The notes under the pieces were generated by a model. The model saw only the letters and a list, made by a program, of their open reading frames with translations, did no database searches and was not told where the DNA came from. DNA of 64,000 nt from the NCBI RefSeq assembly GCF_001194135.2, contig NC_069002.1:3915284-3979283 (forward strand), in the 5' to 3' direction. The position numbers were made by a program, and so were the translations under genes. Shown here piece by piece: positions 1-64,000 of this stretch. Source of the stretch: Octopus bimaculoides. Taxonomy: Eukaryota. Positions within the stretch are counted from its first letter, which is position 1. Every line of letters begins with the position of its first letter.

Positions 1-41
<41 letters not shown>

Positions 42-43
<2 letters not shown>

Positions 44-229
44 CGCAGGAGTGGCTGTGTGGTAAGTAGCTCATTTTAGAAGTACATTTCCCTAGTTCCT
101 GTGATGACCAATGATGGTTCTGGGTTCAGTGCCACTACGTGGCACCTTGGGCAAGTGTCTTCTACTATAGCCTCAGGCCAACCAAAGCCTTGTGAGTGGA
201 TTTGGTAGACGGAAACTGGAAGAAGCCCG
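42..229 (+). mobile_element. SINE family A, 5' half
   Basis: Same head and central domain as 9275-9668, preceded by (TA)n. Other partial copies lie at about 11072-11162, 12393-12449, 21120-21280, 24241-24330, 37120-37280, 41420-41580, 51150-51350, 54425-54480 and 56020-56140. Confidence 0.8.
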
Positions 230-939
230 ACATATATGTATATGTTTGTGTGTGTGTGTGTGTTTATAAATTTGTCTTGCAAGATTCCTGATGTGAAATT
301 GTGTCTAAAAAAAAAGGAGGAAACACGTGGATAGAAGAGTCACTGAAGAGGTCACAGATGTGTGAGGAAAGATTTCCAGACAATGGATACAAGTTAAAAT
401 AAGAATAATAATAAACAAATGAAGAAATGAATATATATTGCGTGTTTATTTGGCAAAAAATTAAAATGACTATCCCAAAATATATCAGGTCATTAAGAAT
501 GAAATGTCTAATTTTGGACTGGAAGTTTATTTTACTTATCCCAACAAAAAGCAATGCAGTTAAAGTATGCACCAAAATTATCAACACAATTTTTGCCATT
601 TTATCAGTAGTTCATTTGTGTCAGCAGCGGAGAATAATAAAGCAACAATTTTTTAATAAAGCAACAAATTTTTAAGACACAAAACTCAGCAGTTTTCTAA
701 ACAATTATTCTGGTAACATTGATTAAATAACACTTTGGAGTTGTGTTCAAACCATTCAATAATGAAATGAGCCTGGAGTTTATCATAAGACAACATTCAG
801 GGGAGATTTATTCCACTAAAGAAAACTACAGGTACCTTTATAAATGACAGAAATGTTTCTTGGACAAGATGAGTAAACGAAATTACCAATTGAGAATATG
901 TATGCTGAAGGTTACAGAAACAAGAGTAAGATGAAAGAC

Positions 940-1089
940 AAAGAAAATGGTATTCAAAAGACAGCCATACCTTTTTTGTATGTGTCCTGTACACCTGTAG
1001 TCACTAATATCGCCAAAGAAAATGGTATTCAAAAGACAGCCATACCTTTTTTGTGTGTGTCCTGTACACCTGTAGTCACTAATATTGCC
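940..1089 (+). repeat. 75-bp direct tandem duplication
   Basis: 940-1014 and 1015-1089 differ at only 2 positions. Confidence 0.95.
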
Positions 1090-2080
1090 AAATGTTGTTT
1101 GGAAGTAACAAAATTCTTCAGTTTAGTTCAACTGAGCCAGAATTATTTCTCTGCATCAACTCAGCATTAGCAAATTCTAACTAGCTACATGCAAGATATT
1201 AAGCCAGTACAAGATATTAAGCCAGTATATGAAACAAAATCAATTGGTTCAATGCTTTGGGACCACTGTGATTTTTATCTTAGCAATAAAAATGATTCTT
1301 TAATAGAAATTGGTGAAGAGAGAAGTCTTGGAAATACTGATTTGGAACAACAGCTTCTTCTGATAGAATTTTTAAATTCTAGTTTGTTGTATCTCTTACA
1401 ATAACTCTTGTAAGCTGGCCACTATAAAGAAAGCAATCTAATTCAGTTACTAAACAATTACAAGTGACTAAGTATAACCTTCTGCACAGCTGGTGTGCGA
1501 TAAGGGCTTTCAACAAGTTTTGATAAATATTATTGAGATTGTATGGGAACAAGAGATAGTACAAGACATTGAGAAGAAATATGTTAAAATAGGAGAAACA
1601 AACAGCAGACTGAATGAGGCCCAAGATTTAAAACAGAAATTCAAACCAGTAATGCTGTCTGAAACCCTTTAGCAGTCAGATAACTCTACCATTTACAATG
1701 CTTATTTGCTTACATTGTTTCGAATTATTCCTGCATCATCTCATAACTAAGATTTCAATGATGTGATTATTTTTAGAATGAAAGTGTAGGACAGGAGTGA
1801 GAGGCTGGATATGGCCAGTTTGAATGTAAAACAGGTTGAGTATTTTGACCAAATATGGCCTGTTTAAGTGCTAAAGAATCAAACATATATATATATATAT
1901 ATATAATCAACAATACAGGTTTAATACCAGGATAAATATGGGTACAGACATAATCACATATACAGAGATATGGAGAACATCACTTTTACATGTCAATGGT
2001 ATATGTTATTTGGTATAGCAAAATGAGACAATTCATAGCAAGAGAGTGTAAGACAGAGGGGGGGAGATGGGCAATGGTAG

Positions 2081-2117
<37 letters not shown>

Positions 2118-2477
2118 ATGGTAGTAAATGACCAAGGGAGTGAGAGGGAAAGAAAGAATTATAGTAAATGACAGAGAGAGAAAAAGGGAATGATAGTGAA
2201 CGATAGAAATAGAGAAGTAATACAATGCAAAATTAAGAGAAACGGTATAACAAAAACTGAGACAGACAAACGGAAAGAAAGGAAGAAAGAAGGAAGGAAA
2301 GGACATAGGGATGAATGGATATGGAGATGGAGAGGAAGAGAAATAAATGACGAAATATGTGAGTCTGAGAATGATAAAAGGAAACTGACAGGAAGTGGGA
2401 AAAGTAACTGAAAGATGACATAACGAAATGAGGGGAAACGGTGCGAGAGTCGAAACAAGATCATTACGAATAACTAC

Positions 2478-2820
2478 ACACACACACACACACACAAATA
2501 TGCACATTTATATACACATACATACACATATCTATAAATATATATACGCATATATACACACAAAAACATATATATATGCACATATATATACACATATATA
2601 CATTTATATACATATATACACAAATATACATATACATATATACATATATATATACATATACACACATATATACATATACACACATATATATACATATACA
2701 CACATATATATACATATACACACACACACATATATACATATATACACATATACCCACACATATATACATATACACACACACATATATATATACACATTTG
2801 GTATATATATATATATATAT
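2478..2820. repeat. Compound (CA)/(TA)/TATACA microsatellite
   Basis: Direct reading of the sequence. It is preceded by a GA-rich low-complexity tract at about 2040-2460. Confidence 0.95.
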
Positions 2821-3926
2821 CATCTTTTAGCTCTTATTTAAATTGATATGCATACACAATTGTACGATTAACAACCTTACATGTGAGAATTTTGCAACGT
2901 TGATAACAGATACAATATTTTTACCAAATTTTGGTATAGATCTATAAATAATGTCAAATAAATTGGTGGGCTTTTGCACAAACTTAATAGTAATGTAAAT
3001 TCCGATATAATGGCAAATCTATAGAAAATTTCATTGAAAACAGAGCATGTAATTTGCTAAAAGTTATGAGGAAACAAAGTCAGTGGTGATGGAAGCCCAC
3101 TTGTTTAGTATGCTTACTTTTTATATATAGAGAGAGAAGAAGAGGTTATAAATTTCGTTTTTTCATTCATGTGACAAAGAACAAAACGAAGTTTACAAAA
3201 CACTATGGAGACAACATAACAAGTGTCGTCACTGGATCAGTTTTTAGACACAAAATAATACATTAAGTCATAAAGAAAATAACAGCAAACACATTTCTTA
3301 TTATCCAAGAGAAGAAACAGAAAAGAGAAAAACATTACGAACCTCAATAATTAATGTAGATTGAATATAACATTTAATTTAATTTTTTTTTTAAATTATT
3401 ATAAGGCTGTGTACGTGTTTGCCTCTGTTCTCTTTCTCACTTTCTCTCTTCTGATAATTACTACAATTAAGCACTTTGGGATTGCTGATGACCGGAGTTT
3501 GGACACTTAGTTACATAGATTGTATCCTAATAAATTATACGATTAATTTCATTTAAGTCTTTGCATTAATTTCAACCAAAACCGATTAAGATAGAAGCAA
3601 CAAAGAATGTTTTTGATTATCTTAGTTTAGTTTTCGTGGTTGTGTAGACCGTGTATTTATATCTCTTTTGATTATTATTATTTTTTTTTTCTAATTTATG
3701 GTACAAATACGAAGAAAATATATGTTAGATATTATAACAAGAATCACACTCGAAAGACCACAAAAGATAAATAATGATCAATAAAAGACGTCTTTTTAAA
3801 TTAACAAAAACATGAATAAATGTAGTTTGCTTCAGTTCATTTCAATTATTTTTCGTAAAGACAGAGAGAGAAAAAGAAAAGGAAGACTAAAATTAGAAAG
3901 CGTGACAAACCCATTAAAATCATACA

Positions 3927-3958
<32 letters not shown>

Positions 3959-4328
3959 CATACTCATACACACATAAACACATACATGTCAAAAGTAAAT
4001 AGACACCTTTCGTTATTCCGTTATATCTGTGCGGACACTATTCCTTGGTACGATGCCCAAACGGGTTAAAATCATTAAAATTTTGCGCAAGGCGTGTCTA
4101 CTAAATACTAGATTACGTATTTAAACGCATCAAACGACATCCTTTGGTTTCTAGAAATAAATCTTTCGAAAACGATGTCTATTTAATTCCGAGATGTCTG
4201 CGCGCTCGCCTGTACATATACACACATTATATATATAGGTGATATATATNNNNNNNNNNNNNNNNNNNNNNNNNNNNNNNNNNNNNNNNNNNNNNNNNNN
4301 NNNNNNNNNNNNNNNNNNNNNNNNNNNN

Positions 4329-4364
<36 letters not shown>

Positions 4365-5093
4365 CCTACAATGTTCAATTATACAGAGAAGAAAGAGGCG
4401 ACTGTCTTCTTTGCATGTCTGATTATATTTCTATATTTCTCTCTTTCGCTGTCTTTCAGTCCCCGATTTTTTTTTTATTCTCATACGCACCTGCTTCTTT
4501 CTTTATCTTCCGGATAAACGTCAGTAAATTAAGGTCTCGTAGTACATTCAGACTGCAACGACGAAGGAATATATCACATCTCGTCTGAGGAAGAACACGA
4601 ACCAGCAAAATGAGAGAGAGATAGACAGATACAAGAAGTGTCAGAGACACGAGACATCTGTTCCAATAAACGTTTACATCACACGCTGACCGGTTGCTTT
4701 CTCTCAGAGGTTAGAAGAACTGTGCCGTAAACCGATTACCTCAGTCGCTCGACTTATTATGAATTTAAAGGAGATAATCTACCACCATATAAACTCTCTT
4801 GCTTTCTTTTTTCATCACACTATTTATAATATTGATTACTATTAGTGTAGGTATATAACATAATATATGTGTGTGTGTGTGTGTGTATATATAATATAAA
4901 TAAATATATATAAATATATATATACAGATGTACACATAATTTTACATACATATATAATTATATATACATACATATATTTATGTATATAAATTATATACTT
5001 ATATAAATATACATATATATATACGTTTACGTATTTGGCAAAAGATGACCATCCCCAAGTATAATAACATATACATAATTATATATATATGTG

Positions 5094-5153
<60 letters not shown>

Positions 5154-5154
<1 letters not shown>

Positions 5155-5405
5155 CATCATCATCATCATTGCGTTTAGCGACTCTTTTCCATGCTGGCAT
5201 GGGTTGCACGGTTTGACTGAGGTCTGGAAAGCCAGCGGCTGCACCAGACTCCAGTCTGATCTGGCAATGTTTCAACAGCTGAACGCCCTTCCTAACACCA
5301 ACCACTCCGAGAGTGTAGTGGGTGCTTTTTATGTGCCACCGGCACAGGAGCCAGTCAGGTGGACCTGGCATCGACCACGTTTGGATGGTGCTTTTTACGC
5401 ACCAT
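5154..5405 (-). mobile_element. Retroposon with (GAT)n 3' tail (family D)
   Basis: (CAT)n followed by TTTCCATGCTGGCATGGGTTG..GCCCTTCCTAACACCAACCACTCCGAGAGTGTAGTGGGTGC. Near-identical sequence at 11414-11670; related pieces at 5905-6300, 8500-8595, 13665-13800, 38720-38870 and 46990-47170. Confidence 0.75.
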
Positions 5406-5674
5406 CTAAACATTGTCGATGCCAGGTCCGACTGACTGTCCTTAATAATTTCTAATTAAGGTACAAGCCAAGCAGTTTATTTTTGGTGACGGTCATGGTG
5501 GAGAAGCGAACAGATGATTATGTCAAAACCCAGTGCTTTATTTTATTGACTCTAAAATGATGAAAGGTAAAAATGACTATGGAGGAATGCGATATCAGAA
5601 TGTGAAGGGCCGGAATAAAGATTGCTTTTCTCGTTTTCACTCGTTGTGTATAAAATTAAAATATAAAAAAAAGT

Positions 5675-5740
<66 letters not shown>

Positions 5741-7035
5741 ATCCAGCAGTGCTTTCAAAGCCACTCTCCTGATGACATGTGGGTACACAGCTGCTGGTAT
5801 ATCATTGAAAACTCTGCAGCTAACAGCTGTTACAATGCAAAGAAACAATTGTTGTGATTTGTGATTAAAGCTTGCTTATTCTATCTTTCTGTTTTATAAA
5901 TTTATATCATCATCATCATCATCTTCATGAAGCAGCTGTTTTCCATGCTGGCATAGGTTAAACTATTCTATGCTTGCATAGATTAGACGGTTAGCTTGTA
6001 TGTCTGCTTTGGCATGGATTCCATGGTCGGATGCCCTTCCTAACGCCAGAGTGTACTGGATGCGTTTTACGTGTCACCGATATGGTACCCCTTTTATGTG
6101 TCATCGGCACGAGTGCCTTTTATGTGTCACCAGCACTGGCCACGACTACGATTTCACTTGGCTTGACGTGTCTTCTCGAACAGAGCAAATCGCCAGAAAT
6201 TTCGGTCAGTTGTCATCGCCTCCGTGAGACTCAGCTGCCGACGATCATGTTTTATTTGTCCACCTCGTCCCTCGTCTTCCTGGGTGAACGCCACATTTGT
6301 AGGTGAAACATTTCTTTTCATAACCGAGTGTTGTTAGTACTCAAAGGTTTCATGCAGGTAAATTTCGCAATTATTACACCGTAGTTTGAATAATATTGGC
6401 AACTCATCCATTTTTCTAATGCTAAATGCGAACGAGATATCAAACAAGGCACGAAGGCAAGTGGGTTAATTATGTGAGTAAAGGGAAGCAATCATTCAGG
6501 AATTGTTATATTGGTTACTTCCCTTGTGGAATTCAATTTTGGTAGCTGCTGACTACACACACAATTCATAGGAATCTTTTTATTAACTTCAATCTGTCCG
6601 AAGTTTCATTACCTTCCTACATTTATTCTAGTTGGCAAAATTTTTCCTTCTTTTTTTTCATCCATATCATACAGCATTATAACTTTTCCACGTCATAGCC
6701 GCATAACTTCATCTCTTTCTCCAGTTCTCAAGTACTACTAAGTTATTTTGAACTCAATTTTGCCTCCTTACTCCCATTGCATCTACAATAATGTCACTCA
6801 CTCATCACCTTTTTTTTCCAGTTTTTGTGAAACATTCTGAGTTCACTGACCACATTTTGATTTTCTTTTTTGAAAAAAAAAAAAGCAAAACAAAGAAAAT
6901 ATAACCCTGACACAAAACAATTGTTGTCAACATAATTTTTAATCACCTCTGTTATTATTTATTCTCTCGTTAATCAGAACAATGTATTTATGTCATTATC
7001 ACCATTAGCATAGTTTCTGACTGAGGTCATATTTA

Positions 7036-7213
7036 CCGTATTTTAATGTGTATAAAGAACCCTTGTAAATAAGGAACCTCCTAATTTGGGGGCTTGAAAT
7101 TTGGGAAAAAGGTTTCGTAAGGGATAATAATACTAGCCATGTATAAGAAACTCCCATATTTTTTTAACCTAATTTTTGACAAAAAAAGGTTCCTTCTACA
7201 TGTTAAAATACAG
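7036..7213. mobile_element. MITE, Tc1/mariner-pogo type (TA flanks)
   Basis: Terminal inverted repeats TA|CCGTATTTTAA...TTAAAATACAG|TA, with inner AAGAACC/GGTTCCTT also inverted. Confidence 0.65.
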
Positions 7214-9274
7214 TACATCTATTTTCAATGTATAGATGCTCTGTCTATTAAAGTATCTTTTGTAGACCATTAAATGAAAGTCAGCAAAACAGATAAGAGA
7301 CGAATTTCCTCCAGTATTGGATACCATGAGAGCACATGGCCTGGTGTTCGTAATTGCAAGATTGTGGTTTCAATTTCCAGACTGGGTGGTATGTTCTTGA
7401 GCATAGCTCCTGTCCACTCAGCTGTGAATGAGCGAACCTACAACAGACTGGTGACCCATTTAGTCACTTATACACCAGGGAATCAGGTAACTAGCTGCCC
7501 CATGGGTTTTAGGGCTTGAGATAGTAATGTTTGGGGTTTGAGGACGATGAGGATAAAACAGATGAGAGATAAATTTCCTCTAATTTTGGGTCATGGAGGC
7601 ACATGGCCCAGTGGTTAGTGGTGTTACACTCACAATTGCAAAATTGTGATTTCAATTCCCAAACTGGGTGGTACATTACATTCTTGAGCAAAACCCTTCA
7701 TTTCACATTGCTCCTGTCCACTCAGCTATAAATGAACGAACTGGTGTCCTGTTCAGGGGAAATGTTGGGATCTCAGTCACTCATGCACCATGGAAACGGG
7801 TTAACTGGCCCCCCAAAGAGTCTTAAAGTGCTAGATTTTGGGGTTCTTTGTTTTTATCATCTACTCAGAGATGGAAAGGCAATGCATATAACCATTTAGC
7901 TTTCAGGGTCTCCAAGAGTTGTTGGAGGAAAGAGAGGAAGTTATTCAAAGACTGGAGACCTGGCCAAGGATATCAAGACTGCAGCAAACCTGAAACTAAG
8001 GAACAAAATGCCATTGAGAGCAAGGAAGTTTGAAGTGTGGAGTCATCAGCATGGGCTTTTAGTGAGATCCTTATGGCCATTCCAAATGCATAAAATGTCA
8101 TTAACCAGAGCAGAGGGAATGAAAATGTGTGCTAACAAAACCCTACCAGAGTGGTTTGGACTGTAGCCTTTTTTTTTGGTTATGTGAGTCTTGATATGTT
8201 GGTGTGATGATAGACTGTGTGTTGTCCCATAATGTCGTTTAAATGACATTTACTTTTACAGAAGTATAATACGGTATTTATAATATTGCATAGTTGATTG
8301 CCAGTAATGTATAGGGGTGTGCTAGAAACAAATGCAGTTCACAATTACATCACTAACAGAAGAGATTAGTTTGACATGAAAAGCAGATTCTGCCAGCTCG
8401 TTGTCTTAAGCATTCCATATATTAATGATGGCAACAAATCACTTTGCATAATGTAAAGAAAGGTAAAGGAGGGGAGGTTGCAAACTGAACAAAACTCCAC
8501 CCTACTAGTTTTCAGTCAAACCGTCTAACCCATGCCAGCATGGAAAATGGGTGCTAAATGATGACGACAATGATGATGATAATGATGATGATGAACTTAA
8601 TATATCAAAATAAAAAAGCAATTACAGTTGTTTTATGAAGCCAGTCTGAATTCACAGTTGTTTTAGGACGTTACTGGGACACAGAGGTGAGGTGGGGGTT
8701 AACTACACAACTGGAAGACAAAAAGTTAAGTTGCATCTGTGTCTGTCTGTCTGTCCTGTAGACAATGGCAAATGCAAGGAGAGGAGGAGGGGGAGGAAGG
8801 GAAAGAAAAAGAATAACAAACCAAGAGGGAGGGAGAGAAGGAAGAAAGAGTAAAAAGAGGGAGAGGAGAACAACAACGAAAAGTGAGGGAGGAGGAGGAG
8901 GAGTGTGAAGTGTTGTGCTGGGGATTGGAGTGTGGAGTAGGAGGAAAAAGAGAAAGGAGGAGGGATGTTTGCGAGGAAGAGGGGATGTGAAAGAGGAAAG
9001 GGAATGTGAAGGAGAAAGGGGGGGGGCGTGGATGAAGAAGAACAGGAGATGATGATGATGATGATGGTGATGTGTAGGAGGGAGAGGAGGACCTTCTGAA
9101 ATGACTCCGATGTCTAATCCTTGACCTGCTACTTCAGCCTCAAATTCCACTTATTGCTAACATTCTGAGAATGCCGCTAACGATGGCTTCAAGAGGTCAG
9201 TTGATTAAATCAGTTCTCATCACANNNNNNNNNNNNNNNNNNNNNNNNNNNNNNNNNNNNNNNNNNNNNNNNNN

Positions 9275-9668
9275 TTTTACTTGTTTCAGTCATTTGACTG
9301 TGGCCATGCTGGAGCACCGTCTTTAGTCGAGTAAATCGACCCCAGGACTTATTCTTTGGATGCCTAGTACTTATTGTATCGGTCTCTTTTGCCGAACCGC
9401 TAAGTTACGGGAACGTAAACACACCAGCATCGGTTGTCAAGTGATGTTGGCGAACAAACACAGACATACATACATATATATATATATAGATATATACATA
9501 TATACGACAGGCTTCTTTCAGTTTCCGTCTACCAAATCCAATCACAAGGCTTTGGTCGGCCCGAGGCTATAGTAGAAGACACTTGCCCAAGGTGCCACGC
9601 AGTGGGAATGAACCCGGAACCATGTGGTTGGTAAGCAAGCAACTTACCACACAGCCACTCCTGCGCCT
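9275..9668 (-). mobile_element. Full-length tRNA-derived SINE (family A) with internal (TA/TG)n tract
   Basis: On the minus strand: head GGCGCAGGAGTGGCTGTGTGGTAAG..GGTTCATTCCC (A/B-box-like), central GCACCTTGGGCAAGTGTCTTCTACTATAGCC, a microsatellite, then the tail GGTGCTCCAGCATGGCCACAGTCAAATGACTGAAACAAGTAAAA. Confidence 0.85.
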
Positions 9669-10065
9669 ACACTATTGTTTTCTTTCCTTAATATTGTTTG
9701 TGCTGTTTTTGTTGTTGTGGTCATCCTTGTTTTTGCTTTGGGGCTTTGTCACTGTCCACTTGTCAGATAAGTGCTTACTCTTGTGTTCTACGCACCCAAT
9801 GAGACAAATAAACCAAAGATGTTGCTTAAGTGTCTCCCACTTGGGAGCAGCCCTTAAGCCTTTAGCATTTAAACCGGTCAGGTCATATCCGTCCCAAATA
9901 TTCAACGTCTTTTGAGTTCAAAACGGCTAGATTTGGCTTCTCAAACCTATCCTACAATGTCATTCTAAAAATAAACATTTACATCATCAAAATCTTGAAG
10001 CTACGAGATAATCTATGATTAAATCAAAACAATGGGAATAAATAAGGATTAAACGTGACAGAAAG

Positions 10066-10372
10066 AAGGCCCGTGGTTTGGGTATTCGGCTCACAATCGC
10101 AAGGTCATGAGTTCAATTCCCAGTGATGCATTGTGTCCTTGAGCAAGACATTTTATTTTCCTGTTGCTCCAGTCCTGCTCAGCTGGCGAAAACGAGTCGT
10201 ACCTCTTATTTCAAAGGGGCCAACCTTGTCACATTCTGTGTCACGCTGAATCTCCTTGAGAACTAATGTTAATGGTATACGTGTCTGTGGAGTACTCAGC
10301 CACTTGCACGTTAATTTCATGAGCAGGCTGTTCTGTTGATCGGATCAGCTGGAACCCTCATCGTTGTTTATG
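10066..10372 (+). mobile_element. tRNA-derived SINE (family F)
   Basis: tRNA-like head (GTGGTTTGGGTATTCGGCTCACAATC..GAGTTCAATTCCC), then TGTGTCCTTGAGCAAGACA..TTGCTCCAGTCC..CTCAGCTG. Related copies at 7310-7440, 7589-7760, 13430-13560, 33770-33910(-) and 60103-60340(-). Confidence 0.75.
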
Positions 10373-10706
10373 AGGAGGTAAACACACCAGTATCGGTTGT
10401 GGGGGATAAGCACAAAAAATGCACACATACATGCATATCACACGTATTTATATACACTATACACACATATATATGCTTCCACAGATTCCGTCTATCAAAT
10501 TCATAAATATCGCACGAGTCAACTCGGGGTAATAAATAAAAGGCACTTGCCCCAGGTGCCCCGATTGCAAAGCGAACTCCTTAAACTACACACACACACA
10601 TTTATATAAATACGTGTGTTTTTCTGCATGTATGTATGTATGTCTATTAGTGCGTGTGCGAACAAATATTATTTTTTTCACGTCTTACCGTAAACGGAAC
10701 TGCAGT

Positions 10707-10722
10707 AATTTGGCGCCAAATT
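10707..10722. promoter_or_regulatory. Palindromic double E2F site upstream of PRIM1 ATG
   Basis: Perfect 16-bp palindrome AATTTGGCGCCAAATT with TTTGGCGC (E2F consensus TTTSSCGC) on both strands, 30 bp before the ATG of a DNA-replication gene. Confidence 0.7.
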
Positions 10723-10752
10723 TCACTTCCAGTGAATACAACAAACTTAATA

Positions 10753-12337
10753 ATGCCTACATCGAGCACATACGATCCTGAGATTTTACCAAATTTATTG
10801 CCAACTTATTACAAACATCTCTTTCCATTTAACCCCTATTGTACATGGCTTCGATATGGTATCGGTAAGTGTGTTTTGAACATGTTTTCTTTTTTAATTT
10901 TAAAGAAATGTTTGGCATCTTGCATCTCGCCGTAATTTTTAGAGTTGATTTGAAACTTTTCAAGTATTTTGTTTTCAGCTATCTCTTTCCTTTTAAATTT
11001 TACTTATATTGTTTGTTCAACTTATATTTTCCGGTGTTTGTTAATCTTGCTTCCCAATCACATGATCTACGTTCAGTCCCACTGCGTGGCACCTTGGGCA
11101 TGTGTCTTCTACTATAGCCTTGGGCCGACCAAAGCCTTGTGAGTGGGATTTCGTAGACAGAATTTAGAGTCTCGAAAGTATAAGCAGCAGAATGTCATTT
11201 AAAACAATTAGTTATCAGGAAACAAAAACGTGCTTTTTGGGGCGGAGGTAAACAATACGTAAACCACCCGTTTTCGGCGTAACATTAACCTTAACACTAC
11301 CCACCGAACTGCTAAGTTTATGGAGATGTAAACACACTAGCACCGGTTGTCAAGCGGCGTGGCTGGGGGAACAGATACAAACACACACACACACACGTAT
11401 ATATATATATATATCATCATCATCATTTAACGTCCGCTTTCCATGCTAGTATGGGTTGGACGATTTGACTGGGGACTGGCGAACCAGATGGCTACACCAG
11501 ACTCCAATCTGATCTGGCAGAGTTTCTACAGCTGGATGCCCTTCCTAACGCCAACCACTCCGAGAGTGTAGTGGGTGCTTTTTACGTGCCACCGGCACGA
11601 GGGCCAGTCCAGCGGTACTGGCCACGCTCAAATGGTGTTTTTTACGTGCCACCTGCACAGGAGTCAGTCCTATATATATATATATNNNNNNNNNNNNNNN
11701 NNNNNNNNNNNNNNNNNNNNNNNNNNNNNNNNNNNNNNNNNNNNNNNNNNNNNNNNNNNNNNNNNNNNNNNNNNNNNNNNNNNNNNNNNNNNNNNNNNNN
11801 NNNNNNNNNNNNNNNNNNNNNNNNNNNNNNNNNNNNNNNNNNNNNNNNNNNNNNNNNNNNNNNNNNNNNNNNNNNNNNNNNNNNNNNNNNNNNNNNNNNN
11901 NNNNNNNNNNNNNNNNNNNNNNNNNNNNNNNNNNNNNNNNNNNNNNNNNNNNNNNNNNNNNNNNNNNNNNNNNNNNNNNNNNNNNNNNNNNNNNNNNNNN
12001 NNNNNNNNNNNNNNNNNNNNNNNNNNNNNNNNNNNNNNNNNNNNNNNNNNNNNNNNNNNNNNNNNNNNNNNNNNNNNNNNNNNNNNNNNNNNNNNNNNNN
12101 NNNNNNNNNNNNNNNNNNNNNNNNNNNNNNNNNNNNNNNNNNNNNNNNNNNNNNNNNNNNNNNNNNNNNNNNNNNNNNNNNNNNNNNNNNNNNNNNNNNN
12201 NNNNNNNNNNNNNNNNNNNNNNNNNNNNNNNNNNNNNNNNNNNNNNNNNNNNNNNNNNNNNNNNNNNNNNNNNNNNNNNNNNNNNNNNNNNNNNNNNNNN
12301 NNNNNNNNNNNNNNNNNNNNNNNNNNNNNNNNNNNNN

Positions 12338-12384
<47 letters not shown>

Positions 12385-15300
12385 ACACATAACGGACTTC
12401 TTTCAGTTTCCGTCTACCAAATCCACTCACAAGGCTTATGTTGGCCTGAATATTTGAGTAGAATCATGAGCCCAACACATTAACCACTAAGCCATGTGCC
12501 TCCACTGAGAGTGACATTGTAATTTATTAATCGAACGCAACATAGATATTTTCCCTCTCGTACACATCAGGAGAAATATGCTCCCACAGAGAAACAGAGA
12601 GAGAAAATGAGAGAAACATAAAAAGGTTTTATGTCAGTTTAAGTCAGTGTCAAATCAGCGATGCCAAAACTGCTGTGCCAAAACTTCTCATAACTTCTAG
12701 TGACCTGTCTGAGCACATGAACACATTTTATGGGTGATCTTACTCCTATACAATTATTACATATGAAGATTTCTTTCTCCATCAAATTGCTTTCTACCTT
12801 AAGTAAATATAACTACAATATGTCTCTTGCAGCCCAGACTAAGCAAAACCATCAAAGCAAGCAGTTTTGTGGCAGAAGAGAAAGAATTGGTCTTTGATAT
12901 TGATATGACAGATTACGATGACGTCAGGAGCTGCTGCTCGTAAGATTTTCCTCATTTTTGTTATTATTATTATTATATACATTTTTTTTTTGTCTTTGAT
13001 TATTGGTTTCAGTCATTGGCCATGTTGGGGTACCGCTTTCAAGGCTGTTAGTCAATCATATTGATTCCAGTACTTAGTCTAGCCTGCTGCTTATTCCGTG
13101 TTTCATTTTGACCAAATTTCCCTTTTTTTTTGAGGGAAGTAACTCGATACACCCGTAACATATACAGGAACATGTGGACATTTATACACATACATACACA
13201 CACACTTAATCTTTTTTTTTTCCAATGTTTCAGTGGTGCCCAGATTTGTAAGAGATGTTGGCCCCTAATGATTATAGCTATCAAAATCCTGGACAAAGCA
13301 TTAAGAGGTAAGTGTCTGGTTGTTTTTGTAACTCTTAAGGTTTGTGGATTTGAAACAAAACAGTACATTGTGATGCTGTATGGTGTGGGGGAATGTGTGG
13401 AGACTGAATAAAATGGGGCAAGCATCCTCTGTTCTTAGTGGTTAGAGTGCTAGGCTCAGGATCATGAGATTGTGGTTTCAATTTCTGGACTGAGCAATAC
13501 ATTGTGTTCTTGAGCAAATTACTTCATTTCATGTTGCTCCAGTCCACTTAGCTGGCAAAAAATGAATAATCCTGTACTGGGCCGGCATCCCATCCAGACG
13601 GGAAACATGTGCCAAGGAAAACAGGAAACTGGCAACTTAGTTTTTTTAAATTTTTTTTTTTTAGCTACACCAGACTCCAATCTGATCTGGCAGAGTTTCT
13701 ACAGCTGGATGCCCTTCCTAACACCAACTACTAAGAGAGTGTACTGGGTGCTTTTACGTGTCACCCGCACGAAGGCCAGTCAGGAGGTACTGGCAACAGC
13801 CACACTTGAAATGGTGTAAAATTTGTTTCAAACTTATTTCATTCTTTAAATTATGTGTATTTGTCTTTTCTCAGATGATTTCGGTTTTGACCATTTGCTG
13901 TGGGTCTATTCTGGGCGCCGAGGTGTTCACTGTTGGGTGTGTGACAGTACAGCACGCAAACTCGGCCCAAGTGGCAGAGCTGCTATTGCAGAATATCTAA
14001 GTATTGTCAAGGTTTGTAAATGTTATTTTGAAACTGTTGTTGTTGATTGGGACCCCGGGACCCCAAGTCATAAGCCTGGTCCAGCAGCCTTTATTAATTA
14101 ACCCTTTAGCATTTAGATTAGTTTGTCAAATGTAAAGGGTAAAAGACCCCCTGGTAGAGAGGAGCTGAAGGAAGCCTGCCATGTGCATAGATGTGTGTGT
14201 CTGTGTTTGTCCAATCACCACTGCTTGACAACTAGTGTTCGTATGCTTACGCCCCCAAAAGGAGACCCCTATAGAATGGGTACAAGGCTTTAAAAAATAA
14301 GTACTGTTGATGATTTGATCAACTACAAATTCTTTAGTAAAAAAATTAAAGATCACATGAATACAAAAATGTATTCCTTAATAGAAAAAAATAGTACAAA
14401 CAAAATATTACTTTGAATTCTAATTTCAAACATTTTATTTTTTTTATTTTTCCTTCAGTTTTGACTGTTTAACATATCAATCATTAGAAGGAGAAAAAAT
14501 TACATGTTAGATTTAACTGCTAATCTCTTGGTGGATGCCTGTTAATTCAAAGTTTATTTCAGAGATTTATGGCATACGCTAACTCTTTTAACTGCATGAT
14601 TAAATTTCATGGTTATTCCTGCGATGATATTAATGATCCACCACAAAACAGAATTTATATTTTCTGCTTCTGAAGTACTTTTTCAATACGATTTTTATAT
14701 CCGCCACTAATTTATTTGATTCTTGCTCTGTAAAGAGAAATTTGATGACGCATGTGAAAAAAAAAAAGTTTAAGAAAATCCGAAAAGGTTTTTTTCCAAA
14801 TCCGTGTATTAAAACCATTTGCCGCAGTTAACACTAATAAAATTTTGAGCGGGGATATCCACTCCGTGTTCAAACGATTAATGTCCCAAGACCAGGGGAC
14901 ATAATTACTCTATAGGTCGTGTGATTATCAGTTTTCATCATGAAGACTGAAGTAGTTCATCAGTCTAGTGAATTAGCTCCCCTCTAGTGTTAACTGTCTG
15001 AAATATAACCTCTGTCTTTGGAGGCGATGTTAACGAAATAGAAGAAACTCAATACGGAAGGGCTGATAGTTTTGTATATGGAACATGTTGAAAATAATCT
15101 GCAGCATTTTGTAATAGTATTATAGTCAAGACTAGTTGTTTTATATCTTACTTTGATTGTGGCCTTATTTCTGAACTAACGTGTGTGTGTGTGTGTATAT
15201 TATACATGTATGCATAATACAAACACACACACACACATATATGTATGTATATCTTGTGATGTGGTGCACATCCAAGGTATTCGTTCAATGTAGATACAGT

Positions 15301-17018
15301 GTGGTTCAACAAAGATGGATGAATAAAACAAGTCCTTGGATTAACTCTGTGTGTGTGTGTGTGTGTGTATACATATGTGCAATATTTACCATGTAAGAAT
15401 TTTTATGCAATACATTAAAAGAATTCAAGTGTGGAAAGGAAAGTAGATATATTTTTTAGTGATTGATTTTTAAGTACAAGAAGGTGAGGGAGTCAACTTA
15501 AATTTGAGATGGCATTTTGTACTTGAGTGAATGTGGTGTATTTAAGAGAGGGTGCAGAAAAGTTCCTGGCTTTAAGGGTATTGCAAAAGCCCCAGTTGGA
15601 GACCCAACCTTCCAAGTTCTTTTACAGGGTTCAGAAAAACTGAAGAACCACTACAATAAGTGTGTGGATCCTAGAGGGGAATATGTTGTATAAAATCATA
15701 ATTAACTGATCCTCCTGTAATTTTCTTTTACCCAGAGCCAGGAAGTTTCCAGCATCCCCTCATATATGTGTGTGTGTGTGATAATAACATGTAGATAAAT
15801 GTGCATGTACACACCATGTGGTATTTTTCTTTCTTAATCTTATTCCTAGGGTGGTGAAAACAATGTGAAGAAAGTAGTTTTGCAGGAGCCAATCCATCCA
15901 TTCATTGAGTGAGTAAAAGTTCTGTCTTCTTTTATTGTTTGTTCAGTATAATGATTCCCATTGCTAGGACATGCAAATAGACAGAGTGGTGCCAGAACCT
16001 GTTGAAGATTTGGTAGGTGGAAACTGAAAGCAGCCCATTTTATATGTATATGTATGTACATATGTTGTGTGAGTGTGTTTGTGTCTCTCCTTGTCATGAC
16101 AGTGTGTGATAGTTGTAAATGAGAGTCACTGTCATACAAGCAGTGTCATTCATTTCCAGTATTCTGTGAAAACATGTCTGGCCATGGGGAGACACTACCT
16201 TGGTTGGAAACAGGTGAGGGTTGACTACAGGGAGGTGCATCTGGCTGTAGAAAATCTGCCCAAGTAAATTCCATCTTAGCCATACATGCTTAGAAAATTA
16301 AACACTAAAAATGATAATATCCACGCAGTAGGACTGAACTCTTACCACACAGCCATGCCTGCACCTATATACATACAATGGGCTTCTTTCAGTTTCCATC
16401 TCCCACATTTACTCACAAGACTTTTGTCAGCCAAAGACTATTGTCGAAGACACTTGCTCAAGGTACTACAGTGAGACTCAACCTGAAAGCCCACATCACA
16501 GACGAAATATAATCACAAAACGCTTAACCGAACCAAGAAAAGGTTCTTTAATTAAAAAAAAAAAACTGGGTGTTTGTTGTTTTGTTTTTTTTCCTTTCCT
16601 GTGTGTTTTTTGGTCTCGTTTCCAAAATATGTTCACTCAGAAATTATCTTTCATCTAGTTTGCATTTTGTTTCTTTACAGGAGATCAATTGAAATTATTG
16701 AAGAATTCTTTGAAGGTTATGCCCTTGTTGATCAGGATATTTTGCGCAGTGAAAACATTAGTAAAATTATCGATTTGATTCCAGAAAGAAATATCCTTTT
16801 TTATTTCTTTTTTTTTTTTCATCTTCATCGTTTAATGCAGTAGTTGAACAAATCGTCACCAGTGCTTTTTTTTTTTTTTTTTTTAGCCTGGTACTTATTC
16901 TATCAATCTCTTTTTGCTGAACCACCAAGTTATGGGACATACACCAACACTGGTTGTCATGGGTAGGGTGCAGTGAAACAAATACACACACACATGCACA
17001 AATATATATATACATACA

Positions 17019-17053
<35 letters not shown>

Positions 17054-20000
17054 NNNNNNNNNNNNNNNNNNNNNNNNNNNNNNNNNNNNNNNNNNNNNNN
17101 NNNNNNNNNNNNNNNNNNNNNNNNNNNNNNNNNNNNNNNNNNNNNNNNNNNNNNNNNNNNNNNNNNNNNNNNNNNNNNNNNNNNNNNNNNNNNNNNNNNN
17201 NNNNNNNNNNNNNNNNNNNNNNNNNNNNNNNNNNNNNNNNNNNNGAGATGGTCTCAGAGAAAGAATGAACTCCTCCTCATCCTGTTGATCTATGATTGAA
17301 GAATGGGTGACTGGGAAGCAAGCTTCTTAAACACTCACCCACCCCTGCACTCACCCACCCCTTTTGTTTCGTTACTGTTTCTGCACCTCTTTGACTTGTC
17401 TACGTTAATTCTCTTTAATGAGTCACATAGAAATGATAATCTCCAGAAAATCCTGTTGTCTGCAAACAATTCCATATCCAGGTGGAATCTCCTGACAAAA
17501 GAACTGGAAAGGCCAGTAAGTAGCAGTACCATTTCTTATGTATAAATTAAGTACCAGTTGCATACTGGGGTCAGTCTAATCAACTGGCCCTCTTTTCCCC
17601 CAAATTTCAGTCCTTGTGCCTATAATAGAAAGTATTATTAGTATTAGTATTAATTTATATATGCACCTACACAATGGGCTTCATTTAGTTTCCATCCAGA
17701 CTAACAAGGCATTTGTCAGCCCAGAGTAATACCAGAAAGTGCTGCTTAGTGAAACTGTTCCTAAAACAGCATGTTTGTGAAACAAACCCCTTAAACACTG
17801 ATATACAAATGCGCGTGTGTGTGTTTTTCATATTAGGTTTATGTTCTTTCAGGGTGTCCATGCCGGTCGGGTGTTGAAAGAGATTATGCTGCAATATTGT
17901 TATCCTCGTCTTGATGTCAACGTCAGTAGAGGTGTGAACCATTTGTTAAAGTCACCGTTCAGCGTCCACCCAAAGACAGGTATGTTTGTTCTGTATATGA
18001 ATTGCAAGGGAGGAACAGGAAATTTCTCACTTAGATTAATCTCTTTGACTGTTTATCAGAACCAGAAAATAATTCTTGTCCCTCCAAGACAAGGTAATTT
18101 TAGAAAACATAATCATTCTAATGCTCATGGTCTGATCTGTCAAGTATCATCATCATCTGTTTCACATTTTTCTCATTGCTAGTGTATATATATAAATACA
18201 GGGTGGCCCCAAAAACAGGTTTACAATTATCACGTAGGCATTTTAAATGTCTTTTAAAACATTTTATAACACTTACAAAATTAACTAAATTAGCATAGAA
18301 TAATGGTTTCATATTTTATGATTAAGATCTAAACTGTTAATGCAAAAGAGATATTTGAATATCTATAAACCTATTTTTGGGCCACCCTGTATATAATACA
18401 ACAAGCTTCCTACAGTTTCTGTTCATGATTTCCACTCAGAAAATAATGATCAACTCAAGGCTACAATAGAAGACACTTCCTCTTAGTGACATGTTGTGGA
18501 AACAAACTCAAAACCACATAACCATGAGATAGGCAGTACAGCAAAGCTTTTTGTCTCAGTTCAGATCCCTGTGCGGCCAACTTTTGAAGTCTTCTTTGAA
18601 CTGTCAGATGTCAGTTTACCTGGAAAAATACAATGCAGGTATTAACAAGGAGAGTTAAAATTAGTTCATGCAAGATTTCACAGCTCTAGCATCACTTCTT
18701 CATGGTCAGCCTATGAACTTTTCAGCCCACCTTCGTACAGCTTCGTCTGCTTCAAGATTCAGCGTTCCAAAAAAAGAAATTACTAAGCAAAATAAAAATA
18801 TATGGCTTATGTTTATCTGCAGGTCGAGTTTGTGTCCCAATAGATCAAACAGATGTGGAAAACTTTGATCCGTTTGCAGTTCCAACCATCTCGTAAGTAA
18901 AAGATACATACACTAATCTTCTCCTTTCCAAATTTAAGACCTGTTCTCTCTTCTTCCCTCATGCAGTCACTGCCTGTCCTACTCAATACAGATAATTCCG
19001 ATTGACAAAATATCAAATTGTCTAAGTTTGTCTTCCTTTTCTCTAGCCAACTGATTGATGAAATAAACACAACTTCTGAGAATGAAGAAAATTTGAAGAT
19101 CAAAGGTGAGTCTTCACTTTCTCTTTCTCTCTCTCTCTCTGCTGTGGAATTTCACAAATATAATTCTTGCATTTCTCTTGAATCCTCTTCTTCGACTCAA
19201 TTTTCTGTTTTTAGATTATAAGAGAACTTCTTTGAAGGAAGGTGTGGAGATATTTGAAAATTTCTTGAAACAACTGAAGAAAACTTGGGAAGGTGCTATG
19301 ATCAAAGAGAGTGGTATGTCTTATTTTACAAAATTTTTCCTTAGAATGTGTGTGTTTGATTATTGATAGGTGCAAGACCTGACTGTGGTTAAAATGCTTG
19401 CTTCCCAACCATGTGGTCTTAGGTTCAGTTCCCGCTCTATCTCTCTCTCTCCTCTGGACCACTTTTTTCTCACTCATCACCTCCTCTCGCTTTGTCCACC
19501 TCAGCTATTGCCCATCACTCTCTTCTTGTCTCTGTCCCCTAATAACTGTCCTTACCATCCGACTCTTGCTCTTTTCACCTACCCACTCCAGCCTTCTGCT
19601 GTTCCTTTTCTCAATCACTTTACCCAAACAAAAGTATGCATCTCAGGTTGCCGACTACTCTCTCTGCTTACTGTTGTAAAAGGCTCTTCCCTCATCATGT
19701 CCCAGTGCCATGATGGAAAGCCTCCCTTCTCCGTGCACCAGCTAAAGTGATTGCAAGTGAGCAAAGGTGAAGTAGGGTTGAGCAATCTCTTAGTCCTCCC
19801 TCATTGAGGATTTGATAACCTCTCTTGTGTGGGTGCCAAGTGAAAATTCATTCACTACACAATGTGAAGTGGATGGTAAAAGAAGGGAGAAAACATGGGG
19901 TTGTGAGATCTTTTTAGTCCTGTGTCACCAAGGCCTTATCAATTTCTCTAACACAAAGTTATTATCAGTTCAAATATGCTTGGAGTACCTGCAACAAAGC

Positions 20001-20119
20001 CATTTAGCATGTTTTGTCATGGAGAAAATTATACACACCATCAGATTATTGGACTAGTTAAATTTTCTTTTTCTTTTCTTTTATTTTTTCTTCTTTCAGA
20101 TCTAAGAATGGAGCTGTAA
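10753..20119 (+). CDS. PRIM1: DNA primase small (catalytic) subunit, multi-exon
   Basis: Exons: 10753-10864, [exon 2 not visible, probably in N-gap 11686-12337], 12833-12939, 13234-13307, 13875-14011, 15850-15908, 16681-16790, 17427-17515, 17853-17979, 18823-18892, 19047-19105, 19215-19313, 20100-20119 (TAA). The translation has the primase motifs [77 protein letters not shown] and DYKRTSL. Phases are consistent from exon 3 to the stop. Splice sites are GT-AG except one AT-AC intron. Confidence 0.96.
11686..12337. other. Assembly gap (652 N) between (TA)n tracts
   Basis: N run. Other gaps: 4250-4328, 9225-9274, 17054-17244, 22733-22945, 29856-29865, 33005-33014, 52042-52750. Confidence 1.
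15545..15762. mobile_element. Mariner-derived non-autonomous element in PRIM1 intron
   Basis: TIRs GAGGGTGCAGAAAAGTTCCTGGCT / AGCCAGGAAGTTTCCAGCATCCCCTC. The internal remnant [12 protein letters not shown] (15655-15693) resembles the mariner transposase C-terminus KC...GDYVE. Confidence 0.7.
16791..17426 (+). other. U12-type (minor spliceosome) AT-AC intron in PRIM1
   Basis: The 5' end ATATCCTTTT (16791-16800) matches the U12 AT-AC donor consensus. A branch-like TTCTCTTTAAT lies at 17409-17419, followed by terminal AC at 17425-17426. This join restores the frame (PERN|RNDNLQK). Confidence 0.88.
18199..18389. mobile_element. MITE with CAGGGTG termini and TA flanks (Tc1/mariner-type) in PRIM1 intron
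   Basis: TA|CAGGGTGGCCCCAAAAA ... TTTTTGGGCCACCCTG|TA. Confidence 0.8.
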
Positions 20120-20385
20120 TGAAAAAGAAAGAATATTTGCAAAAGGACTGACATTTTGACACGTTACATTTTGGAATTCTTTTTTTAAGTTTTATCATGG
20201 CATTCAAGTTCAAATCCCACCAGGCTTGACTTTGCCTTTCATCCTTTTGCGTGTTGATAAAATAAATACTAATTGAACACTGGGTTCAATGTAATCAACA
20301 TACCCCTTCCTGCTAAATTTTCCTGGCCCTATGCAAAATTTGAAATCATTATTGTATATATTATTTAGCATCTTTCATGAAATGA

Positions 20386-20391
20386 AATAAA
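20386..20391 (+). terminator. Candidate PRIM1 polyadenylation signal
   Basis: AATAAA about 270 nt after the stop codon, followed by T/GT-rich sequence. Confidence 0.5.
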
Positions 20392-20857
20392 AGTATTGTA
20401 TTTATGTTTCTGCCTAAGTTTTTCATTGTGTGCAACAAATTTTTTTTACTTGTTGGTATCATTAGATTGTGGCCATGCTGGGGCACCACCTTGAATTTTA
20501 GCCAAATGAATCTACCCTGGTACTTACTTTTTTAAATCTGGTACTTATACTATTGGTCTCTTTTTACCAAAAAGACAGCTCAGAATCAAGAAAGTCATCA
20601 ATGGTTTATGTTCCATAGAGAACAAAAGGGCTTAAGATGACATTGTCCAATGTGTCCATTCCTTTTTTCAGGATAATAGGGTGCGATTTGAGAAAATTTA
20701 GTTGCTATTTCTAGCAAGTTGAATGACTATCTAGTTGACTCATCTGACCTATATTTCCCGGAAGAGATTATTTAAAAATCCAAATATAATTTTAGAGTAA
20801 CGCTACTTACAAATTCTTATATATCAGATATTTTAATACCACCGCTAAGGGAATGGA

Positions 20858-20998
20858 TTAACCTTTTGGTATATAATCTGGCCATATCCAGCCTAAAAAT
20901 TCTACCTGTTTTTATGCTCAAACTGACCATATCCAGCCTTTCACACCTACACTACAATGTCATTCTAAAACTATACAATCTGAATACTAAAGAGTTAA
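20858..20998. mobile_element. TTAA-flanked MITE (piggyBac-like ends), internally deleted copy
   Basis: TTAA at both ends around degenerate CCCTTTAGCATT / AATGCTAAAGGG termini. The family also occurs at about 1664-1880, 9852-10030, 14098-14135, 34820-34944, 35815-36015, 40034-40190, 46300-46530, 50228-50400 and 55880-56000. Confidence 0.65.
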
Positions 20999-21602
20999 CA
21001 CTGAGCATTTACAAATGGCTTTGAGCTCAAATCTTACAGGATCTTCAACAAATTACCAAGTAGGTCTGTTAGTCACTTTAATGTTAAAATGTTCCTTTCG
21101 TAAATTACTTCCATTTAGGTGCAAGCATGGCTGTGTGGTTAAGAAGCCCACTTTTGCAACCACATTGTTTTGGATTCAATCCTACTGCAATGTACCGTGA
21201 GCAAATGTCTTCTACTATAGCCTTGGGCCAACCAATGTCTTGTAAATGAATTTGGCTGTCAGAAACTGTGCAGAAGCCTATTGTACACATATATATATAT
21301 ATATATGTATGTATGTATGTATGTATACAAGGGGATACCAAAAAGTAACCGGAAGCATTCTCTGTGGGACAAGCCCATTGTAGTTCAGGCTTCTGCCACT
21401 TGATGTGACCCTCAAGCATCAGTCTGCTGACCAAAGGTGTTGGCTGAAGTTTTACTGCCATGTAATGTGTGTGTCTGTCTGTCCCCCCACCATCAATTGA
21501 CAACCGATGTTAGTGTGTTTACATCCCCGTAACTTAGCAGTTCGGCAAAAGGGACCGATTGAATATGGCAGGTTTAAATGATAAAGGATTAAGAGTTCAC
21601 AG

Positions 21603-21731
21603 CTCTGGTATTATGGACATGTCACTTGAAGGCTGCAGGAAAGGGTCACAAGACAGATTCTTCAAGGCATAATGCCATCTGGCAGGAGACCTAGTGGTAG
21701 ATTAAGTGTGAGATGGTTAAATGATATCCTT
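21603..21731 (+). mobile_element. Decayed non-LTR retrotransposon (LINE) ORF2 C-terminal fragment
   Basis: Translation LWYYGHVT*RLQERVTRQILQGIMPSGRRPSGRLSVRWLNDIL matches the W/Y-x-GHV...G-x-R-x-x-GRP...RW-x-D C-terminal signature of RTE/L2-like LINEs. Confidence 0.7.
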
Positions 21732-22487
21732 AGCATCAGTTAGTCATGCTTAGGTATCTAGCAGAAAGCTGAAATGATGACTGCTTCTGGTATGACCTTA
21801 TGGAGGAGGCACCTGAGATGGTTACCCACCCAACAACTTTCCCAGGAATAGTGGGCAGCAAAAATGAATAGATAGATGGATTTAGTGAAGATGCTGACCT
21901 TGCTATGAATATTGACTTATTGTAGAAACAGAATTGGCTAGTGTCGAATGTGCATCAGTACACAGAACCTCTTGAACAGGAATAATACAGCTTATGAAAA
22001 CACAAGACAGTATTGAAGATGAAGATGATATAAAAATAGTTCTGTTTTTTAAAAAAGTACTAAAATTCACAAATATTGTGTCCTTGTAATTTTTTTTGTT
22101 TTGAATACATTGTAGCTGTTGGCTCGGCTTAGAGCTATTTAACGTGGTATTATAGTAAGATTGATGATAGATATTCAAAGGTCATGTCTGTTGTTGTTTT
22201 TAAGCTTCAGCTGTATTGATGTCATTTAGCTGTAGGTCAGCCCTGAACGAACCAATCTATGATTAATTCTATTCCAACCATGACTATCCTATCTATTATT
22301 CAAATATGGTATATCCCTGGACTATAAAACTATTGGTCACCCCTTTGGGCCACAAAAATAAAGCCACTGTGAATGTTGGATATGAAACCAATACGTCCTA
22401 GGGTTCTGCAAAAGGTTCCTAGGGGTTTCGCAAGAAAGAGTGAGATAAGCTAATACTGATTTCATGATCATTATATATATATATATA

Positions 22488-22693
22488 GGCGCAGGAGTGG
22501 CTGTGTGGTAAGTAGCTTGCTTACCAACTACATGGTTCTGCGTGACACTTTGGGCAAGTGTCTTCTACTATAGCCTCGGGCCGACCAAGCCTTGTGAGTG
22601 GATTTGGTAGACGGAAACTGAAAGAAGCCCATCGTATATATGTATATATATATATGTATGTATGTGTATATATACACCCATATATATATATAT

Positions 22694-22732
<39 letters not shown>

Positions 22733-22945
22733 NNNNNNNNNNNNNNNNNNNNNNNNNNNNNNNNNNNNNNNNNNNNNNNNNNNNNNNNNNNNNNNNNNNN
22801 NNNNNNNNNNNNNNNNNNNNNNNNNNNNNNNNNNNNNNNNNNNNNNNNNNNNNNNNNNNNNNNNNNNNNNNNNNNNNNNNNNNNNNNNNNNNNNNNNNNN
22901 NNNNNNNNNNNNNNNNNNNNNNNNNNNNNNNNNNNNNNNNNNNNN

Positions 22946-22986
<41 letters not shown>

Positions 22987-23130
22987 TATATATATATGTA
23001 TATACGACGGACTTCTTTCAGTTTCCGTCTACCAGATCCACTCACAAGGTTTTGGTCATCCCGAGGCTATAGTAGAAGACACTTGCCCAAGGTGCCACGC
23101 AGTGGGACTGAACCAAGAACCATGTGGTTC
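22488..23130. mobile_element. Two family-A SINE halves in inverted orientation around a (TA)n tract and N-gap
   Basis: A + copy at 22488-22633 and a - copy at 23005-23130 flank (TA)n and gap 22733-22945. Confidence 0.75.
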
Positions 23131-23776
23131 GAAAGAAGCCCATCACATATGTGTGTGTGTGTTTATTTGTGTTACCTTGTCTTGACGTTGCGTGAGGTCA
23201 TTTGTTTCCAACATTCAGTGAAAACATTTCTAAATATGGGTTGAAATCTAACCTTGCTTGTAAACAGGTGAAGGTAGATAACAGGGAAGTGTACCTGACC
23301 ATAGAAAATCTTCCTCAACGAATTCCATCTTACCCATGCAGGCATAGAAAAGTGGACGTTAAGTGATGATGAAGATGATATATACATAGATAGATGGATT
23401 GATCGCCATCAGTTTCAATGATGAATATTTGAAATCTATGAACTGAATTAGCACGTAAGCGGTTGAGCATCGTTCGCAGCCCTTTTTGTGTACGCCCAAC
23501 GGCTAATTTCCAACCACAACCAGTAAGACACATGAGGCTGGAGGTGATACGTCAATGCTCTACCATGTGTCATTACACCGTGTATTATTACAGTTTAAAT
23601 TATAAATACAATCAGTGCTACAGTATTCTATACACTTCCTATCGACCCAGTTTTACTCCACAAGGTATGATTAGAGAAAATGACATTTGCTTGAGTTGCC
23701 GTGCAGTGCTATCGAAACTAGACACTGTGAAACAAACTTCGTAACTATTCAGCCATACAGCCCGTACCCTCACAAC

Positions 23777-23835
<59 letters not shown>

Positions 23836-23837
<2 letters not shown>

Positions 23838-24080
23838 AAATGGAGAATAAATAGATGTAATTACAGATTTATTTGCATGTTGTAGAAATATGACGTTTTT
23901 TTTTTTAAAAAACATTACAAGTAAATTGGAAGGTGAAAGCTCATAAAAGTTAAGGAAAAAACTTTTTTGAGCTTTCAACTTCCGATTTATTTGTAATGTT
24001 TCTTTTTTTTAAAAAAAAAACGTCATCTTTCTACAACATACAAATAAATCTGTAATTACATCCATCTATTCTCTATTTTC
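23836..24080. repeat. Long imperfect inverted repeat (fold-back), arms about 116-121 bp, 8-nt loop
   Basis: The left arm gaaaatggagaataaatagatgtaattacagatttatttgcatgttgtagaaa...gaaagctcataaaagtt pairs with the right arm aacttttttgagctttc...tttctacaacatacaaataaatctgtaattacatccatctattctctattttc. Confidence 0.9.
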
Positions 24081-25366
24081 TTCTCTTTTTTTCCCTCTCT
24101 ATATTAATAATTTCAATAATCCTAAACATATACAAATGATTTTACAATTATATGATACGGATTGAACCAGTGGAATTCCTTGGATTATATATAATCCCTA
24201 ATGAGGATTTAATTTCCTCGAATTAACTATATATATATACGACAGGCTTCTTTCAGTTTCCGTCTACCAAATCCACTCACAAGGTTTTGGTCAAAACCAT
24301 GTGGTTGGGAAGCAAGCTTCTTACCACAGCGCTAATAATTTACAAGTCCCGCGTCAAACTGTCATCGTTCCTTCAACTTCTAAGGAAGAATGTCGAACTT
24401 TTGTACATAATTCTATGTACTGTACATGCAGCTTTGATGAGTTGTCGTGCATCTGAGCACTATACACAATAATTTCATTATTATTATTATTATTACTTTT
24501 GAGATAAGGCTCTTGTTTCTAGCGAGTTGAGTGACTCTTAAGAGGCATGTGTATGTTGTCTGTGTGCGCGCGCGTGTGTTATATGATTTGTCACCTGTAC
24601 GTTATTGAAACAACTGTGAACGCTGAAATGAATGTTAATACCAACTCCATCCTTCACTTGCCACTCACATATTATATATATTTATAGGGTGAGTGGACAA
24701 ACGAAAGAAAGAGGCACTCAACGCAATTAGTAGGAGTTACATATATTATTTAAAAGTTTGATGCGGCCTAGCCCGATGAAACTTTAAGCCTCCGAAACTT
24801 TAAGCTGCATAGGGCAACTGATTAAAATAATATATATATATATATAATGTGTGACTTAGATTCATATCATTACTGCTTTAGGGGCCTCAGTACTTAATCT
24901 AATCAAGCACATGTTCACGTTGACATTTTATAGACGAAGTTGTAAAACCCACGCTTTCACACACACACACATATATATATATATATGATTTTTCTCAACG
25001 TGGGGAAGCGAGAACGGAAGTTGGAGACGGAAATGAAATAAAAAGTTTTTCTTGTGTTCTTCCTCAATCTTTTACTTTCTACTTATATACATTTGTGAAC
25101 CCACATACATAATACAATATATCGGCTTTTGTATATACATTCATATATATATATATATAGGTCATATATACAGATGTATGTAGTAATATAAACACATGCA
25201 TAACTTAATGTCACGGACCAGTTGTAATTTTTAATTACAGTAAATTAATCATAAGACTTATGTATTGAGTACACCGCACTTCGTTAACCAACTTACCACA
25301 CACACACACACTGAATATCACAATAATGTTCCGTTCCATTTTCTTTTCAATATCAAATCATCGAAA

Positions 25367-25880
25367 GGCGGCGAGCTGGCAGAAACATTAGCACGCCGGG
25401 TGAAATGTTTAGCGGTATTTCGTCTGCCGTTACGTTCTGAGTTCAAATTCCGCCGAGGTCGACTTTGCCTTTCATCATTTCGGGGTCGATAAATTAAGTA
25501 CCAGTTACGCACTGGGGTCGATGTAATCGACTTAATCTGTTTGTCTGTCCTTGTTTGTCCCCTTTAGGTGGCGAGCTGGCAGAACCGGTAACACACGGGA
25601 CAAAATGCAGTGGAGGCAAAGAATACGCACCACCACCCGTCTTCGGTGTAACCTCAACCGCCGAAAAACTGGTGGTGTGCGTATTCTTTACCTTCGTTCA
25701 AAATATTTAGTGGCATTTTGTTCATCTTTTATGTTCTGAGTTCAAATTCCGCCGAGGTAGACTTTGCCTTTCATCCTTCTTAGGTCGATGAAATAAGTAC
25801 TAGTTGAGCACTAGGATCGATGGAATCGACTTACACCCTTCTCCCAAATTGCTGGCCTTGTGCCAAAATTTGAAACCAAC
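25367..25880 (+). mobile_element. Two tandem tRNA-derived SINEs (family C)
   Basis: GGCGGCGAGCTGGCAGAA..TTAGCAC..GTTCTGAGTTCAAATTCCGCCGAGGTCGACTTTGCCTTTCATC starts at 25367 and again at about 25568. Confidence 0.8.
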
Positions 25881-27535
25881 ATCAGATCATGATTCGGTAG
25901 AAATAACAGCAAAATCTACTTTATATCACACAACTGTATTAAAACACATGCGCACACACATAAGAAGTCTTGATCTGGACGCCACCCAACAAAAAAACTC
26001 CTCAGAAAAGAAAAAAAAAACGTGATGATATTAATCTAATGTCTTTCATCAGAAATATCCAGAGCCGATGTGTGGCTGTTCTCGTTAACTGAAGTTTGTG
26101 GCTTGCTGTGTTGTACACACACACGTGTATATGCTAAAATATAGAAAACTAACAAACGTTGATCGAATATAGAACCACCCAGTGCCTATGTTAAATTTAA
26201 TAAATCTTTATTATAAAGTTCTTGAAAATGACTGTAAAAAGTTTCAGGCGGTTCCTTCGTTTTCAAACTGCTTCAATAAACTACCACCTGTGATACACAC
26301 ACATATATGTTTGGTAATACAAACAAGATAAAGTACATCAACTTCTAATTTTAAATTGGCAGAAGTTATAGGATCATTAGTGTCTCAAGAGCAGAGAGTT
26401 TCGTATAATGATACCATACTTTGATAAGTGACACACGAAATTCTCAGCCTTCGAGTCACTTTGTAGCTACGTCGACTAAAAGTAATATATATTTGATGAA
26501 AGATCGAGCTGTTAATGACTTTAAACATATATGTTTTAAATCATTAATTGTTTAATGTATATGTATGTGTATACGTGTATAAATTTGGTGACAACGAAGT
26601 TTCGCCGGTTGTAGCTTTTTCATAAAATTTGAATTAGCCAGCACTGAAAAAAAAATGCTATACATGTATAATATATGTGTGTGTATTTGTGTTATGTATG
26701 TATATATATATATATATATAAAATTTTATATACATTATATGGCCTGTATATATATATATGTACACACACTCACTCACACATACATACATACAAATGACCT
26801 CATCGAATGTCGCTCATTTGCGTCAAAGTTTGAACTGAATTGAGTTAATCATTATTGAATTTCGAAGGAAGACAGTTTTTTTTTTCGAAAAAAAGTAAAG
26901 TGGCGGGAAAAGAAAAATGAATGGCTTTGAATTAACTCCCCGAAATCATTCGATGTTGGAGGAAAAAGAAACCTGCCTAGTTCTCGTTAACTTAAACTTT
27001 TAACGAATGATATAAAGATTATTATTATTATCATTATTAGAAAAGTAATTAAAAAGTTACCCGGAATTTATGAATATAATTGAATAACGAGATAATTTTT
27101 GAAAAATTGATTAGTGCTTGTGTTGGTGGAGGTGGGGAAAAAATTATAGTCTAAAAAGAAAATGAAAGAATGAGAGGAAAAGAAAGACTGAGAGAGAGAA
27201 GTGCAAAATAAAGAGAGCGGGAGGGAGAGAGACAAGGAATTAATGTGATAGAGTAAGAGAAACAGTGTAGTTGGAGAAAAAGTAAAAAGAAAGTAAAAGA
27301 GTAAAAGGAACGGAAGAAGTGAGAGTAACATGGAGGCAAAGAGGATGTGTGGACGTAAGAACGACGTAGAAAAGATAAGAAGAAATGAATGAATTAGTAA
27401 GGGAGAGGAGGATTTCGTGAGAGGGTGGAAAAAAAGAAGGAAAAAAACAAGCGCTCGTGTGTTCATCATATCTATATGCTAGGCGCGTAACAAGTGGCTG
27501 CAATGTTAGGAAGTTGAGAAACAGCTGTGAAAGAT

Positions 27536-27545
27536 AGCCAATCAG
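27536..27545 (+). promoter_or_regulatory. CCAAT (NF-Y) box in putative KPNB1 promoter
   Basis: AGCCAATCAG inside a CpG-containing island within a purine-rich tract, about 650 bp upstream of the KPNB1 ATG. Confidence 0.45.
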
Positions 27546-28194
27546 AAGAGGCGTCTTTTGGAAGAAGAAGAAAAAAGAAAGAAGACGAGAAAGAGAAGTA
27601 GAGTTAGACAGGGAGAAGAAAGTGAAAAAAAGGAGGGTTAAGAGAAAGAAAGAAGAAATAGAGAAGTAGAGAAAGATAGGAAGAAGAAGGGAGGGGTTAA
27701 GGTCGGTGATGTATGTGAGTTTTTGAGGAAGGATAACTCTTGTCTTACTCACTCTGTGTGTGTGTTTGAGTAAGTCAGCCACTCAGTCCACTTATTGTTC
27801 AAAGCATCCCCACATGGGGGTCTAACCCGAGAGGTTTTTTTTTGGCACGAAATATCAATTTTTTTTGTTAAAACACAACTTTTTTTTTGGTCTTGGTCCT
27901 ATTATATAAGCCTCCTGTGACAACAATTACTGTGATTATTTGAAAATAAGATCAAGCAGGAAAGAGAAGAAGAAAAAAAAAACGTACTAAACTGGTTGGA
28001 CATTTAAAAAAAAAATTATTATTCTGTCTGTGTCTGTCTTTTTCTCCCTCTCTGTCTCTTCACATATTAATCTGTTCTTCCTCTGGTTTAAAACAACACT
28101 ACATCAAGAAGAATATATATAAATTATCTATATATATATAAAGAATCCGGCTAAGTAATTGAGAGGCGCATCATTCGAAAAAATCATAACCGCC

Positions 28195-30234
28195 ATGAAT
28201 CTGATTACAGTTCTCGAGAAGACCGTTTCCACTGGTAAGAATTAAACCATTTTTACTGATATTTAAAAAAAAATATACACACACACACATTCACAGATAT
28301 CTCTGTGTATCAAAATTATATGTGTATTTCAAATATATAACATAATATTCATTTAATACTTGGGATTATTTCAAAGGTTATTCCTTATTTTATTCGATAA
28401 ACACACACATATATATATTTATATAAATATAAACATGTATTAGAATGTATATATTTTAATATATACATCGTTTTTTTCGCTTCTGAATTAGTCTTTTAAC
28501 GACGATACCATCATACCTTCTTACCAACCGACAAGATACCGGCTACTTCAGTCAGGAAACATGGCTATTGACATACATACATACAAGCATATACATACTT
28601 ACATACATCTATCTATACATATTCGTGTAGATGGAGGAAATTACTATACACATCCATTTATAATCTGGTTTATTTATCTGTAAATTTATTACGTATATAA
28701 TTACAAATTGATAGATTTTTTTTCTGCAATCCGTTTTCTTTTCACACCTCCATCTCTTCAAAGACTTAGACAGAAAAACTATTAGCTGTATAATAATCAG
28801 TTTTTGTCGGCGAAATAGTGTATATATATATATATATATGTATATATAATGCCGACAACGTGTATTACTCATAGTAGTAGTAATATATTATGTAAGACTT
28901 CATTATATATATATATGTATATATATTAATTTCACATGATGCGTGAAAATTAATTGAATATCTTTATTTTTTTTCAGAAACAAGTGAGCTTGAAACAGCG
29001 CAACAATTCCTGGAACAAGCCGCTCTACAAAATCTAGTAAGTATATAGCTATATACCACACAAACACACATGTAAAAATGTGTCTGTGTAAGCTATGTAA
29101 ATTGTGGCCTTTCAGATTTAGAGGGGAATGTGACATGCTCGAACCATATATCCTTGTTTTAATCAGACTGCGGCCATGCTGGGGCACCGCCTCGGAGGAT
29201 TTTTTTTTTTATTCGAACGAATCGACCCCAGTACTTATTTTTTCTAACTTGGTGCTTATTCGATCGTTCTGTTGCGTGTGTGTATGTATGTATATATATA
29301 TATATATATATGTACACGCAACAGAACGATATATATGTATTGTGTGGATACGTTGTGAATCTGAGATTGACATGGAGATAAATGATTGCTATAGATATAG
29401 ATAAATCGATAGCTATAGACACATACACACGCACATATATATATATATACATATATATATGTGCGTGTGATGCAGACATTGTAATAGAACTTCTTAGCGA
29501 TATAAAGTTACTAATAGTAATAGAGAGGGGAGAAGGGGGAGCTAGTGAGAAAGAGGGAAGGGGAGAAGAAACGTGAATTGAGCGGCAGTGAGAAAGTGAC
29601 ATGTAGTGATGGTGTGAGTGGAGTGACAGACGAAGGTAGAAAAGTTTAGCGAGGGGCAGAGAGATAAAGATAGAAAGGGTAAGAACGTTGACTAGTCGGT
29701 CCTATCCAATATGGCTACTGAAGGCCGATTGTTGAGGATTTAAAAGGTCTACAAAGAAACCCAGTTATTAATGAGACTAATTTAAACATTAAGGAAATAA
29801 CTTCTATTTGGTCCTTTCGTCCTTTTGTGTGTTTTTTTTTTATATCAAAAGGCTTNNNNNNNNNNGTGTGTTTTTTTTTTATATCAAAAGGCTTTTTTTT
29901 TTTTTAGTTAAATAAAAACTATCTTCTGTTATGTGAATGTTTGAAAAATTTTAGTCGTTGGTTTGGCTTGTCTTAATTATCAAGGTTTTTCTCAGAATAG
30001 GGACGATTGTTAGTTATTGTTGCATCATGTTTATATATATATACGTACGTGTGTGTGTGTGTGCTTGATTAATCGAATACTAAAATGGTTGTATGTAAAT
30101 GTTGCTGCGATTCAGCCAGTCTAGCTTTTATTATTGGGGCAGTTTGATTTAAAGATTGTTTCCTCCACTCATGGTTTAATTTTATCTTCCGGTAACTGTG
30201 TGTGTGTGTATATATATATGGTACTGTGTGTGTG

Positions 30235-30280
<46 letters not shown>

Positions 30281-32959
30281 GTACTGTGTGTATGTGTATA
30301 TATATATATATATAATGTATTGGTATAGTCATTCTCTCAGTGCAAATGTGTTACATTTTAATGTCATACAAATGTTCATTCCGTGCCGCCAAATTATCTT
30401 CACGTTGCTACCTTTCTATTGCTATTTGTTAAAAGCCCACGACAGATCTTCTAAACTGCTTTACATATGTTTGGGATTTCTTTCTTTCTTTCTTTTTTTT
30501 GAAAACATTTAAATGCGAAAGGAAATCGATATTTTCAATAAGACTTTTTTTTTTTTTTCTGATGATTTTAATGGAATTTGAATGCGATCGGTAATTATCC
30601 GCAGCGGAACGGTTTTCGGCTAAGAAGCAGAAATTGATGGATGCATTTACGTATGATTTGTGTCGTCTATTTATGAGCCAACATTTATATATATACGTAA
30701 AGATACACACACACATAATATATATATGTGTGCTGTCACACGTGTGTGGATAACTTTTCGTGTTAAATTCCCAAACGCCATGTCAGAACTCGGTCCAAGA
30801 GATATAATTGTGTGTGTGTGTATTACATGTATGTGCATTACTAAGAATTGTGAAATGGCGTTTGAAATTTGACATGAAAAGTTAGACATTCTCGTGTGTG
30901 TTTCACTCGCTATACATACCGATTAATAATTCTAGCGATAGTCTACTACAGAAAAGCGAGGGGGATACAGGTTGAGGCTTTCTGCTCTTTATAGAAAGAC
31001 ATTTACTATATTGGCAGACGTACACGTGTGTGGGTGTGTTGTGCGAATATCAGACCATCGTGGAAATGGTATCCCTGTCGATCTAAAAAGGATTGTCTTA
31101 AGAGGAATGATGTTCGTTATTTTAGCACGAGGTCAACCCAAATTAAACATTCTCTGCCTAGCTACAATAGATGTTCTTCCTTTTTTATTTAAGACGGGGC
31201 GATTAAATTTGGTTGCTATTTCTAGCAAAAGCGGTTACAGTGAAAGGCCATCTCGTATAGAGGAGTGGTTAGTATTAAAGTTAGTACAAGGGTAAGAGTT
31301 CTATAACATGAACCGTGTAAAGCGTAATTGGTGGTGATCGTGGTAGTTTCTTAATCGAAATACCATCTCTACTACTTTTTAAAATCCTGACTAATCTGTT
31401 GCCGCCTGTTGGTGTTGGTCGTGGTAGTAGCTAAGATAATTAACCGTCTGATTTTTTTCCCCCTTTTTGTCTTTATTTCGTGAAATATTTCGGCAGATAT
31501 CACATCCTCTACAGTCTAGTTCAGATTCTGTTGTTGATTAAAGTGTACGTACGTACGTGTGTGTGGTCGTTACGCAGTTGTTAAAACTGAAATCTCATTC
31601 AAATCGACCGTTGAGCTATGTCGTTGCTAGTTGTAAGGTTTTATATTGTGGTGTTGGTTGTAATATAGCATCAGTTGTGACGTTCTGATGACTATATAAT
31701 AGTAATAGTGGTAAAAGTCGTGGTGGATACACACATACAGTTTGAGTGCTGTTGTCGGTGGTGGTGGTGGTGGTCGACACTAGCTGCTTTCCCACTTCCT
31801 CCCGCCATTCTGCATGCAATTAGCGAAACGTTTCGACGACTTCGGGTAGATTTTAGTCTGGACTCGGAACAACTCGGCTGACACCCGTTTCATACAGAAA
31901 CGGATTTCGTGTTCAATTATTAACCCTTTCCCTCCTACAAATGTGTCTAAAACAAAGGAGACCCTTCCTTCAACCACTTGCTATCCACTTCTCTTCGACT
32001 CTAGTTGCCATGTTGTGTCAATTGTGTTGCAATTAAAAATTATTGTAAAACGTTGGTGTAAATGATATGTGTGTGTGTGTGTATATTGTACTTTGTACTG
32101 CTAGTACAATGGTTTAGTTTTGTATTGTCTATAATGTGTGTCACATTTGTGTCTACTGCGTGCACTGACATTTTAAAATGAATATTAATCGAGGAGGTTA
32201 GATACACACCGGACTGATGGTTGGTCAACGACTTCCGAGTTCGTATCACACTGCAGGCGTTTTTGATGTCTCGTGTGGAACTTTAAATGCTGTCTGTGGA
32301 TAATTTTGGCCAGCATGTTACATCTGATAGAATATACATATATCCTGGTTAGAAGTAGTAAAACGGGTAGAATCGAATGGACTTGCTCTACATCGGCAAA
32401 TAGTAATTGCAAAGAGCCTTTTGATACTAACCTACCCCATATCACCCTCGGTAATTATTTTTTTAGGGAAAAAAAGGCAACGGATGTCAACAAAACTATG
32501 GGGATAAAAGAATAGTGAAGCAGTTGCTGTATTGTGGGTTAATAAAACGACTGTCTTAAAATATTGTGGGACAAGTTTGAGAAAGAGTATTACTATCATA
32601 TAATTTAGAATTCTGAAGTCACAACCTGATATTAGTTGTGTAGCCAGACCAGACCCTAGTGTGCTGGAGTGGTAATTGATTATGCCCTGTTGTTGCTGCT
32701 ATTAGCTAGGTTAGTTGGTTGGATTGATGTAAGCTAATTGCAGTGTTGTGGAGAGATTTCGCCTCTGAACTAAACAAGCCGAATATATTTTGCTGGTTCT
32801 TTGGTGTTGGTGCAAGTGATATAAGTTGCACAGACACGAGTAGAAGTTTTTGGCTGCCGACCATTAAGTGCACTGGTGATCACAACTATTAAGTAGCATT
32901 ATTAATGCTAACTCGGAATGTCTTGCTAACTCACTCACATACTCTTCCCTACACTCCTG

Positions 32960-33004
<45 letters not shown>

Positions 33005-33014
33005 NNNNNNNNNN

Positions 33015-33056
<42 letters not shown>

Positions 33057-36000
33057 CTAACTTTATAAACTAAAACTTATGAATCACAGTATAGGTGCTA
33101 CTTTTTATCTAAGTGTTTCAGACAGACTACAGCCATGCAGACTACTACGAAGGATTTTAAAGTCAAATAAATCAACCCCAGGTTGTTTTTTTTTTTTTTT
33201 CAAGGACTGGTACATCTATCAGTCTCTATTTGCCGAACTGCTAACTTACAGGGATGTAAACAAACAGTTGCCATGTTTGTCTCATGTTAACTACTGCAGT
33301 ATAGTTTTTTTTAACAGAACTTCCATGTTTAAGTGAGGTTTCTATAACTGGTAGCTCTTCCTGCATCATTTAAGTGTACAGGGGGCTTTTACTGTGGCAC
33401 CGGCATGTGAGGTTACCAATGTCTTGAAAGTGGTGAGAACAGGAACAAGTGTCTTGCTTAAGAGGAGATACATTGCTTCCCCAGCTAGAGAAAGAGAGAG
33501 GGGGATGGTGAGAGTGTAGCCTCAATGTACACGGTGAATGGGGATTGAGGAATAGAAAGGATGGGGGTAGATAGGATTTTGAAAAAGAATGTGACTGATG
33601 ATTAGAGATGGGGATTGAATTGGATGCAGGGAATATCACTTGGGGGATGGAGAACTGAAGGAAATAGCCAGTGGGTCGGTTAAAGTTACCTTCTCGTCAT
33701 GCCGACTCAAGGCTTAGTTTCTCAGTTTCCATGGTGTTATAAATTCCCCAGCTGAGTGGGATGCTGGTCTGTCGTAGGATTACTCATTTTTGCCAGCTGA
33801 GTGTACTTGAGCAACGTGAAATGAAGTGTTTTGCTCAAGAACACACGTCCAGAAGTCGAAAGCACAATCTTCTGATCGTGAGTCCCAACACCTGAACCAC
33901 TAAGCCATGTTCCTCCAAGTGGGTTAGCGTACAGTGTGGAGTGGATGGTTTTTATTTACTGCACCTGAGTGAGTTGTACCACCGTTACATCCCGTGATGA
34001 AATGGAGGCCCAATAGATGAAGCTGATGTTGGCCCATCACCTTCATTTTCAACTCTTCAGCACTCGGATTACTCAAATGTAATTGCTTATTCATGTTGTC
34101 TTGAATTAATCATATATTACCTCTTAACTTTGAAATTTCAGTGATGTGATTGTTTTTAGAATAACATTGTAGGATAGATGTGAGAGGCCAGATCTGGCTG
34201 GTTTGAACATGAAACAGGTTGAATATTATGGATGGTTTAAATGCTAAAGGGTTAATACAGACTGCTTTTTTACTGCCAGTTTGAATTCAAATAACCATTT
34301 AGGGGTGAAATGTCATTGTTTTTTGTGATGAACCATTTTCCCAATCTCAGAATGGGAGTTTTCTACAATTATTATTGTCAAGTAATTTCTTAGCTGGACA
34401 TATCTTGCATACACCAGAACCATTATCAGTGATTGAAGAGAAACTTTAGCAAATGTCAAACTTTCCTCTTGTTTGCACCGTTCTTTCTACTGCAAGGTTA
34501 TATTTTGGACTGTAAGTCGAGCTATGAATTTTCTTGCAACCAAATTGGTTGGTTAGAATCTGGTTTATTGCCTTGCACTGTCATTGGAATGTCAAATCTA
34601 GGAAAGAACAGGCTTCAGTGCATTTAATGGCTGAGTCAACTATAATCAACACATTCCCAGTATTTTTTTTTATATGTATCCCTAGTCTATATGTAATCTT
34701 TCTTGAGAGCACTTATCAAGTACAAGGGGTGCGTTTAACCCTTAAACTGTGAAATAAAATTTCATGGTTATTCTGGCAATGATGGTAAATATCTACCCCC
34801 AAAAAATAGACATGGTATTTTTTGCAGTTCACAATACCTTAGCAAACATGACATGGCCTCAACAGAAAATAGTCCCAAACCTGACATTCCGCAGCCAAAA
34901 GATAAGCATTTCTTTTGACAGTAATCTGAATGCTAAAGGGTTAATGTTTTAAATGATTGATAATAAACAAATACTAAATTATTCCATTCTGACATAGGTG
35001 TGTCAATGTAACAAATACTATCAAACTGATATGATATTGTGTACTTAAGCACACCAAAATGATTGCTGGTTTTATCTGGCATGTGAGTGATTTTGAAATC
35101 GGTGATAATGATAGCTTTCCCAGAAACATCCCTTGGAAAATGAGTAATAGTTGATAGGTTTGCTTTTGCTGCCTTGCGCTTTTGCATTCAGTTCCACTGC
35201 ACAGCAAGCGTTTTGTAGTGCTAAGCCAACCAAATCCTTATGAGTGGATTTAGTGGGCAACATTGGCAAGAAATCTAAAAATTTGTCTCTACCTGTCTTA
35301 ATATCGTACTAATTGGAAACGAACGTCACTTGTGCAAGTGATGCTGCTTGTTTACAATCTTCTGTGAAAACCTGTCCAGCTATTGTGCCCTGAGTCCTTG
35401 AAAGACTGGTTGTGGGGATGGATATTACCTTGCTTAGAAACCTGATGAATAGCGACAGGAAAATAATCTGGCTGTAGATCTACCTCTATGAATTAAGCAT
35501 GGAAAAATGGATGTTAAAACAATCCGTCTCCCGCATGAAAGATTTCCCAGCTGTAAAATGTCTTTCAACACATATCACTGGGTGAGTTTTTATGTTGGAT
35601 GTTGCTCCGATTTCTCAGAATCAAAGTATGACTAACATTCTGGCAGTTTTTCATTCTGAAACATTCTTGCTACTGCAAATTCAGAAGTTGTTTTACATTT
35701 GACAGAATCTTATCAAAACGGGTTCTTCTGTCTTCTCAGCTTGTTCTCAATGGTTTTCTCATTCCTTTTTGCTGTTAGAAGCAGCTGAACTATGTCTGCA
35801 AATTTTCAGTATTACTCTTTAGCATTCAGATCACTCTGTCAAACGTTACACTTATTTATTCATTGTTTTGAATTAATCATGCATTATCCTGTAGCTTCAT
35901 GATATCGGTGGTGTGGTTAACTTTTAGAACAACACAGTTGTGTAGGTGTGAGGGGCAAATCTGGCAGCTTTGAATGTAAAACAATGTTTAAGCCAAATAT

Positions 36001-39000
36001 AACCGTTTGAAGTGTTAAAAAGATAGATAAACTATCGATAGTTTAATAACACCATATATTTGGAGCACATCTGTTGAATTTTGTCATAGTGTCTATGGAA
36101 AATGCATAATTAATGCATTGGGATTAATTAGCTCTTTTCAGATTGGCAATGACATCATCTTGACTCTTTTATTCTGGGTTGCTGCAGAAGCAAGTGTATA
36201 ATCATGTTTATGCCATTGATTCCCTTCTGTATGGAATCTATAGAACATTGGGAAATGGAGCTGCTATTTCTGAGACCCAGCTGAAGACTATTAAAGACCA
36301 TTATTTTTGTTTATTGTAGACATTTGCGTAGTCCTTATCCAAATTGTTAGTTTGCACTCTTGTACTAAGCTAGGACGCTACTCCCTTGAGGGATTCAGTT
36401 GAACAAATCAACCTCAGTCTCTATTTCAAGTGTGGTATTTATTCAGTCGGTCTCTTTTTGCTAAACTACTGTTAGGGATGTAAACAAACCTCAGTTGTCA
36501 AGCAGACACGTGCGTTTCCACCCAGTTTATTCCTACTAGATCCACTCGAGGTGTTGGTCAGCCTGTGGCTATACAAGAAGACACTGGTCAACCTGCTGTG
36601 CAGTTACACTGACCCCCATACCCTGTGTCTACCAAGCGAATTTTAAACCAAGCCGGCTTCTGCCTTTGTAGATATATTCCAAATTTTCACAACACCAGTG
36701 CGACCTGAATAGGATTATTCTGTTGGATTGTACCATACCCTCTAGTCCAAACATATTTGGTTAGTAATTTGGTGCTTAGAATTCAGTATATTGTCTTTAA
36801 GAGCTACCAAAGACTTAATACTTAAAACTACTTGAGAACGGTGCTTCTAGATTTCCCAGTCTTCCATAAGTTGTTTCCATGGTAATAAACCATGGCCAAC
36901 CAATAATCCATTTGTTCACATTTATCTTCATGTTCCAATAGTTTTTTTCTTTTTTTGTTAGTGATTTTCTTTTGTGACAAGTTCAGAGCTGTCTTTTTCA
37001 TTAAATAGATTGAATCTGTCCTTGGTCATCTTTCTTGGATATCATTTAGCTGGACTAAATAACTATCATCTGCCAAATTCCCAAACATTGTGACTAGCTT
37101 ATATCAGTTTTAACTTTAGACAGACATACATGTGGCTCTGTGGTCAAGTAACTTACTTTCCAGCCATGTAGTTTCAAGTTCAGTCCCACTGCATGGCAAC
37201 TTGGGTAAATGTCTTCAACTATAGTTCGAGCTGACAAGCCTTGAGTAAATTTGGTAGAGGGAAAGTGAAAGAAGCTTGTTTTATGCACACACACACGTTT
37301 TCTTTTTGATGTCATGATAGTTATAAACAGGTGTTATTGTCATGCAAGCTGTCATTTCCAATTATCCGTGAAAGTATATTTGGTCATGGGGAAATATTAC
37401 CTTGCTTGGAAACGGGTGAGGGTTTGGTAACAGAATGGACATTTTACTGTAGAGCATATGATGCATCAGTGAATTCCATTTGACCCATGCAGGCATGGAA
37501 AAGTCTGTACACTCTCTTGGTTAGATTTTTTATCAATTGTGTTGTTTTCTGATCTATATCAGCATCGCAAATAAACTGAAGGAAAACAAGGTTTTACAAA
37601 GATCCTTAATATAGTAATTCTATATGGAATTATACTTCCTTGTAACTCGCAGTCTCAATGTAGGGAATTAATTCTGGGTCAGTTGGAAACCTGTGAGTAA
37701 AACAACTTAAAATGTATCTTAAAATGTATTTTCTAACTTTTTCAGCCTGAGCTATTAAAGAAATTATCTGACATCTTAAAACATGGAGGGAATAGTCCAG
37801 TGGCCCGTATGCAAGCCGGTCTACAGCTCAAAAATGCTGTTTATTCCAAGGATCCAGCAATTAAAACCACTTACCAACAGCGATGGCTCCAGTTTAACGA
37901 AGAAATACGAGTATATATAAAGAAAAATGTGAGTTGAAGGTTTTTTGTTTTTCTAATAAATTATGGTCTTGAAATCTTGCAAATAATATTGAGATTGTTT
38001 TACATTTGTTTGTGTTGATAGGAGATTAGTTTTCCAAAACTAATATACTGTTTAAACAGATGCCTCTAGATTTTTCTTGGCTATTTTCTGTTGAATTCAG
38101 CTTTTCCAAGGTTCCTTTTAAAAATTTTAGCTCTTGATATAAATCTACACATTTAAATTCATATTTTGAAGACAGAACATGTGACAGTAAATGCACCCCA
38201 TCGAAGAGGGCAGCAACTTAGCTTGGATAGAGAGGATTCCTAAGACTTGGTGCAGTAAACTCTGTAGTGCTGATGGCACAATAAAATGCACTCTGTCCAG
38301 GTCATAAAGTAGCTGGCAAGAAGAAGGATATTCAGCTATAAAAAGTATGGCATATACAAGTGATGTTTTTCTGTTTGGATGAAGAACCATGAGAAGTTGC
38401 ATGATGAAATAGATCTAACCCACAACAGGCAGCGGAGGGGACTGAATTGGACATAAAATGAGGATTAAATTCCAGCTAAACAGATCTTATTCATCACACC
38501 CTACCATCTTAAATGATGAGCAATGTAAGGTAATATAATTTTATGGCTGGATGCTAACGCAAAATATTACCAATCCAAACAGCACTGAATTGATGATATA
38601 TAAAATATACAGAGGTCGCCAATGTTGGAATATTTATCATAAATCAGCTGGATGTTTTAAAAGCTGCTTTATAAGAGAAAAGTGTTCTCTATTGAAGTGT
38701 ACTCTGTCTAAACTCTGTATTGGTTTAATGTTTTGGCAGGAAGGGCATCCAGCCATAGAAACCATACCATGATAGGCAACTGGGGTGTGAAAAGCTCCCT
38801 GTTTGCCAGTTATATATCAAACCATCGAACCCATGCCAGCATGGAAAGTGGATGTTAAATGATGATGATAGTTTTAGTTGCTTGTATTTTGTTGATATAT
38901 TAATGCTTTCTAGTCATTGTTTCCAATGTTATTAAACTGGTATCTTTTATGCTTCTTGCAGGTTTTGGAGTCATTAGGGACTGAAACCATTCGTCCAAGT

Positions 39001-42000
39001 TCTGCAGCCCAGTGTGTGGCATACATTGCTTGTGCTGAACTTCCCCAAGGGTTCTGGCCAGATCTTATTCCTTTGTTAACGCAAAATATTACCAATCCAA
39101 ACAGCACTGAATTGATGAAAGAAGCTACGTTAGAGTCTATTGGTTATATTTGCCAGGATATAGTAAGTTACTTAATTCTAATTATTTGTTAACTAAAATA
39201 CACACTTTGTTTCAATTAAGTTCTGAAATGGAGAACATGGACTCGTTTTAATACGTCTACGAACACCTCACTCACTGAATGTAGTGTTTAGAACACAGCT
39301 TCATTAGTAACTTTTTAATGCCCATTTTATTATTTATTGCAAAGATGATCCCATTTGGTCATCATATATGTTAAATATGAATACTTGTAAATGGTATTGG
39401 TTTGGTAATTGATTTCTACTGGTTTTCATTCATTTATTTGAACACTTTGTGAAATATGTATTTTATTTGAAATAAGAATAATTTAAATTTTTAAACACAT
39501 GAAAACATTTGTTTTTTTTTCCCCCCAGGAGCCAGATATATTGGCATCACAATCTAATGAAATTTTAACAGCAATTGTAAATGGGATGCGCAAAGAAGAA
39601 TCAAGGTAACTTAATTATTTTTTTGGCTTTAAAGTGGGGCTTGTAATACCTGTTGGCTTTTGTATAGTTATGTCTGAGAATGATTGAAATTTTCCTGAAG
39701 ATGTGATCAATGAGTAGTGCAAATCTTGTTTGGTCAGTATTATATACTGAACTAGTACCTCGATAAGTCTACCAAATAGCTGAACTATCCTAATTGATGT
39801 TTTGTGTGTGTGTGTGTGTGTGTGTGTATACTCTTGAAATACTCTTTAAGAGTTATATTAAACTTTTTTCACTTGAATGCATTTTACAATTGAACTATTT
39901 TCAACTATTTCAGTAATCATGTTAGATTAGCTGCTACGAATGCTCTGCTGAATTCTTTGGAATTCACAAAGTCAAATTTTGATAAAGATGTAAGTATATA
40001 AATATATATCATTTACTGCTTGATTCTTTTCTCTTTAATCCTTTAGCATTTTGATTTCTCTGTCAAAAGTTTGAATTAGTTGTGCATTATCTTGTTGCTT
40101 TGAGATTTCAATGATGGGATTAGCTTTAGAATGACATTGTAGGGTAGGTGTGAAAGGCAGGATATGACCTGTTTAAATACTAAAAGATTTAGGTTTTGTA
40201 TTCTATGAAAGATTTACAGTAAAATGAATACTTAGCACATAAAGTGCAACAAGCCATGATCATGGCTGTCAGGCACAGGTCAAGAGGCCACGACTGTGGC
40301 CCAAATAGATGCATTTAATTTATGAGCATTTGTTGAGGTCTAATGTTACTCAAATGCTCCGATACCCACCAGAATGCAAGAGGACTAATAGTTCAACTAA
40401 TGGCTTTTCAAATGATGTAAAACTTGCCACCATTATATACTAAGATATTTTAACTATTTTTTGTCTTTTTTGTGTGTGCCTGGTCGTCTCGTTTTCATAA
40501 AATGTGCTCAGCAGTCCATTCTATGTAAGTGCAAATCCCAACGCTTTATGGATTAAGCATGAGATGCAGATAGTACCATATAGGCTTTTTCTTTTGAGTT
40601 CTACCATATATATTATTGTCTTCCCTACTCAATATTTTATTTTGTCTTGTCAATCATGTTTAATCATTTGAGATTCACTATTTCTCTTTTTTAGTTTGAA
40701 AGGCATTTTATCATGCAAGTTGTTTGTGAAGCTACCCAGTCTACTGATACAAGGGTAGGTAGTGTTATTGTTAAATACCACTTTTCTTCTCATTAAAATA
40801 TATGGAATAATAAAAATGTCATGAAATATTTCTTTTCTTTTTCAGGTTCGTGTTGCTGCCTTGCAATGCTTAGTTAAAATTATGTCCTTATATTATCAAT
40901 ATATGGAACACTACATGGGTCCTGCTCTGTTTGCTGTGAGTTTTACTTTAAGTTCTTCACTTTCTGTAAATGACATTTTGGGGGGGAAAAAAAAAAATTT
41001 TCCCCTTCCATCCTATCATGTGTAAGTTTGGTTCACACTTTTTTTCCCCTTGTTCCGTGTAGATTACGATGGAAGCTATGAAAAGTGAGATAGATGAAGT
41101 ATCTCTACAAGGAATTGAGTTCTGGTCTACAGTTTGTGATGAAGAGGTCGATCTTGCCATAGAACTTTCAGAAGTGAGTATTTGATGTCTTTAACATTTC
41201 CCTCTTTTCACCTGACACTGTAATCTAGGGAAACTTTTAATAATTGGCATTAGATAATTGAAATGAGATTATTTAGGTATTTAATCTAGTGTTGAAAAAT
41301 GTATCTGTTCTATATTTCAATCAATTTGATTACTGATAGTCATGTAGAAATATTTTCCTCATCTGTTCGATATAAAACTTACCACATCTCATTGTCAGGT
41401 TGGGTCAAGCCCTTATGATTGGTGCTGACCTGTGGGCACAGAGTTGGCTGTGTGTTTTAAGAAGTTTACTTCAAAACTGCATTGTCCCAGGTTCACTCCT
41501 ATTGTGTAGAGTAATCTTGATTCAACCTTAGTCTTATATGCGAAACTTGAGTTGATATTGTGTAGAAGCCTGTCAAATGGACAGCTCTTGTTCTTGGGCA
41601 ATTAGAATTAAAACATGCCGCCTGGTTTTTGGGTAGTTTACCAGAGTCCACTGTGTTACCAGCATTTGGACCATGTGTCCATTTTGAAGATGCCTAGCCA
41701 AAACCCCCCACTCCTCCACCTCACCTATATTTAGCCAAAGGCCGTGGATGTTGCTTTTTCCTTCTAGCTGAACCATTAAAAATGGGTGGTTTGGAGCCAA
41801 TCCAAATTAGATGTGAACAGGTATTGCTCCATGGCTGAAAAGCTTACTTCCCAACCTTGTGGTCTTTGGTTCATTCTCACTGCATGGTACCTTGGGCTCC
41901 AGAATGACCAAAGAAAGTTCTGAGTGAATTTGGTGAAAGAAACTCGTGTGTATGTGTGTGTGTATACTGTTGTTACATAATGGTTGTAAATGAGCATTGT

Positions 42001-45000
42001 CACGCAAACGAGGTTCGTTTCCATTCTACTGTGAAAAATGTGCCTGTGGGGGGAAAGTATTACCTTGATTGGAAATAGGTGAGGGTTGGTAACAAGAAGG
42101 GCATCTGGCTGCAGAAAATCTGCCTCAACAAATTGCATTTCACCTATGCAAGCATGGGGGGGGGGAAATAGACATTAAAAGGACGATGATGATCCATCCT
42201 GGGTTTTCCACGTATCATAAGATCACATTGATATAGGATTTTCCTAGGAGGTGAAGCGGCATAAACAATCTGATTGACTGGTCTTTGTTGCTATTGTGAC
42301 CTGTTACTATTATTATTATTATTGTTATTACATCAACAATAATTGTAGATATCTTAAACCCAAATTATGCACTAGAATTATTTTTTCTTTTATTCACTGT
42401 TACATTTTATTTCATTAAATGTTCCATTTTTTTTTTTTAGGCTGATGAAGAAGGCCGACCTCCTGAAAGGAGCAGTAGGTTTTATGCTAAAGGAGCTCTG
42501 CAGTTCCTTGTTCCAATATTATTGATAACCCTTACAAAACAGGTATATTGAATTTTTTTAATTAAAAATAAATTTTGCTCTTTCCTTAATGATTTAAAGA
42601 AGAAAAAAAACCCAACAAAATATAAGACCAAATCTTAAACTGCACATATATGTATATATGTGTGTATACATACACACACATACATATGTAAATGTGTATT
42701 TATGTACATAATGATTAATCATCTTCAAATCCATTTCAAAACAATTGCATTAATTTTTTTTGCCCCATATCGATTGAGATTAATTTTTCTACCATTCTTT
42801 TAGTAATAAATGTTCTAAATTTTATACTCAACCATTACTTTTTTACTCATCACATACCAAATTATTTCTAGATTCTTATGAATATATATATATATTATAT
42901 ATTTATCATTGCTTAGTTTATTAGGCCAGTTAATTTTGTTGGTTAGATGGTACAGTATTGCTTCAGATGAGAATGAAACTGATAAGGCATGAGTGAATTC
43001 TTCTCTTTGAGAGTCTTCCACTATATGTTTGCTGTTGTGTGTGTTTGCAGGAAGAGTTTGATGATGATGAGTGGAACCCATGTAAGGCAGCTGGTGTGTG
43101 TTTGATGCTGATGGCCACATGCTGTGAAGATGACGTTGTAGGTCATGTACTTCCTTTTGTCAAGGAACATATTGTCCATACAGATTGGCGCTTTAGAGAT
43201 GCTGCTGTTATGGCATTTGGTAGGCATTCATTTATCATTGATAACTTCAAGACAGTTTTTTTTTTCCTTTTTTTTAATTCATGGATTTAACTACATTGTA
43301 ATTAATATTGTTGACAGTTAATTATAGATATTTAAATCTTTTTTTCTTTTTTGTTTTATTTTATAACCTCCAAATAGAATAAAATGTAAGCTGTGACTTT
43401 GATATAAGTGGAGACAAAGTAATGGGTATTTTGTCAGTGGTTTTGTGGTATATTCATGGTAAACTGGAAACTATCATTTCATTAGAATTCAGTAGAATAA
43501 CATACTTTGTGCCATGTCACAGATGCCTGCAATTGTGGGCCTCTGTGCCAATATCAGAAAAGCCATGAATTTTGGGGAAACATACAGTAGTGGATTTCCC
43601 CATTTCCATCTACTGGTGTATTTAATTTTACTCTTCTAGTTTCTTGCACTGAGATGACTTCTTGAGGCACAGGACTTGACCCTTTGACTGGTTCATATGA
43701 TATCAGTTCATGTACATACACTGGAGGGCCGTGTGACATGTTAAGGGGCCAACCCTCCAAGTACTATACTCTTTAATTAGTGGATCATTTTTCACTATTT
43801 AACTCTCAACTGAGACATTTGGCAGGTTCTCTTTTGGTTCAGACCAAATTTGGGGGTAGTGTTGCCGAAAGTGTTACCACATACTCCTGAACTCTCTAGG
43901 TGGAGCCTTATCACTGGATGCTTGCTGTTTAATGTCTTGCACAGGAAGTCTTTTAAGAAATGCTTGTGGCAACTGATACAGCAGCAGATTCTTGGACCAA
44001 GCCTGGCATTTTTGGTTGCAACTGTATGCTTGCTTCATTCTTATTCACCCAAGAACTGTTTTATATTCTTATCCTAAAAAGAATAAAATTCAGTGACACC
44101 ATAATTCCCAAAAATGGTGCTGAAATTCCTGTCTTCTTCTAATTACAAGTGCTTAAATGCAAGCATTAATTTGCCTTTGTACAAGCCATTTTTCCTGCTT
44201 AATTTCAAAATTCCTTTTTGTAAATTTGAAAGTCTCCCACATTGTTTTTACTATAGGAATTGGTTAGAAATCAAAATAATTGTACCGCACTTGATTTTAT
44301 TTTTCTATAAAGATATGATTTTATAATCTTCCCATTACATTTATAGTTTTCATTCTACTTTTACAACCATAATCAGGTTTCTGGAAATCGTTTCATGATA
44401 GCTAATCTATTGTCTCCTGATGATAACCAGGGTGGTTGGCATTGGTAAAGGCATTTCTTTGGATACTGTATAATTTAACACCTTATTTAAATGGGTTTTT
44501 GCTATATCTTAATTGAAACAGGTTCATCCTAGGTTGTCTAGAACAAATGCCACTACTATCACAGCTGTTACCATTATTTTGCCTCATAAAGATAAATTAC
44601 ATGAAATAGACCATTTTCTTTTCCTAACCAGCTCTGATGTGCAGAAGTTTGGTAATGGGGTGGGTAATTGGTAATTTAAGAAATTTCTTTTTTTTAAAGA
44701 ATGTCTTTCAGTTCTTTCACTTCTAATAACATTCATAATAGATTTACCTGGCTCAGGTATAACTAAAATCATCTGGTGAGAATGTAAACAGAAAGACAAA
44801 AGCCTTTTGAATCCTACTTCTGTCGGCTGATATTACTGATTTATTTTTGATTCTTTTGTAGGATCTATCCTGGAAGGACCTGACCGCAATAAGCTGAAGC
44901 CTATCGTTGAACAAGCCATGCCAATGTTGATAAACTTGCTGAAGGACCGCAGCGTTGTAGTGCGAGACACTACAGCTTGGGCAGTTGGACGAGTGTGTGA

Positions 45001-48000
45001 AATCTTACCTGAAGCCGTTATTAACGATACCTGTCTGCCGCCACTCTTAGAAGCTTTGGTACAAGGACTTGAGGCTGAGCCGCGTGTTGCACACAATGTT
45101 TGCTGGGTTAGTAGGTGTAGGAGCTTTTCAATTCTAAAAAAGAAAAAGAAAAAGAAAACCACTGGCTAAATATCTTGTTATGCTTTCACATGTATTAACC
45201 TGATAAATATATCTGTTACAGGCTATATCCGGTTTGGCAGAAGCAGCATACGAAATAGCTGCGGATACTGCTGAAGAGAATGTCGAGCCTGAAATGTATT
45301 GTCTTTCGTATTATTTTGATGGTATTGTTACCAAACTTTTGGAAACAACTGACAGGTAAATCACTTACACTTTTACAGATAACTTTATATACACACAATT
45401 TGGCCTAATTTCTAGTTGTGTAGACTAATTCAGCTCAACCACTGCTGACCTAGGCTCAACAAATATTCCAACTTTGTTCCATTTTTGTATCCTTTTGACT
45501 GCAATGTTTGTGTTGTTGTAAAATAGTATGGTTGGGTTTGACAGTGGGTTCTCCCATGAAGTAAATTTTAAGGAATCGGTGTTCAGCATTGTTGACAGGA
45601 AGAATAGAGCCTATCCTGAATTTTGGACGTTGTCATATAAGAAGTCTTTGTGAAGGGATTTATGACAGAAACTTGTCATCTGGAAGGCAGTTTTAAGTGC
45701 GAATCAGGGTGTTGACCAGGGGGTAAAGGGGAAAGGGTGGGGAGTGTTTTGCAGGTCAGGCAAGTGAACCTTTCCATTTGAGAAAGCATAGGTCACTGGA
45801 TTCTCCAACCTACTTGAGGGCCTTGCAAAATGGACATATTACAGATGTATCCTCTGTAACAGTCTCTTGATAAGTGATGTAATCCTTGGCAGGATCATAG
45901 TGGAGCACTTTTGATGGCTTCCAATAGCCACGGGCAAGAGCCTTCTGATGGACATTAGACCGAAGTATCATCATCCGATGGTTATCATCATCTACCAACC
46001 TTGAGATATAAAGATAGCTTTCTAAAAACCTTGGTCCTTTTTTTTTTCTCTCCCCTATAATTTAAATGGTGTGTATTGGTGTATGGACAACATTTTTACT
46101 GTATTACTTGAAGCTTAGGTTTTGAACTGATTCTATTCTGCAGGCCTGATGCTAACCAGCACAATTTAAGGAATGCTGCCTATGAGGCGCTTATGGAACT
46201 TGTGAAAAATAGTCCAAAGGTAAGTTTTGAAGTAGCTTTGTGTTTTTTCCAAGTCAGAGTTGCTATGTACTGAAGCCATACAGGCAATTAGAAAAATATT
46301 GATCTCTACTTCAGATGATGAAAAAAAAATATCACGCTTGAAAATTTCACAGTATTTATGATCATATTTAGGCAGAAGTAGCTTTATTTCAATTTGCCAG
46401 CTTTGAGATTTCAATGGTTTATATTTCTGAAAACCTGAGTGGATGTGAGAGGCTGGATCTGGCCAGTTTTGAACGTAACACAGGTGGAATATTTCAGCCA
46501 GATATGGCTGGTTTAAATGCTGAAGAGTTAGAAATAAACCTTATATAGTTGAGGGTATTAACTTTGTCTTGTGTTTGTATGGGATATTGATTGATTTTAT
46601 CTTGGCCTATTCATATTGAAAATTAACCGTTCCATGCATACATTGGACGTATTTATATTAGAATTGTTATGTTAATATGATCAGTTAGAAAGACCTGCAA
46701 TGACCATGTGGGTCCTCTATTCCTAGTTAAATTTTTTTTTTTTTTTTTTGTAAGATATTCAGTACATTCTTGTATGTGAAAAAATTACATTTTAATAATT
46801 TGTTTTGTATTCCAGGATTGTTATGAAACAGTGAAAAACACAACTATGATTATTTTACAACGGCTTGAAAAAGTTTTACAGATGGAGGTAAGTTTTGTAT
46901 CAGGTTTGACATGAGCAAGTTCCCATGGTCTTGAGGAAGACCTCCTTTATTTGGTCTTGTTGCATTTATACAATGCACCTCATTCTAATCAGATCATTTA
47001 ATGTCCACTTTCCATGCTGGTATGGATAGGCCGGTTGACTGGTAACCAGCAAGCTGCACTAAACTCCAGTGTCATTTTCGGCGTGGTTTCTACAGCCAGA
47101 TGCTAATCATTTTAGTGTGCTGGGTGCTTTTTTTCTTTCTTCATGCCATCAGCACTCGTGAGGTTGCTATGTAACTTGCAGAAAAGAACAGAAGGAAAGG
47201 GAGGAAGAAAACTCCTACTACAAAGAAGTATTTGAGAAGGGGAGGCAAGTGGCTGTGTGCCAGATATCGAAAGGATATACTGCTAATTACTTTTAGCAGG
47301 CTTTGTGGGAAGAATTTTGAGACCACATGATGCTTCAAAACTGCAATGTTTTCTCAAACTTTATTTTGCCTAACTGTTGCCTTTTTTTTTTTTTTTTTTT
47401 TTTTTCAGGGTCATATAAGTTCAACTTCTGATAGGGTACAATATAATGACCTCCAATCATTGCTGTGTGCTACACTCCAAGTAAGTATGTGATATTTGAT
47501 GCTTTGTTTCCGTCCACTTTTAAATGTGTATCGTTTTCCTTTTGTGTTGAATTACAAAGTAACCTCTCCTCATTGTCCCTCGCTCTCTCTCTTTGTAGAG
47601 TGTACTGCGAAAGGTAACTGCTGAAGATGCACCCAAAATCTCTAGCCCGATTATGACAGCTTTATTACAGATGTTCAACACCTCTTGTGGGAAATCTGGA
47701 GGAGTTCAAGAAGATGCTTTACTCTGTGTATCAACACTGGTTGAAGGTATGTGTGTGTGTGATTTGATATCCTTTTTTTTTTTTTTTTTCTTCCAATGTC
47801 TAAATTGTAATTAAAAACAGTTGCTAATCATGAGTTCAAGTATTCAACAACTGTTCTGTTGATATCTATTTCTTGCTCCAACAGTTCACACATAATACGC
47901 CATCCCACCCCCCTCTAGCTCTCCCAGTAAATAAATTGGAAGTAGAATATTTGTATTTTCCTATTTAATATAGATATAGAAATTTTCGTTTTTCAAGGTT

Positions 48001-51000
48001 ACACTCTAAAATGTCTGGTAATGTTCTTCTTTTTGTTTTCTAGTTCTTGGAGAAAATTTCTTGCCATACATGCCAGCTTTCAAACCATACTTGACTCTTG
48101 GACTGAAAAATCATGCAGAATATCAGGTCTGTTATTCAATTGCAATCTGAGCTCTTTGCAATATGGAGAAGTTAGAGTTTTAAGCAAATGACTTTTCTTT
48201 TCTTTTTTATAATTGTTTATATTTGTACTTGGTTCTGATTCAGGTGTGCCAAGCTGCAGTTGGTTTAACTGGTGATATCTGCCGAGCTGTAGGAAATAAT
48301 ATATTACCATACTGTGATGAGTTAATGACTATGCTTGTGGAAAATCTTGGGGTAAGTACTGTGTTGCAAGGATTTGCAACTGCTATCAAACTCTGAACAT
48401 AAATGCAATTCAAAAAGCATTGCTATTGGGGGTTGCAAAATGGGAACTAAATGCTCATTTTTGTGCAAGAAACAAGGTTTAACCTCATTCTGAAAGGGAC
48501 TTCCCCTTTATATTATTTTTGTGTAGCTCAGTTGCTTAGTCATGTCATGTTTTCACAAATGTACTATTGAGATTTGCACTGAAATTTTTATTTAAATATG
48601 ACAAGACCATTTCAGCCATGTTTGTAACTTAAGCCAGAGTATTTAACAACTGGGATATGAATGGCTTTTGTATATATAACTACAGTTGATCATATTATTA
48701 GCATTGTGTTTTACTTTGTAAGCATTCATTGCCAGCGATTTTTAGTACTTGAAGTGTTAATTGTTGTTTCTCAGTGATGTTGAATTTAATTTATTGAAAA
48801 CCTTTGCATTTCAGGATGAAACTGTCCATCGTTCTGTCAAACCTCAGATCTTGTCTGTGTTTGGTGATATTGCTCTAGCAATTGGTTCTTACTTCAAAAA
48901 TTACCTAGCAGTTGTTTTGAATACATTGCAACAAGCATCACAAGCACAAGTTGACAAGGTAAAGTGTACAAGACCATCTCCTTGGCATATTTTTGTTTGA
49001 ATAGAAATCTATTTCAGTTATTTCAGTTGCAGTATTAAATATCTACCAAAAGTGTAATTGAAGTTCGACTTATTGACCAAAAAAAAATAGTTTCACTTCA
49101 CAGAGGGTAGATCAGTATATAAAACTTCCTGCAATTAAGAGTAATGAAATTTGAGTGGCCATATTGGGTTTCCTCAATTAGTTAAGTATGCTTTATCACA
49201 AATAACAGCAGTCATTTGCCCAACATATTGTTTTACACACACATCCAAGATGGAGACGAGCACTAATGTTGAATGTGGCAGGCTTGATAATTGCTGAAGA
49301 TTTTCAGCATGAAACTAACGGTAGCCTTCTCAACACACAAAGTATTTATCTACCAATACAATTGAGCATTCATTCTCACTGCTTTTTTAGCATTGTTTGT
49401 GTGTATACACATACTTGTGAATAACTGTTGGAAGATGTATAATCTGAAGGAGGAATCCTTTGAAGCAATCAAGTCAGGCTGCCAACTTCATTAAAATTGA
49501 TATTGTGTTTTTGTTATTTGTCTATTATTGTTGGGGCATGGTTTATATCACATTGATGCCTTGGCAACAGTTTTTTTTTTAACCATTTTGCTTTAAATTG
49601 TTTCATTTTTTTTCTTCTTCTCTCTCTCTCTCTCTCATTCTAGACTGACTATGATATGATTGATTACTTGAATGAACTGAGAGAAGGCTGTTTAGAAGCT
49701 TACACTGGCATTGTGCAAGGTTTGAAAGGTGATGCTGAGCAGATAAACCGTACGTTGTTGATTCATACATACAGCCTTGTCTATGGTGTTCCTTATAGGG
49801 TCGGGATCAGTGCATGAAGCCCATCTAGAGGAATGGCATACAGTGGGGATAATCAAGTTGTAAACTGGGAAAGAATGAACTTGTATGAAGAAATGGTTAT
49901 ATGCAGATGGCACTGTGTGGTTAAGGAGTTTCCTTTCCAACCACATGGGCCTCACTGAAGAAATGACAAAGGATTGGGCGATGTGATTTGCTGTATTTGA
50001 TAAGACACATCAAGCTAAATAAGATTGCTGTCTTCCACACATAACAGGTTTGTCCTTTCAAGTGACAGTGACACATAAAAGGCCCCCTCCACATCCTGTT
50101 AAGTGGTTTGCATTAGGAAGGGCATCCAGCCATAGAAACCATGCCACAACAGACAATGGGAGTCTGGACAGCTCCATGTCAAACCATCCACCCTATGGCA
50201 GTAAGGAGGGTGGACGTGAAATGACGATGGGCTGGTTTAAATGCTGAAAGGTTAAACCAGCCACATGATCCAAACACTCTATCTGTTTTATGTTCAGACC
50301 AACCAGATTTGGCTTACCAATCACATCTACCTACTAATATCATTCTGAAAATAGTCACATTGTTGAAATCTTGGAAGTTCTGAGATGAAGCCCAATGAAT
50401 AAACAATCCGTAGACTTGCATGAAATTGTGTAATATGGAAAACACTGTTCTTGTATTAGCTGTAGTCTTTCGTGAAGTTGTTTATATTGGTACCATGTCT
50501 GACAATTCCCTCGTGTGTTTTGTGCGGTGTGTTAGCGCGAACTTGTGAGGTTTGGGTTAGTAGACTTACTGAAGAATTGTTTGATTTTCTGTGATTTTTC
50601 TCTCCTTCCCTTTAGCTGATGTCAATCTCATTCAGCCACATGTTGGACACATGATTTCATTCATTGAACACATAGCTCAAGATGAGGATCATAGTGACAG
50701 TAACATAGCTGCTTGTTGTGGGTTAATAGGGTAAGTTTGTTTTTGCTTGTTTCAGTTGTTGGACTTTGGCCATGCTGGGGCACCACCTCGATAGGTGTAG
50801 TGAAACAAAAGAAACAAAAAAAATTTTCTAAGTAGTCGTTCTATCAGTCTCATGCTAGTTTACAGGGATGTAAACAAACCAACCACTACTTGTTGGTTGG
50901 GTGGGGACACTAAGAGGCATACACACATCTTTTAACGTCTACTTTTCTGTGCTTGCATGGCTTGGGTGAAGTTGACAGATTTTCTACAGCCAGATGCCCT

Positions 51001-51822
51001 CCGTCAACCCTCACCGGTTTCCAAGTGAGGTAATATTTCTCCAACACCAGACATAGTTTTGCAGAATATTGGAAATGAATGACAGTAACAATCATTTACA
51101 ACTATCACATGATTGTCAAGATGAGATGCGCATATACTCAACAGGTTTCTTCTATCTACGAGATCCACTCGTATCTTGGTCAAGTGCCATGTTGCGGGAT
51201 TGATCACAGAACCATGTGATTGGGAAGCAAACTACTTACCACACAACCATGCCTGCAAATGCGCACATACATACATACATACATACATTGGCCTCCATGC
51301 AGTTTCTGCGTACCAAATTCACTCATAAGGCATTGGTTAGCTTGGGGCTACAGCAGAAAATAAGTATTTAATTTCAGTATGGGTTTGGCCACATTTGAAT
51401 AATTAATATATATCAAATATGTTGTGCCACTTGTAGTCAACTTTGACCTTTGTACTGTTTTGTTTTTCTAGTGATCTCTGTGCTGCTTTTGGTGCAGCCA
51501 TGATGCCTTTTGTTGATAAGGAATCCATACAAGCCTTGTTAACGAAAGGCCGACGCTCCAAGGTGTCTAAAGCGAAAACACTAGCAAGTTGGGCCACTAA
51601 AGAGATAAGAAAACTGAAGAATGCATCTTGGTGAGTTGACTTGTACAGCTTTTTGTTTCTTGTCTTTGATCAGTTTCATCATAGCCTTCTATCCATTTTG
51701 TTTTGTTTTTTTTTCCCGTGTCCCCCTTTTTGTATGTTTGCATGTGTTAGATGGAATTTGTTTTGGCTGATTTTCCGTGTGTATTCTTACTAAATCCTTC
51801 TTTTGTTCTTTCTTTTTTCAGA
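28195..51822 (+). CDS. KPNB1: Importin subunit beta-1 (karyopherin beta 1), 24 exons, 876 aa
   Basis: Exons: 28195-28234, 28978-29036, 37746-37928, 38962-39162, 39529-39605, 39914-39989, 40695-40754, 40846-40935, 41063-41173, 42441-42542, 43051-43219, 44862-45106, 45222-45355, 46144-46219, 46816-46887, 47409-47480, 47599-47746, 48044-48126, 48244-48351, 48815-48958, 49644-49749, 50616-50730, 51472-51630, 51822 (last base of TGA). These sum to 2631 nt, all introns are GT-AG and the frame is continuous. Peptides include [57 protein letters not shown] and [19 protein letters not shown]. If the last intron is not spliced, the CDS ends at 51634. Confidence 0.97.
34049..34255. mobile_element. TTAA-flanked MITE (piggyBac-like ends), near full-length copy in KPNB1 intron 2
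   Basis: Ends in AATGCTAAAGGG|TTAA. The body (ttagaataacattgtaggataga tgtgagaggccagatctgg) is shared with many other copies in the window. Confidence 0.7.
45549..45905 (-). mobile_element. Degenerate Helitron Rep/helicase gene fragment in KPNB1 intron 13
   Basis: Frameshifted minus-strand translation gives, in order, [45 protein letters not shown] and [18 protein letters not shown]. This matches the Helitron motif series CxxCxALK..CC.NGKV.LP / YNS.FQMTSFG / FKIQGQ.YH / F.QIYF.GD. Confidence 0.8.
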
Positions 51823-54344
51823 GCTGCTGAACAGCCTGGCATGGTCAAATGAGAATAGGACCACAGGTCTTAAGTCGTCAGCGGTGGCGGCAGTCTCAAC
51901 TCGTTTGAATGAGTGTGAGCGTGAGTGAAATCATCTCATCAAACTGTCACAATCCCCGGCAGGCACCTACCTACCTCCCCGACAAGACAACTTGAAGGGG
52001 CAGTCAATCCCCAGACCCTCCCTCCCTCTGCTACCAAATGGNNNNNNNNNNNNNNNNNNNNNNNNNNNNNNNNNNNNNNNNNNNNNNNNNNNNNNNNNNN
52101 NNNNNNNNNNNNNNNNNNNNNNNNNNNNNNNNNNNNNNNNNNNNNNNNNNNNNNNNNNNNNNNNNNNNNNNNNNNNNNNNNNNNNNNNNNNNNNNNNNNN
52201 NNNNNNNNNNNNNNNNNNNNNNNNNNNNNNNNNNNNNNNNNNNNNNNNNNNNNNNNNNNNNNNNNNNNNNNNNNNNNNNNNNNNNNNNNNNNNNNNNNNN
52301 NNNNNNNNNNNNNNNNNNNNNNNNNNNNNNNNNNNNNNNNNNNNNNNNNNNNNNNNNNNNNNNNNNNNNNNNNNNNNNNNNNNNNNNNNNNNNNNNNNNN
52401 NNNNNNNNNNNNNNNNNNNNNNNNNNNNNNNNNNNNNNNNNNNNNNNNNNNNNNNNNNNNNNNNNNNNNNNNNNNNNNNNNNNNNNNNNNNNNNNNNNNN
52501 NNNNNNNNNNNNNNNNNNNNNNNNNNNNNNNNNNNNNNNNNNNNNNNNNNNNNNNNNNNNNNNNNNNNNNNNNNNNNNNNNNNNNNNNNNNNNNNNNNNN
52601 NNNNNNNNNNNNNNNNNNNNNNNNNNNNNNNNNNNNNNNNNNNNNNNNNNNNNNNNNNNNNNNNNNNNNNNNNNNNNNNNNNNNNNNNNNNNNNNNNNNN
52701 NNNNNNNNNNNNNNNNNNNNNNNNNNNNNNNNNNNNNNNNNNNNNNNNNTTGAAGGCTTTCCCACCACCACCACCCCTTCCGTTCATTCATAAACGCACG
52801 ACCTCGTTAGAAAATTGGTCAGAGGGTACAAAATAGTTCTGGAATGTTTTCCTGCCATCTATAGCGTTGTTCCTTCTACAGGCAAGGCTTTGCTTTGGTT
52901 TGCCTGGAATTGCAGTGGTAATAATCTTCAACTTAGAAAAAAAAAAAAACTTGGTGCAAGAGAAAGGTGCCTGCCCAGCAGCTCTGGAGGAGTTTAGGTG
53001 TCGTCTGTGCCTTCACACTGCCGCAGTACTCTAATGTACTGCTGCTCTAACCTGCCAACATGGACTGCTGTATGAAGAATCAGTTCTTGTCAGTAAGCAA
53101 CTAATATGAAAAGGATTTTTAGGGCTTGCCTCATTAGGCTGCAAAAGGATATGTGTGCACATAAATATATATATATGTGTGTGTGTGTATATGTATGTCT
53201 GTGTATATGTGTGTTGTGTACACATATAGTTCTCAGTATTATCTCATTAGAATCTGCGACTAGGTTCTGTGTGAAAGAAAGAAGAAAATAATACTTGAGT
53301 AGGTACTAGCAGGGTGGGACAAAAAAAGGTTACACAAAATTGCCTAATATTGGTGGGTTTTTTTTTTTTTCCTCTTCCAAAAGTTTAACAACTGAGCTTC
53401 AAATATCCTATGAGTTGCCAACCCAATGCAAGGACTATAGAGAAATTGCTGTTATTCAGTAGCCCCAGATATCCATGTGTGTGTGCATGTATGTAAGCGT
53501 CTAGAAATTGCATGTACCAAGCTTAAAGATTTAAAAGCAAAAAAAACAAACAAACAAACAAACAAAAGGAAGAAAGAAAAAAACAGGAAAAACAGAAGAA
53601 AAAAAAAAGATGTGGAATTAAAAAAAAAAAAACACAAACTCAACCTCTTCAGACTTAATTATGTTTAACTTTCAGCTATTGTAATTTAGTAATCTAATTT
53701 TAAACTGCTGCATTTAAAAAACAAACAAAAAATTGTTTATTTTTTTATTTACATTTTTTTAAAAATTTATTTTAGATTGTAAAGCTTGGTACATGCAGCT
53801 TCCCTTTAAGTCTACAGCACAAGCTTAGCTGTGAAGTGTCTTTTTTCCTTCCCTCTCCACTTTTTTTCTTTCTACGCCACACTTTTTTTTTTATTTTAAA
53901 TGTCTCATCATATTTCTGTCCTGAGTTTTTTTTTTTTTTGTTTTTGTAAATTATCACTTATTTTGCATGTGCTTGCAATGATTTCTGTAGTAATTTTCTT
54001 TCCCTGAACGTTTTTTTTTAAATACGTTTCCTTGCAAACATCTATGTTGAGAAAGTATATATTAATTTGTGGCAAAGAAGAAAATATTTTTTTTTTTAAA
54101 TGGGTTAGATGCATTTGAACAGCCACTCTCTATGATTGAAAAGAAAAACAAAAAAAAAAACTGCCCCTGGGTTCGAGTATCTGTCCCCAGTCCCTTCCTT
54201 TATTTCCCTACCTCCTTCCCTCCCGGCCCTATCCTACCCTCCTGGTTTTTAAAAGAAAATACAAATTATTGATGAGTTTTCTGTTTGTTTCTATTTTTCT
54301 TTTCCTAATGTTATTTTCCAAACCTGTGTGCTGTGTAAATCTAT

Positions 54345-54350
54345 AATAAA
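54345..54350 (+). terminator. Candidate distal KPNB1 polyadenylation signal
   Basis: AATAAA at the end of about 2.5 kb of U-rich, SINE-free sequence after the stop codon. SINE-dense sequence resumes just after it. Confidence 0.45.
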
Positions 54351-56432
54351 TCAGCAGATTACTACATTTGTCTCTTTAATTCTTTAGATTTATATATATA
54401 TATATATATAATGTATGTCTATGAGCAGGGCATAGCTGTGTAGTAAGGGTTTTGCTTCTCAACCACATGGTTTCAGGACCCCTGAGGCAGTGTTTTTTTA
54501 CCACATCATATATATGTATGTATATTCAGTAATAAATTAAAAGCAGCACTGGTATTGTAGACATTATCATCTACACATACTCAGTGTGTGTGTGTTTTGT
54601 TTGCTTCCCGGTTCACTGTTGTGAAGCCCCTGAAAGACTTCATTGTTCTGGGTGTTAAAACACCTGAAAGTCATAGACAGGTGAGATAACTCGTTCCCAG
54701 GTTCCATTCGGGAGTGATGAACACTGATAAGCCCTGGGCTGACCAAAGCCTTACGAGTGTTAGGTTTCATTTGATGGAAACTGAAAGAAACCCCTTATGT
54801 GTGTATTTATGTCTTCACTGCTAATTGTAAATAAAAGTGATTGTTATATAAGCAGCATCGTTTGTAGTCTTGTGAAAATATTTGGCCATCAAGCTGTTTT
54901 TAAGTTCAAAAGGTCTACTTGGAAACAGGTGAATGTTGGCGACAGTATCTGGTCTTACAAAGTTTGCCTCGAAGTATTCGATCTGCCCTTGGGAACATGG
55001 AAAACTGAGCATTGATGGCTATCAATGATGTGGTCAAACAATGGCTTTGTGGTCAAGAAGTTCACTTCGTAACAATGTGGATTCAGGTTTGGTCTTTTTG
55101 ACACCTTGAATGAATGTCTTCCAAAGCCTTTAGTGTTGTTGCTGTTGGGACAATGGCAAAATATTTATATCTAATGTCATCACTTTCAATGTCTGACAAC
55201 CAGCAGAATATTTTAAAACAAGAACATATGACCACAGAATGCTGACTTGATAAGTCCTTGTCCAACCCATGTCAGTATGAAAAAACACAACACTTGATTT
55301 TATACATATATGTGTATATAACATGTCTGTCTGTTCCATGCCTGTATGATAGGTGGAACTTTTATGACTGGATGCTTTCTCTGTCACCAACCCATGCCTG
55401 TTTCCAGGTGAGGTAATATTTTCTCTTGGCTAAACGGGTTTTAACAGAAGACTAGAAACACTTAGCACTGCTTGTATGATCCACTTGCTTACAACTATCA
55501 TGATGTCAAGACAAGGAGTTGCACGCGATGAGTTCCTTTTAGTTTTCTTTCTCCATATCCACTCAAGACTTTGGTTTGGCCCAGGGCTATAATCACTGAC
55601 ATCACTAATCTTTCTTGTTTATCCCCCTCCTCCCTTCTCCCCACAGACCTATAATTTATTGGGTTGGGGAGATAAGATTCTTCTCTTTGTATGCATGTGT
55701 TTATAAACACATGTGAGTAGGGATGGGTGTTGAAGAAAAGTTATTGGTTATTGATGTACCAATGTTTGGCTCAATTACAGTAAAGCGCTGAGGCATTGCT
55801 GCTTCTTTTATACAATGCTGTAACAGAACAAAATGAAGTTTGGTGTTGCTGGGGAGTAGAGTACCTGAGTACCCTTGAGCTCTAGCATTTAAACTGGTCA
55901 TATCCGGCCCGAATGTTCTATTTGATGTTCAAACCAGCCAGATTCGACATATTGCATATAGTCTATAATGTCATTTTAAAAATCTCGAAGCTACAAGATA
56001 ATACATGATTATCTCAGTTTCCTACCAAATCCATTCAGAGAGCTTTGGTCGGCCCAGGGTTATAGTAGAAGACACCATGCAGTGGGACTGAACCCAAGAA
56101 ACGTTGGGGAGTAAGCTTCTTAGCACACAGCCACGCCTACACCTAGCATCATTCACATCATCCAAATCTCTAAGCTAATGCATGATTAATTCAGAACAAT
56201 GTGAATAAATAAGCATTACTTTTGAATGTCAAAAGGTTAGATTTTATGAAGCTAAGTTTGGCTCTTTCTCAGTTTCCTCTGGGAAGTGCTGACAGACAGC
56301 TTCTTTAGACAAAGTTTCTAATCTGAAATTGTGACAGGAGCATTTCAAGACTTTGATCCAAACTCTGTTCAATCAGTGTTGATCTGGGGCTAAATGAAGT
56401 CAAAAATCAAACAGCGGGCTTCGTGATAAGAA

Positions 56433-59204
56433 TTAGAAAACTGAGTTGATGCGATGAAGCAGATTTTGGACTTCCTTTTGGCATTCCAGTTGCTCCGTGT
56501 CAACCAAACTCTCTAATACAGTCCTCAGTCTGTTTAGGTCAAAGACAGAATGGCATTTGTTGTTCAAAGGAGCAAAATGTTCCTGAAATTCTAAATCTGT
56601 ATTTGGATGCTGTGATACTTCAGCTGAGGCGTTCCTTGTCATCTCCTGTTCTTCCTTTTGTGACTCCTTTGTCTTACAATGTCCAACTCCACGGTCACAC
56701 TCCTCATTTGTGCTACATTTGTCCGATTGACTCAGAAACTGAAGATGTTTGGTGCCAATGTTGTTGCAAAGTTCAAAGAAGTCTGTGTAGTCGGAACCTG
56801 TGAGAGATTTCAGCACCACCTGACAGAAAGAAAACAAACACAAAGAGTTAAAAACCAAAAGGAACAGAAGATAATAACTGCATTTTGGATTTGTTGTACT
56901 TTTTTTTCCCACATTTGCTTTATAAATCTTAATTGGGTAATACTTCCAAGTACAGTAGAAACTGCATCACTTTACTAGAAGTAAACTGGATGAGGACACC
57001 TGATATGGAGCTCTTACCAGTAAGTCATACATGTAACTACACACAATTCCAGTCAAACCATCTAACCTATGTGACTCACCTGACATTGCTGGTTCCATCC
57101 TTCCATACCCCGACAATCAGAGATTTCATTTTCGACGTCCTTTAAATTTCTTTTGAGAAAGTTCCAGGTAAGATCTATAGAGCAGCCATTCAGCCAGTTG
57201 TGGTTAATGGAAATTGTGTCTTCCTATATCAAAATATTATATAAATGTAGTGGAAAATAGGTCAGTTTCAAAACATTGATGTTCGAGTCACGAAAGCAAA
57301 GTTTAAAGGAAATAGTAATGACTGCCTAAAGAAGTAATGGAATTGAGCACCAATGAATTTTTCATTAGCTTTAGAGTAATGCTGCTTAGGGCAGTCAGTT
57401 ATTTCTAGAGTGTGGAACCTGTTTTTGTCTGAGAAGACTGGGCCACAAGATCAGTTAAGCATCTTCATTACAAACTCCGCCTACCAACTTCTTGACTGTC
57501 AAAGCTCTGTTCATGAAATATGGGATTTATTAATAAGACAATGAAACACATAAACAACAAAATGTAAAGACTTTATAGCAAGAGTAGTTTACCATGTTCC
57601 ATGAAGACCCTTAGCAAGAGCAGCTTACTACATTCCATGAAGACTCTTATCCAGAGCAGTTTACCATATTCCATAAAGCACATTAGCAAAATACAGTTTA
57701 CCCCATTCCATAAAGACCCTTAACAAGAGAAGTTAACTTCATTCTATAAAAACTTATTCTGAGTAGTTTACCCCATTCCATAAAGACTCAAGAGTAATTT
57801 ACCACGTTTCATAAAACCCTTTATCTAGAAGATTCTATTTACCACATTTCATAAAGGTCCTTATTGAAGGTAATTTACCACATTCCATAAAACCCTTTAT
57901 CTAGAAGATTCTATCACATTTTATACTTACCACATTCCACACTTGATGATGCCAACCACTGGGGACAAATATGATTTCTCCAGGATGTTGAATCACTTTG
58001 TATTGCTGTGAGAGTTTCTCATAGTTTGGGTACATCTCTGGGTTGTGAACGTCCTCAGATGTGACATCAAATGCCAAATTACCAAATTTATCTCGCAGGT
58101 ACACTTCTTCACCTTTGGGAAATAAAGGACACAAGAATTATAGACCAAAAGGAACAGTGGTGGATGGGAATAGGGGTCGTCAAGGTGGCGAGCTGGCAGA
58201 AATGTTAGCACGCAGGGCGAAATGTGTATTTGTGCTTGTGTTTGCATGTGTGTACATGCATATCAGAGCTTGTTTGGAGGGGAAGGAGAAGAAAAGGTCT
58301 ATAGTACCAGGTGGAAATAATAGCCACTGTTTCTTTCCACAGATATTTGCTGACCAGCTGTAGGAATGCAAAACATCAGCATGGAAGGGAGTCCTGAAAA
58401 AAAATAACCAAAATATTTGGTCAGGAATTAACTCGATGTTTATTTAACCTACCCTTTCATGGTTGTATTTCTAACAAGAATACATTGTCTCTTGTTTGAG
58501 TCAATAAATGAATTTAAGAGAGATTTAGCAAAATAACTAAACTTTTTTGTTAATTATTAAGACGGAGTTTGGAACATAAAAAATAAATATATATTGGTGT
58601 ATTAAGGTTTGGAACATAACAAAAGAGGAATATACATTGGTATATTAAGATTTTTAGAACATAACAAAGGATAAATATATATTTGTATATTAAAGTGGTA
58701 TTTGGAATATAACAAAAAACAAATATATATTGGTAAATGAAGATGGTGTTTGGAATATAACAAAAGAAAAACTAGTGTAAATTGGTATATTAAGATGGTG
58801 TTTAAGCTAAGAAGAATGGATTGTTAATATTTTTACTCAGCGATCAAGATTCCAATGTTTACAAAACCTGAAACAGTTTATAAACATCTGACTTTATTCA
58901 CAGAAACTCAGTATTTTTATCCATTCAACTGTTATCGAAGTGATGCCAGAATCTTTCTTACCAAGATCCTTTCGGTCCCATGTACACAAAACGGTAGTCA
59001 TCTCTAGAGCTCTCGCCTGTATCCCAAAACTGATTGAGCCAATCAGAACAAAAATACAAAGGTGTGTTGTAAGCATTGCATTCTGGGAAAGCTCTGAAAG
59101 AAATGAAGAAAACGTGCATAAACTTCCCAAAAAAAACATTCTGAAAAATTATAAATAACTAACCCTCCCCTCAAAATTGCTGGTCTTGCACTGAAACCAA
59201 AAAC

Positions 59205-59235
<31 letters not shown>

Positions 59236-59304
59236 TATAGGACTGAGGTAACTCCTCCAGAAGAAATAGAAGCAAAGAAAAAACTCTTCTTTTTTTTGCT
59301 TCTA

Positions 59305-59337
<33 letters not shown>

Positions 59338-61117
59338 TACTATTGCTAAGGCAGCAAGTTAGCAGAATTGTTAGCACGCTGGGCAAAATGCTTAGCAGCA
59401 TTTTGTCTGCACTACGTTCTGAGTTCAAATTCCACCAAGGTCAAGTTTGCCATCATCCTTTCAGGGTGGATAAAATACCAGTGGAACACCGAGGTCAAGG
59501 TAATCGACTGCCCCCCTCCCTCCCACTAAATTTCAGGCCTTGTGCCTATGATAGAAAGGATTATTATTATTACTATTATTATGGCAGTGAGCTGGCAGAA
59601 CCGTTAGCACACTGGGTGAAATGCTTTGTGGTATTTCATCTGCTGCTATGTTCTGAGTTCAAATTCCACAGAGGTCGACTTTGCCTTTTGTACTTTCAGG
59701 GTCGATGAATTAAGTACCAGTTATCATAAGTGCTGGGGCTGATTAGTTTGACTAAGACTACTCAAGGTGGTGCTCCAGCATGGCTGCAGTCTAATGACTG
59801 AGACGAGTAAAAGATTAAAAGATTAATGGATGAGATTTCTTACCTTACAAAATGCCAGTCTTTGAGATAAAGACACTGGTTATCGGTAGGATAGCTATTC
59901 GAAATGTAATCTTGCCAATATTCCAAATAATCAGAAAATGTCTGTTCTACTTTTGGATGGGAATCAAATTCCTTTTCGTTACAAATTGCTACTGGAACTT
60001 TCGCATTTCCTGCAAGGCAAAGAAACAAAAACAGTTTAATTAATTGTTATATTTGATAATGCAATTTGTGAATAAATGCATAATTTGTTGGTTATTGATA
60101 AACAGGCATTCTGTCGGTTACAGTGACGATGGTTCCAGTTGATCCGATCAATGGAACAGCTTGCTTCTGAAATTAATGTGCAAGTGGCTGAGCACTCCAC
60201 AGACACATGTACCCTTAACGTAATTCTCAGGAAGATTCAGTGTGACAAAGCTGGCCCCTTTGAATTACAGGTACAACTTATTTTCACCAGCTGTAGAGAC
60301 TGGAGCAACATGAAATAAAGTGTCTTGCTCAAGGATACAAAATCCTACAAATAATTACACACACAAACAAATTTAGGATGTTAAACATAATATTCACTTA
60401 TTACTTCCATTTATTTTAACTGAGTGAGAAAGGTGAAAGAAGTAAAGTCGATTCCGACAGGATTCGAAATTAAAAATGAGAGGGACAAATGGAAACAGTA
60501 TGAAATGATCTTTTCTTATTTTGGTACAAGGCCAGCAATCGCGAGGGGGTGGGGCTAGGAAATTGATTATATAGACCCCCAGGGCTGATTGCTACTTATT
60601 TTATCGATACCAAAAGGATGAAAGGCAAAGTCGACCTTGGCAGAATTTGAACTCAGAACAAAAAGACGTTAAGCATTTTGCCCGGTGCGCTAACGATTCT
60701 GCCAGCTCGCCAGAGTGCTTTGCTGTCTCCGGTGTAAATACATCAAGTGACCTCACCATTTCAGGTTACCGCCCGGTAATCTGAAATCGATTTCAAATTA
60801 ACCCCGGGAGTAGCCTGAACCCGAGTTCAAATTAGAAAAGAAGAAAAATACAAACCGAAGTTAGTCTTTAAAAACTCAAATTTCGGTTTCCCTTGCTCGT
60901 CTACCCATTCTGTACGACTTCGCCAATGTCGGGTGTGTTTACAACTGAATACACACGGCTTGTTAGGGATTAAATAACGAAGGAAAAAATCTTCGTATGA
61001 GATCTCTTCAGAAACATAGTCAACTGACTTAAATGAGGGGAGATGTTTCCTTCTCTCATAAATATCTTCTTGTTGAAGAGTTGACAGACAATTATCGACA
61101 CAACATTGAAATTCCAT
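56433..61117 (-). CDS. JMJD4: JmjC domain-containing 2-oxoglutarate/Fe(II) hydroxylase JMJD4, 7 exons, 452 aa
   Basis: Minus-strand exons: 61117-60856, 60009-59844, 59093-58962, 58393-58308, 58112-57931, 57223-57080, 56819-56433 (TAA). These sum to 1359 nt, all GT-AG and in frame. Motifs: FFLRYLIPNKPCVF, CLYLKDWHF, SDWLNQFWD..DDYRFVYMGPKGSWTPFHADVLHSYSWSANICGKKQW (HxD facial triad), QHPGEIIFVPSGWHHQVWNVEDTISINHNW. Confidence 0.93.
57580..57890 (-). repeat. About 36-bp minisatellite (9 units) in JMJD4 intron 5
   Basis: Repeated core (plus strand) TTTACCACATTCCATAAA at spacings of about 31-40 bp. Confidence 0.85.
58565..58803. repeat. About 40-45-bp minisatellite in JMJD4 intron 3
   Basis: Five to six degenerate units of TTTGGAACATAACAAAA..AAATATATATTGGTATATTAAG. 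Confidence 0.8.
59350..59825 (+). mobile_element. Two tandem family-C SINEs in JMJD4 intron 2
   Basis: Same head as 25367 (copies at 59350 and 59583). The second copy ends in GGTGCTCCAGCATGGCTGCAGTCTAATGACTGAGACGAGTAAAAGATTAAAAGATTAA. Confidence 0.8.
60540..60710 (-). mobile_element. Family-C SINE in JMJD4 intron 1
   Basis: The reverse complement reads GGCGAGCTGGCAGAATCGTTAGCGCACCGGGCAAAATGCTT..GTTCTGAGTTCAAATTCTGCCAAGGTCGACTTTGCC. Confidence 0.8.
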
Positions 61118-61142
61118 TTCAGTTCAACAGAAACTGTTCCCA

Positions 61143-61275
61143 CTCTCTATTTAAACTTCTACCTGTCTCTTTCTCTCCTCTCCCTCTCTATTTAAACTTC
61201 TATCTATCGTTTTCTCTCCCTCTCTAGTTAAACTTCTCTCTGTCTCTTTCACCCTCTCTATTTAAACTTTTGCCT
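61143..61275. repeat. Four-copy CTCTCTATTTAAACTT minisatellite just upstream of JMJD4 ATG
   Basis: The motif recurs about every 35-40 bp, followed by a CT-rich low-complexity tract to about 61500. Confidence 0.7.
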
Positions 61276-61693
61276 CTCTTCCACGCTCTTTCCTCCCTTC
61301 CTGTCTTTTTTCCCTCCCTTTGTTTTATCTCTCTTCCTGTCTTTTTCCCTCCCTTTGTTTTATTTCTCTCTCTCTCACTCTTCCTCCCGTCTTCATTCCT
61401 CTTAATACTTTTTATCTCCCTTTCTATTCCTCAATTCTTTTTTGCCTTCTTTCTCTCTACACCTATCTTACATTCGTCTTTCTATCTTATTTATTTTCCA
61501 CTCTTCCAATCCTCTTCCCTGGCAATTATTAAATAACCTGATTATGACACATTTAAAATTAAAACAAGATGTCTATTCCAAATTTTTACGTATGTATTTT
61601 ATTCCACACACAAAGACATACATCTTTTATCTTTTACTTGTTTCAGTCATTGAATTGCAGCCACGCCGGAGCACTGCGTTGAAGGGTTTAGCC

Positions 61694-61897
61694 CAGGGGT
61701 TCCCAACGATTTATCTATCTATGGACCCCTTTGATTACTATTTTATTCTGGTGGGCCCCCCATCACCATTTGATGTTTAAAAACTACTTTTAAGGAAATT
61801 CTTTCAAAATTCCTCTAAAGCAACATTTTTCAGCCCCCCCCCCTCCCAATTTATATGGACCCTCAGGGGCCATATGGACTCCGGTTGAGAACCCCTA
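61694..61897. mobile_element. hAT-type MITE nested in a SINE
   Basis: Termini CAGGGGTTCCCAAC / GTTGAGAACCCCTA with an 8-bp target duplication GTTTAGCC (61686-61693) / GTTTAGTC (61898-61905). Confidence 0.8.
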
Positions 61898-62974
61898 GTT
61901 TAGTCGAACGAATCGATCCCAATACTTGGTACTTATTCTAACGCTCTCTCTCTCGCCAAATCGCCAAGTTACTAGACGTAAGCAAACCGTCACCGGTTGT
62001 CAAGCGGTGTCGGATGGGGGTGGACAAACACAAACACACGTGTGTGACGGGCTTATTTCAGTTTCCGTCTACCACTGACAGGGATTCGGTCGTACCGGGG
62101 CTACAGAAGACACCTGCCCAAGATGTCACGCAGTGGGGCTGCAAACATCTTACCTCGCACCTTGCGCAAACTTTTATATATTTATATTAATATACTTGAA
62201 TATATATATTAAAAATGGGCAAGGCCGGTTTATGGGATTACCTTAGGTTTCCCGCCCATAAAGGTTTAGCTTTATAGTGTATCGTCAGATCCCAAAACCT
62301 GTTAGCCCAAGACCACACACACACGCACAGATACATATAAAAGGTACACACACAACCAACTGCCTGAACCAGCATCCTAATTAACAACAGCTCTGCAGTA
62401 AATGCAAGCTCTCTCTCTCTCTCTCTCACACACACACATACACACACGGCTATTAAATTAGCTGTGTAAATTTCTCAGCGTAAGTTCTTTAATTTTGCAT
62501 TTAAATTTTTAATTGTTTCAACAGATAATTTAACTGTTATTAGCATATTTTTTCCAATTGAGTGATTAATAAATAAATAATTGGATGTTCGACAGGTTGG
62601 CGAAACCTCTGCCTCTAAGCAGACCAGCCGTTTTACGGCCACATGCGTTCTAAACCATTTGTTTTTGAGTTCGAATGCTCCCATGGTCGACTTATCCGTT
62701 TAATTCTATTAGGGCCTCTTTAAAAATCCTACTAAAATATTCTGGAACCGATTCAAGCACTTATAATCTTGAATTAAGCCTGTGCAATAATTCCATCACT
62801 GTTTTACATTTCATTTTGTCAATAAAACATATAAGTTATTTGTTAGTATAATTTGTGGGGTCGGGGGTATTGTTTTACAGTTGGCTGGATACCCTACCCA
62901 TTAATAACTACACTTCTGCGAAGACTGAATGAAAACCGGCATGTTTCGTTTTAAGTTCAGATAGTTTTTATGTC

Positions 62975-63660
62975 GTATGAACGTCCGCAGGCCTTGAAGC
63001 AAGGCCTTCGGGTGGGGATACTACATAGCCAGATATGAGTGGATCTGTGACAGACTGGAAGTTGAAGGTTCTATGGTCTTCAGGAAACAGCCTAAAGATT
63101 TTAATACGATGGACAAAACATTGCAGGGTTTACTCATCGTAAGTCAGAATAAAATGTTGGAAATACAACCTGAGATAGAACATTCGAGCGGAGTTTCAGA
63201 GTAGCTCACCCACTTTTCTTTTTTTCCTTATATATTTTATTAGGTGTTTTTATCTCGTCGCATCCCCCCATACTCCATACAGTCTAAACCTTGTCAGAAC
63301 CGATCCTTCTTTCTTTACAATTCACTTAGGTTTGGTGTCTCATATTTAAATTTTAACATTTCGTTACCGTTTCAGCAGAGTTACTTCCCTTGGTACAGTA
63401 GACCAAATACTGCCCTGAGCATCGTAAAATTGGAACTTACGTGATAAATAGGCCTGCGAACGTAGCTCAGTAAACTTAATAGAAGTCGGATGTAGAGGGT
63501 TTGTTGGACACTGTGAGACGACTGTTGTTATCGTTAGGCCTAATTCATCGTAAAGTAAATACCACCATGACCAATATCCAAACTACAGTGGAAAAGGTTA
63601 GCCACTGGATTTGGTTAAAAAGAGACGATGAGCGATGGCTAGAAGAATATTAAGCTTTAT
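62975..63660 (+). mobile_element. Decayed fragment of an RLE-endonuclease non-LTR retrotransposon (HERO/NeSL-like C-terminus)
   Basis: Broken frames give, in order, ALKQG, TDWKLKV, SRPNTALSIVKLELT*, IEVGCRGFVGH (63479-63511) and VSHWIWLKRDDERW. This matches the RPD...ELT...EVGCRGF...S.WLWLKR endonuclease tail. The clade assignment is tentative. Confidence 0.62.
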
Positions 63661-64000
63661 TTGACAACCAGTTGATGTAACAAGTGAGGCCTCATATCAA
63701 TGAGGTGGTAGGGCGGTGTGCATTGATGCCATCGAGGGGTAGGCCCTGACATAGCGAGCATTCTCTCCTGATGACCCCATACACTTGCTGCCTTCCGGTA
63801 TGCGGAGTTCTCGACTGGTAGTACTTGCATGAGCAAGTTGTTTGAAAAACATGATATTGATGATGCGTATAGCTTTTTGCACTCTTACTGATTCCCATTA
63901 GGCAGGTGGAACCAGGATGGGGTAATGTCATTAGCAGTGAATAATGGATTTATCTCTTGCTCAAAATAGCACAACCGTTTTAATATTTAAACTTGACTGT

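Follow-up and report, generated by a model that had tools for sequence, protein, structure and literature searches.

The gene for the small subunit of DNA primase (PRIM1) of Octopus bimaculoides is interrupted by what is almost certainly a U12-dependent intron with AT-AC ends, intron 7, which lies in phase 1 between positions 16791 and 17426 and which, judging from comparison of its sequence across animals, would derive from an intron that was already of the U12 type in the bilaterian ancestor and that persists in the PRIM1 genes of human and mouse. The intron is not new: it is the same ancient intron as the one catalogued in those two mammals, and it is correctly annotated. It was read in a continuous stretch of 64,000 nucleotides (hereafter, the window), which belongs to assembly GCA_001194135.2 and is identical (100%) to CM046622.1. 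The coordinates of the features discussed here are collected in Table 1.

Table 1. Features of the PRIM1 locus of O. bimaculoides, in window positions.
Feature	Position	Strand	Remarks
PRIM1 (DNA primase small subunit)	10753..20119	+	tblastn against the window, splice-site reading, open composite frame
PRIM1 exons read, 5' part	10753-10864, (exon 2 missing), 12833-12939, 13234-13307, 13875-14011, 15850-15908	+	
PRIM1 exons read, 3' part	16681-16790, 17427-17515, 17853-17979, 18823-18892, more from about 19214	+	
Exon 7 (110 nt)	16681..16790	+	codes for 36 residues; its last base opens the following codon
Predicted U12-type AT-AC intron (intron 7), phase 1	16791..17426	+	assembled length 636 nt, of which 191 are estimated N
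U12 5' splice-site motif ATATCCTTT	16791..16799	+	the nine intronic bases equal those of human and mouse PRIM1
In-frame TAG on intron retention	16841..16843	+	read-through from exon 7, 51 nt into the intron
Assembly gap	17054..17244	.	191 N, wholly within intron 7
Distal branch-site-like element TCTTTGAC	17388..17395	+	32 nt from the 3' splice site; 8.1 bits
Degenerate element ACGTTAAT	17402..17409	+	18 nt from the 3' splice site; consensus match 6/8; <2 bits
Proximal branch-site-like element TCTTTAAT	17412..17419	+	two A residues 8-9 nt from the 3' splice site
Intron 3' terminal AC	17425..17426	+	join restores the reading frame
Exon 8 (89 nt)	17427..17515	+	finishes codon N, then 29 residues; GTAAGT next

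The composite translation of the exons is identical over 257 residues to the RefSeq protein XP_014768165.2, whose gene range (L009 3001-12264) corresponds to positions 10856-20119 of the window. Exon 7 is preceded directly by an AG (16679-16680), and the position and phase of this 5' boundary match the boundary between exons 6 and 7 of the human gene, at c.638 (PMC7608753); with c.638 as the end of exon 6, the human counterpart of the octopus intron would also be number 7. The other eight readable introns of the octopus gene are all of the GT-AG type with good sites, and intron 7 is the only one with AT-AC ends. In the rest of the window, six long stop-to-stop open reading frames outside PRIM1 had no match in Pfam, so that no gene next to PRIM1 was identified, and a scan of the whole window at the Rfam gathering thresholds returned no match and therefore no minor snRNA gene, a result that is uninformative about the dependence of splicing on either machinery.

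When position 16790 is joined to 17427, the result is a peptide of 66 residues that is collinear with residues 214-275 of human PRIM1 (E 4e-9) and with the primases of cephalopods, among them O. sinensis and Argonauta; the sole gap in the comparison with the human protein is one residue, at the junction, and there is none in the comparison with Octopus sinensis. Exactly the same junction (LIPERNRNDN) is present in XP_014768165.2, a model that is itself a prediction, and the warning in the preliminary description that introns of this kind are often mis-annotated by gene finders does not apply to O. bimaculoides, where the RefSeq junction is correct. The collinear peptide of a cephalopod primase was also found in an uninterrupted open reading frame on Logan contigs of about 2.4 kb (in at least 24 of the runs that were read; the index lists 75 blocks); the uninterrupted frame marks these contigs, from another cephalopod, as spliced mRNA.

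It could be argued that splicing of the main mRNA relies on a GT-AG (or GC-AG) pair and that homology points to the AT-AC join by coincidence, since in-frame canonical pairs do exist within reach (for example 16726/17423, 16760/17319, 16760/17502 and 16839/17431) and an annotated isoform of O. vulgaris (CAI9738940.1) skirts the AT-AC intron by means of sites within exons 7 and 8 (GA/GTACTT...CCAG/G). The claim that only the AT-AC join keeps the frame was accordingly too broad. What stands is that the nearest canonical pair, GT 16761-16762 with AG 17429-17430, removes 34 nt and shifts the frame, and enumeration of the pairs places GT 16761 out of frame with the AG that precedes 17447; the more distant pairs that do keep the frame either cost at least 20 conserved residues or add at least 15 that are present in no orthologue. 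Furthermore, neither GT 16761 nor the GT of the O. vulgaris isoform is common to both octopus species (GAATTC in the window against GAGTAC in O. sinensis, whose DNA was used in place of that of O. vulgaris for this check of the isoform boundaries), whereas ATATCCTTT is conserved out to vertebrates, and the full-length primases of RefSeq and of O. vulgaris use the AT-AC join. Canonical splicing of the main mRNA is, on this evidence, extremely improbable.

The 191 unread bases within the intron, together with the apparent loss of exon 2 of the same gene to another gap (11686-12337), raise the question of whether the intron is an artefact of assembly, with a hidden exon or a mis-join behind the gap. 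In this case the evidence on the opposite side leaves the idea a negligible probability. The flanks at 16600-17013 and 17245-17538 align, in order and orientation, to one uninterrupted intron of O. sinensis (L001 12579-13567, without N), and the alignment of the protein across the junction lacks no residues. Intron 7 of the O. sinensis gene is gap-free and has 989 nt. Facing the 191 N of the gap, it has a segment of 206 nt that belongs to an interspersed repeat; the window contains 12 copies of this repeat, and several of them adjoin other gaps. The gap most likely hides one such copy. It conceals no coding sequence, and the coding frame is independent of it.

The AT-AC intron begins with ATATCCTTTT (16791-16800), directly 3' of exon 7, and its first bases, ATATCCTTT, are a perfect match to the U12 consensus. 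At the other end, TTCTCTTTAAT (17409-17419) is followed by GAGTC (17420-17424) and the terminal AC; the coordinates given in the preliminary description, among them those of exon 7, GT 16761 and AG 17429-17430, all proved correct on re-reading. Scoring with a U12 matrix, which it had also proposed, gave the 5' splice site 15.3 bits with a human-derived matrix built from 32 AT-type minor introns (training median 15.0), and only three of the 123,974 12-mers of the window score as high (top 2.4e-5). The shorter motif ATATCCTT is not rare on its own, with eight copies observed in the window and 3.4 expected, and its significance in intron 7 lies in placement and not in rarity: this copy stands exactly at the end of the primase homology.

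For several introns with AT-AC ends, removal by the major spliceosome has been noted (PMC6717393). The possibility that the AT-AC boundaries are correct and that removal is U2-dependent would fit with the weak match of the branch site and with a region upstream of the 3' end that is fairly rich in pyrimidines, their fraction being 0.65 between -22 and -3. With this content, intron 7 cannot clearly be said to lack a polypyrimidine tract, and the measure does not discriminate, as the orthologous AT-AC introns have fractions of 0.5-0.7 and a U2-type intron of Haliotis has 0.6. Introns of the U2-type AT-AC class share with intron 7 the terminal dinucleotides; they typically have an ATAAGT-like 5' site and are not known to carry the ATATCCTT motif and the TCCTTAAC branch site, whereas in the octopus intron ATATCCTT is perfect and TCCTTAAC is weak. 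The 5' splice site of intron 7 is the recognition sequence of U11 and U6atac, with no U2-like 5' site, its human and mouse counterpart is scored as minor, and mouse Prim1 is a candidate among the genes whose U12 introns are affected in Zrsr1/2 mutants (PMC7312986). Removal by the major spliceosome is therefore very unlikely.

In O. sinensis, Argonauta hians, Pecten maximus, the sea urchin Diadema antillarum and the tilapia Oreochromis, PRIM1 is interrupted at the corresponding codon by a phase-1 intron with AT-AC ends and ATATCCTTT. MIDB catalogues human PRIM1 and mouse Prim1 among the genes with a minor intron (PMC6717393 Table S2), with loci at chr12:56741838-56742986 (ENST00000338193) and chr10:128022973-128023582, respectively, 5' splice sites AAA/ATATCCTTT (human) and AGA/ATATCCTTT (mouse), and branch sites TGTTCCTTAATG and TGCTCCTTAATG (PMC6717393). 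These introns resemble that of the octopus in the gene, the position in the protein, the AT-type 5' splice site and the intronic bases; the last exon bases of human and mouse fit a phase-1 junction just past the conserved VPE, as in tilapia, and their branch-site 12-mer shares with the octopus the ending TTAATG. The vertebrate junction differs in lying one codon earlier, through a one-residue indel at the junction.

The exception found is Haliotis asinina, whose PRIM1 has an intron at the identical codon column and in phase 1, as in the octopus, but with a U2-like GT-AG structure (GTTAGG...TGTTGTATTTAG, 301 nt) without U12 motifs. Comparison of the sequences suggests that this is likely a minor-to-major conversion, a process that has been described (PMC10639083). 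The U12 status of the orthologous intron, raised in the preliminary description for other molluscs, vertebrates and cnidarians, holds in this way for most of the molluscs checked and for human, mouse and tilapia, and fails in Haliotis; among the 120 PRIM1 homologues listed there was no cnidarian.

Taken together, the AT-AC introns of cephalopods, a bivalve, an echinoderm and vertebrates indicate that the minor intron of PRIM1 is at least as old as the bilaterian ancestor, and its presence across these lineages makes it a reliable marker for how gene finders handle U12 introns. Beyond the quality of annotation the importance of the result is slight. The practical gains are that the gap in intron 7 is harmless to the junction, that the PRIM1 model of O. 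bimaculoides appears to be truncated by the loss of exon 2, and that Haliotis provides a clean example of probable minor-to-major conversion.

The branch site of intron 7 is weak and ambiguous, as its candidates lie at three distances (8, 18 and 32 nt) from the end of the intron. The short branch distance noted from the start (8-9 nt) is real as regards the proximal element, and it falls below the optimal distance of 11-13 nt (PMC6717393). With a human-derived matrix this element reaches 6.2 bits, a value that falls within the lowest 1% of the 76 human minor introns used for training; it is identical in O. sinensis, and its core also occurs in the catalogued minor introns of mouse Ranbp17 and human CAPN8. 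The branch sites of human and mouse PRIM1, in comparison, are TCCTTAAT, with 10.9 and 10.7 bits. As RNA, the proximal element reads UCUUUAAU where the consensus has UCCUUAAC, a difference of two C-to-U changes, both of which would presumably still pair with U12 snRNA as G.U wobbles. The distal element, for its part, stands at the 12th percentile when it is scored with the human-derived matrix and ranked among the branch sites of human minor introns.

Argonauta and Pecten retain a canonical CCTTAAC, at a distance from the AC of 11 nt in the former and 10 nt in the latter. The two Octopus species have a degenerate form of this element (ACGTTAAT or ACATTAAC) at 18 nt, together with a second one, TCTTTAAT, at 8 nt; a reading of the intron ends aligns ACGTTAAT with the ACCTTAAC that is canonical in Argonauta. 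Two candidates are likewise present in Diadema, at 20 and 9 nt. It has been considered that in the Octopus lineage the ancestral ACCTTAAC, located 11 nt from the AC as in Argonauta, decayed, and that the new TCTTTAAT, 8-9 nt from the productive AC, stands 12 nt from the AG of exon 8 (17429-17430), with the consequence that some transcripts are spliced AT-AG. Partial splicing of this kind is conceivable because the choice of the U12 3' splice site is governed mainly by distance; its product would be shifted in frame and would reach a stop within exon 8. If true, it would constitute a lineage-specific brake on primase by unproductive splicing, although the proposal as a whole is regarded as improbable.

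With the U12-dependent reading of intron 7, and by analogy with the established U12 pathway, U11 snRNA would pair with ATATCCTTT at the 5' end of the intron, U12 snRNA would pair with a branch site resembling TCCTTAAC close to the other end, and U4atac/U6atac.U5 would then join 16790 to 17427. The stop that the preliminary description had placed on intron retention was seen in frame on read-through from exon 7, and a transcript that kept the intron would end its translation there and is a predicted target of nonsense-mediated decay. It was suggested in the preliminary description that minor-spliceosome activity may limit primase; on this reading intron 7 would act as a throttle, so that the output of the primase small subunit tracks the activity of the minor spliceosome. 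The early stop and the weak branch site of the octopus intron are compatible with such a role; in the mouse, the minor intron of Prim1 is retained in bone, marrow, spleen and thymus, with a mis-splicing index of 0.12-0.31 (PMC6717393 Table S5), and the Zrsr1/2 mutants in which Prim1 was named as a candidate are embryos (PMC7312986). For the octopus, this remains an extrapolation that is possible but doubtful: it has been argued that neutral processes fit much of the way in which minor introns have evolved (PMC10639083), and the U2-type replacement at the same site in Haliotis implies that at least one mollusc can do without the U12 type.

The preliminary description placed a U12-type AT-AC intron at 16791-17426, in PRIM1, the gene for the DNA primase small subunit. 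The finding is real and its interpretation right; the octopus intron was known beforehand, and its annotation is already in place. All the proposed coordinates agreed with the sequence when 16400-17800 was read and sliced by script, including the in-frame TAG that read-through from exon 7 would meet upon intron retention. The motif ATATCCTT, found 8 times in the window vs 3.4 expected by chance, is by itself unremarkable, and its weight comes from its placement exactly where coding homology ends. The seven other exact matches lie at 7966, 21724, 29148, 38324, 47271, 47767 and 53145.

Features of the PRIM1 locus (window positions) and ends of orthologous introns
Feature	Position	Strand	Remarks
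PRIM1 exon	10753-10864	+	tblastn, splice sites
PRIM1 exon	12833-12939	+	tblastn, splice sites
PRIM1 exon	13234-13307	+	tblastn, splice sites
PRIM1 exon	13875-14011	+	tblastn, splice sites
PRIM1 exon	15850-15908	+	tblastn, splice sites
PRIM1 exon 7	16681-16790	+	110 nt; preceded by AG 16679-16680
5' end of AT-AC intron	16791-16800	+	ATATCCTTTT directly after exon 7
In-frame TAG	16841-16843	+	met on read-through from exon 7
N run (assembly gap)	17054-17244		within intron
3' end of AT-AC intron	AC 17425-17426	+	...TTCTCTTTAAT-GAGTC-AC
PRIM1 exon 8	17427-17515	+	GTAAGT follows
PRIM1 exon	17853-17979	+	tblastn, splice sites
PRIM1 exon	18823-18892	+	tblastn, splice sites
Further 3' PRIM1 exons	from ~19214	+	
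Repeat copies 1-6	near 114-227, 9504-9685, 11046-11162, 12397-12446, 16381-16488, 21117-21279		
Repeat copies 7-12	near 22537-22635, 23004-23135, 24239-24287, 37133-37279, 41843-41897, 56003-56144		
O. sinensis intron			5' ATATCCTTTTAC; 3' CTTTCTTTAATGAGACAC
Argonauta hians intron			5' ATATCCTTTTAA; 3' CTACCTTAACCACCCGCCAC
Pecten maximus intron			5' ATATCCTTTGGT; 3' AGCCTTAACAATGAGTAC
Oreochromis intron			5' ATATCCTTTTCT; 3' TTGACTTTATATATTAC
Diadema antillarum intron			5' ATATCCTTTTAA; 3' GTCCTTGACTGACCTTTGACATGCTTAC

The exons of this plus-strand gene were defined by tblastn with PRIM1 against the window and by splice-site inspection, and Pfam on the long ORFs of the window detected no other gene. 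Exons 3-10 form one open frame when the AT-AC join is used; the other readable introns are all GT-AG with good consensus sites. The top database match is O. sinensis PRIM1 (91% identity), whose 90% cluster contains the O. bimaculoides RefSeq protein XP_014768165.2, identical to the composite of these exons and including the junction peptide LIPERNRNDN. Since this peptide is present and the locus of the protein (GCA_001194135.2, CM046622.1:3923139-3938402) is identical to the window at 15264/15264 positions, the AT-AC junction is already in RefSeq. The protein is N-terminally truncated (319 residues vs 406): it begins at ATG 10856 (MVS, the final 9 nt of exon 1) and is joined directly to exon 3. 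The sequenced bases of the window contain no match to exon 2 (~residues 38-90 in O. sinensis PRIM1); its only remaining site is the 652-N gap 11686-12337, between exons 1 and 3.

The statement that only the AT-AC join keeps the frame was too strong, because farther in-frame canonical pairs exist, although the nearest GT-AG pair (16761/17430) does frameshift, and its GT is absent from O. sinensis. Enumeration of GT-AG, GC-AG and AT-AC pairs (16690-16860 x 17246-17510) gave 134 frame-keeping, stop-free combinations. Each in-frame canonical alternative loses at least 20 conserved residues or gains at least 15 found in no orthologue, and the 66-residue peptide that matches orthologues is produced by 16790/17427 only. 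A putative O. vulgaris isoform present in annotation (CAI9738940.1, 359 aa) bypasses the minor intron by a GT-AG join that skips 47 residues, from GA/GTACTT in exon 7 to CCAG/G in exon 8 (12492/13623 in the O. sinensis locus L001; window equivalents 16704/17482). O. bimaculoides has GAATTC in place of that GT, so this route is closed in the window.

The flanks of the gap within the intron (16600-16845 and 16841-17013 on the left, 17245-17538 on the right, the latter with 92.9% identity) align in order to a single O. sinensis intron of 989 nt without N (L001 12579-13567). In the segment facing the gap (L001 13179-13384; 206 nt vs 191 N), two of the three reading frames contain stops. This segment is an interspersed repeat, of which the window carries 12 copies (67-88% identity). 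Several copies adjoin other assembly gaps, which therefore probably represent repeat copies that were collapsed. When exons 7 and 8 are joined, the encoded peptide aligns to cephalopod proteins without a gap and to human PRIM1 214-275 with a sole one-residue gap, at the junction. Judged from these alignments, the gap removes no coding sequence and the reading frame is independent of it. The cephalopod protein P0003 is encoded by an uninterrupted ORF on all 24 Logan contigs examined (~2.4 kb; index: 75 blocks), which marks these as spliced mRNA encoding the collinear peptide.

Exact junctions, solved by comparing annotated proteins with the loci that encode them, place AT-AC introns in O. sinensis, Argonauta, Pecten, Diadema and Oreochromis, in phase 1 throughout and in a shared alignment column, except that an indel at the junction displaces the teleost intron by one codon. 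Human and mouse PRIM1 minor introns are catalogued in MIDB, with 5' splice sites AAA/ATATCCTTT and AGA/ATATCCTTT and branch sites TGTTCCTTAATG and TGCTCCTTAATG, respectively (PMC6717393 Tables S1, S2). Mouse Prim1 is additionally named as a candidate when the genes whose U12 introns are affected in Zrsr1/2 mutants are listed (PMC7312986). In contrast, Haliotis asinina has at the same codon and phase a U2-like GT-AG intron of 301 nt (L010 ~13273-13573, GTTAGG (GTTAGGTC)...TGTTGTATTTAG), in which no U12 motifs were found. This is likely a minor-to-major conversion, fits those discussed in PMC10639083, and speaks against the U12 type being indispensable.

With matrices from 76 human minor introns (MIDB Table S2, PRIM1 left out), the 5' splice site scores 15.3 bits vs a training median of 15.0, and 3/123,974 window 12-mers score as high or higher. 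The branch site is weak. Three candidate branch sites can be proposed: TTCTCTTTAATG, whose A residues lie 8-9 nt from the AC and whose 6.2 bits fall in the bottom 1% of the training introns, the degenerate ACGTTAAT (18 nt, <2 bits), which aligns with the canonical site of Argonauta, and ACCTCTTTGACT (32 nt, 8.1 bits). The quoted optimum is 11-13 nt (PMC6717393), and the caution previously expressed about a short branch distance is therefore justified. AG 17429-17430 lies 12 nt from A17418, and its use would cause a frameshift and a stop within exon 8. Comparison of window 17385-17426 with the orthologous 3' ends in L001, L002, L006 and L008 shows a canonical site in Argonauta (ACCTTAAC, 11 nt) and Pecten (GCCTTAAC, 10 nt). 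Both Octopus species have only a degenerate form of it and carry TCTTTAAT (8 nt) and TCTTTGAC (32 nt) instead; in Diadema, too, there are two candidates (20 and 9 nt).

The intron boundaries, their conservation and the collinear match to the protein are matters of observation. Beyond these, the established U12 pathway implies that U11 and U12 would recognise the intron, that U4atac/U6atac.U5 would carry out catalysis, and that intron-retaining transcripts would undergo nonsense-mediated decay. That primase output tracks minor-spliceosome activity is a suggestion drawn solely from mouse data, in which bone, marrow, spleen and thymus show retention of the Prim1 minor intron at 0.12-0.31 (PMC6717393 Table S5).
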